NCBI GenBank assembly: GCA_021814005.1
Contig: JAKAJC010000002.1
Location: 4,325-68,324 of the forward strand
Reading direction: 5' to 3'
DNA: 64,000 nucleotides
From: Candidatus Micrarchaeota archaeon
GTDB lineage: Archaea; Micrarchaeota; Micrarchaeia; Anstonellales; Anstonellaceae
Made by a program: the position numbers and the translations under genes. Positions 1-64,000 of this stretch are shown here, in pieces. The number at the start of each line of letters is the position of its first letter. The first letter of the stretch is position 1. The notes below the pieces were generated by a model. That model saw nothing but the letters and a program-made list of their open reading frames with translations, did no database searches and was not told where the DNA came from.

Positions 1-629
1 AAAATTCTGGTTTCGGGGGAAAGAACAGCCATATTGCCCCTGCTTTGCGCTTTTTCAATCAATTCAAGCGCATGCGAGGGCTTCATGGGTCCAAGCTTTG
101 GGTCTATGTCAAGAAGGCACAATGTGTGCGCGCCCCTTGCCTGATTTTCGGCGACAAGGTCGACGAACGAGGTCGGCTCGTAATTCTTTCTCCAATAGGT
201 GATTGTAGCCGTTTTGCCCATTTTGTAGATTTGCAGGCCTGCCGCACCCGGCGCGGCCGTGAAAATAGAAGCTGCATGTAAAATATGCACCTGGATATGG
301 CGCAGATTAGCGGCGGCCACCAAACTATTGTGCGTGGTGGCTGTCATCGGGTCTCCTGGCACAAGAAGCGCCGTGGGCCCCAGAGCGCAGGCCTCGAGGA
401 TTTTCTTTTCCTCCTCCACCTCTTCGCGCGCAAGCAGAACGATTTTGCGTCCTATCCTCTCCTCAAGGCGGCGCAGGGTTCCCTCTCTCATCATGTTGGT
501 ATAGTTTTCTGCAAAAACCGTTCGGCAGGTGCGCACTACCTCGATGGCGCGCATGCTCATGTCATTCTCGTCGCACAGGCCAAGGCCGGCGAGAAAAAGC
601 GGGCCTTTGCTGTTTTTGTTTTCATTCAT
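1..629 (-). CDS. dph5: Diphthine synthase (Dph5), partial; C-terminus runs off the window start
   Basis: Reverse-complement translation from the ATG at 629 gives MNENKNSKGPLFLAGLGLCDENDMSMRAIE...FAENYTNMM...GDPMTATTH. These match the diphthine synthase / tetrapyrrole-methylase signature (LIGLGL.DE.DIT, FAEFYTS, GDPMVATTH). No stop occurs before position 1. The ORF track omits it because it is incomplete. Confidence 0.8.
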   Translation of the reverse strand, partial: MNENKNSKGPLFLAGLGLCDENDMSMRAIEVVRTCRTVFAENYTNMMREGTLRRLEERIGRKIVLLAREEVEEEKKILEACALGPTALLVPGDPMTATTHNSLVAAANLRHIQVHILHAASIFTAAPGAAGLQIYKMGKTATITYWRKNYEPTSFVDLVAENQARGAHTLCLLDIDPKLGPMKPSHALELIEKAQSRGNMAVLSPETRI

Positions 630-681
630 ATGGAAACTTGCTCCTGCAAAGCATTTAACCCTCCCTCACCATAGCTTTTTC

Positions 682-1992
682 ATGGACGTTGTCCGCCTCT
701 GGTCTGAGGCAAAAAAGAAGGGTGCGCCGGACAGGAGTTTGCCCAGCGGGCGCTCAGCCGATGATTTGTGCCCGTCTTGCCGGTGCAACGGCCGCGTCTA
801 CTGCCCCCACAAGCCGCTTCTGGCCATTGCCGCCGAGCTGGCCGCCCCTCTGCAAAAGCAGGATTTCTTCGGCCCCAGCCCGCCCAACATTTTTGTGGGC
901 CATTACGGCTGGCCTTCTGTGAATTGGGGCCCCATGGTGGGCCTGGCCGACGACATTCCCGACAACCCCAAAGACTGGTATGGCTGGGGTTTTGACGAGA
1001 TTGTGCGCGCGCGCTCGATGCAGGTGAGGGGCCAGTCAAAAGGCTCTGTGGCGGCAGCCTCGCAGCCCAAAAGCGCCGGCATGGGGAGAGAGACGCCGGT
1101 GCCGAGAATGCTTGCAGACGCGCAAGAGGCAGCCATGTCTTTTTCGCCAATCGACTTAGAAATGCATTTTTCCAAAGCTCCCAAACTTGCTGTCGAATTT
1201 CATTCCATCCACCAGCCCATGGGCCCCTCGGCTCCGCTTGAAAAACTGCGTCTGGCCGAGAATTCAAAAATTCCTGACAAAGTGGACGAGCTTGTGGAAG
1301 AGGGCGTGAAGGCGCAGATGGCGATGGGTGAATTGGCAGTGGCCGGTTTTGACGAGCATTATCTTGTGCGGCTGCTGACCGCCGGAGTGCTGGGGAAAAA
1401 GCAGAGCCGCAAACTCGTGCCGACAAGATGGGGCATCACCGCCGTCGACGACACTCTTGCCAAATTACATATGGAAAAAATCCGTGAAATGAAGCAGGGC
1501 AGCGGCTTTTTGCTTTATTTCAATGAATATCTTGCAAACCGCTTCTCGGTCCTGCTCATGCCGGGCGCATGGGAATACGAGGGATTTGAGGCATGGTGCG
1601 GGCCGATGAAATGCAGCGGGGCAACGCAGGCGGCCGGCCAGTCATTTGCCATTTCTGAAGAATACGAACCATTTGCCGGCCGCAGCGATTATGCGCAAAA
1701 GCAGGGCGGCGGCTATTATGCCGCAAGACTTGGCGTGGCCGAAGCGCTTGCCAATGACATGCACCAGCAATACCGCGCCCTTGTCATCCGTGAAATAATG
1801 CCTGAATATGATTTGCCTGTCGGCGTGTGGGAAATAAGAGAAAACGTAAGGCACGCGATGAAAAATGTCCCGCAAAAGTTCGGCTCATTGTCCGAAGCCC
1901 TCTCCGCCCTCTCAACACAGCTCAAGCTGCCGCTTGGCGAATACAAAAAACAGAGCCAGCTGCTCTCGCAAAAAAGATTGTCAGATTTCTGA
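682..1992 (+). CDS. Possible Nre-family DNA repair protein (NreA-like) with N-terminal CxxC...CxxxC zinc ribbon
   Basis: ORF 529..1992, probably starting at the ATG at 682 (MDVVRLW...). It has a CPSCRCNGRVYCPHKP metal-binding motif followed by VGHYGWPSVNWGPMVGLADDIPDNPKDWYGWGFDEIVRARS. The family assignment is from memory of the Nre_N/Nre_C architecture and is tentative. Confidence 0.4.
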   Translation: MDVVRLWSEAKKKGAPDRSLPSGRSADDLCPSCRCNGRVYCPHKPLLAIAAELAAPLQKQDFFGPSPPNIFVGHYGWPSVNWGPMVGLADDIPDNPKDWYGWGFDEIVRARSMQVRGQSKGSVAAASQPKSAGMGRETPVPRMLADAQEAAMSFSPIDLEMHFSKAPKLAVEFHSIHQPMGPSAPLEKLRLAENSKIPDKVDELVEEGVKAQMAMGELAVAGFDEHYLVRLLTAGVLGKKQSRKLVPTRWGITAVDDTLAKLHMEKIREMKQGSGFLLYFNEYLANRFSVLLMPGAWEYEGFEAWCGPMKCSGATQAAGQSFAISEEYEPFAGRSDYAQKQGGGYYAARLGVAEALANDMHQQYRALVIREIMPEYDLPVGVWEIRENVRHAMKNVPQKFGSLSEALSALSTQLKLPLGEYKKQSQLLSQKRLSDF

Positions 1993-2029
1993 CAAAATAT
2001 TGCCAGACTTTTAATTTTCAGTCCAGCTT

Positions 2030-3178
2030 CTATTTTTCCATTATCTTCTTCACAATCTGGGCCGTCTTCTCCCTTTTTTCTTCCGGCGCGCCGATGATAA
2101 GCTGCGAGCGCGATTCGGCCGCCCGCTCCAAAGATGCCACAAGCGGCGAGGCCTTCTCAAGCTTTTTCGGCCCGTCATCTGTCAAAATCTCGATTGTGGT
2201 GCGCGAGCGGAACGGGTCTGGCACGCTCACCAGAATGCAAACTCCGCATGCCTCGCTCAATTCCTGTGACAGCTCGCCAGACTTGGCGCGTTTCTTTGTG
2301 TTTGCATCAAGCCCGCTCCAGTGCCCTGTCCACGCCCTCTTGTAAAGGCGGCGGTTGAGCAAACCGTCTGCCAGAGCGCGGCCTGCCGGCAACTCGCGCA
2401 GGCGCATAAGCATTGCCGTGTCGCCCTCTGTTTTCGCCGCCTCCCAGTCCATGCGCGGGTCGTCCAGCGCCTCGCCGATGGCCTGCTGCAGCATGGCGCG
2501 CGCCATGCGCACGGCGTGATGGTAGTAAACAGCATGAAACATTTCAAAGCGCGCCATAATCATGGATTCGGCGGCCTCGAGGCCGTTTCCGCGCAAAGCA
2601 GGCCTGCCCTTCACCCAGCGCAGCGTGGAGAAAATGCGCGGCCCGTCCACCACTCCATATGCAACTCCGGTGTAATACGCGTCGCGCAGCAAATAGTCTA
2701 TTCTGTCTGCGCCGACATCAGACGTGATAAGCTGGCCATAAGAGTAACCCTGCATCCATTTTGCAACCTGTGTTGGTTCATCCTCTTTTTCGATTATCTC
2801 GGCCAGAGGCCCGCTCCGAATCATTTTTGCTCCCCGCTTTTCATGGTCCCCGAACCTGTGGGCAGTAACGCACTCGGAATCATGTGAAAACGGCAGATGC
2901 CCTATGTCATGCAAAAGCGCGGCCATGCGCAGGCGTTTTCGCTCGGCTGCCGGCAGCTCGATTGCGCGTGCCATCCTCTCGGCCAATTGCAGGCTGCCCA
3001 AAGAATGCTCGAAGCGGGTGTGATGCGCGCCCGGATAAACAAGATGGGTCATGCCGAGCTGGCGGATGAAGCGCAGGCGCTGGAAAACCGGCGTGTCGAT
3101 AAGGCGCGCCTCGAGCGGGCTGAGCTCAATGGTGCCGTGCACCGGGTCGCGGATTATTGTTTTCTCTGAAAATGCCAT
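2030..3178 (-). CDS. HD-domain phosphohydrolase (dGTPase / dNTP triphosphohydrolase-like)
   Basis: ORF 2030..3202. It carries the HD motifs RFEHSLGS and LLHDIGHLPFSHDSE and the dGTPase-like region GADRIDYLLRDAYYTG. The start is either 3202 or 3178 (MAFSEK). Confidence 0.75.
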   Translation of the reverse strand: MAFSEKTIIRDPVHGTIELSPLEARLIDTPVFQRLRFIRQLGMTHLVYPGAHHTRFEHSLGSLQLAERMARAIELPAAERKRLRMAALLHDIGHLPFSHDSECVTAHRFGDHEKRGAKMIRSGPLAEIIEKEDEPTQVAKWMQGYSYGQLITSDVGADRIDYLLRDAYYTGVAYGVVDGPRIFSTLRWVKGRPALRGNGLEAAESMIMARFEMFHAVYYHHAVRMARAMLQQAIGEALDDPRMDWEAAKTEGDTAMLMRLRELPAGRALADGLLNRRLYKRAWTGHWSGLDANTKKRAKSGELSQELSEACGVCILVSVPDPFRSRTTIEILTDDGPKKLEKASPLVASLERAAESRSQLIIGAPEEKREKTAQIVKKIMEK

Positions 3179-3225
3179 ATCTTCGCCTTTCTCAATTGTC
3201 AATTCTCAGCCCTCGTCCCCGCATT

Positions 3226-4173
3226 CTAGGCCCTCTCCCATTCCCCCCGCCTTTTTTCAATCACTTCTCCCTCGTCTGCCATAATCATCAGGATAACACT
3301 GACCGCCTCGCCCGGCAATCCGAGCGCAGATGCGATTTTCTCGGCAGTGGCCGGGCCGGCGTCAAGCTGGGCCAGCACAAGGCCTGCATACTGGTGCAAA
3401 AACGAGCGGCGCAGCACATAATATCGTTTGTCAAATCCGCGTATGCCGCGCACGTCGTCGCTTTTGAGCATGGGCGCAATCTGCATCATGGCCATCTTGG
3501 CCTCTGTCTCGGTGTTCAGCACCATGTATCCGAATTTGGCCAGATGGTCTGCGCTGTTAATCGGCGGCATGCCTGAAGAGGAAGAGGGATAGGCAAGAGG
3601 AACAGACGCAACCGCTGTTTTTGCTGCAGATTCGGATGCGGGTTGTTCAGTTTTTTTGGAAGAAATTACAATCGGGGGAGAAACAGCCTCATACACCCTC
3701 TGGCTGATGTTGTACACTCCCTCCTTGTATTTGGCGCTCTTGAACACCTCGATAAGGCGGCGCGCCACCAGCGCGTCAAGCGTTTTCTTCTCGGCCGCAT
3801 TGATTTTTTTCGCCACCTGCGGCACCGTGCGCTCCTCAAAGCGTATTGTGAGAAGTTTTCGCACCATTGAAGTTTCTTCTGGGGAAAGAAGCACCGCCGG
3901 AGAGCGGGATGCGGCCGCGCCTGCGGATTTTTTCGAAACAGCAGCGGGCTGAATTTTTTCTTTTTCAGCCCCCTCCTCCTTTTTCTCGTCAAATTTCTCA
4001 AGAGCGCCGGATTCTGTGAGCAGCACCACGCCTTTGCGCAGCACCCACACATCCACCTCGTCGCCGCCGGAGAGCGCGGCCAGTGCTGCAGGCGGCAGGG
4101 TTATCTGTCCGGCCGTTGCGGTGCGTTTGATGGTGGCTCTCATGCGCGTCGTCTCCTTTTCATCTTTTTTCAT
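3226..4173 (-). CDS. Hypothetical protein with N-terminal AbrB/SpoVT-like swapped-hairpin region and predicted winged-helix C-terminal modules
   Basis: The N-terminal stretch (MRATIKRTATAGQITLPPAALAALSGGDEVDVWVL) resembles an AbrB/MazE-type DNA-binding hairpin. The C-terminus has wH-like segments (LVLAQLDAGPATAEKIASALGLPGEAVSVILMIMADEGEVIEK). The codon usage is coherent. Confidence 0.5.
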   Translation of the reverse strand: MKKDEKETTRMRATIKRTATAGQITLPPAALAALSGGDEVDVWVLRKGVVLLTESGALEKFDEKKEEGAEKEKIQPAAVSKKSAGAAASRSPAVLLSPEETSMVRKLLTIRFEERTVPQVAKKINAAEKKTLDALVARRLIEVFKSAKYKEGVYNISQRVYEAVSPPIVISSKKTEQPASESAAKTAVASVPLAYPSSSSGMPPINSADHLAKFGYMVLNTETEAKMAMMQIAPMLKSDDVRGIRGFDKRYYVLRRSFLHQYAGLVLAQLDAGPATAEKIASALGLPGEAVSVILMIMADEGEVIEKRRGEWERA

Positions 4174-4205
4174 CTTGTTTTCTTGTTTTTCTCATTTTGT
4201 TTTTA

Positions 4206-4826
4206 TCAGCGGACAAGGGGCTTTTTCGCCACCTTTCCTTCAGGCTTTTCCTCTGCAAATATTTCAGCGCCAAATGTCCAGATTTTCGCCGACGGGCTCT
4301 TCCACATGTCCCTTGGCAGACCCGCCTTTTCGCAGACAGCCTCTAAGAACTCTTGGGTGGTGAAATTCCACTCAAGCGCGACCTGCGGCAGCAGCAGGCC
4401 CGAGGCTCCGCCGTATTGTATGATGAGCCCGTCCTGCCCTATTTTTACCGCGGCCCGCCGTCCGGCCTCGTCTTTTGCCTTGATTGGCGCCGGCACCGTG
4501 AGCGCGCTCACCTCGAAAATAACAGAAGGCAGCTCCGCGCGCGTCATGGGCGCAAAGCGCGTGTCCTCCAAACCGGCCAGGCGCGCCGCCAGCTCAGTTG
4601 CCTCGTAAAGCCGATGGTCCGGGCGGATGAATCCGATGCAGCCGCGCAGCTCCTCTTTTGGATAAGTGTGAATAGTGACAAAAACCCCCCGCGGCTCCTC
4701 AAGCGAGGCCGGAATTTCGGGAGGGGGTTTTGCGATGCCGGCTTCCTGTACTCCAAGCGCTTTTGACAGCGAGCGGCGGGCCATTTTAACGAGCATGGCG
4801 CCTTCTTCGCTTTTGAGGGCAGGCAT
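4206..4826 (-). CDS. AMMECR1 domain protein
   Basis: It contains the RGCIGFI motif, which matches the AMMECR1 signature (GCIG). It is 206 aa, a typical archaeal size for this family. Confidence 0.8.
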   Translation of the reverse strand: MPALKSEEGAMLVKMARRSLSKALGVQEAGIAKPPPEIPASLEEPRGVFVTIHTYPKEELRGCIGFIRPDHRLYEATELAARLAGLEDTRFAPMTRAELPSVIFEVSALTVPAPIKAKDEAGRRAAVKIGQDGLIIQYGGASGLLLPQVALEWNFTTQEFLEAVCEKAGLPRDMWKSPSAKIWTFGAEIFAEEKPEGKVAKKPLVR

Positions 4827-4919
4827 GCTCTGCTGTCGTGACCAACCCTTATATCGATAGCGGAAAAATCCGGTTTTGTTTCAATTCAATTTATTTGGTT
4901 TGCCGCCCAACCGCTTCTC

Positions 4920-5444
4920 ATGGAACTTGAGGAAGCGCTTTTGCACGTCAAAAAGCCGGACGGACCGGTGCTCGACGGGCTTGAGCGCGCGTACGGCGAT
5001 ATCGCACAGGCCTACGGCTACGTGCCGGTCCAGTCCCCTCTTTTCGCCATGTTCGCCAAGCCCCAGAACGGAACGCTTGCAATCGAGGTGCAGTTCGGCA
5101 ATGCGCACGAATTCGAATCCTCGCTGCGCCGCCTGTCCGAGAGCGGGGCGGATTTGTGCGTGTTTGTCACCTCAAGCCGCGTGCGCACCATGCGCCTCGA
5201 GGATGCGCGCGCACTTCTTTTGCGAAAATTCCAGACAAAAGGCAGCCGCTACATTTTCATCGACATCGAAACCGGCCGGCACGCCGAGGCAAATTTCGAA
5301 TGGGGCAAATTCGAGCGCGAAGTTGACCGGCCTGACTGGAGCAGGGCCGGCCCCGCAACGCCGCCAAGGGATTTGTTCCGCCACCAAACGCCCCGCTCAA
5401 AGCCGATTTATGGAAGGCGGGGCGAGCACAAGGAACAAGATTAG
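4920..5444 (+). CDS. Hypothetical protein with no confident family (weak PD-(D/E)xK-like pattern)
   Basis: It has a realistic amino-acid composition (MELEEALLHVKKPDGPVLDGLERAYGDIAQ...IEVQFGNAHE...CVFVTSSRV...RYIFIDIETG). The overlapping frame 4876..5547 is Ser/Arg/Cys/Pro-rich and looks spurious. Confidence 0.4.
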   Translation: MELEEALLHVKKPDGPVLDGLERAYGDIAQAYGYVPVQSPLFAMFAKPQNGTLAIEVQFGNAHEFESSLRRLSESGADLCVFVTSSRVRTMRLEDARALLLRKFQTKGSRYIFIDIETGRHAEANFEWGKFEREVDRPDWSRAGPATPPRDLFRHQTPRSKPIYGRRGEHKEQD

Positions 5445-5528
5445 GGAAAGAAAGCCCTTACACATTTTTACGCATTTTACAAAAGCTTTATATAATCCCC
5501 CGCCCATATTCTATGAGGTAAATTCGAG

Positions 5529-7577
5529 GTGGATTGTTTGCGTCTGATTGCGCTTGTGATGGGCTTTTTGCTGCTGCTCAGCGCAATTCATGCGGACACA
5601 ACCGCCAGCTATACGCAAGACGGCCTTTTGATTGAGCGCACAATGCAAATCCGCCCAATCAACTCCATCAGCACAACAACGGGAGCGCTGCGCGCGCTCA
5701 ACGGCACCATCATCACTCTTTCAGTCACCAACCGCGGCCCGTCAGACAGGCACAACCTCACTCTGGAGGAAGACATCACATATCTTCCGTCATACATCCG
5801 CATAATCTACAGCATCAAGCCTTCGCAGACCGACGGCCGCAGGGTTTTGTGGAATGTCGGGGATTTGCCGGCAGGCAGTCGTTTCGAGGTGTCTTTCAGC
5901 CTGCCAACTCCTGTATCAGACGCAGCCGTTGAATCTGCCAAGCCCCCCACAGTCCGCTCGGCGCGGCCCCCGGCCGAAATCATTGTTCCTAACATTGTGG
6001 ACCGGGGTCAGACCGTTGTGCTGCGCCTCACCACCCCCGACGGGGTTCCGATAAACGACGCGCAAGTCGAGCTCATAAGCCCCGGTGGCATCCGCTCGTC
6101 AGGAACAACTGATGCGATGGGCCGCTTTGTCTTCGTGGCCGACCAGGCCGGATATTACACTTATAGCATTCCCGACTTCACGGCCGGCGCAATTCCGGCA
6201 ACAGAAAGCCGCGTGCCTGTCGTGGTGACGCCGCCAACCACCGGCGCAATCACCCCGGTCTCAAACGCCTCAAGCTCCACTCCGCTCTTTTCATTTGACG
6301 CTCTAATCGGCCTGTGGCCGCTGGTCGGCGGGCTTCTCATCATCGGCCTGCTCGCGTTCGGCATCTACAGCTATTTCAACCGCCCGAGCGACGACAGCCC
6401 GACCGCTCCCGCGCCGGCATTCCGCCCGCCCGTGCGCGACGGCGACGGCATGACGCCAACAGCCTCCCCTTCCTCAACCGTGCCTGATGCTTCGGCATCC
6501 ATGCCCTCCTCAACAAGAACAGCGCCATCCCCCCCGTCTTCAACCTCTTTTGGTGCATCCAACCCGCAAGTCGTCTCACAGACGCGCGGCCTGCTCGCGG
6601 CAAGGCGCGCAGCCAAAAACGGTGATGATGCGCCGCAAAACCCGGCATCGTCTGGCACAAGCGCAGATACCGACGACGAAGAGTCTCAAACAGGCAAACA
6701 TCCCGGCGAATTCGACTTCAGCTCAAAGCCCCGCTACAGCGAGGAAACAACCGCGATTTTGGAAAGCGGAAATCTTTCTGACTCAGGCAACGAAGGAAAA
6801 GATGAGAATGAGACCGAACATTTCACATCAGATGAAACAGAGGAGAGCGGCGACTCTTCGGATTCATCCGGCTCTCCCCCGCCGTCATGGATGACTCATG
6901 AAGCCCTGAACGGCGAGCGCGCCGAAGTGGATGACGAAGCAATCACCAAAACCATCTCGGAACTGGAGGCCCTGCGCTCGGAGCTGAAAAACCGCGCCAG
7001 CGCCCGCGCCGCGTCAGGTGAAGAGCAGTTCGAGCCGTCTTCGCAAAGCGGACAGTCGTCCAGAGAGCGCCATCTCAAGGAGGCATTCAACGAGCTTGGA
7101 AATCTCGGGCAGGAGATGGACAATGAGAACACCCAGGAAGCATCTGATGATTCGCAAGTAAGTTCGGACATTCTCTCCCAAGCAGCAGAGCCTGAAGCGT
7201 CTGACGAGGAAATCACCCAATCCATCGCGCCTGAAGAGATTCCAACAGTTTCGGAGGCCGCCGCGGCGGATGAGCGCGGCGAGGGCGGCGAGGGCGAAGA
7301 ACAGGGCGCCCAGAGCTATGAGCCGCAGCTCCCAGAAGCCGAAGAGGCGCCGCGCATCATCATGGAGCCTATTTCAATTTCGCCCATTCCTCCGCGCATG
7401 AGCCGCGTGGCCAAGAGGCCGGCCAAGCAGGCCGCCCGCCGCTCTCCGGTGAAAACAGCGAGCGCGAAAAAGAAATCAGCAGTTTCACAGGGCAAAAAAA
7501 CTCCTGCTGCCCAAAAAGCATTGCCTGCCAAACGCGCTCCCGCCAAAAAGCATGCGGCAAAATCGAAAAAACGCTAA
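5529..7577 (+). CDS. Signal-peptide membrane or surface protein with a carboxypeptidase-regulatory-like beta domain, one TM helix, a long disordered S/P/T-rich then acidic region, and a Lys/Ala/Pro-rich C-terminal tail
   Basis: The signal peptide is MGFLLLLSAIHA. A CarbopepD_reg-like stretch reads VELISPGGIRSSGTTDAMGRFVFVADQAGYYTYSI. The TM helix is LIGLWPLVGGLLIIGLLAFGIYSYF. About 330 aa of low complexity follow, ending KKSAVSQGKKTPAAQKALPAKRAPAKKHAAKSKKR. The listed start is GTG at 5529; an ATG lies at 5559. Confidence 0.6.
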   Translation: MDCLRLIALVMGFLLLLSAIHADTTASYTQDGLLIERTMQIRPINSISTTTGALRALNGTIITLSVTNRGPSDRHNLTLEEDITYLPSYIRIIYSIKPSQTDGRRVLWNVGDLPAGSRFEVSFSLPTPVSDAAVESAKPPTVRSARPPAEIIVPNIVDRGQTVVLRLTTPDGVPINDAQVELISPGGIRSSGTTDAMGRFVFVADQAGYYTYSIPDFTAGAIPATESRVPVVVTPPTTGAITPVSNASSSTPLFSFDALIGLWPLVGGLLIIGLLAFGIYSYFNRPSDDSPTAPAPAFRPPVRDGDGMTPTASPSSTVPDASASMPSSTRTAPSPPSSTSFGASNPQVVSQTRGLLAARRAAKNGDDAPQNPASSGTSADTDDEESQTGKHPGEFDFSSKPRYSEETTAILESGNLSDSGNEGKDENETEHFTSDETEESGDSSDSSGSPPPSWMTHEALNGERAEVDDEAITKTISELEALRSELKNRASARAASGEEQFEPSSQSGQSSRERHLKEAFNELGNLGQEMDNENTQEASDDSQVSSDILSQAAEPEASDEEITQSIAPEEIPTVSEAAAADERGEGGEGEEQGAQSYEPQLPEAEEAPRIIMEPISISPIPPRMSRVAKRPAKQAARRSPVKTASAKKKSAVSQGKKTPAAQKALPAKRAPAKKHAAKSKKR

Positions 7578-7579
7578 TT

Positions 7580-8200
7580 TTACACCGGCGTGTGCAGCAT
7601 TATTCCAAGCACATATCCCGCGGCCGTGGCAAGCCCTCCAACTATAAGAATTTCAAGGCCTGAGCGCTTCCAGTCTCCCACAGTCCATTTTGCCTTGAGG
7701 GCGCCGGTGCCGAACAGCACCGCTCCGGACAGGATGATGGAAGCCGGAATGGCCTGGCTTGGCTGCAGAACAAAATACGGAACAAGGGGCACCATGGAGC
7801 CGGCCAGAGTCGCCAACCCAACCGACACCGCCTTGGAAACAGGCTTTGTTGCGCCGGCCTCGTCATCATAATGCATGAGCAGGCGGGAGCGCACGAATGC
7901 GATTTTCTCTTTAGGCAGTCTTTTTTGCAGCGTTTTTATCGTCTTCTCCACTTCGGCCCTGCCCATGCCGGCCTCGTCAGCCCGCATTGTCTCGTAATCC
8001 ATCGCCGCCTTGGTGGAAGTGTAGGCAACCGCGCCCATGGAAATGCTTTCGGCCATCATGCCGGCCAATCCCGCCACCACAACCAGCTGGGCCTGCGCTC
8101 CGGCGCTGGCCACGCCCATGGTGAGGCCAAGCACATTGACAAGTCCGTCCTGCCCGCCCAATATGACGTCTGCCATGTGGCGCGCGCGATTTGAAGACAT
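7580..8200 (-). CDS. VIT1/CCC1 family iron/manganese transporter (DUF125)
   Basis: The sequence runs MSSNRARHMADVILGGQDGLVNVLGLTMGVASAG... to ...LEILIVGGLATAAGYVLGIMLHTPV. This is the typical VIT-family organisation of an N-terminal GxxDG, a ferritin-like loop and C-terminal TMs. The tool's longer ORF (to 8521) is a spurious 107-codon N-terminal extension that overlaps the divergent gene. Confidence 0.75.
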   Translation of the reverse strand: MSSNRARHMADVILGGQDGLVNVLGLTMGVASAGAQAQLVVVAGLAGMMAESISMGAVAYTSTKAAMDYETMRADEAGMGRAEVEKTIKTLQKRLPKEKIAFVRSRLLMHYDDEAGATKPVSKAVSVGLATLAGSMVPLVPYFVLQPSQAIPASIILSGAVLFGTGALKAKWTVGDWKRSGLEILIVGGLATAAGYVLGIMLHTPV

Positions 8201-8236
8201 GCATTTTGGTTCATACTTTACATTTAAAGAACTGCC

Positions 8237-8683
8237 GTGCATTACCTTCGCATGGACGTGCAGAAGGCGGCCGACATACAGGCCATGGTGGAAGACATCG
8301 TGGTCACGCTCGACAAGCCCTATCTCAACCAGTACAGGCTCATCTGCATGCGCAGCAGGGGAAACAAGGCGCGCGCATACGCCCGCATCTGGAACCTGCC
8401 CGACATCTGGCAAAAGGCTCTTGACGTTGGGCCCTATTACATCATCGAGGTGCTGGCAGAGCATTTCGACTCTCTTTCTGAGGACAAGAAAAAGCAGGTG
8501 CTTATTCACGAGCTGTTGCATATTCCAAAAACTTTCTCAGGCGCGCTTCTTTCCCACGGCCACCCGTCCGCGCCGGTCAATGAGAAGGCGGTCAAGGTGC
8601 TGTGGAAAGAGTATTTGCAGAAAAAAGGAATCTCTCCGAAAAAAGAGGGGCTTGCGCGCTTTTTTGATTTTGGTGAAGACTGA
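8237..8683 (+). CDS. Predicted zinc metallopeptidase (HExxH; SprT/WLM/DUF45-like small archaeal metallopeptidase)
   Basis: It has the LIHELLHIP HExxH motif and is 148 aa. It lies divergent to the VIT1 gene. Confidence 0.55.
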   Translation: MHYLRMDVQKAADIQAMVEDIVVTLDKPYLNQYRLICMRSRGNKARAYARIWNLPDIWQKALDVGPYYIIEVLAEHFDSLSEDKKKQVLIHELLHIPKTFSGALLSHGHPSAPVNEKAVKVLWKEYLQKKGISPKKEGLARFFDFGED

Positions 8684-8700
8684 TTCGGACTAGCGATTTC

Positions 8701-9261
8701 TCAAATCGGCGGCTTGGAAATCTTTATCATGACCGGCCTGCCGTCGCGCACAAAAGCCATTCCCAAATCAAGGCGCAGCAGGCGCGACACCGCCAGCTGC
8801 TTCTCAAGGCTGTCGAGGCTGACAGACCAGTTGGGCGTCACGATTGAGACCATCATCTGCGGCCTCTCCTGCTCGCGGCCCACCCCTTTTTCATAAATCC
8901 GCCACTGAAGCGGCGAGGGAGCCGAGAATCTCACCAGCCGCCCGCCTGCGCGCAGGCTGCGATAAATGATAAACTGTTCCGAGCGCGGGGGCGCATTAAT
9001 TTCATCGGGCTTTTTTGCCGGTTTTGCGGATTTCTTTTCTTTTGTTTTTTTCTCTGCTGACGGCTCTGCAGTCAAATCCTGCCATGTGAGAATTTTCTTC
9101 CCGTCTTTCACTTCCAAAAGCTTGCGCTCAGAAAGATATGCGGCCTCGAGCCAGTGAAGCTCAACCCCGTTCTCAGTCTTGCGCCCAAACCCCATCTGCA
9201 TGAGTTTGAGCCCGCCGGCCGGCTCTGTTTCGACAATGCGCCCCTGGATTAATTCAGCCAT
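8701..9261 (-). CDS. endA: tRNA-splicing endonuclease (EndA) family protein; catalytic His not evident, so possibly a structural subunit
   Basis: The N-terminal EndA pattern is GRIVETEPAGGLKLMQMGFGRKTENGVELHWLEAAYLSERKLLEV (compare G.L.GD.V.V...YG....L.LSL.EALYL...G.LEV). The C-terminal region has YRSLRAGGRLVRF...QWRIYEKG, but the HS(V)YLV catalytic His position reads QMMVSIV. Confidence 0.5.
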   Translation of the reverse strand: MAELIQGRIVETEPAGGLKLMQMGFGRKTENGVELHWLEAAYLSERKLLEVKDGKKILTWQDLTAEPSAEKKTKEKKSAKPAKKPDEINAPPRSEQFIIYRSLRAGGRLVRFSAPSPLQWRIYEKGVGREQERPQMMVSIVTPNWSVSLDSLEKQLAVSRLLRLDLGMAFVRDGRPVMIKISKPPI

Positions 9262-9312
9262 GACAAACTATGGGCAATAACCCATAAAAGCCAGCACGTG
9301 CAATAGGTTTTC

Positions 9313-10743
9313 ATGGCATTGACCTTGCAGCTTCACAACACTCTCACAGACAAAATCGAGCCGTTTGTTCCGCGCGTTGCCGGCCATGCGGCCGTCTATG
9401 TATGCGGCATCACGCCCTATGACCACTGCCACATGGGCCATGCGCGCACTCTGGTTGCCTTCGACATACTGCGCCGCTGGATGGTGAATTGCGGGCTTGA
9501 TGTAAACTATATTCAGAACGTCACCGACATAGACGACAAAATAATCAAAAGAGCCAAAGAGAAAAAGCAGCCGCCGCTTGAGCTTTCGGCCCATTTCGAC
9601 AAGCTCTCGCGCGAGGACATGGCCTCTCTTGACATCATCCCGCCGAACCACATGCCGAAAATTTCCGAGCACATTCCCCAAACACTTGAGCTGATTGCAA
9701 AAATAATCGCCAACAAGCACGCCTATGCAACAAAAAGCGGCGTGTATTTCGACATCTCCTCATTCCCCAACTACGGCAAGCTATCGCGCCAGGATTTGGC
9801 CAACATAAAGGCCGGCGCGCGCATTGAAATCAACGAGGACAAGCGAAATCCCGAAGATTTCGCCCTGTGGAAGCTTGAAGAGTCGGAAGGCGCAACATAC
9901 GACTCGCCATGGGGGCGCGGCAGGCCGGGCTGGCACATCGAGTGCTCTGCCATGTCTTTGCATTACACGGCCGGCCATCCGCTTGATTTGCACGGCGGCG
10001 CGCGCGATTTGATTTTCCCGCACCATGAAAACGAAATCGCGCAAAGCGAGGGGGCGGGAGTAAAGCCGTTCTCGCGCCACTGGGTGCACACAGGCTTTCT
10101 CACGGTCAACGGCGAGAAAATGGCCAAATCATTGGGCAATTTCATCACCATCCGCGAAGCCCTCAAGAAATGGGACGGCCAGACGATTCGCCTCTTCTTC
10201 GCACTCACCCACTACCGCTCGCCAATCGACTTTAGTGAATCAGCGCTCAATTCGGCGAAAAACACGCTCGACAACGTGCGCCGCTCGCTCACTATGATGG
10301 AGGGCGAGGGGGCGCAGGCGCCCGATGCCGCAGCCGAGCGCAGTTTAACCGCCTCTGTGGACGGCCACATTATTTCATTTGCCTCTTTCATGAACTCGGA
10401 CATTGACACGCCGCAGGCTCTGGCCGAATTGATTGAGGCATCGAAGATGGTTGCGCGCGCAAGGGCTGAGCACAAATGCTCGCGCGCAGTGCTTGAATCG
10501 AATTCGAAAAAAGTTGCAGACGCTTTTTCCATTTTGGGCTTGAGCGTTGCAGCCGCGCCAGCCGCCCCATCGCTTGCGAACCCGCGCCTTGCACCTGAAA
10601 CAATAGAGCAGCTCTTGGCCGCGCGCGAGGCGGCTCGCAAAAACAAGGATTATGCCGCCGCGGACGAGATTCGAAAGAAGCTGGCTGCGGCCGGAGTGCT
10701 TATTGAGGACTCAAAAGAAGGCGTAAAATGGCGCTATGTCTGA
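9313..10743 (+). CDS. cysS: Cysteinyl-tRNA synthetase
   Basis: Class I HIGH-type motif HMGHARTLVAFDILRRW and KMSKS-type motif KMAKSLGN. It is 476 aa. Confidence 0.9.
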   Translation: MALTLQLHNTLTDKIEPFVPRVAGHAAVYVCGITPYDHCHMGHARTLVAFDILRRWMVNCGLDVNYIQNVTDIDDKIIKRAKEKKQPPLELSAHFDKLSREDMASLDIIPPNHMPKISEHIPQTLELIAKIIANKHAYATKSGVYFDISSFPNYGKLSRQDLANIKAGARIEINEDKRNPEDFALWKLEESEGATYDSPWGRGRPGWHIECSAMSLHYTAGHPLDLHGGARDLIFPHHENEIAQSEGAGVKPFSRHWVHTGFLTVNGEKMAKSLGNFITIREALKKWDGQTIRLFFALTHYRSPIDFSESALNSAKNTLDNVRRSLTMMEGEGAQAPDAAAERSLTASVDGHIISFASFMNSDIDTPQALAELIEASKMVARARAEHKCSRAVLESNSKKVADAFSILGLSVAAAPAAPSLANPRLAPETIEQLLAAREAARKNKDYAAADEIRKKLAAAGVLIEDSKEGVKWRYV

Positions 10744-10809
10744 TTCTTTAGAATGGAATGAAACAGAGATATGCTTAAAACTTCATTCTGTGTTTTATTA
10801 TAGGTTTTT

Positions 10810-11598
10810 ATGTCAACAAACTCAATGACCTCCCGCGACCGCTACGGCGGCCGCGAATATATCCTGCTTAAGAAAATCACCCCTCACTATAAGTTTTATC
10901 AAAATCTGGTCGGCCTCACGCTCGCCAGCCATTTTGCCAACGCCAAACCCAATGGCAGCATCAAAGTGCTAGAGATTGGCTGCGGGGATGGCTACACTAG
11001 CCGCATTCTGCTGGATTCAGACCCGCGGGTGTCCCTGACCGCCGTAGATATCAGCCGAGAGCGACTGTCTTTGGTGATGGAAAACTTCGGTGCAGAGCTT
11101 TCGTCCGGCCGCCTGCGCATCGTACTCTCAGACGCGCTCACCCTCATGGAGTTGATGGCAGACCGGACTTATGACGCGTTCGCATCTGCGGCCACGCTGC
11201 ACAATTTCGACAAACGCTACCGCGCCAATGTCATCTCCCAAACCGCCCGTCTGCTCAAGCCGGGCGGGCTCTTTATCAATGCAGACAAATTCGCTGTCGA
11301 CGACCCGTTGGAACACGCGCAGCATTTGCAATGGAGCCTGGACATGCTCAACCAATTCGACAGGCTGAACATTTCTGAGCTTAAGGCTTCCGGCTTTCCT
11401 ATCACCCGCGCAGATTTGCTGCAGTTGAAGCAAACCTGGCACGACCATTTTCTAGAAGATGAGAAACCTGACATCATCCAGCATGAGCGGGCGGCCATCG
11501 CGAGCCTCATTCAGAGCGGGTTCGTGGACATTCGGGTTATATTCCGTGCTCAGGTGGATGCCGTGCTCACGGCCGTCCGTGCCAAGTGTCCTGAATAA
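10810..11598 (+). CDS. Class I SAM-dependent methyltransferase
   Basis: Motif I VLEIGCGDGYTSRIL and post-I DIS...; Rossmann-fold methyltransferase pattern. The specificity is unknown. Confidence 0.7.
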   Translation: MSTNSMTSRDRYGGREYILLKKITPHYKFYQNLVGLTLASHFANAKPNGSIKVLEIGCGDGYTSRILLDSDPRVSLTAVDISRERLSLVMENFGAELSSGRLRIVLSDALTLMELMADRTYDAFASAATLHNFDKRYRANVISQTARLLKPGGLFINADKFAVDDPLEHAQHLQWSLDMLNQFDRLNISELKASGFPITRADLLQLKQTWHDHFLEDEKPDIIQHERAAIASLIQSGFVDIRVIFRAQVDAVLTAVRAKCPE

Positions 11599-11694
11599 AT
11601 GCCTTGTTTTAGGTTTTTTAGTTACATCTTCAACTCGAATTTGAAAAAGAAAGCATAATAAACCCCCTTTTGGCATAATAACTTCGGTGATATC

Positions 11695-11904
11695 TTGATT
11701 TTGCCGAAAGCGCCGGTAGAGCGGCTTATTAGAAAAGCCGGCGGCGAGCGGGTGGCAGATGACGCCTCGCTTGAGCTGGCGGCAACGCTGGAAAAAATAG
11801 GCCTTGAAATTTCCGAGAACGCGAACAAATTCGCCAAGCACGCCGGCAGAAAGACTGTGGTGCAGGAAGACATCAAGCTGGCTGCCGAAGAATGGATGAA
11901 GTAA
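11695..11904 (+). CDS. Archaeal histone (HMf family)
   Basis: (M)ILPKAPVERLIRKAGGERVADDASLELAATLEKIGLEISENANKFAKHAGRKTVVQEDIKLAAEEW aligns residue-for-residue with HMfA/B ([23 protein letters not shown]...KHAGRKT...EDI.LA). The apparent start is TTG at 11695. An A/T-rich TATA-like box (AAGCATAATAAA) lies about 35 bp upstream. Confidence 0.85.
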   Translation: MILPKAPVERLIRKAGGERVADDASLELAATLEKIGLEISENANKFAKHAGRKTVVQEDIKLAAEEWMK

Positions 11905-11917
11905 TTTCTTTTCAATC

Positions 11918-13006
11918 TCAATTAATTTTTATTTTCCATTTTTTCTTGTCTTTGTCTATTTCTTCCATTCCCGTCTTTGGTTTAGCTCCGGCCAATAATT
12001 CAAGGCGCCGCGCTTCAAGAGGAACAAGATAGGTTTCCAGCTGCTGCGCCTCGGCCGATTTTGACACTATTTCTTTTTCGAGGCTCTCCAATGCAGACTG
12101 CTGTTTTTTCAGCCGGTGGCGCAGGCCTTTGAGCTGCGGCGGCTCGGAATCTTTGACTTCTTCCTTGTAATGCGCAAAGAAATATTCAACCGCCTGCGAG
12201 AAACTGGGGAATGGGCGGGCGGAGAAGCCTGATGCCGGATTTTCATATTCTGCCAAAGGCACGAGCGAGAGTTCGAAAACAACAAACTGTTTTGTGTTTT
12301 CATCAATTTTCTCATAAACGCGCGGTTGCGGGTTGATAATCATCTGTGCGAGGCTTTGTAGAAGTTTTTCCGCCTCCGCCTCGCTTACTTCACCGACTTT
12401 CTTTCCAGCCATCCCTGCCTGCATCAGCAATTCATCAGTATATCTCTTGCCAATCGGCCACTTGGACAAGAAGACTGGTAGCGTTGCAGCCGCCTTGTCT
12501 TTTGCCTGCTCTTTCCAGTCATCTATTGTAGGCGGGAAATTGAAAGAGGCAGACGGCGGGTATTCGTATTTTCCGCCCACCATAAATGTGTGTTTGCTGT
12601 CGGGCTTGAAATGATAAGGCCTGATGATTTTGTTGTTTTCATCCAAGAGGAACAGATTGCCGTTGACAAATTGCTCAATCAAGAGACGATGGCCCGAACC
12701 AAGCGTGATGATGTAAATTCTGTCGCTCTTGTACTGCTCAAACGAGGCCAGCCGCTTGCCTCCAGCATATTTTCTAATCGTCATTGCCATCGCGCTGGGG
12801 TTCATGGGCGCGGCAGGCGGGTCGCGCGTGAGGTAAAAGCACGTGCCAAGATGAATCATCAGAGACTCGTTGGTGGAGAAGTCAAGGCGGAAAATATCCG
12901 GCTTTATCTCGAAAACCTTGTCAAGGTGCTTGCCGGCCAAGTGCTGGCCTTCGCTCACCAACTGGCGGTATTCCCAATTAGAAAGCGTGCGGGCCATGTC
13001 AATCAA
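11918..13006 (-). CDS. NFACT-N domain protein (N-terminal half of an RqcH/NEMF/FbpA-like ribosome quality-control protein)
   Basis: It has the NFACT-N-like N-terminus (LSNWEYRQLVSEGQHLAGKHLDKVFEIKPDIFRLDFSTNESLMIHLGTCFYLTRDPP), then a helical region and a C-terminal coiled coil. At 362 aa it is about half of a normal archaeal NEMF homologue and lacks NFACT-R. Confidence 0.6.
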   Translation of the reverse strand: MIDMARTLSNWEYRQLVSEGQHLAGKHLDKVFEIKPDIFRLDFSTNESLMIHLGTCFYLTRDPPAAPMNPSAMAMTIRKYAGGKRLASFEQYKSDRIYIITLGSGHRLLIEQFVNGNLFLLDENNKIIRPYHFKPDSKHTFMVGGKYEYPPSASFNFPPTIDDWKEQAKDKAAATLPVFLSKWPIGKRYTDELLMQAGMAGKKVGEVSEAEAEKLLQSLAQMIINPQPRVYEKIDENTKQFVVFELSLVPLAEYENPASGFSARPFPSFSQAVEYFFAHYKEEVKDSEPPQLKGLRHRLKKQQSALESLEKEIVSKSAEAQQLETYLVPLEARRLELLAGAKPKTGMEEIDKDKKKWKIKIN

Positions 13007-13011
13007 TTAGA

Positions 13012-14811
13012 TTGCCACCCCCCAGCTTTTTATTCTCCCTCCTCTTTTTCCATGCGGCGATCAGTTTGGAACCCGGGCTTGTAATCGGACTATCAGTTGT
13101 CATAATTATGCTCTTCTCGCTCCTCATGGAGCGGGTCCGCCTACCCATGGTGCTGGGCGTTCTTCTGGCCGGAGTGATGATGGGCCCGGCAAGCCCGCTG
13201 CGGGGCCTGCAAATCGGGCCAATCGATTTGAACATTCTGGTGGTGAGCGAGCCGGCCACGGTGTCGTTCTTCGCGCTTTTGGGCTCGGTCCTCATCCTTT
13301 TTGGAATCGGCCTCGAATTCTCGGTCTTGAAACTGGTGCGCATGGGGTTCACCACATTTCTGGCCGCCCTCATCAAACTGGGGCTCACGTATGTGGCCGG
13401 CTATGTTATCGCGAATTTCATGGGCTTGGGCGGGCCTGGAGCCGTGCTCTTGGGCTTCATCCTTTCATTTTCCTCCACTCCAATCATCATCAAGATTCTC
13501 GAGGGCCATGACAAACTGCGCAGGCCCGAATCCACTTTCATTGTGGCCGTGCTTATCATCGAGGATTTGGTGGCCGTGGCCCTCTTGGGCATCATGGCCA
13601 GCACTGGCTTGGGCAACCAGTACGAAGTGGCGATGGCTCTTCTCAAAGTGGTTGTGGTCTTCGCCCTTGCCTACGCAATCCTCTCAGAAGTGATGAAGCG
13701 CCTGCTTGCATATGTGGACCGCTCGGACGAGCTGCTTGTGCTTTTCGTGGTCGGCGTGGTGCTGATGATAAGCTATCTGTGCGCGGCCATCGGCCTGGGC
13801 TTCTCGGTCGGCTCGTTTTTGGCCGGCTCGGTGGCGGCCGCAACCCCGCAGGCGCGGCGCATTGACGAGATGATTCGCCCCTTCAACGCGCTTTTCGCGT
13901 CATTCTTTTTCTTCTCCATTGGCATGATGGTGGACCCGGGCGCCGCGGCCGCCAGTCTGCCGCTGCTTTTCGGAATTCTTGTGGTGGCAGTGGTGGGCAA
14001 GCTCATCGCATCAGCCACCGCGGCCTATCTCATAGGCTTTTCCGGCACATCCGCCGCTTTTGCCGGCTCGGCCCTTCTGCCGCTGGGCGAACTTTCTCTG
14101 CTCATCGGCTCTTTTGCCGTAAGCCAGGGGCTGCTGCCTTCAGGCCTGATGGGCCTCTTGGGCCTTGTCATCATCATCACCTCCATCCTCTCGGTATTTC
14201 TCGTGGGCCGTGAGGGCGTTGTGTACCACATGGGCAAGGAGCTCACGCCTGAATTGGTGAGCCGCAACATGTCAATGCTGCGCTCCACCTCAATCGGCGT
14301 GCAGCGGGTGGTGGAGGAGAATTCGCGCTATGAGCGCATCATCCACCGCCTGCCCTCCATAGGCCGGCATCTGGCAGTGTCATCGCATGAGCGTCTCGAG
14401 CTCACGCTCAAGAACGCATTCCTGTTTCTGGTTTCAGCCGCAGCCCTTCTCCTCGCCCTCTGGCTCTTCGCTCCGGCCACTTCCACCCCGACCTCGCCAA
14501 CTTCCAGCACCTATGTGATGATTTTCCTCGGGTTTTTCATCACCGCAACGCTTGCCATGGTAAACGCCTCATCCACATTGCGCATCTACATCCGCATGCT
14601 GCGAAATTCGGGGCGCACGGCGCTGGAAATGACCATGCATCTGACCGGCGTGGTGTTTTTTGTGTTCATAGCCGCGGCCGCGGGAATGGCCTCAATCTTT
14701 TTGCACCAGCCGTCCATACTCATCCTGCTGTTGCCTGTGGTTATTCTTGGCGCCGTGCATGTCATTGCCATAGTCTCGCACATGCACAGGGCCGTGCGGC
14801 GCTTTTTCTAG
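13012..14811 (+). CDS. Cation:proton antiporter (CPA/Kef-type Na+/H+ or K+/H+ exchanger) with extra C-terminal TM segments
   Basis: About 12 TM helices with a CPA-family pattern (VLLAGVMMGP..., IILKILEG, IIEDLVAVALLGI). The start is uncertain; an ATG near 13111 is possible. The C-terminus carries additional TMs rather than a KTN domain. Confidence 0.65.
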   Translation: MPPPSFLFSLLFFHAAISLEPGLVIGLSVVIIMLFSLLMERVRLPMVLGVLLAGVMMGPASPLRGLQIGPIDLNILVVSEPATVSFFALLGSVLILFGIGLEFSVLKLVRMGFTTFLAALIKLGLTYVAGYVIANFMGLGGPGAVLLGFILSFSSTPIIIKILEGHDKLRRPESTFIVAVLIIEDLVAVALLGIMASTGLGNQYEVAMALLKVVVVFALAYAILSEVMKRLLAYVDRSDELLVLFVVGVVLMISYLCAAIGLGFSVGSFLAGSVAAATPQARRIDEMIRPFNALFASFFFFSIGMMVDPGAAAASLPLLFGILVVAVVGKLIASATAAYLIGFSGTSAAFAGSALLPLGELSLLIGSFAVSQGLLPSGLMGLLGLVIIITSILSVFLVGREGVVYHMGKELTPELVSRNMSMLRSTSIGVQRVVEENSRYERIIHRLPSIGRHLAVSSHERLELTLKNAFLFLVSAAALLLALWLFAPATSTPTSPTSSTYVMIFLGFFITATLAMVNASSTLRIYIRMLRNSGRTALEMTMHLTGVVFFVFIAAAAGMASIFLHQPSILILLLPVVILGAVHVIAIVSHMHRAVRRFF

Positions 14812-15026
14812 CCAAATCCCAAAGTGCGGGGTTTAAGTAGTCGGGCCGGTCCAATTCTATTATCCTAAAGCTAATAGCCGGTGTCCGCGTTCATCGCCTG
14901 CCACCTGTTTGCTCATCCTAAAAATAGTGAATGAGCGTGGCCGCGGAAAAACAATTGGCTCGTGCAATTTGCTTCCTTACACGAAGTACTCTCTGCCCGA
15001 AGACCCAAACTGTGAGAGTGAACAAG

Positions 15027-16724
15027 ATGAAATTCAACGAAATGGGCTTGTCCAAGCCTCTATTGGAATCGCTGGCAACAATGGGCTTTGCCACGCCTAC
15101 CCCTATTCAGGAACAGGCAATTCCCCTGCTGCTAAAAGGCCATGATTTACTCGGTCAGGCCCAGACCGGCACGGGCAAGACGGCCGCATTCGGCCTGCCT
15201 ATATTGGAGGCATGGCTGCGAAACAATTCGCATCACACTCACACCAGCGCCGATGGGCATTCCAGCGCCGGCCATAACCAGCCCGCTCAGCATTCCAATG
15301 CTCATCATCCAAGCGGCCCTCTTACCCAGCACACCAGCCGTTCGGGCGCGCAATACAATTCACGCGGCCCCCAAGCGCCTGCGCGCAATGGAATAGCAAC
15401 CCCGACCGCCCTGATTCTTGTTCCCACCCGCGAGCTGGCGGTGCAGGTGCACCAGTCGCTTCAAACCATGGCAGGCCGCACAGGCGCGCGCGTTGTGCCT
15501 GTTTATGGCGGACAGGAGATGCGAAAGCAATTGCGCGCCTTCCAATATCCTCTCGACATTCTGGTCGGCACTCCGGGCCGCACACTTGACCACATGCGCC
15601 AGGGCAGCCTGAATCTGGACAAAGTGCGCGTTGTGGTTCTTGACGAGGCGGACCGCATGCTTGACATGGGCTTTATCCGTGATGTAACCATGATTTTGGA
15701 AAGCACTCCGACGAGTCGGCAGACCATGCTCTTTTCGGCCACAATGCCGGGCGCAGTGTCCAACATGGCGCACAAATACATGAAGAGCCCGCACACTGTC
15801 AAAGTTTCGGACGAGCAGCTCACAGTGAAACTGACAAAGCAGCTTTATGTGCGCGCAAACGACGCCAACCGCTTCGGCATGCTGCTGGCCGCAATCCGCA
15901 CTCTCAAGCCATATCTTTCTGTGGTGTTTTGCCGCACAAAGCACGGGGCAAACAAACTCTGCCGCCAGCTTAACCAGCAGGGCATCAAAACCCAAGCCCT
16001 GCACGGGAATTTGCGGCAAAATGCGCGCGAGCGCACCATGGCCCAGTTCCGCGACGGAAAAATAGACGTGCTTGTGGCAACAGATTTGGCCAGCCGAGGT
16101 CTTGACGTTATCGGCATTTCGCATGTGTTCAACTATGACATGCCAGACGACCCCATGACTTATGTGCACCGCATCGGCCGCACCGGCCGCGCCGGAGCCG
16201 AAGGGGTTGCTGTTTCATTCATCTTGGGCAATCCGTATCGCCCTGTTGAAATAATTCAGGATGCAACAGGCTCGAAAATGGAAGAGCTTGCGCTTACGGC
16301 TGACGTGGTTTCCATGAGCCCTGTCGAAGTCAGTGAATTTGAGGGCGAGGAAGATGAGGGCTATTCGAGCCGGGAGAGACATCCGAGTCATGCCCGCACT
16401 TTTGGAGGCAACCGCCATTCGGGCCGGGAACGCAGTTTTGGAGGCAACCGCCATTCAGATTCAAGCCGCAATTTCGGTTCGGAGCGCCATTCTGATTCGG
16501 ATAGACATCCTTCCGCCCGGCACCATGAAGGCGGCGAGGAATATTCTGGCGGCAGTCGGCATTATTCCGGCCATCGCCGCGAAGAAGGCTCGTCCCAATA
16601 CGAACGCGGCCCGTCCCGTCACGGCGGCCACCGCGGCGGACGTTCAGACAACCATCCTTCCCGCAACAGGGGTCCCCGCCCGCCTCCGGGCGCGCATCAT
16701 CATTCGAGCCATCGGCGCTATTGA
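15027..16724 (+). CDS. DEAD-box ATP-dependent RNA helicase with a His/Gln/Ser-rich insertion and an Arg/Ser/Gly/His-rich repetitive C-terminal tail
   Basis: Motifs are Q (FATPTPIQ), I (AQTGTGKT), DEAD (VLDEADRMLDMGF), SAT and HRIGRTGRAG. The start is MKFNEM at 15027; the tool's 14931 start adds an unlikely leader. The tail at about 16400..16507 has a 36-bp tandem periodicity (FGGNRHSGRERS / FGGNRHSDSSRN / FGSERHSDSDRH). Confidence 0.9.
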   Translation: MKFNEMGLSKPLLESLATMGFATPTPIQEQAIPLLLKGHDLLGQAQTGTGKTAAFGLPILEAWLRNNSHHTHTSADGHSSAGHNQPAQHSNAHHPSGPLTQHTSRSGAQYNSRGPQAPARNGIATPTALILVPTRELAVQVHQSLQTMAGRTGARVVPVYGGQEMRKQLRAFQYPLDILVGTPGRTLDHMRQGSLNLDKVRVVVLDEADRMLDMGFIRDVTMILESTPTSRQTMLFSATMPGAVSNMAHKYMKSPHTVKVSDEQLTVKLTKQLYVRANDANRFGMLLAAIRTLKPYLSVVFCRTKHGANKLCRQLNQQGIKTQALHGNLRQNARERTMAQFRDGKIDVLVATDLASRGLDVIGISHVFNYDMPDDPMTYVHRIGRTGRAGAEGVAVSFILGNPYRPVEIIQDATGSKMEELALTADVVSMSPVEVSEFEGEEDEGYSSRERHPSHARTFGGNRHSGRERSFGGNRHSDSSRNFGSERHSDSDRHPSARHHEGGEEYSGGSRHYSGHRREEGSSQYERGPSRHGGHRGGRSDNHPSRNRGPRPPPGAHHHSSHRRY

Positions 16725-16779
16725 TTTGGCGGAAAGCCCCTCACGATAGCGTTTAATTGCCTCGCGCAGAAATTACGGC

Positions 16780-18411
16780 GTGGATGCCACTATCTCCCAG
16801 TCTCCAGTTCTCTCACCTCTTCTCTCACCCTTAGCTCCGCCTCCGCGTCTCTACCAATCATCCATTTCCGATGCCGTGCTAAAAAACGGCTCCACTCTTG
16901 TGGTGCTGCCCACTGGCCTTGGAAAAACTCTGGTTGCAATTCTGGTGGCGGCAGCCAAACTGAACGAGGGCGGCCGCGTGCTTTTTCTTGCACCCACCCG
17001 CCCTTTGGCAGCGCAGCACGAGAAAGTGTGCCGTGAATGGCTCAAACTCGCGCATGATGAAATCATTTCAGTCTCCGGCCTCATATCAGCCGAAAAAAGA
17101 AAGCCGCTTTATTTGTCACCTGTCCGCCTCGTCATCTCCACCCCGCAAACCATTGCCAACGACCTTGAAGCCGGCCGCCTCACATTTGATTTCTCTCTTG
17201 TTATTTTCGACGAATGCCACCGCTCGGTTGGAAGATATGCCTACACATTTGTCGCAACTGCAGCCAAAAAGCACGGCTCTCTTGTGCTCGGCCTCACCGC
17301 CTCTCCGGGCGGTGACAGAAAGAAAATAACCGACATCCTCAACGCATTGGGCATTACACATGTACAAATCCGCACCTCGGAAGATGCGGACGTTGCGCCC
17401 TATGTCAAGCCGCTTGAAATCGAGTGGATTAGGGTGGAATTGACGCCCGCTTTGCTCGAAGCAAAAGAAGTGCTTGGCGAGCTTATCCGCGCCCAGACAG
17501 AAACTTTGCGCAAAATGGGTTTTGTGGGCCAGTTTACATCGAAAAAGGCGCTTTCTGAAATGCGCATGAGAATTCTTGCATCCGGCTCGCATCTGCGCTT
17601 CTCGGCTCTCTCGCATCACGCAACACTTTTCTCTCTTGTGCATGTGCAGGAGCTATTGGAAACACAGGGCGTGGAATCTGTGCAGCGCTTTGTGCAAAGG
17701 GTGAAAGAGCGCGAGCCGAGCAAAGCTCAGGTGCGCTTGCTGCATAATGCAAAATTCATGGCAATGGTGGAGAAATTGAATGGAGCAACCGAGCATCCAA
17801 AGCTCAAAAAACTGGTTGAATTGGTCAAAGGCAGGCCTCAAGGCGAGAAATCCATAGTCTTCTGCCAATACCGCGACCAGGTCGGCGTGCTGGTAAGAGA
17901 ATTGGAAAAGGCAGGCCTGCGCGCAAAATCATTTATGGGCAAAAAAGAGGGCGTGACAGCCAAAGACCAGCAGAAAACACTTGCAGATTTCAGGGAGGGC
18001 CTGTTTGATATTCTCGTGGCCACTTCCATCGGCGAAGAGGGGCTGGACATTCCATCTGTTGACAATGTCATCTTCTATGAGCCTGTTGCGTCAGAAATCA
18101 GGCACATTCAGCGCCGCGGGCGCGCGGGCAGGGCGAAACTTGGCAGAATGTTCGGCCTGATGACTGCCAACACGCGCGACCAGGCCTTCTTCTGGTCATC
18201 GCGGAGGAAAGAGGAGAAGATGAAGAAAATAGTCGGCGGCCTTGCGCTTGCATCTCCTTCTGATTTCAAATCGGTGCTCAATGCAAGGGGAAGACCAAAG
18301 AAAATAGTGCCGGATTTGCCAAAAGAAACTAAAAACGAAAAAACAGAATCCCCCTCGCCTGTTATTTCCGCTCCAAAAAAGAAGGGGCAGAGCAAGATTT
18401 CCGATTTCTAA
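16780..18411 (+). CDS. Hef/FANCM-like superfamily-2 helicase (helicase domains only; no ERCC4 nuclease domain)
   Basis: Motifs are TLVVLPTGLGKT (I), VIFDECHRSVG (II, DECH), LGLTASPGG (III), and C-terminal helicase domain VATSIGEEGLDI...QRRGRAGR. It ends in a Lys-rich tail at 543 aa, with no nuclease or HhH2 region. Confidence 0.7.
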   Translation: MDATISQSPVLSPLLSPLAPPPRLYQSSISDAVLKNGSTLVVLPTGLGKTLVAILVAAAKLNEGGRVLFLAPTRPLAAQHEKVCREWLKLAHDEIISVSGLISAEKRKPLYLSPVRLVISTPQTIANDLEAGRLTFDFSLVIFDECHRSVGRYAYTFVATAAKKHGSLVLGLTASPGGDRKKITDILNALGITHVQIRTSEDADVAPYVKPLEIEWIRVELTPALLEAKEVLGELIRAQTETLRKMGFVGQFTSKKALSEMRMRILASGSHLRFSALSHHATLFSLVHVQELLETQGVESVQRFVQRVKEREPSKAQVRLLHNAKFMAMVEKLNGATEHPKLKKLVELVKGRPQGEKSIVFCQYRDQVGVLVRELEKAGLRAKSFMGKKEGVTAKDQQKTLADFREGLFDILVATSIGEEGLDIPSVDNVIFYEPVASEIRHIQRRGRAGRAKLGRMFGLMTANTRDQAFFWSSRRKEEKMKKIVGGLALASPSDFKSVLNARGRPKKIVPDLPKETKNEKTESPSPVISAPKKKGQSKISDF

Positions 18412-18430
18412 ATGCCGCTCGCCTGATTTT

Positions 18431-18916
18431 TCAGATGTGGCACGCGATGTCGTGCTTGAGATAATATTTCTGGTGATAGTCTTCGGCAGGCCAGAATGTT
18501 GTCAGCGGCTCCAAACTGGTGGCAATCGGGCGGGGAAATCGTTTGGAGGCATCGAGCTTGGCAACGAATGCGGCGGCCTTTTCTTTCTGTTTTTCATTTG
18601 AATAGAAAATAACGCTTCGATAGTTGTTTCCAACGTCAGGCCCCTGCCTGTCTATCTGCGTCGGGTCGTGCAATTCAAAAAAGCGGGCAAGAAGCTTTTC
18701 GTAGCTTGTTTTCCTCTCGTCATATTCCACTTCAACGCTTTCGGCATGGCCTGTTGTGTGCGAACAAACCTGCTCATAAGTTGGGTGCGCAATATGCCCA
18801 CCGCAATAGCCGACCCGCGTGCTCACAACGCCCGGAGTTTTGTCAAATGCCGCCTGCACTCCCCAGAAGCATCCTGCGGCAAAAACGCACTTTCGGGTTT
18901 TGGCGGGACTGGTCAT
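18431..18916 (-). CDS. msrA: Peptide methionine sulfoxide reductase MsrA
   Basis: The GCFWG active-site motif (AGCFWGVQAAF) and GYCGG; 161 aa. Confidence 0.9.
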   Translation of the reverse strand: MTSPAKTRKCVFAAGCFWGVQAAFDKTPGVVSTRVGYCGGHIAHPTYEQVCSHTTGHAESVEVEYDERKTSYEKLLARFFELHDPTQIDRQGPDVGNNYRSVIFYSNEKQKEKAAAFVAKLDASKRFPRPIATSLEPLTTFWPAEDYHQKYYLKHDIACHI

Positions 18917-18995
18917 TTCAACACCATTTATGCTTACTTAACTACGTCATTGTCTGCATATTTGGCCGCGCCGTCCTCCGGCAGTCTTTTTTGTC

Positions 18996-21800
18996 TCAAT
19001 ACTCGACTTTCTGCATCCACACCAGCTTCTTGGCTTCTTCCCAGACCAGCATCAGCGCTCCTGCCGCCGCAATGAATGCCCAGTCGTTTGCCACCAGCGG
19101 CAGTGTGTTGAACATGCTCTGGCCTATCGGAGTGTAAAGAATGGCCATTTGCAAAAAGAACGACACCAGCACGGCGGCCAGCAGCCAGCGGTTGGCAATA
19201 GGGCGGTAAAATGCCGAGAGATGGGAAGAGCGGCAGTTGAAGGCGTTCACCAGCTGTAGCATGATAAACACCGTAAATGCCATTGTGCCGGCCCGCGCAG
19301 CCATGGCCGCATCTGGCGACCTTTCGTAATATGCGAAAAGGCCGAATGTAAGCAGAAACATCAGCAGGCCCGAGCTTACTATGGAGAGCAAAAATGGTTT
19401 GCTCACAAACGGCGTGTCTTTGCGCCGCGGCGGCCTGTCCATTGCGTCCGGCCTGCCGGGCTCAAGCCCCAGCGCAAGTGCCGGCGGTCCGTCCATGATG
19501 ATGTTTATCCACAATATTTGCAGAGGCAAAAGCGGCAGGCCCAAACCGGCCAGCGGCGTGATGAACATGAGGGTGAGGGCGGCCACGTTTGTGGTGAACT
19601 GGAAGCGCACGAACGAGCGGATGTTTTCGAAAATCGAGCGCCCGCGGTCCACTGCGGTGACAAGAGTGGAGAAATTGTTGTCTGTGAGCACCATGTCTGC
19701 CGCGCCGCGCGCAACATCTGTGCCGCCAACGCCCATGGCCACTCCTATATCGGCTTTCTTGATGGAGGGCGCGTCATTCACCCCGTCTCCGGTGACTGCC
19801 ACCACTTCTCCCGACTTTTGCAGCGCGGTGATGATTCTGAATTTATGGGCCGGAGTGGCGCGGGCCAGCACGCGCAATGTCGGCAGGCGCGCCGCCAGCT
19901 GCTCGTCATCCATCTTTTCGAGCTCTTCGCCGCTCATGAGGCAATCGTCACTCTGCTGCGGGGGCAGCAGGCCCAATTGTCCTGAAATGACTTTGGCCGT
20001 CGTTGGCGCGTCTCCCGTGAGCATGATAACTCTGATGCCGGCCTTCTGGCAGAGGCGCAATGCCTCGCGCACTTCTGCGCGTGGAGGGTCGAGCATGCCG
20101 ACAAGCCCCATCCACACCAGTTCATTCTCGACTTCCTGCGGTTTCTTTTCCTCCCCTCTCTTCAGGCGGCGGCAGGCAAGTCCGAGAGTGCGCAGCGCAT
20201 CTGATGCATAATTTTCAACCTGCGCATGAATCTGTTTTTTCATCTGCGGGGTGAGCGGCACCACGCCCTCTTCTGTCATGGCCGAAACGCAGCGCGCCAG
20301 CACCTTTTCGGGCGCGCCCTTGACATAAACAACATGGTGCTTCTCTTCAGAGCGTATTTGGGCCATCATCTTGCGCGTGTAATCAAACGGATTCTGGCCG
20401 TCAAGCACATAATCTGCGCGAAGGCGCTCGAAATCCAGCCCCATCTTGGCGGCGCCGATAAGCAGCGCCACTTCTGTCGGGTCTCCGCGCGTGCCGATTG
20501 TCCCGTTCTCTCTTTTCTGCACGCCCGCCTCGTTGCAAAGCACAGCCGGCCTCATGGCCTCCCGCACCCTGCCGCGCTCGTCTTCAGAAATCGGCTGGCC
20601 GTCCTCGCGCGAGAGCTGGCCCGACAAATCCATCGGCCCCCCGCCAAGCCTATAATCCACTCCGGCCAGATGCGCGCGCACAAGAGTCATGCGGTTCTCG
20701 GTCAGCGTTCCCGTCTTGTCCGTGCAAATCACGGATGCCGAGCCGAGAGTTTCCACAGCCTGCAGTTTTCGCACCAGCGCCTTGTCAGCCGCCATGCGCT
20801 GCACGCCGAGGGCAAGAGTGATGGCCAGCACGGTCGGCAGGCCTTCGGGAATTGCGGCCACTGCCAAAGTTACGGCGGTGAGCAGCAGCCTGTCCCACGG
20901 CTCCTGAGCCTGCCACACTCCCACGATAAAGAAAATAATGCACAAAAGAATGGCCGCCTGCCCGATTCGCGTGCCAAGCTCGCCAAGAGATTTTTGCAGG
21001 GGCGTCTGCTCGCTCTCAACGCTTGCCAGACTTTCGGCAATGCGCCCGAACTGGGTGGACAAGCCTGTTGCAAACACAGCCGCGCGGCCCGAGCCGTGCA
21101 CAATTGTGGTGCCTGCATAAATGACATTGCTGCGCTCGGCCATGGCAGCATCTGCCGCAAGCGTGCCATGATGCTTGTCAATTGGCACAGACTCGCCGGT
21201 GAGCACCGACTGGTCAGAGCGCATTTGCGCGCCGGGCAGCAGGCGCGCGTCTGCCGGCACCAAATCCCCCTCGGTCAATAGAAGTATGTCGCCCGGCACA
21301 AGCTCGAGGCTGGGAATTTCCTGCTCCCGCCCCTCACGAATCACCCGGGCGGCGGGGGAAGTCATTTTTTGCAGGGCGCTGAGCGCCGCCTCGGCCTTGT
21401 ATTCCTGCAAAAATCCGAAAATAACCGACAAAACAACTGCCGCAAGAATGCCGACTGCGTCTATTGCATGGCCCACCCACGCGGCCACTCCGGCCGATGC
21501 GATGAGCATGAGAATGAGGATGTTCGACACCTGGCGTTTGAGAATGTCAAGCCACGTCGCTTTCTGCTCTATGCTCCAGGTGTTTGCCCCGAATTTGGCG
21601 CGCGCCGCCTCGGTCTGCGCAGAGCTCAATCCTGTCTGCGCATCTGCCCCGAGCTGCGAAAGAAGCTCCTCCTCGCTTATCGAGTGGGCCGAATCCACAA
21701 GAGAATGAGGCGGCGGCTGAGATGAAAAACTGGAGGGCGTACTGCTTGTCATGCCCCCATTTCGGGGGTGAGGTTTAAGGGTGTTTTGGCCTTCTGACAC
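18996..21800 (-). CDS. P-type cation-transporting ATPase (P2-type, Ca2+/Mg2+-ATPase-like)
   Basis: DKTGT phosphorylation motif (ICTDKTGTLTENRMT), TGES (LTGESVP) and the hinge VTGDGVNDAPSIKKADIGVAMG; 934 aa with about 10 TM helices. Confidence 0.9.
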   Translation of the reverse strand: MSEGQNTLKPHPRNGGMTSSTPSSFSSQPPPHSLVDSAHSISEEELLSQLGADAQTGLSSAQTEAARAKFGANTWSIEQKATWLDILKRQVSNILILMLIASAGVAAWVGHAIDAVGILAAVVLSVIFGFLQEYKAEAALSALQKMTSPAARVIREGREQEIPSLELVPGDILLLTEGDLVPADARLLPGAQMRSDQSVLTGESVPIDKHHGTLAADAAMAERSNVIYAGTTIVHGSGRAAVFATGLSTQFGRIAESLASVESEQTPLQKSLGELGTRIGQAAILLCIIFFIVGVWQAQEPWDRLLLTAVTLAVAAIPEGLPTVLAITLALGVQRMAADKALVRKLQAVETLGSASVICTDKTGTLTENRMTLVRAHLAGVDYRLGGGPMDLSGQLSREDGQPISEDERGRVREAMRPAVLCNEAGVQKRENGTIGTRGDPTEVALLIGAAKMGLDFERLRADYVLDGQNPFDYTRKMMAQIRSEEKHHVVYVKGAPEKVLARCVSAMTEEGVVPLTPQMKKQIHAQVENYASDALRTLGLACRRLKRGEEKKPQEVENELVWMGLVGMLDPPRAEVREALRLCQKAGIRVIMLTGDAPTTAKVISGQLGLLPPQQSDDCLMSGEELEKMDDEQLAARLPTLRVLARATPAHKFRIITALQKSGEVVAVTGDGVNDAPSIKKADIGVAMGVGGTDVARGAADMVLTDNNFSTLVTAVDRGRSIFENIRSFVRFQFTTNVAALTLMFITPLAGLGLPLLPLQILWINIIMDGPPALALGLEPGRPDAMDRPPRRKDTPFVSKPFLLSIVSSGLLMFLLTFGLFAYYERSPDAAMAARAGTMAFTVFIMLQLVNAFNCRSSHLSAFYRPIANRWLLAAVLVSFFLQMAILYTPIGQSMFNTLPLVANDWAFIAAAGALMLVWEEAKKLVWMQKVEY

Positions 21801-21826
21801 GCGAAGAGGCCGGTCAATCCCAAAAT

Positions 21827-22807
21827 CTATCTCTTCTCGCTCTGCGGCGCATCGGGGTCAAGCAAGAGCGGCGAGGGAATTCCGGTGAAAATCGCGAACG
21901 CCTCCAGACTCTTGTCAAAGCGCTCGTCAATGCGCGCGCCCCACACAACGTTTGTGTCGTCAGCGAGGCGGGCGGTCAGCTTCTCGCCGACATCATTTGC
22001 ATCTCCAAGCGTGAGGTCGGGCCCGCCGCTCAAATGAAAGAGCGCGCCCGAGGCCTGACTCCAGTCAACGTCAAGAAGCGGGTGGTCCAGCGTGTTGGTC
22101 ACAACTTCTTCGGCGCGGGCGTAACCCGACGCCTCTCCATGCGCCACCATGCCCAATCCGCCGCCGTCCATCAGAGTTTTGACATCTGCGAAGTCAAGAT
22201 TCATGAGCGAGGGTTCCAAAATTGTGCGGGAAATTCCGCCGACAGCCTTGGCCACCACATCATCGGCAAGTGCGAACGCCTTGTCGATTTGCATGTTGGG
22301 CACCCACTGGTAAAGCTTGTCGTTCTGCACGACCACGACGCAGTCGCACACATCTGCAAGTTTCGCCGTGCCGGTGCGGGCCTTTTTGATGCGGGCGCGC
22401 TCAAGCGCAAAGGGGAAAGTGACCATTCCGACAACAAGTGCGCCGTGGTCTTTTGCTATCTGGGCAATGACGGGCGCGCTGCCCGTGCCAGTGCCTCCGC
22501 CCATGCCTACGGTGATGAAAACCATGTCGGCGTCGGAAACCTGCTGCTCAATAAGTTTTTTTGACGCAAAAGCGGCCTTCTCGGCCAGAACCGGGTCTCC
22601 GCCGGCTCCAAGCCCTTTGGTGAGGCTGGCGCCCAAAAGCACGCGCTCGACGGGGTCAATCATTGTCTTGAGATGCTTTTTGTCTGTGTTGAATGCGACA
22701 AGGCGGGCTTTGCCCCCGCCCAAAGCTGCGAGCCGATTGACAGTGTTGCAGCCTCCGCCTCCCGCGCCGGCCACAAGGATTTCAATCCCGCCTTCGTTGC
22801 TCGTCAT
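21827..22807 (-). CDS. ftsZ: Cell division GTPase FtsZ (tubulin/FtsZ family)
   Basis: GAGGGGCNTVNRL (G1), tubulin signature GMGGGTGTGSAPVIAQIA, and T7 loop NLDFADV. It is 326 aa, essentially core only, with no long C-terminal linker. Confidence 0.85.
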   Translation of the reverse strand: MTSNEGGIEILVAGAGGGGCNTVNRLAALGGGKARLVAFNTDKKHLKTMIDPVERVLLGASLTKGLGAGGDPVLAEKAAFASKKLIEQQVSDADMVFITVGMGGGTGTGSAPVIAQIAKDHGALVVGMVTFPFALERARIKKARTGTAKLADVCDCVVVVQNDKLYQWVPNMQIDKAFALADDVVAKAVGGISRTILEPSLMNLDFADVKTLMDGGGLGMVAHGEASGYARAEEVVTNTLDHPLLDVDWSQASGALFHLSGGPDLTLGDANDVGEKLTARLADDTNVVWGARIDERFDKSLEAFAIFTGIPSPLLLDPDAPQSEKR

Positions 22808-22896
22808 GCTCCCACCTGAGCCGTTCCACTCGGTTGAACTATAAAAAGGGTAGGCTCAAAGGAGACTGTCCGTTTCTCCAATGGGGCCTTGCCCGC

Positions 22897-23904
22897 CTAG
22901 TAGCCGTTGTTTATGATTTGCGCCATTTCCTTTCTTTTCTTGATGTCGAGGTTCATGTTGTGCAACTCATTGGGGTCGATGTCGAATCTCCCCCGCTCGT
23001 CTTCTTTTAGTGCGGCCTGTTTTTCTGATTTGGCTTCGATTGCCTCTCTGTGGTCTTTGGCGCGCTGAACCAGGGCCTGCACTCTGGGGTTCATGTTCAC
23101 ATCCATGGTCAAGAGCTCGTTCCTAACCCGCTCAATGCGCCTGGCCTGTTTTTGCGCCTGACCTTCAAGTTCTCTCATGCGAATCTCTTTTGAGTGCTCA
23201 TCGATCTTGCCGCGTATTGCCATCTCTTCAACACTCCTCTTCTCGTCGCTGTGCCAGTACAGAAGGTAGCCGTCGGCCCGCTCGCAGAAGCGCAGGGCAA
23301 CGGCGGTGCTGTAACCCGTGACCAAGTCGGCGATGGAAAGCGACATCTCTATTTTCTCGGCTTTGTTCTTCGCGCGGCCGATATCGTCCTGCTTGTCGTT
23401 AAATATTTCATCGAAGCGCGTTTTCTCGTGCACAAGCGTCTCGGTCCAGGCCTCGGCTTTGTGGTAGCTGGAGGTGACCAGCTCAAGGGCTTCGACATAG
23501 AGGCCGATGTTTGTCACCTGCAGCTTGCCGTTTCCGTTTCCGTTCACGCGCCTGCCGTTTCTGGCTATGACGATAAGGCTTTCCGCGGCGACAGCATTCT
23601 GGCCGAGCTTTTTCGCCTCTTCAGTCACGTTCTTGAGCAGGCCCATCGCGGCAGCCGCATCTCCCTGTTCAAACAGCTGTTTCACGCGCGTATTCATGGC
23701 GAACAGAAATACCCCGACACTCTCCATGCTATTTGGCGGGGATTTCTTGAACTGGGCAAATGTTGTCTCCCACTCCTCCCGTCTTTTCATGGCAGGGTGC
23801 AGGGCGAGATTGACATTGTGCAAAAAGTTTCTGACCTTGCCGGCTTGTTTCACTTCAACGGGTTTGTGCCCGTTATTGCCTAAGCTAACCTTAGAATCAG
23901 TCAT
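22897..23904 (-). CDS. Hypothetical coiled-coil protein immediately upstream of ftsZ
   Basis: 335 aa. The C-terminal half is strongly heptad and charged (EIRMRELEGQAQKQARRIERVRNELL...). No family was recognised. It has the same orientation as ftsZ, 89 bp upstream. Confidence 0.5.
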   Translation of the reverse strand: MTDSKVSLGNNGHKPVEVKQAGKVRNFLHNVNLALHPAMKRREEWETTFAQFKKSPPNSMESVGVFLFAMNTRVKQLFEQGDAAAAMGLLKNVTEEAKKLGQNAVAAESLIVIARNGRRVNGNGNGKLQVTNIGLYVEALELVTSSYHKAEAWTETLVHEKTRFDEIFNDKQDDIGRAKNKAEKIEMSLSIADLVTGYSTAVALRFCERADGYLLYWHSDEKRSVEEMAIRGKIDEHSKEIRMRELEGQAQKQARRIERVRNELLTMDVNMNPRVQALVQRAKDHREAIEAKSEKQAALKEDERGRFDIDPNELHNMNLDIKKRKEMAQIINNGY

Positions 23905-24096
23905 CTCTATCCCTCCTTGAGAAATAAGCGGTGCGGGATGTTATTTTCCAAACTGAGTAATCTGACGCATCAGGGGATGCAAAAGCTCTCAGTTCAGTCA
24001 TTAGGCTGTCCCTCGCCACACTGCTTCATTTTACAACACCGAAGATTAAAAGCGTTTGTTCGGGCGGGGGCTGGGGGATTTTGGTGGGAAAAATAA

Positions 24097-24372
24097 GTGG
24101 TAAGAGCAACCATCATTGCCCAGACGCCGGAGGCCAGAATTCAGAAGTGTCAGCTCCGCCTTGTATCTGCACAGCACGGATCCGGTCGCTTAGGGTTGCA
24201 CCTTCCGGCCTCACCCGGTTCGCTTCCAAGACCCGTCCGCGCAGGCAGGGCCTCGTCGCTTATCTTCTGCTCACGACCGCCAGCGCACTGAACGCCGGCA
24301 GCCTGTCGGTCCCGTCTAAAGGGGGTTTACGGCGAGGAGGGGCCCCTGGCCCCCCGACCACTCTTACCGGGA
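24097..24372 (-). ncRNA. Signal recognition particle RNA (7S / SRP RNA)
   Basis: The minus strand contains GGUGAGGCCGGAAGGUGCAACC, matching the universally conserved helix-8 motif (AGGNCCGGAAGGNAGCAAC). The 5' GGUAAGAG (rc of 24361-24368) pairs with the 3' CUCUUACC (rc of 24099-24106), closing a roughly 275-nt domain as in SRP RNA. A T-rich run follows the 3' end. It lies in a 520-bp gap with no coding ORF. Boundaries are approximate (+/-10 nt). Confidence 0.55.
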
Positions 24373-24390
24373 AAAATTATGCATTTCGTG

Positions 24391-24402
24391 CTTTAAATAA
24401 TG
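24391..24402 (-). promoter_or_regulatory. TATA box (ATTATTTAAAG on the minus strand), about 25 nt upstream of the predicted SRP RNA 5' end
   Basis: It is an A/T-rich hexamer-plus in an otherwise GC-rich context. Its spacing to the paired 5' end of the RNA fits archaeal promoter geometry. Confidence 0.35.
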
Positions 24403-24427
24403 CGCGCCCCGGGGCGCGCAGCGAAAA

Positions 24428-26032
24428 TCAGTCCTGTTTTATCTTGTTTTTATTCTCGAAAATATGCAGCGGGCCGTTGGTCCATCTCTGCTCGAACGGC
24501 GCGGGCACCATGCTGGCATTCTCGCACGCGCCAACCCGCATCACAACATAATCATAATCCTCGCCAATCCGCGTCCAGTTGAGCGTTTGGTAATACTCTT
24601 TCCAATACTTGCATTTCTCCTGTGTTGGCTTTGCAAACACCTTGTATGCCAAATCCCCGATTGCGCCGTTCAATTCAAGCCTCTCGTTTGCCGCCGGCTC
24701 CTTGAACTGGACCGGCGTATATCCTTCGGCAAATATGTATGGCACATATACCCCTTTTTGCACCACCCAGTAGCCCCACGCGTGGAAATAGGGGCTCACA
24801 CCGCCCTGCTCGCCGCTCATGGCAAATCCCTCGCCAATCGGCAACACCGTCACATTTGACCCGCCGGCAAGATGGTCTGCAACCGACGCGATTGCCTCAA
24901 TGTGCGGCTGCTCGGCCGCCCATCCGGCCATCATCACGCCCATTTCGGCCAGCGTGAAAATGAGAAGTGCAATAGTCAATTCCGAAATCAGCTGTTTGGC
25001 GCCCCGCTCGGCCAGCGGCTTGAACATGGCCGCCGCCATCGCGAAAATAAAGAAAGGCCACAGGCGCGGGGCCGCAAACTGCCAGCTTGCCGTGCTCTCG
25101 GGCAGCAGCATTGCGCCCGCGGCCAGAAGCGCGGCAACCGCCAGCCACGCGCCGGCAGGCATTCCGCCTTTTTTCTCGGAGCGCATCCAGATGATGATGT
25201 CGGTCGCCACTATGACGAAAAAGATTATGCTGAGCGCCGGATTCGGCGGAACGTGGAGAAGATAATTGAATTTTTGCAAAGCCCCGCCCCAAACCATCTG
25301 CCCGCCCTGCTCGGGGGCAAGAATGGGGCCGAGGGAGAGAACCGCAATGGCCAGAACAGGCAGTGCAAATGCCAAATCCCATCTGATGTTTTTGAAAAGA
25401 GAATCAAGGCCGTCTTTCGCGCTCTTTCTTTTCCATGCCGCCTGTCCGGCTTCGACAAGGCGCATCACTCCAATGACTCCGACAAGCACCGCTCCGGCCA
25501 CGATATGGGTGATGGTCGCAAAAACAGAGAGAAAAACAGCCAGCACAATGCTTTTCGCGCCTCTTTCCCCCGCCGATTTCATCCAATATCCTGCCGCAAT
25601 CAAAAACAATGGTATGCACAGCGCGTAATTGAGAAACCCCATGAGGAAAAACCAGTTGTAGGCCAGCGCAGCGCCAAGCGCGCCTCCAAGCGGCTCGAGC
25701 GTTGGCTCGATTTTGCGCATGAAATAGGCGGCCCCCCAGATGCTGAGGATTATAGTGATGGAAAGCAGCAGCCGGCCGCTTGCCTCCACTCCGGCAAACG
25801 GGCCCAAAACCCGCATGAACCAGAAATCTGTCGAATTGGGCAGAAGCAGGTTCGGGTTTGCCTGCATGTAAGAGGGCCTGCCGGCATCGTTTTCAATTAC
25901 CATGCGCACTCCGGCCAGATGGTTGGGCCAGTCGTTGAGCGGCAGGAAATGGAAATACCAGATTGGGATGAGAAGAAGAATTGTGAATATGGCGAGGGCC
26001 CAGAACCACCATGGTTTTGACGGAATTCGCAT
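24428..26032 (-). CDS. Polytopic integral membrane protein, possible GT-C fold glycosyltransferase
   Basis: 534 aa with at least 12 TM helices. An early loop has an acidic/aromatic motif (PLNDWPNHLAG), and the C-terminal soluble domain is about 100 aa. It lies next to a Wzx-like flippase. The function is inferred from topology only. Confidence 0.45.
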   Translation of the reverse strand: MRIPSKPWWFWALAIFTILLLIPIWYFHFLPLNDWPNHLAGVRMVIENDAGRPSYMQANPNLLLPNSTDFWFMRVLGPFAGVEASGRLLLSITIILSIWGAAYFMRKIEPTLEPLGGALGAALAYNWFFLMGFLNYALCIPLFLIAAGYWMKSAGERGAKSIVLAVFLSVFATITHIVAGAVLVGVIGVMRLVEAGQAAWKRKSAKDGLDSLFKNIRWDLAFALPVLAIAVLSLGPILAPEQGGQMVWGGALQKFNYLLHVPPNPALSIIFFVIVATDIIIWMRSEKKGGMPAGAWLAVAALLAAGAMLLPESTASWQFAAPRLWPFFIFAMAAAMFKPLAERGAKQLISELTIALLIFTLAEMGVMMAGWAAEQPHIEAIASVADHLAGGSNVTVLPIGEGFAMSGEQGGVSPYFHAWGYWVVQKGVYVPYIFAEGYTPVQFKEPAANERLELNGAIGDLAYKVFAKPTQEKCKYWKEYYQTLNWTRIGEDYDYVVMRVGACENASMVPAPFEQRWTNGPLHIFENKNKIKQD

Positions 26033-26070
26033 GTCATTCTCTTATCGCAACTGCTTTAAAACCAAAACCG

Positions 26071-26080
26071 CCTATATTAA
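26071..26080 (+). promoter_or_regulatory. TATA box (CCTATATTAA) about 20 bp upstream of tRNA-Ser
   Basis: Seen directly in the sequence; the spacing is appropriate for an archaeal tRNA promoter. Confidence 0.4.
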
Positions 26081-26091
26081 CATCTATTCGC

Positions 26092-26177
26092 GCTGGGGTC
26101 GCATAACCCGGTATTGCGGCAGGTTGCTAACCTGTTGGGGCGATAGCCTCTTACGAGTTCAAATCTCGTCCCCGGCG
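26092..26177 (+). tRNA. tRNA-Ser (anticodon GCU), type II with long variable arm; CCA not encoded
   Basis: The manual fold gives acceptor GCUGGGG/CCCCGGC (one G-U pair) with discriminator G. The D-stem is GCA(U)/(U)UGC. The anticodon stem GCAGG/CCUGU carries loop UUGCUAA, reading anticodon GCU. A 17-nt variable arm has a 5-bp stem (GGGGC/GCCUC). The T-arm is ACGAG-UUCAAAU-CUCGU. The total length is 86 nt. Confidence 0.85.
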
Positions 26178-26182
26178 AAAGG

Positions 26183-26210
26183 CTTTTCTTTTCCCTCCGG
26201 GAAAAGAAAA
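26183..26210 (+). terminator. Perfect stem-loop (CUUUUCUUUUCCC-UCC-GGGAAAAGAAAA) immediately 3' of tRNA-Ser, followed by a second G/C-rich hairpin at about 26245..26275
   Basis: Inverted repeat read directly from the sequence, with T-rich arms. It is a likely 3'-end or termination structure for the tRNA transcript. Confidence 0.4.
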
Positions 26211-26335
26211 CCCTGGAAAAGAAAAGGAGAAGTGCGGCGCTGCGCGCCGTAAGGGAGGAGGGGAACGCCCCTCCCCCCGCCCGCCTTCGGTCTCTTTAAT
26301 TTTGTGTATTCCATTCTTTTTCGGGTCCTCTGTGC

Positions 26336-27574
26336 ATGTTGAAGTACTTTCACCTTCTCCGCCAACAGCTCAAAGAGCGCAATTTCATGCTGCTCAACGC
26401 CATCTCCATAGCCGGCACGGTGGTCGGCATGGGGCTTGCCTATCTTTTCCAGCCCATCGCAACCCGTTTTCTCACTCCGGCAGACTACGGCATTCTTGCC
26501 ATCATGGTGGCCTTGTGGTCCATGCTCACACTCCCCCTGAACGCCATCACCTCCACTCTTGCGCGCGAAATGTCGGCGCGCGAATCCGACGTGCCTGCAA
26601 TCAATTTTCTGCTTAGAAAATATTTGCAGAAGTTCGGCCTATATTCTGTCATTGTCTCGCTGCTCGCGGCCGCTCTTTCTTTTTTGTTTAACCAGCCGCT
26701 TCTTGCCCTGCTTTTTTTGGGCCTTCCTGCCGCAGTGCTCATTGCCATCGGCAGCGCATGGCTGCAGGCGCGCGAGCGCATACTTGAATTGACAATAGTG
26801 CAGAACGGCCAGAACCTTCTGCGCGTTGCGGCCCTGCTGGTTTTCCTCCTCTTGGGCTGGGGTTTGTTCGGGGCAACTCTCGCCCTGCCTGTCTATGCAT
26901 TTGCCATGCTTGTCCTTCTTCTGGTCTTTCTGCTGCCGCAAACAAAGAAGCAGAAAAATGTTGTCATCCACCTTCGCAGCGCGTTCGGCCTTCTCGTTGT
27001 TTTGCAATTGGTGCAAATCGTTTTGCTTTACGAAGATTTGTTCATGGTCCAATTATTCTTGGGGCCCGTGCAGACCGGCATCTACAATGTTGCCGAAATA
27101 ACGGCGAAAATCCTCTTCCTTCTGGCCGGCGCAATCGGCCTTGTGCTTTATCCAAAAATAGCGAAACTGGCCGGCAGTGCATTGCGCAAAGAGGGCACGC
27201 GCCTGCTGCTGTTGGGCATGGCGTTGCTGGTGCCGGTGTTCATCGGCTTCCAGCTTGTTGCAGAGCCGTTCATGACATTTTTCTATCCGGGCCCCGTCTA
27301 TTCGGCCAGCGTGGGCCCTTTTCGCATACTCGCCGCCGCCATGCTGTTTGCCGGCTGGGCGCAGCTGATGACATTCTTTCTTCTTGCGCGCCACGGCGAG
27401 AAGCCGATGCTGCTTGTGTACGGTCTGCTGCTGGCGCTTAACGCGCTCGTGCAATGGTGGATAGTTCCGCTCTTCGGCCTTGCCGGCGCGGCATGGGGTG
27501 CGTCTGCAAGCATTCTTGTTCTTGACATCTTGCTGGCACTGCTGGTGTGGCGGCAGCTGAAAAAAAGCAAATGA
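26336..27574 (+). CDS. Polysaccharide/oligosaccharide flippase (MOP superfamily, Wzx-like)
   Basis: 412 aa with about 12 TM helices and MOP/Wzx-type hydrophobic periodicity; the N-terminal pattern is typical of polysaccharide-biosynthesis flippases. The start may be at a downstream ATG (MLLNAISIAG). Confidence 0.65.
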   Translation: MLKYFHLLRQQLKERNFMLLNAISIAGTVVGMGLAYLFQPIATRFLTPADYGILAIMVALWSMLTLPLNAITSTLAREMSARESDVPAINFLLRKYLQKFGLYSVIVSLLAAALSFLFNQPLLALLFLGLPAAVLIAIGSAWLQARERILELTIVQNGQNLLRVAALLVFLLLGWGLFGATLALPVYAFAMLVLLLVFLLPQTKKQKNVVIHLRSAFGLLVVLQLVQIVLLYEDLFMVQLFLGPVQTGIYNVAEITAKILFLLAGAIGLVLYPKIAKLAGSALRKEGTRLLLLGMALLVPVFIGFQLVAEPFMTFFYPGPVYSASVGPFRILAAAMLFAGWAQLMTFFLLARHGEKPMLLVYGLLLALNALVQWWIVPLFGLAGAAWGASASILVLDILLALLVWRQLKKSK

Positions 27575-27600
27575 ATTCGAAAATAAGCGAGTCTGTCTAT

Positions 27601-28017
27601 TTATCTTGTTTTTTGTGAAATCGTTTTTCTCAGGCCTTCCAATCCCAGAAGCGCGCATCTCATCCTTGTGGGGCCGGGGTCGATTCCCAAATCTGCAAGC
27701 ACCTGTTTCTTGTCTATTTTTGCGGCCTGCGCAAGAGTCATTCCAATCAGCCTGTCCGAGAGCATGGAAGCCGAAGCTGTTGAAATGGCGCAGCCGGAGC
27801 CGAAAAGGCCGACAGCCTGTATGCGGCCGTCGTGGCCGAGTTTTATGTCAATTCCTATCTCGTCGCCGCACACTGGATTTGATTCCGAGTGCGACAGGTC
27901 TGCTTTCGGCAGGCGGCCCCAGTGGTGGGGCTTTTTGTAATGCTCCAAAATGTTTGCGCGGTAAAGCTGTTCGCGGACCGAAGACAATGGGGAAGGGGAA
28001 GAGGCCATGTCAATCAC
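27601..28017 (-). CDS. sufU: SufU/IscU-type Fe-S cluster assembly scaffold / sulfur acceptor
   Basis: NPVCGDEIGI, GSGCAISTASASMLS and MRCALLGL correspond to the three conserved Cys regions of U-type scaffolds. It overlaps sufS by 4 nt. Confidence 0.8.
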   Translation of the reverse strand: MIDMASSPSPLSSVREQLYRANILEHYKKPHHWGRLPKADLSHSESNPVCGDEIGIDIKLGHDGRIQAVGLFGSGCAISTASASMLSDRLIGMTLAQAAKIDKKQVLADLGIDPGPTRMRCALLGLEGLRKTISQKTR

Positions 28018-29246
28018 ACTGAAAATATCTTTTTCACTTCACGGAGGCCTTCTTCCAATGCAGTAATGTCATCCATGTCATTGTACAAATAGAAAGAAGC
28101 GCGCGCAGTGGAAACAACATTCAGCTGGCGCATGAGCGGCTGGGCGCAATGATGCCCAGCGCGCACTTCCACCCCGTGGCGGTCAAGAATGGTGCCGACA
28201 TCGTGCGCATGCAGGCCGTTCACATTGAACGAGATGACTCCTACGCGGCCGCGCTCGCTCGGAAGTCCGTAAACCTCAATGCCGTCAATTCCATGCAGCA
28301 TGTCAAGCGTTTTTTTGACAAGTTTTTTTTCATGCGCATGAATTTTGTCAATTCCAATTTTGCGGATGTAGCGCATGGCCTCGGCCAAACCGACCGCAGC
28401 CGCAACATCGGGCGTGCCTGCCTCGAATTTGGCCGGACCGTCTGCCCAAGTGGATGCGGTGTCGTCCACGCGGCCAATCTGCCCCCCTCCAGTCATAAAG
28501 GGCGGCAGGCGTTCCATCAATCCATCCGCCATGTAAAGCACGCCAACTCCGGTCGGCCCCAGCATCTTATGGCCCGAAAAGGCGAGAAAATCGCAATTCA
28601 TTTTTCTCACGTCAATTTTCATGTGCGGCGCAGACTGGGCGGCATCCACAACCACCGGGCATTTCCAGTTCTCGTGCGCGAAGCGGGCCATTTCTTCAAC
28701 ATCATTTATTGTGCCCAGCACGTTGGAGGCATGCGCGATTGTGAGCAGTGATGGAGTAATTTGCGAATTTATTTTTTCAAGATTTTTGGCTGTGATTGGT
28801 TTTGTCACATCGAACGGGACAAATGCGAGCTTTCGCCCAGTTCTTGCGCTCATCTGCTGCCACGGCACAAAATTCGAGTGGTGCTCCATTTTTGAAAGAA
28901 GAATTGGGCCGTGCGAAATTTCGGCGGGCAGAACATAGGACAAAAGGTTGATGCTTTCTGTCGTGTTGCAGGTGAAAACAATTTCGTTTGGTTTTGCCCC
29001 AATAAAGCGGGCCGTCTCTTCTCTTGCCTTCTCATATTCTTCGCCAGCCTCGGCGGTAAGGGTGTGCACTCCACGCCCCGGATTTCCATTGTGCCGCTTG
29101 TAATAATCTGACATGGCGTCAAGAACGCACTGCGGCTTCTGGCTGGTGGCTGCATTGTCCAAATAGACAAGGCGGCGGCTGTTCACCTTGCGCGAGAAAA
29201 TGGGAAATTCTTTTCGTGCGGATTTTCCAAGAGCCATCTCAATCAC
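28014..29246 (-). CDS. sufS: Cysteine desulfurase SufS (class V aminotransferase)
   Basis: MEHHSNFVPWQ, PLP-lysine SGHKMLGPTGVGVLY and C-terminal RAGHHCAQPLM (active-site Cys). It sits in the suf operon. Confidence 0.9.
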   Translation of the reverse strand: MIEMALGKSARKEFPIFSRKVNSRRLVYLDNAATSQKPQCVLDAMSDYYKRHNGNPGRGVHTLTAEAGEEYEKAREETARFIGAKPNEIVFTCNTTESINLLSYVLPAEISHGPILLSKMEHHSNFVPWQQMSARTGRKLAFVPFDVTKPITAKNLEKINSQITPSLLTIAHASNVLGTINDVEEMARFAHENWKCPVVVDAAQSAPHMKIDVRKMNCDFLAFSGHKMLGPTGVGVLYMADGLMERLPPFMTGGGQIGRVDDTASTWADGPAKFEAGTPDVAAAVGLAEAMRYIRKIGIDKIHAHEKKLVKKTLDMLHGIDGIEVYGLPSERGRVGVISFNVNGLHAHDVGTILDRHGVEVRAGHHCAQPLMRQLNVVSTARASFYLYNDMDDITALEEGLREVKKIFSV

Positions 29247-29249
29247 GTC

Positions 29250-30584
29250 TCACTCGTCCGCTATCTGTATAAGGCCTGTGTGCGCGCTCGGCCGGGCCTC
29301 AAGGCCCGGAACGGCCAGAGGGCGCGTCTTTGTGCGGCGTGAGGGACGGCGGGCGCCGGCCGTTTTCTTTTCTTTTTTGCCTCTTTTTTCCTCCATTTTC
29401 GGCAGCCGTGTGCCGACAAGGCCGGAAAGATAGCGGCGGCTGCTCTCGCCCCAAATCTTTCCTATCAGCTCGTCGAAATAGCCGCGCAGAATAAGCAGCC
29501 GCGCGTCCTGCTCATCAAGCCCGCGCGAGCGGAGGTAATTCACTTCAGCCTCATCCAGCGCGCCCACGCTTGCCCCGTGCCCAGCCTCCACCTGGTCGTT
29601 GTCCACCTGCAGCGAGGGGATGATGTTGGCCGCAGAATCGGGCGAGAGAAGCAAAGCAGAGCCTGACTGGTGGCTGATGGTGTTCGGCGCAGCGCGTTCT
29701 ATGTGAATGCGACCGCGGTAAACCATGCTGGCTGTTCCGTCAAGCGCGCCGCGGCATGTCATCTCGCCAGACGTGTCGGCGGTCATATGGTGGGAATGTG
29801 TTTCCATGTCCATAAATTGCGAGCCGCGGCCGAAAAACAGCTGGTATGCGTTTGCCTTCGCCCTGCCGCCGCTCAATTGGTTAAGCGTGCGGGTGCGGCT
29901 CACTCCCGCGCCGAAAGCTCCGGCCACGTGCGTAAGCTCTGCGAATTTGCCGAGAATATGGCCGTGATAGCCGAATGCCCAGTCATTTTCGCCATAGCGC
30001 TGAATGGTGGTGAAGCAGAGCTTTGCATCAGCCCCCAGAATCGCTTCACTTACGTCGGTGTGAAGACGGGCGGGAGTATTGGCAGACTGCGGGAGCCGGG
30101 CGGGGGAATTTTCTTCATTCTTTTTTTCTTCCCCGCCAATCATTTCCAATATCACTTCAGCAGTTGCGCCATCTTCCAAAATTATTGTGTGATGCAGGGC
30201 CGAATGGCCGGCCGCAACCGAGCGCAGGTAGATGAGGGGGGCGCTCACGCCGGCCGCCACGCGGATGACAAATCCGTCCTGCGCGTGCGCGCCGTGCCAT
30301 GCCATAAGCTTGTCCTGCTTTGGCGAGGGCTCAAGGCCGGGAGATGAGAGAAGTTTGCTGCCGATTGTCTCGCCCTCATTTTCATCCATTTGCGAGAGCC
30401 GCTCGATGCGTACGCCTTTTGTCATGGATTTGAGGCGGAATTCCAGCTGCGCCGCGCCGATTCCCTCCTTCTCTGCCCGTGCAAAATCGAATTTTGTAAA
30501 GTCCTGATATTCGCCGTCAGCCCAATTGAGATTGGACCAATCTGCGTAGCGGGCGTGGATGGAATTGAGAAATTCTTTTGCCAT
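29250..30584 (-). CDS. sufD: Fe-S cluster assembly protein SufD
   Basis: The SufB/SufD-family C-terminal beta-helix region is present (…RGRIHIERAAPNTISHQSGSALLLSPDS...). It lies between sufB and sufS. Confidence 0.8.
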   Translation of the reverse strand: MAKEFLNSIHARYADWSNLNWADGEYQDFTKFDFARAEKEGIGAAQLEFRLKSMTKGVRIERLSQMDENEGETIGSKLLSSPGLEPSPKQDKLMAWHGAHAQDGFVIRVAAGVSAPLIYLRSVAAGHSALHHTIILEDGATAEVILEMIGGEEKKNEENSPARLPQSANTPARLHTDVSEAILGADAKLCFTTIQRYGENDWAFGYHGHILGKFAELTHVAGAFGAGVSRTRTLNQLSGGRAKANAYQLFFGRGSQFMDMETHSHHMTADTSGEMTCRGALDGTASMVYRGRIHIERAAPNTISHQSGSALLLSPDSAANIIPSLQVDNDQVEAGHGASVGALDEAEVNYLRSRGLDEQDARLLILRGYFDELIGKIWGESSRRYLSGLVGTRLPKMEEKRGKKEKKTAGARRPSRRTKTRPLAVPGLEARPSAHTGLIQIADE

Positions 30585-32093
30585 TTAGAGCCCCTCAATT
30601 TCCATCTCAATGAGACGGTTGATTTCGACCGCATATTCAAGCGGCAGCTGCTTTACCACCGGCTCGATAAATCCGGCGATGATGAGGCGCGTTGCCTCCT
30701 CTTCCGATATGCCGCGCGAGCGCAAATATGTCCGCTGCTCGGCCGAGATGCGGCCCACCGTTGCCTCGTGCCCCACCTTGACGTCGTTTTCCTCTATTTC
30801 CATGCGCGGCACTGTGTCGGAGCCGGAAAGTCCGTCAAGAATAAGGCCGTCGCAGCGCACATGCACGCTCGAGCCATGGCAGCCCTTCTTCATTTTGACA
30901 AGCCCTCTGTAGCGGGCAATGCCTCCGCCGTGTGAAATCGACTTTGAAATGACTGATGAGTGTGTATTTGGTGCAAGATGAATGACTTTTGCCCCCGTAT
31001 CCTTGACCTGCCCCTCGCCAGCCAATGCAATTGTGAGATGGTCGGCACGCGCGCCCTCGCCGGCCAGCACCGAGCATGGGTAGAGCATGGTGGTGCCGCT
31101 GCCCAGCGTGCCGCCCACCCATTCCATAATCGCGCCGGCATCAACAATCGCGCGCTTGGTGTTGAGGTTGTAAACATTTTTTGACCAGTTCTGCACCGAA
31201 GTGTAGCGCACGCGGCTGTTTTTTTTCGCAAAAATTTCAACCACTGCCGAATGCAGGCTTGCCGTGTCGTAGTGCGGGGCAGTGCAGCCCTCAATGTACT
31301 GGACCGAGCTGTTTTCTTCTGCAATTATGAGCGTGTGTTCGAACTGGCCGTATTCAGGATAATTCATGATGAAATAAATCTGAAGCGGCCGCTCAATCTT
31401 CACGCCTTTTGGCACATAAAGAAACGAGCCGCCAGACCACACTGCGCCGTGCAGGGCCGAAAACTTGTTGTCGCCAGCAGGCACGCACTTTGTCATGAAA
31501 TATGGCTTTACCAGCTCGGGATATTCGGCCACGCCCTGGTCCATGCCCATGAAAATTACTCCCTGCTCCTCCAAATTCTTCTGAATCGAATGGTAAAGCA
31601 CCTCGGAATCATATTGCGCCGCCACTCCGCCCAAAATGTCGCGCTCTGCCTGCGGAATTCCAAGCCGCTCGTAGGTCTGCTTGATGTAATCCGGCACTTC
31701 GTTCCAGCTTTTGGCGTTTTTGCGCCCCTCCGGCTTGACATATTCTGTTATGTCGTCAAGATTGAGGCCCGAGAGGTCGGGGCCCCATGTCGGAATGGGC
31801 TTTGTCTGGAAAATGCGGTAAGACATCAGCCGCTTTGCCAGCATCCAGTCAGGCTCGCCCTTGCTTGACGAAATCTCGCGGACAACGTGCTCGCTCAAGC
31901 CCTTTTCATCGACCTTGAAAGAGAATTTCGGCGGATTGCGAATGGTCTCGTGGTAGTTCTCCAGATTCGCCACTATGGACTGCACCTGCGCCTCGTGGCC
32001 CCAGGGCAGTTGGGGTGAAGAAGAATCCGAATCAGCGCCACTTTTTTTTGTTTTTGTTTTTGGCGCTGGTTTTGGCGAAAGAGATTTGGCCAT
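30585..32093 (-). CDS. sufB: Fe-S cluster assembly protein SufB
   Basis: Strong SufB conservation throughout (…KGLDDLRVPLIEK-like core, GTHSSVISKSISHGGG, C-terminal EIEGL). The start is chosen at MAKSLSPKP (ATG 32093, preceded by GAAGAG) rather than 32156, which would overlap sufC by 59 nt. Confidence 0.85.
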   Translation of the reverse strand: MAKSLSPKPAPKTKTKKSGADSDSSSPQLPWGHEAQVQSIVANLENYHETIRNPPKFSFKVDEKGLSEHVVREISSSKGEPDWMLAKRLMSYRIFQTKPIPTWGPDLSGLNLDDITEYVKPEGRKNAKSWNEVPDYIKQTYERLGIPQAERDILGGVAAQYDSEVLYHSIQKNLEEQGVIFMGMDQGVAEYPELVKPYFMTKCVPAGDNKFSALHGAVWSGGSFLYVPKGVKIERPLQIYFIMNYPEYGQFEHTLIIAEENSSVQYIEGCTAPHYDTASLHSAVVEIFAKKNSRVRYTSVQNWSKNVYNLNTKRAIVDAGAIMEWVGGTLGSGTTMLYPCSVLAGEGARADHLTIALAGEGQVKDTGAKVIHLAPNTHSSVISKSISHGGGIARYRGLVKMKKGCHGSSVHVRCDGLILDGLSGSDTVPRMEIEENDVKVGHEATVGRISAEQRTYLRSRGISEEEATRLIIAGFIEPVVKQLPLEYAVEINRLIEMEIEGL

Positions 32094-32097
32094 CTCT

Positions 32098-32886
32098 TCA
32101 CCTCTTCTCTCCCGCGCCGGCTTCGCTCTCAGCATCGGAGCCGAGCAGGCCCGCATAGCCCTCTCTTTCTATCCGCGCCGCGACTTCTGGCCCGCCAGAC
32201 TTGACCAGCTTTCCCCGATGCAGCACATGCACATAATCGGGCTTGAGGTGCTGGAGAATGCGGGCATAATGCGTTATGACAAGCACTCCGAGTTTGCGCT
32301 CTGTGCGCAGGCGCGACACCCCATCGGCAAGAATCTTGAGCGCATCAACGTCAAGGCCGGAGTCAAGCTCGTCAAGAAGAACATATTTCGGCTGCAAAAG
32401 CGCCATCTGCAGCACTTCAAACCGCTTGCGCTCCCCGCCCGAGAAACCGTCGTTGAGATAGCGCTCAAGAAAAGATTCGTCCATGCGCAGGCGCGCCATT
32501 TCCGCCTTGACCAGTTTCTCGAAATCTGGAATCGTGATGGATGGGGCGGGCGCATGCGCCGCATTGTAGATTGTGCGCAGGTAATTGGCAACATTCACGC
32601 CGGGCACTGCCGGCGGATTCTGATAGGCGAGAAAGAGGCCGGCGCGGCTGCGCTCGTCTATGTCAAGCGGCAATATGTCGCGGCCGTCAAGCAGAACCTT
32701 GCCCTGAGTTTTGAAATTCGGGTCTCCGGCCATGGCATAGCACAGCGTGCTTTTGCCCGAGCCGTTGGGGCCCATCAATGCGTGTATTTCCCCCGGCTTT
32801 ATCTGCAAATCAAGGCCTTTCACAATCTGCTTGCCGCTGATTGACACGCGCAAATCCTGAATGAGAAGCGAAGGTGCTGACGTCAT
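32098..32886 (-). CDS. sufC: Fe-S cluster assembly ATPase SufC
   Basis: Walker A GPNGSGKST, ABC signature LNDGFSGGERKR, Walker B LLDELDSGLD and the H-loop. Confidence 0.9.
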   Translation of the reverse strand: MTSAPSLLIQDLRVSISGKQIVKGLDLQIKPGEIHALMGPNGSGKSTLCYAMAGDPNFKTQGKVLLDGRDILPLDIDERSRAGLFLAYQNPPAVPGVNVANYLRTIYNAAHAPAPSITIPDFEKLVKAEMARLRMDESFLERYLNDGFSGGERKRFEVLQMALLQPKYVLLDELDSGLDVDALKILADGVSRLRTERKLGVLVITHYARILQHLKPDYVHVLHRGKLVKSGGPEVAARIEREGYAGLLGSDAESEAGAGEKR

Positions 32887-32939
32887 TGAATCAACTTAAT
32901 ATGATACGATTTTCATGTTTATAATAGTGAGCAGGAAAC

Positions 32940-33515
32940 CTACTTCCGCCTCTCCAGTCTGCCGTGGCCGGGGCAGAGGATTTTCCACTCCACCCCCTCA
33001 AGCAATTGCAGGCTTTCCTCCATCCGCTCCTCCGCGCCCAGCCCGCCCAAATCCGTTCTTCCGTATCCGCCGTCCGCGAATTTGGTGTCCCCAGAGAAAA
33101 GAAAGCCGCTCTTCTCCTCGAAAAGGCACATGCTTCCCGGAGTGTGGCCCGGCGTGTGGATGATGTTGAAATGAAAAGGGCCGAAATCAAAATGCTGGCC
33201 GACAAGCGGTTTGGAATTTTTCGGAATGTTCATGAACGGCAGAGAAGAATCTTCGGCCGGGTGAATCCATACCTCTTTCCAGTCCGGCTTCACGCCTCTC
33301 GTGTGGTCAAAATGGCCGTGCGTAAGAAAGACCGAGTCGGGCGTGAAATCCAGCTCGTCCTTGCCATCTCCAGAGTCAATCATCATTGTCCTGTTTTTCT
33401 TCTCGTCCACGGCCAAATAGCGGGTGGAGCATGTGCGGTTTTCAACCTCGTAAAATAAGATGCCCTTGACGCCTTTGTCTATGGGCCTGAAATCGGAAAT
33501 GGAAATCTTTTTCAT
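32940..33515 (-). CDS. MBL-fold metallo-hydrolase (glyoxalase II-like)
   Basis: It has HGHFDHTRG (HxHxDH) and HTPGHTPGS. The start is MKKISISDF at 33515, and its ATG overlaps the stop of the upstream NFACT-R gene in ATGA. The tool's longer 263-aa version adds an Arg/Ala/Gly-rich junk N-terminus. Confidence 0.7.
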   Translation of the reverse strand: MKKISISDFRPIDKGVKGILFYEVENRTCSTRYLAVDEKKNRTMMIDSGDGKDELDFTPDSVFLTHGHFDHTRGVKPDWKEVWIHPAEDSSLPFMNIPKNSKPLVGQHFDFGPFHFNIIHTPGHTPGSMCLFEEKSGFLFSGDTKFADGGYGRTDLGGLGAEERMEESLQLLEGVEWKILCPGHGRLERRK

Positions 33516-34300
33516 TGAATCACGAATTTTCCGCCCGGCAGAAGCGGCGCGACTTCTTCCACACTGGCGCCCAAGCGGGCCGAGAGAATTTTGGCTGCTT
33601 CCTCTTTCGGCATTGGGCCAGGCGCGAGCGATGCAGCCTGTTCCAATTCCTGCGGATGGATTGCGGGCAGCATGGCGAGCTGTCCGTCCAGATTTCCTAT
33701 TCTCAATTTCAGCGGCATCTGGCGGAACCATTCCCTCTCTCCAGTCAGAACAAAACTGCCAGGGCCAACATAGCCGCCGCCGTCATGCTTGCTCACTTGC
33801 GTGGGGGGCACGGCAAACACGTCAACGGCCGAGGCGCCCACTTTCCATGCCGAAGAATAGGCGCCAGCCCACTGCGCGGCCTCCCTTTTTTCCTCTTCGC
33901 TTGCTTTTTGCCCGTCCTTCAAAATGACTGTGGGCGCGCCCTGAATGTCTGCATGGAAAAACAGGTCTGCGGGAGAGAGGTGCTTGGCATACAATTCGTC
34001 GTTCTGCTTGGCATTTCTGCCCGCCACCACGCGCCGCCCGCCCGAGCCGACGAATGTGAGATAGGGCTCGTACCAGTAGGTTTTCTTTTTCGGCTGTTTT
34101 GATTTCGATGAAGATGATTTTGTTTTTTCTTTTGTTTTTTCCCCTGTTTTTTCTTTTTTCTCAGCCTCGCCAATCTCTTTTTTCGTCTGCTCCATCGCCG
34201 TGAGCAGGCCGGCCTTCTTTTCTTTAAGCTTGCGCAATTCGGCGTATTTGTCCGACAGATTCTGGCGCGCGCTTTTGCGCGCATCAAGCTCGATGTCCAT
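33512..34300 (-). CDS. NFACT-R (DUF814) domain protein with N-terminal coiled coil (C-terminal half of an RqcH/NEMF-like protein)
   Basis: The N-terminal Lys/Glu-rich coiled coil is followed by YWYEPYLTFVGSGGRRVVAGRNAKQNDELYAKHLSPADLFFHADIQGAPTVIL, the NFACT-R/DUF814 core. Confidence 0.65.
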   Translation of the reverse strand: MDIELDARKSARQNLSDKYAELRKLKEKKAGLLTAMEQTKKEIGEAEKKEKTGEKTKEKTKSSSSKSKQPKKKTYWYEPYLTFVGSGGRRVVAGRNAKQNDELYAKHLSPADLFFHADIQGAPTVILKDGQKASEEEKREAAQWAGAYSSAWKVGASAVDVFAVPPTQVSKHDGGGYVGPGSFVLTGEREWFRQMPLKLRIGNLDGQLAMLPAIHPQELEQAASLAPGPMPKEEAAKILSARLGASVEEVAPLLPGGKFVIQ

Positions 34301-34404
34301 GCCAACCGGTTCATCTTGGAGTGTTATAATCCTGCCTTTGCCTGCTCAGCTTTTTCGGGCCAATTAAATCCCTTTTTATATTTTCATCCCATCCATTTGC
34401 TTTA

Positions 34405-35385
34405 GTGAACTCTATGCCCTTCCTTCGCAACTTCATGCAAACCCATTACAAGCATTTCAATTCCGCTGTCGTCGTCGACGCGTCAGATGCCTATATCGAC
34501 CTGCTTGACAAGAAGCACGGCAAGATGTTCATGACTCTGGCCGGCGCCATGTCCACGGCCGAATTGGGCAAATCTTTGGCGGAAATGATTCGGCAGAACA
34601 AGGTGCATGCCATCACCTGCACGGGCGCCAACCTCGAAGAGGACGTGTTCAACCTCGTGGCCAACAAGCTCTACAAGCGCGTGCCCGAATACCGCTCGCT
34701 AACGGCCGAGCAGGAAATGGAGCTCTACAAAGAGGGTTTTAACCGCGTCACAGACACCTGCATTCCCGAGGACGAAGCGTTCCGCAAAATCGAGGGCCAC
34801 CTGCTCACTCTCTGGCAAAAGGCCGAAGCAGAGGGCAAGCGCTATTTCCCCCACGAATATTTCTACCAGCTTCTTCTCTCCGGCCTGCTGAAAGGCGAAT
34901 ACCAGATAGACCCCAAAAACTCATGGCTTCTGGCCGCGGCCGAGAAAAATCTTCCAATGTTCGTGCCCGGCTGGGAAGACTCCACCATGGGCAATGTCAT
35001 CGTGGCGCGCATGATGCAGAAGAAAATCAAGAGCACCGCAATGGTCAAAACCGGCCTTGACTACATGCACGAGCTGGTGCGCTGGTACAAAAAAGAGGCT
35101 GCCGGCGGACCAATAGGCTTTTTCCAAATCGGCGGCGGCATTGCCGGTGACTTCCCCATCTGCGCCGTGCCGCTCATGACTCAGGATTTGGAAATGGATG
35201 TGCCGCGCTGGGGATATTTCTGCCAGATTTCAGACTCGACCACTTCGTACGGCTCCTATTCCGGCGCGGTGCCGAACGAGAAAATCACCTGGGGCAAACT
35301 TGGCGTCGAAACCCCCAAATTCGTCATCGAGTCTGATGCGACCATTGTGGCCCCGCTGATTTTCGGCTATGTCCTGAACTGGTAG
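34405..35385 (+). CDS. dys: Deoxyhypusine synthase-like protein
   Basis: ITCTGANLEEDVF parallels the DHS motif TTAGGIEEDFIK; GFFQIGGGIAGDF and a length of 326 aa fit the DHS fold. A TATA-like CCTTTTTATATTTT lies about 25 bp upstream, suggesting a leaderless transcript. The assignment is from memory of the family. Confidence 0.55.
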   Translation: MNSMPFLRNFMQTHYKHFNSAVVVDASDAYIDLLDKKHGKMFMTLAGAMSTAELGKSLAEMIRQNKVHAITCTGANLEEDVFNLVANKLYKRVPEYRSLTAEQEMELYKEGFNRVTDTCIPEDEAFRKIEGHLLTLWQKAEAEGKRYFPHEYFYQLLLSGLLKGEYQIDPKNSWLLAAAEKNLPMFVPGWEDSTMGNVIVARMMQKKIKSTAMVKTGLDYMHELVRWYKKEAAGGPIGFFQIGGGIAGDFPICAVPLMTQDLEMDVPRWGYFCQISDSTTSYGSYSGAVPNEKITWGKLGVETPKFVIESDATIVAPLIFGYVLNW

Positions 35386-35457
35386 ACAAGCTGTCACCGC
35401 CTTCTGCCGACCGATTGCTTTATTTTCTCCCATTCCCCTCTTCTCTATGGTGAATCC

Positions 35458-36969
35458 ATGCGTGGGATGATTTTTCTAACTCTGGCAATTTTCTTCACAG
35501 TTCTGCTGCCTCTTGCGCACGCGCAGTCTGTGCCGAGCGAAATCGCAAGCACGATTGAGCTCAACATGGACCTCACATCGCAAACGCTCTCTTCTGAAGG
35601 CTCGTCAGTGCAGCTTCTCTCGCTCGACGGCCGCCCGAGCTTTATAGTCGAGAACAACCTGCTCGTGCGCGACCCTGTCCGCATTCAGGCGATTTTGGAA
35701 AAAAACATCTCCCTCACCTCGGGCTTTTATGGCGCAATCGCCACAACGCGCGATTCGCTCAACGATTTGCAGGCAATCCGCGCCGCGCCCGAAGCCCACT
35801 GCGCCCAGTATATGGCAGTGGACCGCTTCCCCTGCTTTGACAAGACGAGCTGTGTCAAGGCGGCGCAGGCAAACCCCCAGACCACAGTCATGATAAACGC
35901 CGAGGGCTTCTGGCAGGCGATGGTGGACTGGCAGATGCGCCGCACAGACTTCAATGACAGCATCAACTCGCTCAACGCAACGCTTCAATCAATGTCGCCG
36001 ACGCCCGCTTACTCGAGCGGAGTGCAGGCGGGCATGAACGACGTGCAGGCGAAATTCGACGCGTTCATGCACAACGACCTCTACCGCACCCGCTATGACG
36101 CTGACTGCACCAAATTCAACCGCTCAACCTGCTTCGAGTTCTGCGCCCGCACCAACTGGACCGGCTACTCGAACTGGACTGCCACCGCCGCCTCATGGTC
36201 TGCGGTCAACTCGCGCCTGAACAGCATGGGCTCGCAGTCCTCGCGCGCGCAGGAACTTGCGCAGGCCACCTCCGACTGGCTGAACTATTCCAAAAACCGG
36301 CAGGCGATTTGGGCCGCCATGAACAATGACATGGCCGCGCGAACTGCTTCAATTGACGGAAACATAAGCGCGGCAAACGGCTCCTGGTCCGACCCCGGCC
36401 TCTCGGCCGACATCTCGGCATGGAAAAATTCGCTCAACAGCACGCGCGCTCTCGCGGTGCAGGGCCGCTTCCGCGCCGCTCTTGACACCAAGCCGCAGCT
36501 TGTGAACCAGTCCGACCGGCTGCTGAGCCGCATCACAGACCACCAGACGCGCATGGAGCACATAACCAACAGCATCAAATCAACCCGCTTGGCAGTGGCT
36601 CAGCTGGTCAAATCATCAAACAACCAGTCGGCCACCTTTGCAGCCAGCCTTGCTTCTCTTGAGCAGGCGGCCAAGCCGCCGATTCCGTCAGACCAGCTTC
36701 CCGCCCTTGAAAACCAGTCGTCAAATCTTGAGCAGCTGACCCTTTCCGAAGTCGCCCGCGCGGCCCTCGGCGCCCCGCCGGCGGCCCACGACACTGGCGC
36801 AGAGGCGCAGGCAATCGCGGCAAATCTTAGCAACGGGACTAACGCAAGCGGCAATGCGACACTGGCGCCATCTGCTGTCAAGATTTCCCTGCCGTTCGGC
36901 CTGCAATGCCCGGTTTCGATAGGCCTCATCGGCCTCATCGGCCTGCTCGCCGCTCTTCGCTCGAGGTAA
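35458..36969 (+). CDS. Secreted, heavily N-glycosylation-sequon-rich cell-surface (S-layer-like) glycoprotein with C-terminal PFG-TM-RSR anchor
   Basis: The signal peptide is MRGMIFLTLAIFFTVLLPLAHA|QS. More than 20 N-x-S/T sequons are present (NISLTS, NDSINSLNATLQS, NRST, NWTGYSNWT, NYSKN, NGSWS, NSLNSTR, NQSD, NQSATF, NQSSN, NLSNGTNASGNATL). The C-terminus is LPFGLQCPVSIGLIGLIGLLAALRSR, a tripeptide, a TM helix and a basic tail, as in the PGF-CTERM class. Confidence 0.6.
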   Translation: MRGMIFLTLAIFFTVLLPLAHAQSVPSEIASTIELNMDLTSQTLSSEGSSVQLLSLDGRPSFIVENNLLVRDPVRIQAILEKNISLTSGFYGAIATTRDSLNDLQAIRAAPEAHCAQYMAVDRFPCFDKTSCVKAAQANPQTTVMINAEGFWQAMVDWQMRRTDFNDSINSLNATLQSMSPTPAYSSGVQAGMNDVQAKFDAFMHNDLYRTRYDADCTKFNRSTCFEFCARTNWTGYSNWTATAASWSAVNSRLNSMGSQSSRAQELAQATSDWLNYSKNRQAIWAAMNNDMAARTASIDGNISAANGSWSDPGLSADISAWKNSLNSTRALAVQGRFRAALDTKPQLVNQSDRLLSRITDHQTRMEHITNSIKSTRLAVAQLVKSSNNQSATFAASLASLEQAAKPPIPSDQLPALENQSSNLEQLTLSEVARAALGAPPAAHDTGAEAQAIAANLSNGTNASGNATLAPSAVKISLPFGLQCPVSIGLIGLIGLLAALRSR

Positions 36970-36973
36970 CGCT

Positions 36974-37309
36974 ATGAAATCAAAGCTCCCCCCGCTTCCA
37001 AAAGGCCTGCTTTACTGGCGCAACCGCCTAATGGGGTTCAAAGGCTCTTTCGACATGTCAGACAAAAAACTCAAAACCGCCACGATTGACAGCTCCGACC
37101 AAATCCGGCGGGCAAAGGAGATGAATTCGCGCGAAGCGTTCGACTTTTTGAGAAGCGGGGGCACATTGCACCCCGAGGCAGTCCACATTGCGGCTGGCAA
37201 GCTCAGCTCCGAGCAGGCCGAGTTTCTGCTGGCCTCAAAACCGGCACAGGAAATATCGATTCCCCTTCAGGTCCGCCTGCAGGAGCTTCAGCACAAGGAA
37301 AAGGCCTGA
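36974..37309 (+). CDS. Hypothetical small protein
   Basis: 111 aa with no recognised family. An alternative start is MSDKKLKTA at about 37052. It lies immediately upstream of the PIN gene with a 4-nt gap. Confidence 0.35.
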   Translation: MKSKLPPLPKGLLYWRNRLMGFKGSFDMSDKKLKTATIDSSDQIRRAKEMNSREAFDFLRSGGTLHPEAVHIAAGKLSSEQAEFLLASKPAQEISIPLQVRLQELQHKEKA

Positions 37310-37313
37310 TTTT

Positions 37314-37712
37314 ATGCGTCTCATTCTTCTTGACACCAACTTCTGGCTCATGCCGTTCGAAAACGGCGTTGACATATTCTCGCAGCTCGACCGCTTGTCA
37401 GAAGATTCGCCCTACGAAATCGGCCTGCCAAATTCGGTCAAATCCGAACTTGATGCCATGGCCGCCAGCCCCCTGAACAGAAAACGCACAAGGGCGGCAA
37501 GGTCAGCCAGTCGGGTTATAGAGCAGCTGATGAAAGAGGGCAAAGTAAAGCTTCTTGCCTCAACCGGCCCGGCCGACGGCTCGCTTATCACGCTTGCCCT
37601 GCAGACGGGCGCGTGGGTTGCCACCAACGACCGCGAGCTGCGCCTGCGGCTGAAGGCGAAAAAAATAAAGGTCGTCATTTTGCGCGACGACCACATGCTG
37701 GCGTTTGTGTAG
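37314..37712 (+). CDS. PIN-domain protein, Fcf1/Utp23-like (COG1412-type)
   Basis: The N-terminus is MRLILLDTNFWLMP (PIN Asp). The C-terminus is GAWVATNDRELRLRLKAKKIKVVIL, which resembles the Fcf1-type C-terminus (ATQDRELKRRLR..VP.I). The start is 37314; the tool's 37188 start adds a junk leader. Confidence 0.7.
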   Translation: MRLILLDTNFWLMPFENGVDIFSQLDRLSEDSPYEIGLPNSVKSELDAMAASPLNRKRTRAARSASRVIEQLMKEGKVKLLASTGPADGSLITLALQTGAWVATNDRELRLRLKAKKIKVVILRDDHMLAFV

Positions 37713-37747
37713 TTTTTTCTGCCAGCTTTTGTGCAACTCACTCACTT

Positions 37748-38461
37748 CTACACATTTGCCGGCAGGCTCTGTGCAGCCACAAAACTGAGTATTCCCATCA
37801 GCAGCTGGTACACAAATGTCATGAACACCGCGCGGTTGAAAGGCATGCTGTAAACAACAGTCATCACTTTTGCCAGCGCGTAAATGAGATAGATGTTCAT
37901 CACAATGTAGCCGATAATCACCGGCAGGCCGGCCAGGCTGGACACTATTCCCACAACAAGAATTACCGGAATCAAAACCGACCATACGGTGACGGTCAGT
38001 TGCGCCATCCGCTCGTAAGCGCCCTTGCTTCCTCCGATGCCGGCCATCAGATGAAGGACTGCTGAAGCCAAAATCACCATCATAATCAGGCTGGGGGCAA
38101 GCTGGAACGCAACTATGATTGCCGCTGCCGGCACTATGGGCAGGGGCAGCTGCTCTGCAGCCTTTGCGTCAAGCAGGCTTCCGGCAGCCATGATTATTCC
38201 CAAGGCAAGCACGAGCATGAAAGTAAGGCATACAATGTCGAGAATGATGGCCTTCCATCCGGCGGGCCTCTCCATTGATTTTTGGGCCGCGGCCGCCGGG
38301 TTTCTTGCCATTGCAACCGCGCGCGAGAAGAAATCCACTATTCCGGCCGGTATGCGGCCTATTGCGCGCGGCACGGCCATGACAATGTCGCCGAACTGCT
38401 CGGTCACACCCTTACGGGGTGCCGGCGCGGCCGCTTCTGCCTTGTACTGGCGTTTTTTCAT
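37748..38461 (-). CDS. Yip1-family integral membrane protein
   Basis: 237 aa with a soluble N-terminal region followed by 5 TM helices in a Yip1/DUF1282 arrangement. Confidence 0.55.
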   Translation of the reverse strand: MKKRQYKAEAAAPAPRKGVTEQFGDIVMAVPRAIGRIPAGIVDFFSRAVAMARNPAAAAQKSMERPAGWKAIILDIVCLTFMLVLALGIIMAAGSLLDAKAAEQLPLPIVPAAAIIVAFQLAPSLIMMVILASAVLHLMAGIGGSKGAYERMAQLTVTVWSVLIPVILVVGIVSSLAGLPVIIGYIVMNIYLIYALAKVMTVVYSMPFNRAVFMTFVYQLLMGILSFVAAQSLPANV

Positions 38462-38506
38462 GTTTCATCCCCTCGATTTTGAAATGTGGCCAAGGCATAA
38501 AAGGGG

Positions 38507-38752
38507 CTAGGCCGGATTGCGCGGCACGGAATTTCGGCGCTCTATGTTGACAAACGTTCGCTCGTCAATCTGGCCTGACTGGCTGCAGACAAATCTTCCG
38601 GGCCGCCTGCCCTGCATTTTGTAGGAGCATTCCTCCTTCGTGTAGCACTCCACAATAATCGGAAACGGCTTGAAGACCGAAAGAGAGACGACTTTGGTGT
38701 GGCCGTTGGTGACGCAGGTGTAGACCTTCAGCGCTTTTGGCGGCTCGTTCAT
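38507..38752 (-). CDS. Hypothetical small Cys-containing protein (4 Cys, possible zinc-binding)
   Basis: MNEPPKALKVYTCVTNGH...ECYTKEEC...FVCSQSG. No family was recognised. Confidence 0.35.
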   Translation of the reverse strand: MNEPPKALKVYTCVTNGHTKVVSLSVFKPFPIIVECYTKEECSYKMQGRRPGRFVCSQSGQIDERTFVNIERRNSVPRNPA

Positions 38753-38814
38753 CCAAAGCCCGCTTTTTTCCCACAAAACTTATAATGCCGCCAGAAAGGA
38801 AAAATGAAAAAATT

Positions 38815-39606
38815 CTAGAGCGGGATATCCATCCTCAGCTCGATGCGCTGGTCGGCCTGGCCGGGCTTGAGAATTGAGACAAACGCCTTGTAGCCGTTCT
38901 TGAAATAGGCGCTCGTGCCAATGCGCACCCTCTGCCAAATTGAGCCGATTTTCGGCTCTGGCTTGAGCTGAGCATCGGCTTCCACCACCAAGCGTGTGCC
39001 GTCGCCAAACGTGTGCGGGTAAGCCCCGAAGCCCACGAACATTGCGTCCGGAGCGTTGAGCAGGTCATTGTAGCGGAGGTTGAGCGCGAGCGAAGAGAAC
39101 GGATTGGCTTCGACAACATATTCAACGCCGCGCTTCTTCTCATCACTCGACTGCTTTAGGGTGACAAAGCCGCTTGCGTAAGGCGTGACAAAGAACAGCC
39201 CCTCTTCGAATGATGAAACGAACGGACTTGTCGCGGGAGCATGGCTCCACTGGCCTTCAGCACGCAGCTCGGCATCGATATGATACCCCTTAGCCAGCGT
39301 GCGGCCCGCCCCAATCTGGATAAAGTGGGTGCCGGTCATGAGGTTTTTGCCAAGGTTGGAGCCAACGCCCAAACCCCCGATAAGTCCGTTTGAGGAAAGA
39401 TTGTAATTGGCTTTGGCGTCACACCCGTTGTTTGACTCCATGATGTCGAGCCTGAGGGATATGGCCGGAGGCCGGCGCCAGAAGTCCTGGGCGCGGGCCG
39501 CCGCGCGGTTGAATGTGATGACCTGTGCCTGTGACGGGCTGGCGGATGCCATGATGCCGCCGGCCATCAGCGCGAATGCAATCGTTCGGATTTTGCCATT
39601 TTTCAT
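38815..39606 (-). CDS. Secreted beta-rich protein with outer-membrane beta-barrel-like sequence character (MipA/OmpV-like feel)
   Basis: The start is MKNGKIRTIAFALMAGGIMASASPSQAQ (signal peptide) at 39606. The mature 235-aa region is rich in Gly and aromatics, with alternating hydrophobic dyads (GYHIDAELRAEGQW, FVGFGAYPHTFGDGTRLVVEADAQL, AYFKNGYKAFVSIL). Confidence 0.55.
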   Translation of the reverse strand: MKNGKIRTIAFALMAGGIMASASPSQAQVITFNRAAARAQDFWRRPPAISLRLDIMESNNGCDAKANYNLSSNGLIGGLGVGSNLGKNLMTGTHFIQIGAGRTLAKGYHIDAELRAEGQWSHAPATSPFVSSFEEGLFFVTPYASGFVTLKQSSDEKKRGVEYVVEANPFSSLALNLRYNDLLNAPDAMFVGFGAYPHTFGDGTRLVVEADAQLKPEPKIGSIWQRVRIGTSAYFKNGYKAFVSILKPGQADQRIELRMDIPL

Positions 39607-39677
39607 ACTGCACCTCTTCTTATACAAATTAACACATCTGGGCGATTTAAATAGATGTAGTAATACCATTACTGCAT

Positions 39678-40454
39678 ATGCTGGAAAAAGACGCACTCGG
39701 CATGGCCGACCTCACCCCCACGGAGGTGAAAGCGCTCTCCGCTCTTCTGCGCCTCGGGCCCAGCCCGCCCTCAATCATAGCCCGCGAGGCCGGTTTGTTC
39801 CGCGCCCAAGCCTATGACGCCCTCGAGCGCCTGGCGGGGCGCAACATGGTCTCATTCATACTGCGCAACAACCGCCGCGTTTATTCGGTGACAAACCCGT
39901 CAGTCATAGTGGACACGCTGCGCAAAAAGCAGGAGCTTATCGAGAAAGCCATTCCAAAGCTTCTGGCCACCTACTCCGCCGCCCAAAAAGAGAATGTCAC
40001 GATTCTCTCGGGCGTCGAGGGCCTCAAACTCATGCTCAACACAACGATGCAGGAGATGGAGCGCCAGCCGTCGCAGAACGTCTACCGTGTCATGCTCACT
40101 GATGCAACGCCAATCAATCTGCTCAAGGGCTGGCTGCGCCGCTGGCACAAGACGCGCGCCCGGCGCAAATTGAAAGCCATGCTCATTTTCACTCCCGACG
40201 CCGCCTGGCGCGGAAAACAGCTGGAAAAGCACGCGGCCACGCAAATCCGCTACGCTCAGAACATCCAGAAGATTCCCATGGGTCTGCACTCGTGCGGCCG
40301 TTATGCCTGGGTGATATTCTGGGGGCACGAATCCCCGTTCTCGATTCAGATAGAGGACGAGAAGATTGCCCGCGCCTTTGACGAATACTTTGAGCGGCTG
40401 TGGGCCGCCGCAGACAGGAAAGCCCCAAGCTCGCCAGAAAGAAAAAAGAATTAG
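39678..40454 (+). CDS. TrmB-family transcriptional regulator
   Basis: N-terminal wHTH (LTPTEVKALSALLRLGPSPPSIIAREAGLFRAQAYDALERLAGRNMVS), a coiled-coil linker and a TrmB C-terminal domain; 258 aa. Confidence 0.75.
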   Translation: MLEKDALGMADLTPTEVKALSALLRLGPSPPSIIAREAGLFRAQAYDALERLAGRNMVSFILRNNRRVYSVTNPSVIVDTLRKKQELIEKAIPKLLATYSAAQKENVTILSGVEGLKLMLNTTMQEMERQPSQNVYRVMLTDATPINLLKGWLRRWHKTRARRKLKAMLIFTPDAAWRGKQLEKHAATQIRYAQNIQKIPMGLHSCGRYAWVIFWGHESPFSIQIEDEKIARAFDEYFERLWAAADRKAPSSPERKKN

Positions 40455-40519
40455 GAAAATAAAATGAAAAAGAAAAATAAATTAAAAATAAAAAAGAAAA
40501 TCTGCCTGTTTTTGCGCCC

Positions 40520-42610
40520 TTAGATGAACAGCGCCGCCAAGACCAGCGTAATTGTCGCCAGCATCTTTATCAGCACGTGCAGCGAGGGGCCGGCGGTGTC
40601 CTTGAACGGGTCGCCGACCGTGTCGCCGACAACTGCGGCCTTGTGGGCGTCAGAGCCCTTGCCGCCGAGCGCGCCGGTCTCGATGTATTTCTTGGCATTG
40701 TCCCATGCGCCTCCGGAGTTGTTCAGCACCGTGGCCATCAATATGCCCACGATTGTGCCGACCATCAGGAAAGCGGCCATCGCCTCATACTTGAGCAAGA
40801 AGCCCACCAGTATGGGGAAGAGAATGGCCACCGCGCCGGGCAGCACCATGTTGCGCAAAGCTCCCTTTGTGGTCAGGTCAACACAGGATGCATAGTCCGG
40901 CTTGACTGTGCCGGCCAAAATGCCCTTGTTCTTGAACTGGCGGCGCACATCCTGAATGATGTACTGCGCCGTGTCGCCGACCGCCCGAATCGCGAGCGCG
41001 CTGAACAGGAACACCAGCATGGCTCCCATCATGGCGCCGACAAAGACCGGCACCTTGGAGATGTCGACCGCGCCGAACGCGTGCCCTGTGATGGCTGCCA
41101 CCTCGTCCATGTAGGCCGAGAACAGCAGGAAGGCGGCCAGAGCGGCGGAGCCGATGGCATAGCCTTTTGTCAGCGCCTTGGTGGTGTTGCCCACCGCGTC
41201 GAGGCGCTCAGCCTTTTCGCGCACATGCTTTGCCGAGCCGCTCATCTCCACAATGCCTCCCGCATTGTCTGTGATGGGGCCGAATGTGTCCATGGCCAAT
41301 ATGTAGGCTGCTGTTGCGAGCATGCCCATTGTGGCAATTGCCGTTCCGTAAAGCCCTCCGTGGGGCACGCCCGATGTTTCGCCGAGCCAGAAGGACACGA
41401 TGAGGGCGATGGCAATCGCCACGGTTGCCGCAAACGTGTTCTCAAGGCCGACCGCAAAGCCGGCGATGATGTTTGTCGCCGGTCCCGTCTTCGAGGCCTC
41501 TGCAATTGATTTGACGGGCCTGTATTTGTATTCGGTGTAATACTGGGTGATGTAGACAAATGCCACCGAAAGCAGCAGGCCCACCATTCCGGCATAGAAG
41601 AAGTTGAGGTTGCCGCCCAGCAGCCATTCAACAGCCACATAGAAGAATATGGCTGCAAGCACCACCGTCACATAAAAGCCGCGGTTGAGGGCGTTCATGG
41701 GGTCCTCGTTCGGCTTTGCTTTGACGCACATCACTCCCACAATGGATGCGATGATGCCGAAAGAGCGCGCCACGAGCGGGAACATGATGCCCGCAATGCC
41801 GAACACCGGCCAGAGCGCAACTCCCAAAATCATGGCGCCGATGTTTTCGGCAGCCGTCGACTCGAACAGGTCTGCGCCGCGCCCCGCGCAGTCGCCGACA
41901 TTGTCGCCAACCAGGTCTGCAATCACAGCCGGGTTGCGCGGGTCGTCCTCCGGAATTCCGGCCTCGACCTTGCCCACCAAATCGGCGCCCACATCGGCCG
42001 CCTTGGTGTAAATTCCTCCTCCGAGCTGTGCGAAGAGGGCCACGAACGATGCGCCGAAGCCGAAGCCCACGATTTGCAGCGGGGCCGTCTTGGCGTCAGT
42101 GCCCAGGAATGCGAACACCAGAGCCACACCAAGCAGGGACATGGCCACAATGAGCAGGCCGCTCACCGCGCCTCCGCGCATTGCAAGCGTGATGGCGTGG
42201 GGGACAGAAGAGTCCACCGCCGCCGCCGTGCGCAAATTGGCGCGCACCGCAATCCACATGCCGATGACTCCGGCAATGGCAGAGCAGGCCGCTCCGATGA
42301 TGAAGGAGACGGCCGTCTTGTACGCGTAGTCGGGATTCTTGGCCAAGAACGCGTATGCGCAGTACAGTATTACCGCGGCCAGAATCGCCATCATGGCGAT
42401 GGTGGTGTACTGGCGCCTGATGAACGCCTCCGCGCCCTCGCGGATTGCATCGGCTATTTCCTGCATCTTGGCAGAGCCTTTGTCTGCGTCAAGAACGTAT
42501 TTTGCGAAATACAAGGCCACGGCAATGCCCAGCATGCTGATTACAAACACAATCAGCAGCGGGTTTGGCATGGTCATGCCGAATAGTAATGGTATGGCAG
42601 TGGGGTCCAC
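40520..42610 (-). CDS. hppA: Membrane-bound H+(or Na+)-translocating pyrophosphatase
   Basis: GGGIYTKAADVGADLVGKVE, DNVGDNVGDCAGRGADLFES and a C-terminal GDTVGDPFKDTAGPSLHVLIK; 696 aa with 15-16 TM helices. Confidence 0.9.
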   Translation of the reverse strand: MDPTAIPLLFGMTMPNPLLIVFVISMLGIAVALYFAKYVLDADKGSAKMQEIADAIREGAEAFIRRQYTTIAMMAILAAVILYCAYAFLAKNPDYAYKTAVSFIIGAACSAIAGVIGMWIAVRANLRTAAAVDSSVPHAITLAMRGGAVSGLLIVAMSLLGVALVFAFLGTDAKTAPLQIVGFGFGASFVALFAQLGGGIYTKAADVGADLVGKVEAGIPEDDPRNPAVIADLVGDNVGDCAGRGADLFESTAAENIGAMILGVALWPVFGIAGIMFPLVARSFGIIASIVGVMCVKAKPNEDPMNALNRGFYVTVVLAAIFFYVAVEWLLGGNLNFFYAGMVGLLLSVAFVYITQYYTEYKYRPVKSIAEASKTGPATNIIAGFAVGLENTFAATVAIAIALIVSFWLGETSGVPHGGLYGTAIATMGMLATAAYILAMDTFGPITDNAGGIVEMSGSAKHVREKAERLDAVGNTTKALTKGYAIGSAALAAFLLFSAYMDEVAAITGHAFGAVDISKVPVFVGAMMGAMLVFLFSALAIRAVGDTAQYIIQDVRRQFKNKGILAGTVKPDYASCVDLTTKGALRNMVLPGAVAILFPILVGFLLKYEAMAAFLMVGTIVGILMATVLNNSGGAWDNAKKYIETGALGGKGSDAHKAAVVGDTVGDPFKDTAGPSLHVLIKMLATITLVLAALFI

Positions 42611-42720
42611 GAATTCAACCTCCCTAATTCGTTTTTGTCGAGATGAGGTTGGAGAGCCGGCTTTTTAAAAAGCTTGCGGCCAGTCCGAACCGCGCCAAAA
42701 AGCCAGCTCCCCCCTTCAAT

Positions 42721-43482
42721 CTATTTTTTCACGTATTCAAGCGCCCGTTTGGCTTTTCTCACAACAAGAATGCTGCCTTTGCGAATGGGCCTGTGCATCT
42801 GCCCGTCCACCACCGCGTCCGCGCGGCAGCGGTTCATCAGTTCTATTCGGCAGACGGTGGAGGCGGGAACGATGACGGGCTTGAAGGCCCGCCGGTAGGG
42901 GGCGATGGGCACCACCTGATAGCGGTTGTCCGTCGTCCTCATCTCTTTTCCGCCCGCCGAGTAGGCATAGCCGGTGGAGCCGGTGGGTGCCGCGAAGATG
43001 AGCCCGTCCGCCGAGAAGCGGAATGTTTTTCTGCCCACCCTCAATTTTATGCGCAGGACGCGGTGGTGCTGGCTGCGCACCACCACTTCGTTGAGCGCGT
43101 CTGGCAGCGCTTTGTTGTTGAGAGTTGCCGAGAGCATGAGGCGCCGCTCGACCGAAAAGCCGCGGCGCACGAGCGGCTCCAATTCTTTTTTCCATCTTTT
43201 GCGGTTCGACTGGCAGATGAAGCTGGTGTCAGAGCCGATGGCCCAGACCGGGCGGCGGTAGCGGTTCTTGTTGTAGAGAATCGTGCCGTCCCCGCCTATG
43301 GTGATAAGCACCTGGGCGCGCGCTGGCGGGCGTATATGCACTCCATTCGAGCGCAAAAAGCGGCTGATTTGCCGCCGCAGGCCCCGCGCTTTGGGCTTTT
43401 TCGGGTTTGTAGCGAATCCGACGCTGGACAGAGGGTGGCGCATATGCAACTCTCCGCGCTTTGGTTTTTTATAGTAATGCAA
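42721..43482 (-). CDS. nadK: NAD+ kinase
   Basis: GGDGT motif (LITIGGDGTILYN), NE/DEV (LNEVVV), and C-terminal DGLIFAAPTGSTGYAYSAGG. Confidence 0.85.
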   Translation of the reverse strand: MHYYKKPKRGELHMRHPLSSVGFATNPKKPKARGLRRQISRFLRSNGVHIRPPARAQVLITIGGDGTILYNKNRYRRPVWAIGSDTSFICQSNRKRWKKELEPLVRRGFSVERRLMLSATLNNKALPDALNEVVVRSQHHRVLRIKLRVGRKTFRFSADGLIFAAPTGSTGYAYSAGGKEMRTTDNRYQVVPIAPYRRAFKPVIVPASTVCRIELMNRCRADAVVDGQMHRPIRKGSILVVRKAKRALEYVKK

Positions 43483-43630
43483 ATTCTATAAATTTCCGGT
43501 AAGAGAGATCGTCTCGCACAAGCCGGATTTGGGTGACTTGAAGAAGGGGACTGTGTCCGAGGGGGCTGTATCCGAAAAAGGGTAATATTGCATACGTTTT
43601 TAATCTATTTTTCACCATTACTTTGTTGAG

Positions 43631-43930
43631 GTGGTTCGGATGTTCGTATATCAGGGGGTCACAGTCGAAAAAACGAAAAAATCTGACGAAAGCAATAAGA
43701 CACCGATCCATCGGAATGTAATAGAGGCATTCATCGTGTTGGGACCTAGCGGCAAGCAGTTCAGGTCAGAAAGTGACAAGCAACTCTGGATAAAGGTCGA
43801 TTCTGCCCAATTCTATTCGCAATTAACCCCGCAACAGCGCAAGGAATTCGACGAATTTGACAAAAAATATGGTCATGACTCAACAAGTGCAAAATCTGAT
43901 ACACTCAGAATCGTGCCAAAAAAGAAGTAA
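43631..43930 (+). CDS. Hypothetical small protein encoded in a low-GC islet
   Basis: 99 aa, Lys/Glu/Ser-rich (…FDEFDKKYGHDSTSAKSDTLRIVPKKK). The surrounding ~450 bp has visibly lower GC than its flanks. Confidence 0.4.
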   Translation: MVRMFVYQGVTVEKTKKSDESNKTPIHRNVIEAFIVLGPSGKQFRSESDKQLWIKVDSAQFYSQLTPQQRKEFDEFDKKYGHDSTSAKSDTLRIVPKKK

Positions 43931-43958
43931 AAAATAATCCGAACCAGCATTTCCTTTC

Positions 43959-44816
43959 TTATTCCACTCGAATACTGATGGGGATTGTGATGTTCTCGCC
44001 CGGCAAGTCCGAGCCGGCGGCCGGCACGGCGCTGATGGTGAGGTAGCCCGCCCGCAGGCCGGGCGTGATGGAGGAAATCGTCACAATGGCCGTCTGGGCG
44101 GCCCCAGATGCGAGGTCCCCGTTCGTGCCGTCATAGGCGCAGCTGACGGTTCCGGAAGGGCAGCTCAGCGTTTGGGCGAGAGTATAAGTCACGTTGGCCC
44201 GGTTGCTGATGAGCAGGCGGGTGGAATTGGCCGGCCCGCCATTCGGGATTCTCATGTAGATGCCAGTTATGTTCACCACCAGCCCTCCAGCCGGGCGGAT
44301 GAGCACGTGCGTGCCGTTGTTGTAGACCGAAGCATAGAACCGCCCCGTCTTGAGCGGCCACTGCCCGCTCACGTTCATCGGCAGCGAGCGCGAGACGTCT
44401 CCAATCCCGCTGATGTTGAGCGAGAGCGTGCGGCCGGCTATCCTGCTTGTCGCCAGGTCGGCAGCATCGGGAATGTCAACCGTCATCTTCTGTTCTGCCC
44501 CTGCCCCGGCCGCCCAGACCTCCTGCGCCGCCCCGGCCAGCACGCTTAAACTGTGCGCGGCCGTGCGCTGCTGCACCACTATGCCCTGCTGCGCATACTG
44601 GCCCATGAACACGATGACGAGGACGAGCAGTATGAGCAGCATGGCCGCCGTGAGCATGAGATACTCCAAAGAAACTTGTCCGCACGGGGCCCGGCCCCGC
44701 GAGACCTGAGCGCGCAGGACCTGGCCCCGCGAGACCTGAGCGCGCAGGACCTGGCCCCGCGAGACCTGAGCGCGCAGGACCTGGCCCAGCGAATTTTGGC
44801 CGCGTGGTGTTTTCAT
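43959..44816 (-). CDS. Archaeal type IV pilin-like protein (DUF361/EppA-substrate class) with a repeat-expanded leader
   Basis: The class III signal is ...RG RAPCG|QVSLEYLMLTAAMLLILLVLVIVF (G-1, Q+1, E+5 and a hydrophobic helix). The mature domain is beta/Gly-rich with N-x-S/T sites. The leader contains the motif RGQVLRAQVS three times. Confidence 0.7.
   Translation of the reverse strand: MKTPRGQNSLGQVLRAQVSRGQVLRAQVSRGQVLRAQVSRGRAPCGQVSLEYLMLTAAMLLILLVLVIVFMGQYAQQGIVVQQRTAAHSLSVLAGAAQEVWAAGAGAEQKMTVDIPDAADLATSRIAGRTLSLNISGIGDVSRSLPMNVSGQWPLKTGRFYASVYNNGTHVLIRPAGGLVVNITGIYMRIPNGGPANSTRLLISNRANVTYTLAQTLSCPSGTVSCAYDGTNGDLASGAAQTAIVTISSITPGLRAGYLTISAVPAAGSDLPGENITIPISIRVE
44701..44790. repeat. 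Perfect 30-bp direct tandem repeat x3 (GAGACCTGAGCGCGCAGGACCTGGCCCCGC) with degenerate flanking partial copies
   Basis: Read directly: copies at 44701-730 and 44731-760 are identical, and copy 44761-790 has a single change. A partial copy lies at 44681-700. The repeat is in frame (10 codons) within the pilin leader on the minus strand. Confidence 0.85.
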
Positions 44817-44858
44817 ATACCTGCTTCGAGCGGGCGGTTTTTAATTCTGGAGGCGCTT

Positions 44859-45473
44859 ATGGCCTTTATGCAACTGGCGGTCTATCCTCCCCTGCGTCCG
44901 GCGCTTGATTTGGCCCTTGCCATCAGCCGCTCCGGCGGCGTTGTGGTATATCCCACAGACACGGTCTACGGGGTGGGCGGGGACGCCACCAATGCCGCCG
45001 TGGTGTCGCGCATCATTTTGCTCAAAAGCCGGCCAGCCAACCAGCCGATGACCGTGCTGTTCCCGGACTGGGCCATGGCGCAGGACTATGTGAAAATGGA
45101 TTCGGCCCTGCGAAAAGCCCTCGAAGAACTCACGCCCGGGCCCTACACCTTCCTCCTGCCTCTTGCCAAAGCCCTGCCCGTCACCTCCAGCCCCCTCATC
45201 GGCTGCCGCGTGCCCTCGCACGAGTTCTGCCTTGCGTGGGCCAAGGGGTTGGGCAAGCCGATTATCACCACCTCGGCCAACCGCCACCAGTCGCCCCCCG
45301 CGCGCGCCATTGAGGAGCTGGACGAAACTATCGCGACCGGCGCGGACCTCATAGTGGACGGCGGGCCGTCGCAGAGCGAGACCGGCTCCACCATCATCGA
45401 CGTTCCCCGCAAACGGATTTTGCGCGAGGGCGCGGAACTCGCCAAAGCCAAAGCATGGCTGAAGAAGTTGTGA
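44859..45473 (+). CDS. tsaC: L-threonylcarbamoyladenylate synthase (TsaC/YrdC/Sua5 family)
   Basis: YPTDTVYGVGGDA (YrdC signature), ...TSANRHQSP... and a length of 204 aa. The start is ATG 44859, preceded by GGAGG. The tool's 44553 start is an antisense artefact over the pilin repeats. Confidence 0.8.
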   Translation: MAFMQLAVYPPLRPALDLALAISRSGGVVVYPTDTVYGVGGDATNAAVVSRIILLKSRPANQPMTVLFPDWAMAQDYVKMDSALRKALEELTPGPYTFLLPLAKALPVTSSPLIGCRVPSHEFCLAWAKGLGKPIITTSANRHQSPPARAIEELDETIATGADLIVDGGPSQSETGSTIIDVPRKRILREGAELAKAKAWLKKL

Positions 45474-46102
45474 AAATGATATTCGAATTCGGCGCAGTCT
45501 CGCTCGATTTATCAATTCCTTCTTCTGTCTATCTGCCCAGCGACGACACCGAAATGCTGGCATTGGCCGCATTGGAGCAGGTGCCGGCCGGCTCGTCTGT
45601 TTTGGAAATCGGAACCGGTTCGGGAGTCGTAATCCTGAGTCTGGCCAAAAACAAAAAGAAATTTTCAAAACTGGCGGCAGTGGACATTGAGCCATCGGCC
45701 GTCGAGACAGCAAAAAAAAATGCAAAAGAAAACAAAATAGATTTCGTTCAATTCGTTCAATCGAATTTGTTTGATTCATTGCCCGCCAACTCGAAATTTG
45801 ATTTTATTTTGTTCAATCCGCCTTACTTGCCCACCGCCGACCTTGACAAAGTGAAAGGTTCGCTGAATTCTGCGCTGGACGGCGGAACAGATGGCTTGGA
45901 TGTGGTGCGCCGTTTTCTGGCCGAGGCAGGCGAACATCTTACACAGGGCGGAAAAATCCTCATCGTTGTCAGTTCCTTGCAGCCCAAAGACAAATTGGAA
46001 AAGATTCTGGCCGAACACCGCTTCCTCCATCGTTCTCTTTCTTCCAAAAGCTTTTTCTTCGAAAAGCTGGAAGTGTGGATGCTGGAACAAAGGACTAAAT
46101 AG
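45455..46102 (+). CDS. HemK/PrmC-family (Mtq2-like) N5-glutamine methyltransferase
   Basis: Motif I VLEIGTGSGVVILSLA and catalytic NPPY (FILFNPPYLPT). It overlaps tsaC by 19 nt. Confidence 0.7.
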   Translation: MAEEVVKMIFEFGAVSLDLSIPSSVYLPSDDTEMLALAALEQVPAGSSVLEIGTGSGVVILSLAKNKKKFSKLAAVDIEPSAVETAKKNAKENKIDFVQFVQSNLFDSLPANSKFDFILFNPPYLPTADLDKVKGSLNSALDGGTDGLDVVRRFLAEAGEHLTQGGKILIVVSSLQPKDKLEKILAEHRFLHRSLSSKSFFFEKLEVWMLEQRTK

Positions 46103-46123
46103 TGCGCAGGAGAGGTCTGCCCC

Positions 46124-46663
46124 ATGCACGAGATACGCGTCATCACCAAGGGGGCCGATTTGCTCAAAATCGGGCCGAAGGCCTTCCGCGTTTTCATCAC
46201 GCCGTTCGTGAAGGAGAAATCCTATCTGTCCGTGCAGAAAGCGCCCACACTCGCGCAGCAAAAAGCATGGGTGGTCGCCAGAGCCAAGGAGATTGACAAA
46301 AAGGCTCTCTTTTACGTCATGCTTTTCAGCGACAGAAAGCTCGTCGGCGATTGCTCGGCTCATCTGGCCAGCGAACGCCAGTCGGAGTGCCACAACGTGT
46401 CTTTTGGCCTCGCCATCTCCAAATCCCATCGCGGCATGGGCTGGGGCGAGAAGCTGCTGCGCCGGGCCATAATCGAAGCCAAGAAGCGGTTCAAGCCTCA
46501 CCGTATATGGATTGAGCACACGGAAGGCAACGCGCCCGCGCGGCGTCTTTATCAGAAAGTCGGATTTGTCGAAGTCTGCCGCCTGAACGAGTATCTCAAT
46601 CACCATGGCGTCTGGAAAGACAAAATCCTGATGCAATACAAGCCAAAGAAGAAGACGCGCTGA
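46124..46663 (+). CDS. GNAT-family N-acetyltransferase
   Basis: GNAT motif A region (...SKSHRGMGWGEKLLRRAIIEAKK...) and 179 aa. Confidence 0.7.
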   Translation: MHEIRVITKGADLLKIGPKAFRVFITPFVKEKSYLSVQKAPTLAQQKAWVVARAKEIDKKALFYVMLFSDRKLVGDCSAHLASERQSECHNVSFGLAISKSHRGMGWGEKLLRRAIIEAKKRFKPHRIWIEHTEGNAPARRLYQKVGFVEVCRLNEYLNHHGVWKDKILMQYKPKKKTR

Positions 46664-46667
46664 TGCC

Positions 46668-47399
46668 ATGCCGCCCTCAAAACCCTCTTTCCGCATAATT
46701 CTTGTGCGCACAGAATACGAGATGAACCTCGGCTCTGCCGCGCGCCTCATGGCCAACTTCGGCCAGTCCCCCCTCTATCTGGTCAAGCCCGACTGCATGG
46801 TCGGCTTCACGGCCAAAATGTATGCCAAGCACGCGGCCGGACTCTTGGACAAGGCAGTCATATGCAACACGCTGGCCGAAGCCACCCGGGGCTGCCGGAT
46901 GGTGGTGGGCACCACCGGCGTGCTGCGAAGGCACCGCGATGCATTGCGCCATCCGCTCATGGTCGAAGAATTCCGTGAAATGGTTGCCGGACAAAAATGG
47001 AAGGCGACTGACACAATCGCCATTCTTTTTGGCGCCGAAGGCAACGGCCTGACCGAAGACGAAATCAAGCACTGCGACGCGCTCATCACCATTCCCACCA
47101 CCAGCCGCTACCCTGTCATCAACCTTTCCCATTCCATTGCCGTGGTGCTCTATGCGCTGATTGGCCAGCAAAAGAAGCTGCGCCACAGAGGCGAGGCGGC
47201 CGACGCGGCGCAGGCAAAGGCGCTGGCAGACACATTCGACCTGCTCACCGACCGCTATGCCTCCAATCTGCGCGACCCGCCCAAGGTGAAACTGGCTTTC
47301 AGGCGGGTGCTGGGCCGCGCCGTGCCCGACCGGGTGGAAGTGGCGGCGCTCATGACCGTGCTGAGGCAGGCGTGGCGGGAGCTGGAGAAGAAGAAATAA
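46668..47399 (+). CDS. SPOUT-class RNA 2'-O-methyltransferase (TrmH/TrmJ-like)
   Basis: SpoU motifs ILFGAEGNGLTEDEIKHCDALITIP and LNLSHSIAVVLYAL. Confidence 0.7.
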   Translation: MPPSKPSFRIILVRTEYEMNLGSAARLMANFGQSPLYLVKPDCMVGFTAKMYAKHAAGLLDKAVICNTLAEATRGCRMVVGTTGVLRRHRDALRHPLMVEEFREMVAGQKWKATDTIAILFGAEGNGLTEDEIKHCDALITIPTTSRYPVINLSHSIAVVLYALIGQQKKLRHRGEAADAAQAKALADTFDLLTDRYASNLRDPPKVKLAFRRVLGRAVPDRVEVAALMTVLRQAWRELEKKK

Positions 47400-47455
47400 A
47401 GCCGATAAATCAATGGAAAAATAAAAATGAAATAGAAAAAGGAAAAAGCGTCACA

Positions 47456-47821
47456 CTACTTCTTGCGTGTTTTGACAATCTTCACTTTGCTTGGTGTAAG
47501 CAGAATCTTGTCCTCATCAATGCGCGCAATGTCCCCGTTAATCTTGGAAACATGGCTCTTGATGTTGTCGATGATCATCTTGAGTTTCGCCGTGTTGCGC
47601 TTCATGGGCGAGACGTTGAGCAGGATTATGTTGCGGGCTTTGAGCTCCTCCATAATCACGTTCACGTCGCCCTCGGATTCGAGCGCGATGGGTTTTACGT
47701 AGTAGTCTGCAGCCTCGTGCAGCACGTCCACGTTCTCCATCTCAACAGTGTTCATGTACTCTTCGATGTTCATCTCCTTGGACATGCCTAAACCCTTGCT
47801 AATCTTTTCAAATATGCCCAT
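47456..47821 (-). CDS. sepF: Cell division protein SepF (DUF552)
   Basis: 121 aa. The pattern ...YYVKPIALESEGDVNVIMEELKARNIILLNVSPM...ARIDEDKILLTP matches archaeal SepF (VKPI.L....D...I..EL..GNI.I.N...L). Its GC content is lower than the surroundings. Confidence 0.7.
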   Translation of the reverse strand: MGIFEKISKGLGMSKEMNIEEYMNTVEMENVDVLHEAADYYVKPIALESEGDVNVIMEELKARNIILLNVSPMKRNTAKLKMIIDNIKSHVSKINGDIARIDEDKILLTPSKVKIVKTRKK

Positions 47822-48043
47822 GATGCCACCTCTAAGGTGCCGCCATTGACGCGACGATGCACTTCTTAGTGCTCCTTAATAAGTATTTTCTTATAAAGCT
47901 TTGCGAGGAACGCTTGCGCCGACGACGTGGCGGGCAGAATTCAAACATAAGGGGGACCCATCGACGGGGCTTTTGGCCCTATCGGCCCCCATCTCCCGGC
48001 CGTCGTATAACATGTTGGCGCATGGTTCATGTGTGTGGTAAAA
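47822..48043. promoter_or_regulatory. Candidate replication origin region (oriC) between sepF and orc1/cdc6
   Basis: Intergenic 222 bp. An AT-rich segment (CTTAATAAGTATTTTCTTATAAAGCTTT, about 47873-47903) is flanked by G-string elements of similar sequence in opposite orientation (GGGGGACCCATCGACGGGG near 47950, and rc GGGGGCCGATAGGGCC near 47975). Position next to orc1 is the common archaeal arrangement. Confidence 0.3.
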
Positions 48044-49402
48044 ATGCCGTCTTTCGATGACATCCTGTCGGCCCCCACCCTGTTCGCAGACAGGGGCGTG
48101 CTTTCGCCTCACTGGGTGCCGGATGTTCTGCCTTTCCGCGAAAAGGAAACAACGCGTATCATGACGGCCGTGGCCCCCGCCCTTGCGCACGAGCGCTCCC
48201 GCAACCTTTTCATCTACGGCAAGACCGGCACGGGCAAGACCTGCACGGTCCGAAAAGTCATGGCAGAATTCGAGGCAAGAAAATCATCCGCCCGCTCCTG
48301 CTACATCAACTGCCGCATGTACAATTCGCGTTATCGTGTCATCCAGAAAATGGCCAAGGATTTTGTTCCCGAACTTGACCGCTCGGGTTTTGGGCTCAAC
48401 ACTCTTTACGAGAAAATGATGGAATGGATTTCGCTCGACGAATCAGCCCCGACACCAAAAACCGGCAGGCGCGTGGTGGTTGTGCTTGACGAGGTGGACA
48501 TGGTGCGGGATTTGGACGAGCTGCTCTACACCCTCACACGCATGAATGACGAGTTGCAGGCCGGCTCCATCTCCATAATCGGCATAACAAACCGCCTCTC
48601 GTTCAAGGACGCGCTCGACCCGCGCTCCAAATCCTCGCTTTGCGAAACAGAAATGGTGTTTACCCCCTACTCCCCCAGCCAGCTGCGCGAAATATTGGCG
48701 CGGCGCACAGAAATGGGATTCAAGAAGGGGGTGGTGGAAGACTCGGCCATAAACTTGGCTGCCGCCATAGCCGCGCAGGAAACAGGAGACGCGCGCTATG
48801 CGCTCAAACTTCTCTTGCGCGCAGGTGAAATTGCCGATGAAAAGCACCGCCCGCACATAACTCACACTGAAGTGGAGGAGGCGCGCCGCTCGGTTGATGT
48901 TGATTTGGCTGCTGAAACCATTGCAACCTTGCCTGTTCACCAGCAGCTGGTTCTTTTGGCTGTATGCAACTTGTCATTAGAGGGCCAGCGCTATGCGCGT
49001 CTGGGCGGCACGCCATCCAACAATCAGGCAGACGGCGAGCATCATCTCATGTCGGGCGAAGTGTATGAAGAATACTCGCGCCTGTGCCGCACATACAAAA
49101 AGCCCAAGCGCTCGGCGCGCTGGTATCGTGAATATCTCAATGATTTGGAAATGCTGGGGCTCATCACCACAGTGGAATCAGGCCGCGGCATGCGCGGGCG
49201 CACCCGCCTTATCCGCCCAGGCTACTCGCCCGAGCAGATGAAAAAAATAATCGAAAAAAGCGCCGCCATCCACGGGCCGGATGACGCCATGCCTGATTTG
49301 CCGGAGGGCAAGGGCGGCCATTCCTCACTTTCCAAAATAGACGGCCAACTCTCTCTGGGCCGCTCGGACGGACAGGTGTCGAATTCCAAGCCGGCGTGGT
49401 GA
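48044..49402 (+). CDS. orc1: Orc1/Cdc6 replication initiator (paralogue 1)
   Basis: Walker A YGKTGTGKT, Walker B VVVLDEVD, sensor regions and a C-terminal winged helix (…GRGMRGRTRLIRPGYS…), followed by a Gly/Ser tail. Confidence 0.9.
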   Translation: MPSFDDILSAPTLFADRGVLSPHWVPDVLPFREKETTRIMTAVAPALAHERSRNLFIYGKTGTGKTCTVRKVMAEFEARKSSARSCYINCRMYNSRYRVIQKMAKDFVPELDRSGFGLNTLYEKMMEWISLDESAPTPKTGRRVVVVLDEVDMVRDLDELLYTLTRMNDELQAGSISIIGITNRLSFKDALDPRSKSSLCETEMVFTPYSPSQLREILARRTEMGFKKGVVEDSAINLAAAIAAQETGDARYALKLLLRAGEIADEKHRPHITHTEVEEARRSVDVDLAAETIATLPVHQQLVLLAVCNLSLEGQRYARLGGTPSNNQADGEHHLMSGEVYEEYSRLCRTYKKPKRSARWYREYLNDLEMLGLITTVESGRGMRGRTRLIRPGYSPEQMKKIIEKSAAIHGPDDAMPDLPEGKGGHSSLSKIDGQLSLGRSDGQVSNSKPAW

Positions 49403-49406
49403 AGAT

Positions 49407-49979
49407 ATGAAAAAGGATTCTCGTTTGGCTGATTTTCTATTCGAGGCCGGCCTGCTCAAGACAACTGGCCGCACTGGCTGGGAAACCGTTCGCGCGCCGC
49501 GCGAATCTGTGGCCGAGCACTCTTTCCGCACCGCAATGGTGGGCTGGGTGCTGGCCAAAATGGCCGGTCTTTCCCCATCTGAAGAAGCCTCTCTTATCAA
49601 GGCCTGCCTTTTCCATGACTTGCACGAGGCCAGAATCGGTGATTTGCACCGCTTGGCCAAATTATACGGAAAACTTGACGAAAAGAAATGCGAAGCAGAC
49701 CAGCGCGAGGGTTTGGCGCCAGCAATGGCAGATGATTTGATGCGCTCTCTCAACCTTCTCCCGCCCCGCCTCAAACAATTTGCATATGAGGCTGACAAAA
49801 TCGAGTGCGCGATTACGGCAAAAGAATACTTGGATGCGGGCTATAGGACAAAGAAATGGATTGAGCACACGCGCCCGATGCTGAAAAGCAAAGAGGCAAA
49901 GGCGTTGCTTGCAGCCATCGAAAAAACCGATTCTATTTCGTGGTTTATTGACAATCCCAAATGGGACTCGGGCAAGTGA
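49407..49979 (+). CDS. HD-domain hydrolase (YfbR-like 5'-deoxynucleotidase family)
   Basis: RTGW...ESVAEHSFRTAMV and CLFHDLHEARIGDL (HD motif); 190 aa. Confidence 0.75.
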   Translation: MKKDSRLADFLFEAGLLKTTGRTGWETVRAPRESVAEHSFRTAMVGWVLAKMAGLSPSEEASLIKACLFHDLHEARIGDLHRLAKLYGKLDEKKCEADQREGLAPAMADDLMRSLNLLPPRLKQFAYEADKIECAITAKEYLDAGYRTKKWIEHTRPMLKSKEAKALLAAIEKTDSISWFIDNPKWDSGK

Positions 49980-50014
49980 AGATATATGGACAAATGAAAC
50001 ATCCTTTTCCATAC

Positions 50015-50029
50015 CTTTATATAAATATT
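50015..50029 (+). promoter_or_regulatory. Strong TATA box (CTTTATATAAATATT) about 25 bp upstream of the 50047 start codon, implying a leaderless mRNA
   Basis: Read directly from the sequence; a canonical archaeal TATA element. Confidence 0.45.
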
Positions 50030-50046
50030 AACACAGAATTCATCTC

Positions 50047-51411
50047 ATGAAAACCAAGCTTATTGATATTCCTAGAATGAGCCAAAAGGAGCAGCAGAAA
50101 AAGTATCCTGGCATAATGACGCATACGGAGTTCATCCGCAAACGGGACTTTCCCCTCCTTGACCGCGCAGACCGGGTATATCTTGATTCTGGAGCCACCA
50201 GTCAGGAGCCGCAGTCAGTGAAGGACAAGATTCACCAGTACCGCAGCACCCATATCCGCGGCAGCAACCATTCTGAGAATTCGGCAGAAGCCAAGGAAGC
50301 GCAGATGCAGATTGAAAATGTCAGGGACAATCTCCAAAACTTCTTCGGCGCTTACGACTATTCCGTCTCCCTCACATCCGGAACAACCGCCTCGTCAATC
50401 GCGGTGGCTTCCCGTTTCAACTTCCACAAAAACGACATTCTTCTGCTCAGCGAGTCGGAGCACAACTCCCAAATCCTGTCCCCGCGAAATTTTGCAGGCG
50501 AGGCCGGCGCCAAGGTGCTCTACATACCGGTAGATTCGGAGGGCCGTCTTGACCTCGACTTCGTGCGCAATCTCGTTGCCAAAAACCCAGACGGCTACAT
50601 CCTGCTCTTTCTGGCCCATGCCTCCAATGTGACCGGCATCGTCCATCCTGTGCAGGAAATCCGCCAAATTTTGCGCGACAGCGACTTCATTTATCTTGAC
50701 ATGGCCCAGTCGGCAGGCCATATTCCTATTTCTCTTGATGATTTGGGCGTGGATTTTGCGGGCGTTTCGGCCCACAAGATGTACGGGCCGTTCGGAACCG
50801 GCGCCCTTTTCGTGCATCCATCCGCCGAAAGGCGCCTTGGCGACCGAGTCAGCGGCGGCAGCGCAGTGCACTGGGTATCCAAAGGGAACGAAAGCATGAT
50901 GGACTTGCCGGAGCGTCTCGAGCCCGGCACCCAGAACATCGAAGGCGCAATCGAGTGGGGCTATGCGCTCGATTATCTCAAACACATCGGCATGGCCAAG
51001 ATTGAAGCCCATGACCGCGAGCTCGGCCGCTATTTTGTCGGAGAGCTCGAGAAAATCAACAGCACTAAAGGCCCCGTCCACATCTACGGGCCCAAGACAT
51101 TCGAAGACCGCATAGCGGTGGTCACCTTCAACATCGGGCGCGAGGACAGCAAGAATTTCGCGCTGGTGGCCCAGAAACTCGACCAGATGGACATCAGCGT
51201 CCGCGACGGCTGTTTCTGCGCCCACATCCTGATGGCCAAGCTGGTAGCAAACGGCTACTTCGAGGAAGATGAAAAGCCTGGCGCGGTTCGCGCGTCATTC
51301 TCGTTCTACAACGACCTCAACGACGCCTACAAGGCGGTTAAGGCAATCGATGATTTGGTCGGCCTTTACCTGGAAGGACGGCTGAAAAAGTCAGGCGGCT
51401 GCAACTGCTGA
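50047..51411 (+). CDS. Class V aminotransferase / cysteine desulfurase-family protein (second paralogue outside the suf operon)
   Basis: The PLP-lysine motif SAHKMYGPFGTGALFV and class V fold signatures are present. A C-terminal CxxC-like GGCNC is unusual. It is 454 aa. Confidence 0.75.
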   Translation: MKTKLIDIPRMSQKEQQKKYPGIMTHTEFIRKRDFPLLDRADRVYLDSGATSQEPQSVKDKIHQYRSTHIRGSNHSENSAEAKEAQMQIENVRDNLQNFFGAYDYSVSLTSGTTASSIAVASRFNFHKNDILLLSESEHNSQILSPRNFAGEAGAKVLYIPVDSEGRLDLDFVRNLVAKNPDGYILLFLAHASNVTGIVHPVQEIRQILRDSDFIYLDMAQSAGHIPISLDDLGVDFAGVSAHKMYGPFGTGALFVHPSAERRLGDRVSGGSAVHWVSKGNESMMDLPERLEPGTQNIEGAIEWGYALDYLKHIGMAKIEAHDRELGRYFVGELEKINSTKGPVHIYGPKTFEDRIAVVTFNIGREDSKNFALVAQKLDQMDISVRDGCFCAHILMAKLVANGYFEEDEKPGAVRASFSFYNDLNDAYKAVKAIDDLVGLYLEGRLKKSGGCNC

Positions 51412-51448
51412 GCAGAGACCAAAAAAGAACGTATTTTTTTTACTTTTT

Positions 51449-51769
51449 TTACTGAAGGCCGTCCATTATTTCAAGCGCCTTTTTGACAGACATGCCTTCG
51501 CGCACGCCCATCTCCTCGGCCCACACGGTCATGCACTTGATTTTGGCGTGCTTCAAATCGTCAAAGCATTTCACGCCGGAAACAAAAGCGGCAACGTCGC
51601 CCAAGTGTTCGCACGAGGTCTTGTCCAAATACGAGCACGCGATGTATCCTTTGCGGGCTTTGACAATCAAAAGCGGCATATTGCCGAGGCTGAACACCAT
51701 TCCGGTGTACGAACGGCCCTCCATTACAAAGGTCTGCTCAGTCATGCCGCCACCGTACTCGTTTTTCAT
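51449..51769 (-). CDS. DUF1805 (YunC-like) domain protein
   Basis: MKNEYGGGMTEQTFVMEGRSYTGMVFSLGNMPLLIVKARKGYIACSYL... matches DUF1805. The start is ATG 51769 and overlaps the rps26e stop (ATGA). The tool's 51907 start adds an Arg/Pro/Gly junk leader. Confidence 0.55.
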   Translation of the reverse strand: MKNEYGGGMTEQTFVMEGRSYTGMVFSLGNMPLLIVKARKGYIACSYLDKTSCEHLGDVAAFVSGVKCFDDLKHAKIKCMTVWAEEMGVREGMSVKKALEIMDGLQ

Positions 51770-52080
51770 GCCGAGTCCTGGTTGCCGAATCTCTCCTGGG
51801 TGCCCCAGCGGTCCCCGTCTTCGCGGTCCTGCTGGCCCCATCCGCTTCCCGAGCGGCGCGCCATCATGCGCGCTTTCTTTTCGTAAAGCTTGAGGTGCTT
51901 CGCGCACGAGGGGCAGTAATGCATCTCGCGGCGCAGCATGGTGCGCACGTCGTCATTTGTCTTCAAGTCGGTTGAATACACTGTCACGCGGTCGTAGGCC
52001 AGCGCCTTGTCTTTCGGCACTCTCCTCCCGCACGATGCGCAATTGATAAGCTTGATGCTTCCTCGGACGCGTCCTGCCAT
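51766..52080 (-). CDS. rps26e: Ribosomal protein S26e
   Basis: INCASCGRRVPKDKALAYDRVTV...HYCPSCAKHLK matches the S26e zinc-ribbon core (CTNCARCVPKDKAI...HYCVSCAIH). Confidence 0.8.
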   Translation of the reverse strand: MAGRVRGSIKLINCASCGRRVPKDKALAYDRVTVYSTDLKTNDDVRTMLRREMHYCPSCAKHLKLYEKKARMMARRSGSGWGQQDREDGDRWGTQERFGNQDSA

Positions 52081-52092
52081 CCGACCACCTCC

Positions 52093-52293
52093 CTACTTTT
52101 CCTTGATTTTGATTGCATAGCGGCCCGGAGCCTTTACGCCCAGGCGGGCCGCGATTTCTGATTTGGCTGGATCGAAAATCTGTGCTGTTGAATTGAAGCG
52201 CTCTGTGAACTCGGTGCCCTGGCACAGGGGGCATGTCGTTTCTGTCTCGACAATCAATCTGCAATTTTTGCAAGCTTTGCTCATATGTGCCAA
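52093..52293 (-). CDS. spt4: Transcription elongation factor Spt4 / RNA polymerase subunit E''
   Basis: KACKNCRLIVETETTCPLC zinc ribbon, then ...LGVKAPGRYAIKI, as in archaeal Spt4 (...LGLKVPGRYAIRV). Confidence 0.75.
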   Translation of the reverse strand: MAHMSKACKNCRLIVETETTCPLCQGTEFTERFNSTAQIFDPAKSEIAARLGVKAPGRYAIKIKEK

Positions 52294-52298
52294 CTCTT

Positions 52299-52898
52299 TT
52301 ACTTCTCTTTCTTTTCCTTCTTGGCGGGCTTGGCCTCTGTCTTGGTGTCCTCGCCGCTCTTGTCTCTCACTGCAATCCAGTCCTCCTTTCCAAGGCCTTC
52401 GGGGCGCATGGTGAGGCCGATTTTGGTGTCAGAGAGCGTGGCCTTTATCGACACAGTCGAAATCTTGGCCAGCACGTGGTCGCCTTTCTTGAGAATCTTT
52501 TTGCTCTCCTTGCCTGTGAAAGCGGGAATCTTCTTGTTGTATGTCAGGAAATCGTTTGCAATCTGTGAGAGGTGCACAAGGCCCTCCAACGAGCCGATTT
52601 GCACGAACGCGCCGAACTCGACCAGCTCGGCCACCTCGGCTTCCAGCACTTCGTTGACGCTCGGCATGTAAGCAAGAGCGTCAAAGCTGACATCATAATA
52701 TGCGGCCGGGTCGGACGGGATTACCAGTCCGTCGCCCTGCGGGCGGATGTTCCAAATTGAGAGCACCATTCCGTGCTCCTTGTCTATGCGGCGCTCGTAG
52801 CGCTCGCGCAGGATCTGACGTAAGCCGTCCCCTAATTTCATGGTGAAATTCTGGGCAGGCAGCCGGACGCGGTCTGTTACGGTGACGATTTGATACAT
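52299..52898 (-). CDS. rpoE: DNA-directed RNA polymerase subunit E' (Rpb7 homologue, S1 domain)
   Basis: N-terminal MYQIVTVTDRVRLPAQNF... then an S1 domain (EVLEAEVAELVEFGAFVQIG...GLVHLSQI) and a Lys-rich tail. It is adjacent to spt4, as in most archaea. Confidence 0.85.
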   Translation of the reverse strand: MYQIVTVTDRVRLPAQNFTMKLGDGLRQILRERYERRIDKEHGMVLSIWNIRPQGDGLVIPSDPAAYYDVSFDALAYMPSVNEVLEAEVAELVEFGAFVQIGSLEGLVHLSQIANDFLTYNKKIPAFTGKESKKILKKGDHVLAKISTVSIKATLSDTKIGLTMRPEGLGKEDWIAVRDKSGEDTKTEAKPAKKEKKEK

Positions 52899-53019
52899 GG
52901 AGTAATCACCAAAAATCGTAAGTGTGCCTGCCGCTTATACTCGACCAAACTTTATAAATACGCCGTGAGAGCCGGCCGCGCCGAAAAGAGACTGCGAACG
53001 GCCTGCTCCCCGAACTCTT

Positions 53020-54327
53020 CTACTTTTTTTGTCCGGCCCCACCCGGTTTTTCGTAGGCCGCCATGTCCAAGAGCCCGTGGCCAGAGAAATTGAAGAGCAG
53101 CGTCGCCGCCGCGCCTTTGCGCTTGGCCTCCAGCGCCGTGCGGACCACAGCCGCGATGGCGTGCGTGGTCTCGGGGGCCGGGATGATTCCCTCGCTTTTG
53201 GCGAACAGCTCCGCCATTGGGTTCACGTCGGCCTGCGAAACGGTCTGCGCCTCCACCAATTTGTGCTTCACCATGAGCGACACGCTGGGCGCCGCGCCGT
53301 GGTAGCGCAGTCCGCCGGCGTAAATCGGCGGGGGCATGAAATCCTTTCCAAGAGTGTGCATCTTGATGAGCGGCGTGAGGCCTGCCGAATCGCCGTGGTC
53401 GTATTCGTACTTGCCTTTGGTCAGCGACGGAACGGTGTCCGGCTCGACCGCAATGAGGCGGATGCCGGCCTTCTTGTTCCTGTTTAACTCGTAGAATGGA
53501 AACGCGATGCCGGCGAAGTTGGAGCCGCCGCCGAAGCAGCCGAAGACGTGCGTGGGCGTCTCGTCAGCCATTTTCATCTGTTCGATGCATTCCTGCCCTA
53601 TTATCGTCTGGTGCAAACACACGTGGTTGAGCACGCTGCCCAAAGAATATTTTTTGCCTGTAGTGACTGCGCGCTCAATCGCCTCCGCAATCGCAATTCC
53701 CAAGGAGCCGCTGCTCCTGCCTTCAGCCAGAAACTTCCTGCCAACCTGCGTGGTGTCGGAAGGGGACGGCTTGACGTCGGCTCCGAACATGTTCATCATC
53801 ACCTTGCGGTAGGGTTTCTGCTCATAGCTGCAGCGCACCATGAACACTTCCACGTCCATGCCAAAGAGCATGCCCGCGTATGCCAAAGACGAACCCCACT
53901 GGCCAGCGCCCGTCTCGGTGGCATATCCCTTGACGCCCTCTTTCATTCCATAATAGGCCTGCGCCACCGCCGTGTTGGGCTTGTGCGAGCCGGTGGGGGA
54001 AAGGTCCTCGCGCTTGTAGAATATCTTGACATCGGGCGGCAAGCCGAGATGCTTCTCCAGATTGGTGGCGCGCACCAATGGCCGCGGGCGCAGCAGGCGT
54101 TCGATATACACCTCGCGCAGCTCGGCAGGAATGGGAATGCTGCGGTCATCGTAATTCATCTCCTGCTTGAGCAGTTCGATTGGAAAGAGCGCTGCCATCG
54201 CCTCCAGACTTGCCGGCTCCTTGGTCTTGGGGTCCACATATGGCGGGATTTTTTCCGGCAAATCGGGCAACACGTTGTAGAAACTCTTGGGGAACTCGTT
54301 CTCGTCCAGGTAGATGGCGCGCGACAT
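53020..54327 (-). CDS. trpB2: Tryptophan synthase beta chain-like protein, TrpB2 type
   Basis: TrpB2-specific N-terminal extension (MSRAIYLDENEFPKSFYN...), PLP-lysine region GSHKPNTAV, and GGGSNFAGI. The start is 54327 (MSRAI). Confidence 0.85.
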   Translation of the reverse strand: MSRAIYLDENEFPKSFYNVLPDLPEKIPPYVDPKTKEPASLEAMAALFPIELLKQEMNYDDRSIPIPAELREVYIERLLRPRPLVRATNLEKHLGLPPDVKIFYKREDLSPTGSHKPNTAVAQAYYGMKEGVKGYATETGAGQWGSSLAYAGMLFGMDVEVFMVRCSYEQKPYRKVMMNMFGADVKPSPSDTTQVGRKFLAEGRSSGSLGIAIAEAIERAVTTGKKYSLGSVLNHVCLHQTIIGQECIEQMKMADETPTHVFGCFGGGSNFAGIAFPFYELNRNKKAGIRLIAVEPDTVPSLTKGKYEYDHGDSAGLTPLIKMHTLGKDFMPPPIYAGGLRYHGAAPSVSLMVKHKLVEAQTVSQADVNPMAELFAKSEGIIPAPETTHAIAAVVRTALEAKRKGAAATLLFNFSGHGLLDMAAYEKPGGAGQKK

Positions 54328-54441
54328 ATGGATACCTCTCAACATTTTCTTTTGCCCGCTATCCCTTGAAGGCGTTTTCATTATTAAGCATTTATGAACA
54401 AAAATGGACAATGAAGAAACGAATGGAAAACCGACCCGGAA

Positions 54442-55215
54442 TCAAATTCGGATGCTCATCCTATCCACGGCGGCAGTGCTGGCTGAAAAAATCCTGCGCG
54501 CCGCCGCCTGTGTTTGCAGCCTGTCTCCCTTTGTTTTGCACAGGTTTGCGGCAAAATGGGTGAGGTAGAGGTGCCCCGCGCCCGCATCTTTGGCCGCCTG
54601 CGCGGCCATTTCGGGATTGAGGTGCGGCCATGAGGGGGAGCTGGGCTGGCCGCTCATCAGCCCGCATTCTGTAATAAGAATGTCGGCATTTTTCGCCAGC
54701 GCGCCAAGATTTTCGCACGGGCCGGTGTCTGTGCAATACGCAATAGTCTTTCCTCCCAATTCGAACCTGTACCCCCAGCAGGGGTCTGCGTGCACCAGCG
54801 GCGCGCAGCGCACAGAATATTCGTCAATGCGGTTGTCGCCCTCGCGCAATTCGTTTATCTGCACGTCAAATCCGCTTTTGCGAAGCATATCGTATGATGC
54901 AGTGTAGGGGCTGGCCACCAGAGCGCCCAGCCACTTCTTGGTGCCGGGCATTCCGAAAATTCTTATCTTGTTTTTCATCAGCCTGAATTTGGGCTGTATG
55001 TGCAGGCCGATTGTGTGGTCAAGATGAAAATGCGAAAGAAAAATGTCAATCGGCTTGGAAGAGTCTACTGCATATTCGTCGAGACGCCAAATCCCGTCAC
55101 CTGCATCCAACACAATATATCTTTTTGGTGTCTCGATGAGCGCGCACACAGTGTTTGCAAGCGGAGTGGCGTACCAGCCGTTGGTGCCAAGAAAAACAAG
55201 GCGCATGTCTGTCAT
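54442..55215 (-). CDS. MBL-fold metallo-hydrolase (RNase Z/ElaC-short-like)
   Basis: LVFLGTNGW...HFHLDHTIGL (HxHxDH) and a C-terminal His; 257 aa. Confidence 0.7.
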   Translation of the reverse strand: MTDMRLVFLGTNGWYATPLANTVCALIETPKRYIVLDAGDGIWRLDEYAVDSSKPIDIFLSHFHLDHTIGLHIQPKFRLMKNKIRIFGMPGTKKWLGALVASPYTASYDMLRKSGFDVQINELREGDNRIDEYSVRCAPLVHADPCWGYRFELGGKTIAYCTDTGPCENLGALAKNADILITECGLMSGQPSSPSWPHLNPEMAAQAAKDAGAGHLYLTHFAANLCKTKGDRLQTQAAARRIFSASTAAVDRMSIRI

Positions 55216-55225
55216 TTCATTCCCT

Positions 55226-55795
55226 CTACGCTCTCCACTTTATCGAGCAGCCGCGGCTCGGCTTGAATCCGCCCGAAGGCATGCGGCCCATCAAAATGTC
55301 GTCGAGCGCAAAAGCCAAATCAGTTGTCGTGGGCTGCGCTTCAGGGCTCATCGCGTCATCTATTCTTCCGTGATATGCAAGCCTCATGCCGGAATCAAAT
55401 ATGAACGGGTCGGGCGTGCAGACCGCGCCGTATGTTTTGGCAACGCTCTGGCTCTCGTCAAACAAATAGGGGAATCTTATCTGGTTTTCAGAAACAAATT
55501 TCTTCATGTGCTCAAAATCATCCTCGGGATATTCGGGGTTGTTGTTTGAATTGATGCCAACAAAAGCCACATTGCGCGGCCTGTAAGTTTCATAGAGCTT
55601 TTTCATGCTGGGCAGTTTTGCAAGCACATATGGGCAGTGGTTGCACATGAAGAAAATCACAAGCGCGTTTGCCTGCTCGAACTCCCCAAGCGAGTGTATC
55701 TTGCCGTCTGTGCCGGACAGCGAGAATGCCGGAGCCGGCTGGCCTATTTTGAGCTTTTGCGCGGATTCAGTCAGCACCATAAACGCACCCTGCAT
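55226..55795 (-). CDS. Thioredoxin-fold protein (redoxin/TlpA-like, CxxC = CNHC)
   Basis: ALVIFFMCNHCPYVLAKLPSMKKLYETY places a Cys pair in a thioredoxin-like context; 189 aa. Confidence 0.6.
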   Translation of the reverse strand: MQGAFMVLTESAQKLKIGQPAPAFSLSGTDGKIHSLGEFEQANALVIFFMCNHCPYVLAKLPSMKKLYETYRPRNVAFVGINSNNNPEYPEDDFEHMKKFVSENQIRFPYLFDESQSVAKTYGAVCTPDPFIFDSGMRLAYHGRIDDAMSPEAQPTTTDLAFALDDILMGRMPSGGFKPSRGCSIKWRA

Positions 55796-55904
55796 GCATC
55801 AGGACATCAATTAAGATAAACCCGCCGGCAACCATAAAGTAAGCCGTATCCGGAGCGGATAACGAACATTTATTAACCTAAAATACCACAATAATATCAT
55901 CTCT

Positions 55905-56606
55905 ATGCGCCCGAAATTACTCCTGTCTACAGTCGGATTGGGCCTTCTGCTCAGCACAGCCACTCTCAAATCACAGGAGAAAATCTTCAATTATGCGTCC
56001 GACAAGCGGGAAGTTGCAGCCAAGACAATTGATGTCGGCAAGTCCAAACTCTTTACAGCCCCGATTTGCGCCGACTCGCTGAAAAACTGGCCTGTTTGGA
56101 GCAAGGCTCCGGTGGATTCCCTCTATCTCGAGATGATGCGCAGCGCGTTTATCGACGAAATATCCAAAATACGCCTGGAAAGCGGGCAGAGCCCCGTAGT
56201 CTCCGAGCGCCATTTCACCCGCCATGCCCAGAAATATGCCGACACGCTGGCGCTCCTGCCAGACAGCCAAATCAGCCATGACGTGACCGGACAGGCCGAA
56301 CGCCTCTCATGGCTGCTGCCATTTGCAAAAAGCGTGCGCGAATGCATTCACCGCGGTTCTGTTTTCACCTCGATATCGGACACTTCGGCCATCTTGTCTG
56401 AAATCCGCCAGTCCGCGCGCCGGCTCATGAACAGCCAAAAGCATGCAAAAGCAATTCTCAACCCAAGCCCCGGCCATGGATTGGGCGGCGTTGGAATTGT
56501 TTTCTGCCAAACCCCAAATTCTTCAGGCTACAGGCTTCTTATCGTCTATACCAGGGGTTGCCATCCAATCCAGCCGCTGAATGCAGGCGCCATTGCCGGG
56601 CCTTAG
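55905..56606 (+). CDS. Secreted CAP/SCP/PR-1-like domain protein (YkwD-like)
   Basis: Signal peptide MRPKLLLSTVGLGLLLSTATLKSQ. HAKAILNPSPGHGLGGVGIVF resembles the YkwD-type CAP motif (H..NILNPNF..IGVG). Confidence is moderate-low. Confidence 0.5.
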   Translation: MRPKLLLSTVGLGLLLSTATLKSQEKIFNYASDKREVAAKTIDVGKSKLFTAPICADSLKNWPVWSKAPVDSLYLEMMRSAFIDEISKIRLESGQSPVVSERHFTRHAQKYADTLALLPDSQISHDVTGQAERLSWLLPFAKSVRECIHRGSVFTSISDTSAILSEIRQSARRLMNSQKHAKAILNPSPGHGLGGVGIVFCQTPNSSGYRLLIVYTRGCHPIQPLNAGAIAGP

Positions 56607-56676
56607 CTGCTTGCGCATTCACGTCTTTCGGGCCCCATAACGCACTCTTATAAACGGGCTTTGGGAAATCAAATCC

Positions 56677-58752
56677 ATGTGGCTTCTGCAGGCTGAAATC
56701 TTCAAGCGGGGCGGGCCGGCGCAGAAACAGCCATCCCCATTTTCAGAACAGGGCCTGTCTGTGCAGGGCCTTCAGGCGCAGGATGTTTTCTTCTGCGGCT
56801 GGGATTATGCATCCAAGCCCCTGCCTCCCCTCGCATCCATTTTCAAGCCAGACCCCAACTTCGTGCTGCAGGACCCGTCAGTCATTAAGATTTCGGGCAA
56901 CTCGCTCGTCACCTCAATCACTGTGCAGGGGGTGCAAAAGCAGCAGTTTGAAATGCCGTCCTACGTGGCCGGAACGCGCTCCAAGGTAAAGCACACCGGA
57001 CAGGCTGCAGACGCAATCCGCGACCTCGACGAGCGGCTTGCCGAGTACGGCCACCTGTCAGGCGGAGAGAGAATAGTCGTCCAGCTGCCCCTCGAGCTGG
57101 CCGGCGCGGCAGGCCAGCAAATCAACGATGACGTTAGAAACACCCTGATTTCGGGAGTCAAGCGCTCGATTCAGCGCCATGCCGGCGTGGCAGATGCTGA
57201 CGCCTACATGCAGGCAAATAACATCGAAATCGAGGTGCGCGCAGGCACGGTGTCGGGGCCCCAGTTCGCGGCCTCTGTGCTGCGCCTGGATTTGGATGCA
57301 GCCGGATTTGACGCGCTCAAAAAAGGCCTGGCCGAATACGCCGTTCTTCCGCCCGAAACAATCGCATTGATTCATGGGGCCAAAACCGGGCAGGAGCTGG
57401 CCAAAATACTGGGCGCCAACCAGGGCCCGGTGCAGTTTAATCAGGGATATCAGAAATATCCTGTCATCGACCGAGTCTTCGACCTCTCGCGGCAGGTTGT
57501 GGTTTACAATCCGTTCGAATTCCATGTTGAAGTGCAGGCAGACGAAATCAGGGTGCGGCTGCAGCACCAGCCCAACGACCCGTCTAAAATATCAAAACGA
57601 TTCGAGGAGCTCAACAACCAGCGGGTTTTCCTCTTCTCCTACGACGCCAACGGAAACGAAATCCGCACCCAGTGCAAGTTTGTTTACAGCAAATCAAACG
57701 GCGAGGCAAGCGTGTGCGACAACTCCGGCAGGCCGGTCCCGCTCAGCTCGTTTTTGGCCGGCAGCACGGAGCGCCCGGTTCCGGTCGGCTCCAGCATCGC
57801 GCTCTCGCTCGAAGGGGTGAATATCGAGTACCGCCTCTTCAAGATTGGCGAGACGCGGGTGCCGCCGGTAATCACAAAAACCATTCCAAAAATGCCTCCC
57901 AATGTCCCGCAGTTCTCCGGCCTGCTCTCAAGCGAGCTGTCAATCCAGTACGGCGCGCTGGACAACACCGGCCCGGGTTTCAAGGACAAAGACTTCGATT
58001 TGGTGAACAGGGGCATGCAGTCCACCCCGCACTCATTCCCGATAAAAACCGGCACGCAGGACCAGTCGGTCATCGGCATCAACGAGGTGCATGTTGGCAC
58101 CTATCGCGTCGTGATGCAGGAAGAGGGTGACGACTCTTTCAGCATTGTCCTCAAAAACGACCAGTTCGACCGCCTTTCCAGCCCCGGCAACAGGCCAAAA
58201 GACGATTACGGCCGGATTCGCGTGAATGATTTGCTGCACCAGTCAAAACCGCCGTCGCGCGTGGACATCAAAGACCCCCACGTGAAGCATGACTCCAATA
58301 GCTTCTATTACGAAATCTCTGACCCGCTTGTGATGATGGTGGACATCTCAAAGCCGTTGTCGAACTTCCAGTCGCAGGGCGGGGAAGTGAAGACTGCCGC
58401 GCTGCAGATGTTTGTGGACGACTTCCAGGCCCGCAAATGGGGCAGCCATTTCACAGTCATGCTCAACGGCATGCCTGCGCCTTTCATCTCCAATGTGCTC
58501 AACCAGCTGGACCAGTCGGGCCCGGTGGAGCAGATGGTAACGATTCCAATCCCGCCCGAATATATCGATGCAATCAAAAGCGGCAAGCTGACCATCTCAA
58601 TCAACGAGACTACTGGCAAGGGAGACGGCTATGCTATAGACGCGCTCTTTTTGTACATCAACCCGGACCAGGCCATGCTGGACAAGCAGGCGGCGACCGA
58701 AGCCAGAAGCAGGACGGCCACACCGCAGAACCAGCCAGGCAGACGCCGCTAG
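56677..58752 (+). CDS. Large orphan protein (691 aa), no recognisable domain, no TM/signal, no NTPase motifs
   Basis: Long ORF with coherent composition and no overlapping plausible alternative. The N-terminal start is uncertain. It ends 67 bp before orc1/cdc6-2. Confidence 0.5.
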   Translation: MWLLQAEIFKRGGPAQKQPSPFSEQGLSVQGLQAQDVFFCGWDYASKPLPPLASIFKPDPNFVLQDPSVIKISGNSLVTSITVQGVQKQQFEMPSYVAGTRSKVKHTGQAADAIRDLDERLAEYGHLSGGERIVVQLPLELAGAAGQQINDDVRNTLISGVKRSIQRHAGVADADAYMQANNIEIEVRAGTVSGPQFAASVLRLDLDAAGFDALKKGLAEYAVLPPETIALIHGAKTGQELAKILGANQGPVQFNQGYQKYPVIDRVFDLSRQVVVYNPFEFHVEVQADEIRVRLQHQPNDPSKISKRFEELNNQRVFLFSYDANGNEIRTQCKFVYSKSNGEASVCDNSGRPVPLSSFLAGSTERPVPVGSSIALSLEGVNIEYRLFKIGETRVPPVITKTIPKMPPNVPQFSGLLSSELSIQYGALDNTGPGFKDKDFDLVNRGMQSTPHSFPIKTGTQDQSVIGINEVHVGTYRVVMQEEGDDSFSIVLKNDQFDRLSSPGNRPKDDYGRIRVNDLLHQSKPPSRVDIKDPHVKHDSNSFYYEISDPLVMMVDISKPLSNFQSQGGEVKTAALQMFVDDFQARKWGSHFTVMLNGMPAPFISNVLNQLDQSGPVEQMVTIPIPPEYIDAIKSGKLTISINETTGKGDGYAIDALFLYINPDQAMLDKQAATEARSRTATPQNQPGRRR

Positions 58753-58818
58753 ATTTTTCTCCACCCAAAAACCCTGACACTTTCGTCAGTTTGATAAACC
58801 TCCTCCTCCTTCTGCATC

Positions 58819-59931
58819 TTGATGGCCTCAAACATTTTCAAGCAGATGGCGTCCTCGGGCGGCATCTTCCGTGACGAGTCGGTGCTGCAGCCCGATTTTC
58901 TCCCCGAAGAAATGCCTGGCCGCGAGCGGCAGATGCGCGATTTGGCCTCATTTCTGCAGCCCGTCACCCGCAATCAGGCGCCCTCAAGCGTTCTCATAGT
59001 GGGCTCGCCCGGGCTTGGCAAAACCACCATGGCAAAGCTTGTGCTAAAGCAGCTTGGCGAGGTTTCCAAGCGCGCCCTGCCCATTTACATCAACTGCTGG
59101 GAAACCTCCACCCGTTTCGGCATACTCAACGAGCTGGTTACTGCTTTGGGCGACATGCTGCCGCGGCGCGGCATAGCAGTCGACGAAGTGGTTGCGCGGC
59201 TCAAGGAAATCGGGCGGCGCGAGCAGTGCCCGCTTCCAATTGTTGTGCTGGACGAGGTTGACCGCCTTCTTGCCTCAAACGCGCGCGAAGACCAGGTGCT
59301 CTATGATTTGTCGCGCAGCGCCGAGGCGCTCGGCCTGCCCTGCGCTGTCATCGGCATCACAAACGATGTCGAGCTGCCAATGAAACTGGACGCGCGCGTG
59401 CGCTCCTCCCTTACAAACCATGTCATCAATTTCTCGCCCTACAACCCGACCGAGCTGAAAAGCATTCTAGGCGAGAGGGCGAAGCGGGCTTTCCAGCCCT
59501 CAGCCCTTGATTCCGAAGTCATTCCCCTGTGCGCCGCAGTGGGGGCAAAGGCGGGCGGAGACGCGCGCATTTCCATTCATCTTCTCTGGGCAGCGGCACG
59601 GGCAGCCGACAGCGAGGGGGCATCAAAAGTCGGCATTGCGCATGTCAAGGCAATGCAGGCCTCGGCGCTTGAAGCAGCCGCCATTCCGGCTTCGCGCAAA
59701 ATAAATGATTTGGACGAGATGGACCGCAAGCTGGTTCAGCTGATTTCAAAATCCGCCGATTCAGGCCTTTCATCTGGCGAGCTTTATGCAAAGCTCAAGG
59801 CCGGAGAGGCCGAACAGCGCACTTTGCGCAACCGCCTCGCGCGCCTTGAAAAAGGCGGGCTTATCACAGGCGAGGAAATCGACAAGGCCGGCGGGCATAC
59901 GCGCAGATGGAAGATTCGAAAGACTGCATAA
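58819..59931 (+). CDS. Orc1/Cdc6 replication initiator (paralogue 2)
   Basis: Walker A VGSPGLGKTT, Walker B VVLDEVDRL, and a C-terminal winged helix (…RLEKGGLITGEEIDKAGGHTRRWKI); 370 aa. Confidence 0.85.
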   Translation: MMASNIFKQMASSGGIFRDESVLQPDFLPEEMPGRERQMRDLASFLQPVTRNQAPSSVLIVGSPGLGKTTMAKLVLKQLGEVSKRALPIYINCWETSTRFGILNELVTALGDMLPRRGIAVDEVVARLKEIGRREQCPLPIVVLDEVDRLLASNAREDQVLYDLSRSAEALGLPCAVIGITNDVELPMKLDARVRSSLTNHVINFSPYNPTELKSILGERAKRAFQPSALDSEVIPLCAAVGAKAGGDARISIHLLWAAARAADSEGASKVGIAHVKAMQASALEAAAIPASRKINDLDEMDRKLVQLISKSADSGLSSGELYAKLKAGEAEQRTLRNRLARLEKGGLITGEEIDKAGGHTRRWKIRKTA

Positions 59932-59948
59932 TTTTGCGGTGAAACACC

Positions 59949-60791
59949 ATGCTTCGCATCGGACCGGCCGGCATTCCGCATTCCACCCCCAGCCCCGGCG
60001 GCACGCTCGAGGGCGTGCGCCACTGCCGCAAAATCGGGCTGGGCGCGATGGAAGTGGAATTTGTGCAGGGCGTGCGCATGAAAGACGAGCTGGCCGAAAC
60101 GGTTGGCGAGGAGTCGCTGCGCACCGATGTTTCCCTCTCTGTCCATGCGCCCTATTTCATCAACCTGTGCAGCGACGAAGAGTCGAAGCTGGCAAATTCG
60201 CGCAGGCACATCCTGCAGTCTGCGCGCGCCGCCCATCTCATGCACGCCTCACCCGTAGTGTTTCACCCCGGATTTTATCAGGGAAGGCCGAAGGCGGAAT
60301 GCGCAAAGAGGGCGAAAAAAGAATTGCAGCGCGTGATTGATGAAATGCAGCAGGTCGGCTGGACTGACGTTGTTCTGGGGCCGGAGCTGACGGGCAAAAA
60401 GAGCGCCTATGGAGACCTTGATGAAATTATCGAGCTGTCACGCCATTTCGGAATCAAGGCCGTGCAGCCTGTCGTCGACTTCGGCCACTACCATGCGCGC
60501 ATTGCAAGGCTGAAGCGCTCCGACGACTTTGTCAAAATACTTGAGCAGGCCGAAAAAGTCCTCGGCTCGGACTACAAACAGGCATTCCACTGCCATTATT
60601 CCGAAATCCAGTTCACTGATGCGGGTGAGGGAAAGCATCTTCCAATCGGCATGGGCGGGCCGCCGTTTGCCCCTCTATTGGCTGCTCTTGAGGAGCGCGG
60701 CTACACCGGCAAAATAATCTGCGAATCACCCAAATTGGAAGAGGACGCGCTGATAATGCAAAAAGCATACGACAAAATGAGGACGAAATAA
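59949..60791 (+). CDS. nfo: AP endonuclease family 2 / endonuclease IV-like TIM-barrel protein
   Basis: MLRIGPAGIP...LEGVRHCRKIGLGAMEVEF, SVHAPYFINLCS (Nfo HAPYLINLA-like) and a C-terminal His/Asp/Glu metal ligand pattern. Confidence 0.65.
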   Translation: MLRIGPAGIPHSTPSPGGTLEGVRHCRKIGLGAMEVEFVQGVRMKDELAETVGEESLRTDVSLSVHAPYFINLCSDEESKLANSRRHILQSARAAHLMHASPVVFHPGFYQGRPKAECAKRAKKELQRVIDEMQQVGWTDVVLGPELTGKKSAYGDLDEIIELSRHFGIKAVQPVVDFGHYHARIARLKRSDDFVKILEQAEKVLGSDYKQAFHCHYSEIQFTDAGEGKHLPIGMGGPPFAPLLAALEERGYTGKIICESPKLEEDALIMQKAYDKMRTK

Positions 60792-60811
60792 AACGGGGCC
60801 GGGGTGGTGTC

Positions 60812-61405
60812 ATGGATTCAGACCAGATTGCCCGCATCGGATACAACCTTCTCGCGCCGTTCTACGATTTCTTTTTGGGCTCTGATTCGAAAATAGGGCT
60901 GCATATGCGCCAAGACATAGCCCGCCGCCTTGAACTTCGCAAAGGAGCCCGCATTCTCGAAGTGTCTGTAGGCACAGGGGCAAATCTTCCCTTCATCTAC
61001 AAAAAAATCGGCAGGACAGGCAAAATATTCGGGCTCGACATTTCGGAAGGAATGCTTGCCAAATGCCGTGAAAATATTGTCAAAAAAGGCATTCCGGCCC
61101 AGCTTGTCTTGGGCAATGCCAATAATCTGCCATACAAAGACAACAGCTTTGACGCCGTGCTGCATTTCGGCGCAATAAATTTTTTCTCAAACAAGCGCAA
61201 GGCAATATCTGAAATGGTGCGGGTGGCAAAGCCGGGGGCGAAAATAGTGATAGGCGATGAGCGCCTTCCCCTCATGCGCAGCACCGAGCCGCCAGTAAAC
61301 CTGATTCCAAAAAACGCTGTCAATCTCGGGGTGAGCGAGGAAAAACTAATCTTTCAGGGCTTCTGGATGCTCGAATTGCGAAAATTGCGAAAAGCAGAGA
61401 AATAA
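60812..61405 (+). CDS. Class I SAM-dependent methyltransferase (Methyltransf_11/UbiE-like)
   Basis: ILEVSVGTGANL (motif I), GLDISEGML (post-I) and FDAVLHFGAINF. Confidence 0.75.
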   Translation: MDSDQIARIGYNLLAPFYDFFLGSDSKIGLHMRQDIARRLELRKGARILEVSVGTGANLPFIYKKIGRTGKIFGLDISEGMLAKCRENIVKKGIPAQLVLGNANNLPYKDNSFDAVLHFGAINFFSNKRKAISEMVRVAKPGAKIVIGDERLPLMRSTEPPVNLIPKNAVNLGVSEEKLIFQGFWMLELRKLRKAEK

Positions 61406-61408
61406 TTC

Positions 61409-62416
61409 TCAAACCATCTCGAACAAGTCGAGGCGCATTTCCACTCCCAGAGCTCCGGCCAGCGCGCCTGCAGTCACAATGCTTATCACAAGCGAAATTA
61501 GGGGATAAACAATTGCGTAAAGATTTAGCACGCCCAAAAATGCTGCCACGGGAGCGTAAAGATTTAGCGAGCGGGCGGCCAAATCCTTGCCGTCCACCCC
61601 CATTGTCGCATTCATCATGTCGCCGGGCTTGTCCCAGTCAATGATTGGCAGTGTCTGCATCACCGCCTTCTCATTCTGCGTCCATGCGTCCATCACCGCC
61701 CCCTGTGCCGCGGCCAGCGGCCCGCCGGCCACTAGCGCCGCATAGAGCATCGGATAAACAAGGAAAAACGCAATTGCCGCGCCCATTATCGCCGCGCCAA
61801 GCTTTCGCGTTGGGAAAAACATGCGCAGCAAAAGGCCGGCAGGCAGGAACAGGTTGAATCCCTGCATTGCAGTCATAGCCAGAAATTCGCGCTGTGTCTG
61901 CAAAAGCGCCTGCGTGTTTGCAAGAGATGCGGCCCAGTCTGCATAAGTTCGCGCCGGCCATTCCAGAGCCTTGAACGGGGTGGAAGTGAGCACATTGGCA
62001 GAAAGAGTGAGGCCAGACAAATAAGCAAATTTGTATGAGTGGCTCATGAGCGCCATGCTCACATTCTGCGCCCCGCCGGCCGCCTGCTCAAGTGTGCAGA
62101 GCGATGCATTCATTGCAGAATGCGTTGCTGCCGAAGAAATGTTGGCTGTTGTGTTGCAGTTGAGAATTGTGCCTGCCGGCACTGTGGATGAAACAAACAC
62201 GCTGGATGTCACGGTGAGGCCGACAAGCGCGCCCAGAATGGCGGCATTGAATATTGCCTGCCCCAATTCTTCGGCCCCCCACGCCCACAGCTTGCGGCTG
62301 CCCAAAGCCCTGCCTATGCCCAAGGCAATGCCCGCGAAAAGAATGCTGATAACGACTAAATCAATTGCCAAAGTCCAGGCCGAGCCGCCTGGTGCGAGTT
62401 CGGCAGCCAAAGCCAT
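61409..62416 (-). CDS. Polytopic membrane protein, unknown function (third gene of a 3-gene membrane operon)
   Basis: 335 aa, about 7 TM helices, with a central Ser/Thr/Asn/Cys-rich extracytoplasmic loop. It lies 9 bp after the upstream small gene. Confidence 0.5.
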   Translation of the reverse strand: MALAAELAPGGSAWTLAIDLVVISILFAGIALGIGRALGSRKLWAWGAEELGQAIFNAAILGALVGLTVTSSVFVSSTVPAGTILNCNTTANISSAATHSAMNASLCTLEQAAGGAQNVSMALMSHSYKFAYLSGLTLSANVLTSTPFKALEWPARTYADWAASLANTQALLQTQREFLAMTAMQGFNLFLPAGLLLRMFFPTRKLGAAIMGAAIAFFLVYPMLYAALVAGGPLAAAQGAVMDAWTQNEKAVMQTLPIIDWDKPGDMMNATMGVDGKDLAARSLNLYAPVAAFLGVLNLYAIVYPLISLVISIVTAGALAGALGVEMRLDLFEMV

Positions 62417-62425
62417 ATCTTGGCC

Positions 62426-62671
62426 TCACTTGAGAAGAGTGGACGATGTGTCGGCAATAAGCTGCGCCGCGCCGGTGAGAGCAGCCACGATTATGCCGCC
62501 GATTATCATGCCCATAGCCATTGACTGCCATTTGCCTCTGTTTTCGGCCGGTTGTGTCTGCGCAAGGCCGTAGGCAATGGCGCCCAATACAATAAGAATG
62601 ATGGAAATGCTCGGGCCCAGCATCAGAAGCGTTGTCTTTATGCTTTCAACAAGTCCGACTACGCTTGCCAT
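62426..62671 (-). CDS. Small two-TM membrane protein (81 aa), unknown function
   Basis: Two hydrophobic helices are separated by a short polar loop (…AQTQPAENRGKWQ…). It is tightly packed between its neighbours, with a 4-nt gap upstream. Confidence 0.45.
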   Translation of the reverse strand: MASVVGLVESIKTTLLMLGPSISIILIVLGAIAYGLAQTQPAENRGKWQSMAMGMIIGGIIVAALTGAAQLIADTSSTLLK

Positions 62672-62675
62672 GGGC

Positions 62676-63203
62676 TCACTTCTCCAGCCGGCTCACAATC
62701 ACGGTCGTGAGCGCGGCGCCGATGGCGGCCATCACCATGGTGACAAAGACCATGACAAGGGGCAGGGCCACCAGATAAGTAATGTCATTGAACGAGGCTC
62801 CGAGCGGTTTGCCGACTTTGAGCATTCCGGTCGCGATGATGACGAGCGCGCCGAGCATTGCGCCGACAAGGCCGGCCAGCGCGGCCGCAATCACGCCGCC
62901 CCTTACCTGCAGGGTGGTTGTGCCCCGCACGCGCTCGAGCATGAGCGCGCTTATCGCGCCCACCACAAGCGGCAGAAGGCAGACAAGCGGCAGATAGACT
63001 GCGGCATACATTTCGTTGCCGCTCGACTGCGCGCCCCAGATGTTGAGGCCCGCGGCCAAGACTATGAAAATGAACTGCAGCGCGCCGCCCGGAATAGCGG
63101 ACAGCACGATTTCGCCAATGGTGCGCACAGGCCCCGCGGGCAAAAATGTCAGGAGCGGCTTGCTCGCTCCGGCCGTCTTGGATGAATCAGATGGGGATGC
63201 CAT
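62676..63203 (-). CDS. Polytopic membrane protein (175 aa, about 5 TM), unknown function; first gene of the membrane operon
   Basis: Hydrophobic throughout after a short Ser-rich N-terminus. Confidence 0.5.
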   Translation of the reverse strand: MASPSDSSKTAGASKPLLTFLPAGPVRTIGEIVLSAIPGGALQFIFIVLAAGLNIWGAQSSGNEMYAAVYLPLVCLLPLVVGAISALMLERVRGTTTLQVRGGVIAAALAGLVGAMLGALVIIATGMLKVGKPLGASFNDITYLVALPLVMVFVTMVMAAIGAALTTVIVSRLEK

Positions 63204-63264
63204 GGGCTAGCTATCGCGCTTTGATTTTTAAAATCGACGGAAAAAGAAAGGGAAAAATTTGGGG

Positions 63265-63906
63265 TTATTCAGGCGCCGAGCGCAGGAACTGGTCGAAGTA
63301 TGCGCCGTAATCCTCGCGCTCGCGCCCCCTGTGGCGTTTGTGGTGGCGGCGCGACGCCTCCATCATGTGGTAATATGTTTCGCCGAAAGCCACGCGAAGC
63401 TGCACCATTTCCATGCTGTCCTCGCTCACTCCGGCCGACACAAGCGCGTAGAGGCGCTGCAGCTGCGCCATCGCCTGCTGGCCTGTCCGCGTAAGCATGG
63501 GCCCGCGCAGGCGCGAGAGAATGGCGGTGATGCGCGACGCCCAGGACAGAAGCCATGCACGCAGGCGGGCTATTGCGGCTCGGCGCGCAGGCCTGCTCCT
63601 GCTCTGCGAAATTGCCTGCACAGGCGGCAGATGAACGGGGGCGTTCACTTCGGCCAGGTCAACCTGGCGGTGCATTTCTAATTCTGAAATAAGGCCGTCT
63701 TTGAGAAATGCCGGAGGCGCCTCGGCCACCTGCAGCGGGGATGGATGAACTTCGCGCGTTTTTTCTTTTTTGGAATATATAACATGGCCCGCCAGTTCAG
63801 GCGTGGGACCGGGCCTGTGCGCGCTTTTTCGCTCGCCGGCCTCTTTTGCAGCCGCCTCGGCCTTTGCCTGCATCACGGCCCGCTCGTGGCGGCTGAACTG
63901 CTGCAC
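63265..63906 (-). CDS. Hypothetical protein
   Basis: 213-aa ORF with no recognised family; composition is plausible. A further minus-strand ORF continues past the window end. Confidence 0.35.
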   Translation of the reverse strand: MQQFSRHERAVMQAKAEAAAKEAGERKSAHRPGPTPELAGHVIYSKKEKTREVHPSPLQVAEAPPAFLKDGLISELEMHRQVDLAEVNAPVHLPPVQAISQSRSRPARRAAIARLRAWLLSWASRITAILSRLRGPMLTRTGQQAMAQLQRLYALVSAGVSEDSMEMVQLRVAFGETYYHMMEASRRHHKRHRGREREDYGAYFDQFLRSAPE

Positions 63907-64000
63907 TGTTATCTGGCCCGGGCTGTCGGCGATGTTTGGATAAATCGGCTCGATTTTGATTTCCTTTTGCGAGAAGTGGTCTGCTTTTGCTTTTACGGCA

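Follow-up and report, generated by a model that had tools for sequence, protein, structure and literature searches.

Prepilins carry an N-terminal leader that is hydrophilic and stays in the cytoplasm, while the hydrophobic helix that follows it spans the membrane (reviewed in PMC4471445). The prepilin peptidase cuts after a conserved glycine at the cytoplasmic face, the quoted leader lengths range from 6 to 26 residues, and shortening of the leader is harmless in some systems (PMC4471445). Prepilin leaders are usually short and unique in sequence, and are deemed unremarkable. In proteins of the DUF361/PF04021 type, such as the EppA-type pilins of Methanococcus maripaludis and the type IV pilin-like proteins of DPANN archaea, a basic hydrophilic leader ends in Gly, with Gln at position +1 and Glu at position +5. 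A hydrophobic helix of about 20–25 residues follows, and the mature part is rich in β-strands and N-glycosylation sequons. The protein described here is built in the same way.

Repeats prone to slippage are known from the coding part of another export signal. The opa genes of Neisseria contain CTCTT repeats in the signal-peptide coding region; slippage of these 5-nt units causes a frameshift, by which expression is turned on or off. In-frame VNTRs are also found in prokaryotic surface-protein genes, where units that are multiples of three nucleotides vary in number by slippage or recombination. In a full-text literature search, no prepilin leader or signal peptide with tandem repeats or slippage was found described, an absence that is no proof of novelty. 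Here, a gene for a type IV pilin-like protein is presented in which a leader of 46 residues is encoded by a tandem array, the copy number of which differs between otherwise identical stretches of DNA. The gene lies in a 64-kb stretch from an archaeon of the Micrarchaeota, a DPANN lineage (64,000 nucleotides), which was analysed as a whole and is referred to as the window.

Identity of the protein

The gene, taken from the list of open reading frames (43959–44816, minus strand), has an ATG start and encodes a preprotein of 285 residues with a class III signal. An alignment with ten close homologues showed that the motif G↓QVS[LM]EY (the arrow marks the predicted cut) and the hydrophobic helix are conserved in all of them. 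An exhaustive search with the mature part as the query added 221 more distant relatives with the N-terminal motif at E ≤ 1e-3. The Pfam profile Class_IIIsignal (PF04021) matches residues 46–70 with 17.4 bits, against a gathering cut-off of 23.7. As this match is below threshold, the family assignment is taken from the family as a whole: PF04021 is matched at E < 0.01 by 14 of 30 aligned members (best E-value 5e-07), and Gln occupies position +1 in all 144 of the listed relatives in which the site can be recognised. Position −1 in these 144 sequences is Gly, Ala or Ser. The segment Q47-V-S-L-E51 conforms to the motif Q-x-S-x-E, with Gln at +1 and an acidic residue at +5.

The close clade appears to be small in public data, since a profile search of a 90%-clustered database with alignment A2 added essentially no relatives and returned essentially the same ten again. 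JGI metagenome contigs yielded no match, either when scanned with the protein alignment or with a degenerate DNA pattern for GQVS.EY.M. With the N-terminal 90 residues alone as the protein query, one candidate and no match were obtained. One of the orthologues comes from Hainich groundwater.

The AlphaFold model was computed from a shallow alignment of 11 sequences and has a mean pLDDT of 52.6, and only its N-terminal helix and C-terminal Ig-like domain are usable. Residues 1–48, which include the leader, are predicted to be disordered (pLDDT around 30). The hydrophobic helix at the start of the mature protein (residues 50–76; 44589–44669, minus strand) has a pLDDT of about 80 and is a predicted transmembrane and assembly helix; its segment MLTAAMLLILLVL is nearly invariant in the orthologues. 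The C-terminal domain (residues ~186–285; 43962–44261, minus strand) is an Ig-like β-sandwich of the ASH/PapD/MSP-like kind, modelled with pLDDT values of 66–87. A Foldseek search of the PDB superimposed it onto ASH/PapD-like domains with E-values of 1e-6 to 1e-4 over about 105–115 residues, and profile matches to the Ig repeats of HYDIN/FAP47 were weak. No solved archaeal pilin was recovered with this protein, either by sequence profile or by Foldseek.

The gene is flanked by genes for Sua5, a methyltransferase, a GNAT protein, SpoU, NAD kinase and an H+-PPase, and this synteny is kept in the orthologues. The window as a whole is a segment of housekeeping chromosome that also encodes Nre, CysRS, FtsZ, the SUF system, deoxyhypusine synthase, two Cdc6/Orc1 proteins and Rpb7. 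It contains no gene for a pilus ATPase (PilB/TadA type), a platform protein (PilC/TadC type) or an A24 prepilin peptidase, and the present protein is the only one in it with a class III signal. About 8 kb of sequence beyond one end of the window is likewise free of pilus and peptidase genes.

In the initial annotation, the product was considered to be an archaeal pilin with a class III signal. The family context supports an archaeal (Micrarchaeota-related) type IV pilin-like protein with such a signal. A pilin in the strict structural sense is less certain, in view of the mature protein of 239 residues with its C-terminal Ig-like domain, the housekeeping surroundings and the lack of pilus genes in the window. 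Judged from its sequence, "type IV pilin-like protein" is a supported name for the product of 43959–44816.

Architecture of the leader

The cleavage site predicted from alignment A1 and the family statistics is G46↓Q47-V-S (44670–44681, minus strand), encoded by GGA CAA GTT TCT and followed by L-E51-Y-L. The leader upstream of it, from M1 to G46 (44679–44816, minus strand), contains nine Arg or Lys residues and no acidic one, and has Gly at −1. Its 46 residues compare with a median of 7 in the 144 family representatives with a recognisable site, among which leaders of at least 26 residues occur in nine and of at least 46 residues in two.

Most of this length is due to a tandem repeat. Tandem Repeats Finder (TRF) delimited at 44693–44792 an array with a period of 30 nt, 3.3 copies, 98% matches and a score of 193, in which a 15-nt period is nested (5.4 copies, 69% matches). 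No other strong tandem repeat occurs in the window, in which the one further hit with a score of 60 or more is a weak 22-bp repeat at 4157–4207. No Rfam family was found at the repeat. Read on the minus strand, the recent 30-bp array (44693–44792) encodes (RGQVLRAQVS)x3 and is the part that varies in copy number, as seen from a 2-copy allele (L002) and a 1-copy allele (L008). The full array is longer. From the codon parse, the 15-nt period found by TRF and the orthologous site in L005/L009, it comprises nine 15-nt units (44670–44804, minus strand), which are in order RGQNS, LGQVL, RAQVS, RGQVL, RAQVS, RGQVL, RAQVS, RGRAP and CGQVS, the last one holding the predicted cleavage site. The preprotein begins MKTP-RGQNS-LGQVL-RAQVS-RGQVL-RAQVS-RGQVL-RAQVS-RGRAP-CG↓QVSLEYLMLTAAMLLILLVLVIVFMG, or, written by the repeated decapeptide, MKTPRGQNSLGQVL(RAQVSRGQVL)x2 RAQVSRGRAPCG↓QVSLEYLMLTAAM...

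The initial annotation described a triplicated RGQVLRAQVS, a leader made exceptionally long (about 45 residues) by in-frame repeats, and a re-creation in each repeat of an RGQV motif similar to the cleavage site. Translation and TRF agree with the first point and the family statistics with the second. The third holds for the motif R-G/A-Q-V, and also at the nucleotide level: the unit CGC GCT CAG GTC TCG is identical at 13 of 15 positions, and the unit CGG GGC CAG GTC CTG at 12 of 15, to the cleavage site CGC GGC CAG GTC TCG of L005/L009. On this comparison, all nine 15-nt units are derived from a cleavage-site unit encoding R-G-Q-V-S.

The predicted site itself departs from the family at position −2, which is occupied by Cys45; Lys or Arg stands there in 117 of the 144 relatives, and Ser, Val, Leu or Thr in the close orthologues. 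The upstream pseudo-sites (R-G-Q and R-A-Q) carry the consensus Arg at −2, and fit the family at −2, −1 and +1 better than the real site does. The codons of the real site are also particular. Nowhere else in the gene, which has A or T at 19% of its third positions, do four codons in succession end in A or T as they do in GGA CAA GTT TCT, and the orthologues all have GGC CAG GTC/G TCN at the site. The real site is synonymously recoded away from the repeats, which hints at selection around the array.

Leaders of very different lengths are found in the orthologues (counted up to and including the Gly at −1). Next to the 46, 36 and 26 residues of the three alleles of the present gene, the leader has 27 residues in P0002, 26 in P0007 with its start corrected (locus L007), 21 in P0005, 17 in P0008, 12–14 in P0003 and P0006, and 6 in P0004 and P0010; given as ranges, the orthologous leaders have 5–6, 11–13, 16–17, 20–21 and 25–27 residues. 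Several of these leaders can be divided into RGQVS-like pentapeptide units, such as, at the protein level, PRDQVS-RGLVS-RAQVS-RG↓QVS in P0005 and RGQVS-PGRVP-CGQIS-RG↓QVS in P0002. The pair PGRVP-CGQIS of P0002 corresponds to RGRAP-CGQVS in the present gene, so that these units are common to two lineages. In L007, the units have decayed to FWQAP, RARVC and RGRVF, and such decay to non-motif sequence points to relaxed constraint rather than to a conserved function. A duplicated site segment is present as well in the distant relatives P0048 (SPRAQF-SPRAQA) and P0092 (LRGQANFGTV-RAQANLETV); duplication of the site codons thus recurs and is tolerated.

Translation of the repeats

Past the ATG at 44816, no further ATG, GTG or TTG occurs in frame before the cleavage site; the next potential starts are the TTG of L50 and the ATG of M54, which both lie past the site. 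Across the orthologous set, the G-Q-V-S codons vary (GGC/GGA, CAG/CAA, GTC/GTG/GTT, TCG/TCC/TCT) and the peptide is unchanged, which indicates that they are translated. As no other in-frame start is available, the ATG at 44816 is the only possible start, and the repeats must be translated too.

The promoter region is consistent with this start. An AT-rich TATA-like box, ATTAAAAA (minus-strand letters), lies at 44838–44845, shared by the pilin-like gene, the ATG of which is 21 nt away, and the divergent Sua5 gene, the ATG of which (MQL, 44868) is at 22 nt. The spacing between box and start is 21–23 nt on both sides in nine of the nine loci compared, independently of the leader length. Similar boxes precede other genes of the window; over the window, those of 11 of 39 genes fall in the 20–24 nt bin, which is the highest bin, although the enrichment is modest. 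Archaeal TATA boxes are centred about 26–27 nt upstream of the transcription start. With this usual geometry and a box at 21–23 nt from the ATG, the mRNA is probably leaderless, with its predicted 5' end at the ATG at 44816.

The gene caller had chosen a downstream ATG for the orthologues P0007 and P0009 in public data. The L007 frame can be read without a stop from an ATG 23 nt past the TATA-like box, and encodes MEIPRSQVSRARVCFWQAPRGRVFLG↓QVSLEYL. On this sequence evidence, the downstream start of P0007 is a gene-calling error. A start downstream of the repeats, which the initial annotation named as the finding that would undo its reading, fails on sequence grounds for the present gene, given that there is no alternative start and that the promoter spacing is conserved.

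Two other roles for the repeat region were considered and rejected. A plus-strand open reading frame (44553–45473) runs through the repeat into Sua5; the orthologous Sua5 proteins begin with MQL, at 22 nt from the TATA-like box that both genes share. Roles as the Sua5 promoter or as operator sites were discarded because the array is downstream of the pilin-like ATG and absent from the orthologues.

Copy-number alleles

The 3-copy form of 285 residues is present as an exactly identical protein on 6–7 contigs from separate assemblies, including GCA_027348425.1. The 90% cluster of this protein also contains forms of 275 residues (2 copies, three contigs) and 265 residues (1 copy, one contig), which differ from the 285-residue form solely by one and two RGQVLRAQVS units, respectively. 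When compared by BLAST with the window, the flanks are 100% identical save for the number of units, over 6.8 kb for the 2-copy allele (L002) and 20.8 kb for the 1-copy allele (L008), the few mismatches falling in alignment overlaps inside the repeat. The lengths of the L002 and L008 contigs, 59,484 and 59,454 bp, differ by exactly 30 bp.

The contigs that carry the alleles come from short-read metagenome assemblies made with MEGAHIT (k141). The periodic tract, of 100 nt at most, fits within a 141-mer, and single k-mers or reads should thus cover the whole of it in each allele, judging from the assembler. The occurrence of three alleles in otherwise identical DNA implies that the locus changes much faster than the surrounding sequence acquires substitutions. 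A leader of 26 residues is found in the sister lineage L007, so that one copy is probably the ancestral state, from which the forms with two and three copies would have expanded recently.

The recent expansion that had been proposed from the perfect identity of the repeats is thus encountered, and the copy number does vary, with one, two and three copies. The accompanying suggestion of phase variation does not apply in the sense of an on/off switch. Because the unit of 30 nt is in frame and downstream of the start, slippage in multiples of it keeps the reading frame, cannot switch the gene off and leaves the spacing between promoter and ATG unchanged.

Discussion

These observations are probably explained by an in-frame minisatellite, prone to slippage, in the disposable and weakly constrained leader of a type IV pilin-like surface protein, with cleavage at G46↓Q47 only and near-neutral variation. 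Translation of the whole repeat tract would yield the 46-residue leader, which would be basic, disordered and located in the cytoplasm. It would have arisen by repeated tandem duplication of a 15-nt unit encoding R-G-Q-V-S; the older units would have decayed, and a 30-nt block of two units would now expand and contract by replication slippage, giving the 1-, 2- and 3-copy alleles. After insertion into the membrane, a prepilin peptidase encoded elsewhere would cut only the membrane-proximal G46↓Q47, beside the hydrophobic helix, and the repeats would be discarded with the leader. As the leader is cut off and discarded, changes in copy number are most likely tolerated and near-neutral. Four observations do not sit easily with neutrality. 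Leaders of 20–27 residues persist across diverged lineages (75–83% amino acid identity) with streamlined genomes, which is not obviously expected of useless sequence. The real site has a Cys at −2 while the pseudo-sites carry the consensus Arg. Its codons are recoded away from the repeats. Lastly, each unit is modelled to form a hairpin on the predicted leaderless mRNA, and this could matter.

These same observations leave room for a functional tuning, or contingency, locus, where the copy number would set the output of the pilin-like protein or the timing of its maturation, leading to filament heterogeneity in the population of a host-dependent archaeon. This is possible but unlikely. The effect could pass through the number of 5' hairpins on a leaderless mRNA, through the leader length, or through [R][G/A]Q sites acting as competing decoys for the peptidase. 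The folding energies point in this direction: with one, two and three copies, the 5' region has a minimum free energy of −54.9, −73.2 and −96.8 kcal/mol, respectively, with z = −3.1 relative to shuffled sequences for the 3-copy form, and each unit adds a hairpin of about −20 kcal/mol together with two consensus-like pseudo-sites. So do the three alleles in otherwise identical genomes at a locus that mutates far faster than by point substitution, the better agreement of the pseudo-sites with the family consensus at −2, −1 and +1, the four rare codons ending in A or T to which the real site has been recoded, and the long leaders in several lineages. However, every change is in frame and provides no on/off switch, the older units decay to non-motif sequence, and orthologues with leaders of 5–13 residues evidently function. 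Moreover, prepilin peptidases act at the membrane face by the helix, and a shortened leader does no harm in some systems (PMC4471445).

Doubtful to a greater degree is the full selective form of this idea. The array would be a device selected for tuning, slippage varying both the decoy motifs and the 5' hairpins, thereby grading the rate of synthesis or maturation of a pilin-like attachment protein across a clonal population, and the recoded codons would shield the real site from the slippage.

It is improbable that the protein remains unprocessed, in which case the repeat tract would be the permanent cytoplasmic tail of a surface protein with an N-in signal anchor, and GQVSLEY a relic. The atypical Cys at −2 would fit with this, as would the absence of peptidase and pilus machinery genes from the window and the ~8 kb past one end, and a large mature part with an Ig-like domain that is unlike a minimal pilin. 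The motif G↓Q-V-S-x-E-Y is nevertheless kept in every orthologue despite synonymous change, and the Ser, Val, Leu or Thr at −2 in close relatives indicate that this position is not strictly constrained in the clade. Neither the length nor the sequence of the supposed tail is conserved, contrary to what is seen in a functional domain.

An assembly artefact, by which collapse or expansion of a short repeat would have created the copy-number differences or the repeat itself, is very improbable. All the data are short-read metagenome assemblies, which is where such errors might be suspected, but separate assemblies gave 6–7 contigs with the 3-copy form, three contigs have the 2-copy form, the tract of at most 100 nt is below the 141-mers of the final MEGAHIT graph (a point that follows from the assembler), and orthologues independently show leaders of several units. 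Finally, it is scarcely credible that the repeats are an untranslated 5' region of a plain signal-anchor protein starting at the TTG of L50 or the ATG of M54, as the gene caller's choice of a downstream ATG in P0007 and P0009 might suggest, in view of the in-phase upstream frame of L007, which runs uninterrupted from an ATG 23 nt past the TATA-like box, the conservation of GQVS at the protein level with synonymous variation, and the distance of 21–23 nt between box and ATG in nine loci whatever the leader length.

If the minisatellite reading is right, a fast-evolving minisatellite can reside in that part of a signal peptide which is cleaved away. If tuning were true instead, the locus would provide in-frame quantitative contingency variation through a class III signal peptide, of which the literature search found no described case. 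The leaders of 26, 36 and 46 residues in one background form, together with those of 5–27 residues in the orthologues, a natural allelic series. With it, the choice of site by the archaeal peptidase, the tolerance to leader length and the limit that 5' structure sets on the translation of a leaderless mRNA become testable. Gene calling is affected as well, since two orthologues are mis-started in public data. The array might also serve to tell strains apart in metagenomes of ultra-small archaea, the pili of which are thought to mediate host contact.

Compared with the norm of the DUF361/PF04021 proteins, the present gene is set apart by a 46-residue leader made of tandem cleavage-site units, by its copy-number polymorphism, by the Cys at −2 and by its location outside a pilus operon. 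With the bacterial type IVb/Flp prepilins, it has only the length of the hydrophilic leader in common. The leaders of those proteins have 15–30 residues. An A24-family peptidase cuts such long leaders off at the cytoplasmic face of the membrane (PMC4471445). As far as the literature search showed, those leaders are unique sequences, with no arrays of cleavage sites and no reported variation in repeat copies, and the 46 residues found here exceed the range of 6–26 given in the review (PMC4471445). As in opa of Neisseria, a slippage-prone repeat lies in the coding part of an export signal and its copy number differs between close relatives; unlike in opa, the unit has 30 nt (with a 15-nt sub-unit) and is always in frame, and only the length of the leader changes. 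The array has the unit size, a multiple of three, and the variability of the in-frame VNTRs of prokaryotic surface-protein genes. Those are usually located in the exposed mature part, where they alter length or antigenicity, whereas here the variable units lie in a segment for which removal by cleavage is predicted.

Possible shared promoter and gene starts

The pilin gene (43959-44816, minus strand) and the divergent Sua5 gene are separated by an intergenic region of 51 bp (44817-44867), which contains a single, central AT-rich box, TTTTTAAT (44838-44845). The distance between this box and the pilin ATG is 21 nt; for the Sua5 ATG that opens the reading frame MQL (44868) it is 22 nt, and the box-to-start spacing is conserved in nine loci. 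From its sequence, the region looks like a bidirectional promoter serving two leaderless genes. In the public gene call, Sua5 starts at 44859 (MAF), a mere 13 nt from the box; this start is probably placed 9 nt too far upstream.

Two orthologues of the pilin-like protein, one encoded at locus L007 (1402-1500 of that locus) and the other P0009, begin at an internal methionine in the public gene calls (MLTAAM... and MEYLM...), and both have thereby lost the class III signal. At L007, the true frame runs upstream to an ATG located 23 nt past a TATA-like box.

Surroundings of the pilin gene

On the other side, the pilin gene is separated from the NAD kinase gene by a stretch of low GC content (43480-43950; 0.40-0.45, compared to about 0.62 in the flanks). 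It includes an ORF of 96-99 residues on the plus strand (43631-43930) without Pfam match. The low-GC stretch is absent from the lineage of the orthologue P0005, where the stop of the pilin gene and the start of the NAD kinase gene are 27 nt apart. The stretch may represent a small insertion.

Elsewhere in the window, two Cdc6/Orc1-type genes (48029-49402 and 58819-59931) are found about 10 kb apart, near which a replication origin might be located. SepF and FtsZ are also encoded in the wider region. The metallo-β-lactamase-fold protein encoded at 54442-55215 has precomputed Pfam assignments to Anti-Pycsar_Apyc1-like (PF23023) and Lactamase_B_2. Five large ORFs of 335-691 residues (56677-58752, 24428-26032, 35458-36969, 22897-23904 and 61409-62416) gave no Pfam match at E ≤ 1e-4, and the product of 35458-36969 starts with MRGMIFLTLAIFFTVLLPLAHAQ, which resembles a Sec-type signal. 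A weak 22-bp tandem repeat (4157-4207; 2.4 copies, 76% matches) covers the 5′ end of ORF 3226-4173 and the adjoining intergenic region.

The cleavage site and its duplication in relatives

The four codons of the predicted cleavage site, GGA CAA GTT TCT (44670-44681, minus strand), all end in A or T, and nowhere else in the pilin gene do four such codons follow one another, an observation made post hoc; 19% of the third positions of the gene are A or T. The site reads GGC CAG GT[C/G] TC[G/C/T] in six out of six orthologous loci. Owing to this difference, the predicted functional site is identical to the ancestral 15-nt unit of the leader array at just 8 of 15 positions, compared to 12-13 of 15 for the upstream copies. 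The difference may reflect recoding that shields the site from slippage or mRNA pairing, a proposal that shares the post hoc nature of the observation.

Duplication of the cleavage-site segment is also seen in two more distant class III signal relatives, as SPRAQF-SPRAQAVIE in P0048 and as LRGQANFGTV-RAQANLETV in P0092. Since the two duplications are independent, sequence comparison indicates that duplication of the predicted cleavage site is a recurrent event among the class III signal proteins of the pilin-like family.

Follow-up and report, generated by a model that had tools for sequence, protein, structure and literature searches.

A lineage-specific gene pair beside a core orc1/cdc6 paralogue in a Candidatus Micrarchaeota genome

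Introduction

A second, divergent Orc1/Cdc6 paralogue is usual in archaeal genomes, as exemplified by Orc1-1, Orc1-2 and Orc1-3 of Sulfolobus. Archaeal replication origins commonly adjoin orc1/cdc6 genes, and in other archaea extra copies of these genes travel with integrated elements. It is tempting to take such an extra copy as the mark of a mobile element or a second origin, a reading that the present analysis corrects for one locus. Variable islets encoding secreted or surface proteins are a general phenomenon in episymbiotic DPANN archaea and CPR bacteria.

The locus described here lies in a 64,000-nucleotide stretch (the window) of a contig from a Candidatus Micrarchaeota MAG, a DPANN archaeon. 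An initial annotation had singled out positions 55905-59931 as an uncharacterised block, possibly an integrated-element or secondary-origin module. Similar to the DPANN and CPR islets, the locus holds a lineage-specific, fast-diverging and orphan-rich gene pair embedded between conserved housekeeping genes; one gene encodes a predicted secreted protein and its partner a protein with an adhesion-type domain. It differs from them in being a defined two-gene cassette confined to one fixed slot, in which the small gene keeps its place ahead of the large one, though the cassette changes orientation and the large gene is exchanged. We know of no described equivalent of such a fixed-slot, flipping two-gene cassette.

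Results

Gene layout and identity of orc1B

The three ORFs of the block are real and have the coordinates first assigned to them: p233 (55905-56606), p691 (56677-58752) and orc1B (58819/58822-59931), all on the plus strand. p233 encodes a small protein with a positive in-frame coding score. The slot that holds p233 and p691 is bordered on the left by a conserved AhpC/TSA-type thiol peroxidase gene (55226-55795, minus strand; PF00578, 83 bits) and on the right by orc1B. The same arrangement recurs in 16 independently assembled contigs, L002, L003 and L128 among them.

orc1B (58822-59931) encodes a complete Orc1/Cdc6 AAA+ initiator paralogue, scoring 252.3 bits against TIGR02928 (cutoff 181.3), with protein residues 16-362 aligned to positions 1-362 of the 366-position model. 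It shares with archaeal Orc1/Cdc6 proteins the AAA+ core, Walker A (GSPGLGKT at 62) and Walker B (IVVLDE at 141) motifs, sensor-2 (GDAR at 247) and the Cdc6 lid (PF22703, 72.5 bits). Unlike known members, the protein is short (369-370 aa), has no match to the Pfam WHD_Cdc6 model (PF09079), its C-terminus giving only a weak HTH_20 hit (E 0.0039, residues 303-351), and has no recognisable origin adjoining its gene; the winged-helix region is nevertheless covered by the TIGR02928 alignment. The gene call starts at ATG 58822, and the mechanical ORF begins at TTG 58819.

The first Orc1/Cdc6 gene, orc1A (48029-49402, plus strand; 457 aa, with WHD_Cdc6), is 27-30% identical to orc1B; the gene initially reported as a second orc1/cdc6 copy is indeed one. 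The relative position of the two genes is kept in close relatives, and their clustering within 5-10 kb in this clade is unlike known Orc1/Cdc6 sets. Relatives do not share the G-string pair that lies upstream of orc1A.

Orthologues of orc1B occur in ~35 Micrarchaeota MAGs at 37-90% identity, each nearer to orc1B than to orc1A, and close relatives share with the window the gene order orc1A-HD-DUF1805-S26e-Spt4-Rpo7-MBL-AhpC|orc1B. Because of these orthologues, the conserved block in the closest relatives and a TATA-like box of its own, orc1B is a core, clade-wide Micrarchaeota paralogue and not cargo of the block.

The slot in related genomes

In four relatives (L005, L006, L017 and L034) the AhpC gene and orc1B are directly adjacent, only 51-237 bp apart, and the slot is empty; p233 and p691 therefore constitute a ~3.0-kb lineage-specific insertion between them. 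The notion of an uncharacterised block accordingly holds for p233 and p691 and fails for orc1B, which lies outside it and is syntenic in close relatives.

Other slot states occur in further relatives, the phylogeny of the states being based on orc1B identity rather than on a species tree. In L054 an orthologue of p691 immediately precedes orc1B, with 57-60% identity in the C-terminal part of p691 and 71% in orc1B. In L126 (orc1B 81% and AhpC 83% identical) the order is AhpC(-)|p577(-) P0161(-)|orc1B(+): the cassette is inverted and combines P0161, a p233 homologue, with p577, an unrelated 577-aa orphan. In L004, whose orc1B is 90% identical, a P0161-like ORF is divergent from orc1B. Most orc1B-bearing genomes lack p691.

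p691 combines an orphan region with a widespread domain

As initially described, p691 has no TM segment (maximum KD19 0.94), signal-like N-terminus or P-loop, and since it lacks a signal peptide and TM segment, any export of the protein is unexplained. Its reported lack of family matches stands for Pfam, NCBIfam, PHROGs, PADLOC and PDB sequences, but not for its C-terminal domain: in an exhaustive HMMER search of 1.84 billion representatives, residues ~563-666 matched 329 cluster representatives (E<=1e-3). Residues 419-489 hold the upstream half of that domain (HMM of the N-half: 18.9 bits, conditional E 1.2e-7), and both halves are joined in a single gapped alignment (E 3e-30). Residues ~415-668 (57919-58680, plus strand) thus hold an un-named bipartite domain of ~200 aa in complete form, retaining 13/13 of the family's invariant columns, with motifs GALDN at 426, STPHS at 449, VDDFQ at 580 and GDGYAID at 649, and carrying a lineage-specific insertion of ~50-55 aa. 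The N-half is divergent in p691 (GTDR to GINE, DGYT to DDSF) and was modelled at low confidence, for which reasons the domain may not work like its bacterial counterparts. Within the family, the partner domains are CarboxypepD_reg, SLH, Cu_amine_oxidN1 and fn3, and many sequences bear signal peptides; judged by these architectures, the domain is common to hundreds of bacterial and archaeal proteins predicted to be extracellular.

Structure modelling, proposed in the initial annotation, gave a divided result. Residues 549-684 (58321-58728, plus strand) were confidently modelled as a beta-sandwich jelly-roll, predicted to be CBM-like or galactose-binding-domain-like. Similar folds are seen in CBM6, CBM35, CBM29, CBM15, CBM8, the furin P domain, Cry toxin domain III and the BcsB CBDs. 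The p691 domain differs from CBM families in showing ~10% identity and no Pfam match, and in being a bipartite unit whose ~90-aa conserved N-half (GDIDNLGFGWP...H.YPW...GTDRIMV...DGYT) has no known counterpart. The domains of p691 and ten family members matched nothing in Pfam or NCBIfam, hence no curated CBM family, and the domain profile retrieved nothing relevant from the PDB.

Residues 1-414 (56677-57918, plus strand) reached only pLDDT <50 in single-sequence AF2. They are the sole orphan part of p691: the exhaustive search retrieved nothing N-terminal of ~414, and the region has no homologue, TM segment, signal peptide, repeat or P-loop, nor any similarity to p577 (z=1.3) or to the C-terminal part of p691. 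Its in-frame coding score is +0.31 and its GC3 0.72.

p233 and a possible CAP affinity

The N-terminus of p233 is signal-peptide-like (MRPKLLLSTVGLGLLLSTA), the start MRPK being followed by LLLSTVGLGLLLSTA (KD19 1.43, a hydropathy value), which is consistent with the secretion first proposed. Homology searches delineated a tiny, fast-evolving Micrarchaeota family made up of p233, P0161 and the L004 ORF (SW z=8.4, p~1e-5 to P0161; z=6.7 to the L004 ORF; BLASTP E 6e-5).

The initial assignment of p233 as a CAP-domain protein is not borne out by direct matches. p233 itself gave no Pfam match even at E<=10, and so does not reach the PF00188 gathering score, and neither the protein nor the family profile matched PDB sequences. 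The sole Pfam match of P0161 is to CAP PF00188 (E 0.044; 15.1 bits, gathering score 21.1), covering positions 6-78 of the 117-position profile; the L004 ORF has no match to this model. H125, E146 and H180 are invariant in all three members and are reminiscent of the CAP His/Glu tetrad, a likeness no more than suggestive. Like CAP/SCP/PR-1 proteins and the bacterial YkwD-like secreted proteins, family members are small and have a putative signal peptide; unlike them, P0161 is sub-threshold and p233 undetectable by PF00188. Taken together, the sequences suggest a remote, sub-threshold CAP/SCP-like affinity of the p233 family, transitive through P0161.

Transcription signals

Each of the three genes is preceded by a putative promoter element on the plus strand: an A/T-rich TATA-like element at 55868-55885, ~20-35 nt upstream of the p233 ATG; CTTATAAAC at 56647-56655, 22-30 nt upstream of the p691 ATG; and GTCAGTTTGATAAAC at 58785-58799, 23-32 nt before the ATG of orc1B. 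For p691, an upstream start is ruled out by an in-frame stop at 56638-56640. The p691 stop lies 66 bp before the TTG and 69 bp before the ATG of orc1B, close to the 67 bp given earlier. The gap opens with an oligo-T run (ATTTTT, 58753-58758, plus strand) that may act as an archaeal-type termination signal. L054, L004 and L126 have the orc1B box in identical or nearly identical form, and L034, L005, L006 and L017 have A/T-rich boxes at the same position, including relatives without p691. The co-transcription of p691 and orc1B that had been suggested is unlikely because of the T5 run and the conserved TATA-like box, found also where p691 is absent.

Discussion

We consider it reasonably likely that the block is composite, with a core orc1B and a lineage-specific p233/p691 host-contact cassette side by side. 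This reading takes in the gene identities, synteny states, domain homology and fold class observed here, together with the lack of mobile-element and origin hallmarks. orc1B would be a vertically inherited chromosomal paralogue, transcribed from its own TATA-box promoter, and the ~3.0-kb cassette would occupy an ancestrally short divergent AhpC-orc1B intergenic region. The slot appears to be variable within the sub-clade, with the small, putatively secreted CAP-like gene always directly upstream of the large one, an invertible cassette, and a large protein that varies from p691 (window and L054) to the unrelated p577 (L126). p233 would be exported, and p691, built of an orphan ~414-aa N-region and a possibly horizontally acquired C-domain ending in a CBM-like beta-jelly-roll, may work on the cell surface or beyond it, binding a ligand (probably a glycan) as an adhesion or host-contact factor of the episymbiont. 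The pair is probably a fast-evolving cell-surface or host-contact module, not a mobile element or origin; its rapid evolution may reflect host-interaction pressure, and its adjacency to orc1B would probably be positional rather than functional, although two genomes, the window and L054, have p691 next to orc1B.

It is exceedingly unlikely that the whole block, orc1B included, is what remains of a plasmid or virus that integrated together with an initiator gene of its own. The company that extra Orc1/Cdc6 genes keep elsewhere, the lineage specificity of p233/p691 and a slightly high tetranucleotide distance of the insertion (94th percentile) would fit such an origin, but orthologues of orc1B are found across Micrarchaeota in conserved synteny. 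No integrase, recombinase or other mobile-element domain was among the Pfam annotations of the 20 kb on either side, and PHROGs gave none; the sole tRNA, at 26091, lies ~30 kb from the block; and the block matches no viral contig, phage record, plasmid record or PHROGs entry. A search for att-like flanking direct repeats, suggested initially alongside a check for tetranucleotide deviation, returned only chance-level short repeats, and the composition of the insertion is host-like (tetranucleotide z=1.64; codon usage and GC3, 0.62-0.76, like the neighbours). In genes, att and tRNA sites, and composition and replicon matches alike, the block lacks the marks of an integrated mobile element. A role of the orc1B upstream region as a secondary or primary origin, with p691 and p233 as associated genes, is very unlikely. 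Two initiator genes within 10 kb, and the common vicinity of archaeal origins to orc1/cdc6, speak for it, but the two intergenic regions beside the insertion measure only 109 and 66 bp and have no direct or inverted repeats, the entire AhpC-orc1B spacer spans just 51-237 bp in relatives, and the G-string pair near orc1A is not conserved. No AT-rich stretch suited to unwinding was found (GC per 200 bp falls no lower than 0.435, at the p233 promoter), and the cumulative GC skew falls monotonically over 73 kb (the window plus 9.2 kb) with no turning point. ORB-type repeats, which the initial annotation proposed to look for near 58753-58818, were absent from 55750-55950 and 58700-58850, although single sites of a divergent ORB sequence could escape a search for repeats.

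A different kind of explanation would make p691 a cytoplasmic, co-expressed partner or regulator of Orc1B, its CBM-like domain re-used for protein or nucleic-acid binding. The missing export signal, the co-directional position 66-69 bp upstream and the same adjacency in L054 agree with this, yet we regard it as highly improbable: most orc1B genomes are without p691, L126 and L004 hold a different, inverted cassette, the T5 run and conserved orc1B TATA box separate the genes, and the homologous domain elsewhere belongs to secreted or surface architectures. It is also improbable that residues 1-414, perhaps even the whole cassette, are evolutionary debris, a recently captured domain having been joined to sequence that is de novo or without function and little constrained by selection. 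The absence of homologues among 1.84 billion representatives, the very low AF2 confidence and the replaceability of the large gene by the unrelated p577 are what such debris would show; against it, the 691-codon ORF is intact and identical in 16 contigs from several samples, codon-usage score and GC3 equal core-gene levels in both halves, and the C-part, with every invariant family position intact, is 57-60% conserved in a genome with 71% orc1B identity.

The composite block with its host-contact cassette, the preferred reading, provides several leads, none of them surprising in kind for DPANN genomes. A fixed slot with a replaceable large-protein cassette among close relatives is a candidate host-interaction locus of an uncultivated episymbiont; the ~200-aa bipartite extracellular domain family, with >300 cluster representatives and a CBM-like C-half, has no Pfam, NCBIfam or PDB entry; and the 414-residue region of p691 has no relatives at all. 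A bolder proposal, rather unlikely as it stands, is that the slot is a dedicated hypervariable host-interaction locus in which the CAP-like partner is kept, the large specificity subunit, p691 or the unrelated p577, swapped between close relatives and the cassette inverted, and that the C-unit of p691 represents a new widespread domain family. If so, the slot would be a counterpart of polymorphic adhesin/effector or receptor-binding-protein loci, and would set which host cell the episymbiont attaches to, while the C-unit would found an extracellular domain family of >300 clusters whose N-half may be catalytic.

Gene content and conservation of the locus

The locus is reasonably likely to be a composite of a core replication gene and a neighbouring, unrelated, fast-evolving two-gene cassette, and the structural and synteny parts of this explanation are near-certain. 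The three ORFs described in the initial annotation are all present on the plus strand, namely p233 (233 aa, 55905-56606), p691 (691 aa, 56677-58752) and the second Orc1/Cdc6 gene, orc1B (58819-59931, with the gene call starting from the ATG at 58822); the first copy, orc1A (457 aa, with WHD_Cdc6), lies at 48029-49402. The gene order recurs in 16 contigs of independent assemblies, including L002, L003 and L128, ruling out an assembly artefact. Nearly all relatives retrieved with the Orc1/Cdc6 protein are labelled Candidatus Micrarchaeota or Micrarchaeia, i.e. DPANN.

The orc1B product exceeds the TIGR02928 cutoff of 181 with a score of 252 bits and carries the Cdc6 lid together with Walker A (GSPGLGKT), Walker B (IVVLDE) and GDAR motifs at residues 62, 141 and 247, respectively. 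Its C-terminus lies inside the TIGR02928 alignment, and the Pfam winged-helix model PF09079 gave no match. Identity between the orc1A and orc1B products is only 27-30%. Sampling one genome for each species yielded 50 loci, with orc1B orthologues in ~35 Micrarchaeota MAGs (37-90% identity), each clearly nearer to orc1B than to orc1A. The closest relatives with a fully syntenic neighbourhood, L005, L006 and L017 (orc1B 58-60% identical), share the order orc1A-HD-DUF1805-S26e-Spt4-Rpo7-MBL-AhpC on one side (AhpC on the minus strand), followed by orc1B on the plus strand and then APendo, p335, p81 and p175. Given this distribution and conserved synteny, orc1B is a vertically inherited core paralogue and not the cargo of an element.

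The two orc1 genes are clustered, at a distance of ~9.4 kb in the window and of ~4-5 kb in L005, L006 and L017. The clustering is limited to this family-level clade: in farther Micrarchaeota loci, orc1A does not lie within 10 kb of orc1B. The survey also returned an archaeal Orc1/Cdc6 39% identical to orc1B from a contig of 3.8 kb assigned to the bin 'Sulfurovum sp.' (L036, JAIVYC010000095.1); this is probably a DPANN contig placed in the wrong bin.

A variable slot between AhpC and orc1B

The AhpC and orc1B starts are separated by just 51-237 bp in L005, L006, L017 and L034 (orc1B 60, 60, 58 and 73% identical, respectively), where the slot is empty, and by 3,026 bp in the window, where AhpC (minus strand) is followed by p233, p691 and orc1B (all plus strand). 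Slot content differs within the sub-clade. L054 (GCA_902384555.1; orc1B 71%) has a p691 orthologue, P0003, cut by the contig end, 160 bp upstream of orc1B and 57-60% identical to p691 across residues 398-691, a divergence at which synonymous sites are saturated. L126 (orc1B 81%, AhpC 83%) carries an inverted cassette in the order AhpC, p577, P0161 (all minus strand) and orc1B (plus strand), with the small gene still upstream of the large one, and in L004 (orc1B 90%) a P0161-like ORF is divergent from orc1B and followed by the contig end. No relatives of p233 or of either part of p691 were found within 10 kb of orc1B in the remaining Micrarchaeota loci. The two most interesting outcomes are a slot in which the small partner is retained and the large one is replaceable, and the un-named family of the domain found in part of p691.

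The large protein of L126, p577 (577 aa, L126 1887-3620), is a helix-rich orphan that takes the place of p691; it has no Pfam match and does not resemble p691. The two large proteins share the start M-x-L-(L)-Q-A, possibly by coincidence; homology of the small-gene/large-gene junctions in the window and L126 (CATAACGC...TATA...ATG, followed by these starts) was not supported by MAFFT alignment. Elsewhere in the neighbourhood, a class-V aminotransferase, a TrpB-like PALP enzyme and a SAM methyltransferase are missing at the corresponding positions of L005, L006, L017 and L054, and the AP-endonuclease-2 gene is inverted relative to these four. These lineage-specific differences in the syntenic block fall at 50047-51411, 53020-54327, 59949-60791 and 60812-61405.

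Mobile element, origin or coupled genes

The block had been suggested to be an integrated element or a secondary-origin module, with p691 and orc1B possibly co-transcribed. Neither integrases nor other mobile-element domains occur within ~20 kb, no att-like repeats were found and the sole tRNA is at 26091. Searches of IMG/VR contigs, of phage and plasmid records and of PHROGs returned no match, and neither PHROGs nor PADLOC gave anything meaningful. The tetranucleotide distance of the insertion (z=1.64) corresponds to the 94th percentile of 3-kb windows, and its GC3 (0.62-0.76) is similar to that of its neighbours. These results speak against an integrated element. The origin reading fares no better, as both intergenic regions bordering the insertion are devoid of repeats, no AT-rich stretch was found, and the cumulative GC skew falls steadily, with no turning point, across the window plus another 9.2 kb of the contig. 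Nothing supports a cryptic origin at the locus, although one is not strictly impossible in a phylum without described ORB motifs. An ORB-like G-string inverted pair in the SepF-orc1A intergenic region (AGGGGGACCCATCGA / TATCGGCCCCCA, 47951-47991) was rejected, being absent from L005, L006 and L017; a third copy of the G-string element lies inside orc1A (48064-48077).

Functional coupling of p691 and orc1B has a small chance of being correct, the argument in its favour being that p691 lies directly upstream of orc1B in two genomes. In our reading of the sequence, an A/T-rich TATA-like box precedes each start codon of p233, p691 and orc1B by 20-35 nt, and ATTTTT follows the p691 stop codon. The orc1B box, GTCAGTTTGATAAAC, has conserved counterparts in L054, L004 and L126, and relatives with an empty slot have equivalent boxes at equal distance from orc1B, which suggests that orc1B expression would not need read-through from p691 and argues against the proposed co-transcription.

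The cassette proteins

Word-indexed database searches with p691 recovered only the protein itself. Exhaustive HMMER searching matched 329 cluster representatives at a threshold of E<=1e-3, of which 230 reached <=1e-10, and every match runs through residues ~563-666. A second, weak matching stretch at residues 414-490 is always colinear, lying ~85-90 residues upstream in the targets; a profile of the upstream half alone matches p691 419-489 (18.9 bits, conditional E 1.2e-7), tblastn to L055 gives a single gapped alignment over the whole domain unit (E 3e-30), and the 13 positions that are invariant in the family alignment are all retained in p691. On these grounds, residues ~415-668 hold an un-named bipartite domain of ~200 aa in complete form, with an insertion of ~50-55 residues that is also found in P0003. 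The consensus reads GDIDNLGFGWP..FSG.STP.H.YPW..GTDRIMV..DGYT ... LQMFVDDFQ ... QTGPIGKL ... GAGDGYAIDFV.LLINP, and its N-terminal half, where conservation is strong (H.YPW, GTDRIMV, DGYT), may serve as a catalytic or metal site.

The family (P0004-P0151, loci L055-L125; 329 representatives clustered at 50% identity) appears to be extracellular. Many members have signal peptides, partner domains are CarboxypepD_reg (usually next after the domain), SLH, Cu_amine_oxidN1 and fn3, and the source annotation is 'hypothetical'. Sequence and profile searches left the domain without a counterpart in Pfam, NCBIfam or PDB sequences. An AF2 model built with the family alignment (pTM 0.72; pLDDT >90 for p691 549-684) has a CBM-like beta-jelly-roll, a fold class with which Foldseek concurs, with no match at E<=1e-3; a search of BFVD viral folds likewise matched just generic jelly-rolls, again with nothing at E<=1e-3. 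The single-sequence AF2 model of full-length p691 was unusable (pLDDT 36.8).

Residues 1-414 had no relative anywhere in the exhaustive HMMER search and are free of repeats, TM segments, signal peptide and P-loop; comparisons with the C-terminal part, with p577 (z=1.3) and for internal repeats gave no signal. The region looks like real coding sequence, since it is on a par with core genes in both codon-usage score and GC3. The earlier statement that p691 matches no family thus holds for residues 1-414 and for Pfam, NCBIfam and PDB, but not for the C-terminal domain.

The smaller protein, p233, has a signal-peptide-like N-terminus and no match in Pfam, NCBIfam, PHROGs or PDB sequences, and word-indexed searches found only itself. 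Homology links it to P0161 (Smith-Waterman z=8.4, Gumbel p~1e-5) and the L004 ORF (z=6.7; BLASTP E 6e-5). The sole Pfam match of P0161 among 24,736 models is CAP (PF00188, E 0.044), at 15.1 bits below the gathering score of 21.1 and covering profile positions 6-78 of 117; a p233 family profile found no CAP sequence in the PDB. The 'secreted CAP-domain' label is hence partly borne out: the signal-like N-terminus stands, and a CAP-like assignment is plausible but unproven, the match of P0161 being to the very family named beforehand.

Such proteins would most likely act outside the cell, p233 as an exported CAP-like protein and p691 as a large binder whose acquired C-terminal domain may recognize a surface ligand, probably a glycan. 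This would fit the episymbiotic lifestyle attributed to Micrarchaeota. We regard a surface or host-interaction function of the cassette as tentative, somewhat short of an even chance, its main weakness being that p691 has no export signal. Literature searches on Micrarchaeota Cdc6 and DPANN surface/CBM proteins returned nothing directly relevant.

Neighbouring genes

A conserved cluster of membrane proteins without Pfam or PHROGs family occupies 61409-63203 (minus strand) and continues to ~64104. It comprises p335 (5-6 TM-like segments), p81 (2 TM) and p175 (4-5 TM), with a 279-aa protein next in line, and the cluster keeps its synteny in L005, L006, L017 and L054. The pairing of a small 2-TM protein with a polytopic one may resemble that of VirB2/VirB6-type (Ced/Ted-like) components; when p335 was searched against the PDB by phmmer, the sole match was to a pilin, at chance level (E 0.59). 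The MBL-fold protein at 54442-55215 (minus strand) is listed as PF23023 (Anti-Pycsar Apyc1) in precomputed tables. On the NCBIfam model for cyclic-nucleotide-degrading phosphodiesterase it reaches 86 bits against a cutoff of 400, and RNase Z models give 113-116 bits, also below cutoff. As its gene adjoins AhpC in relatives too, the protein probably has a housekeeping role as an RNase Z-like enzyme and not one in anti-defence.
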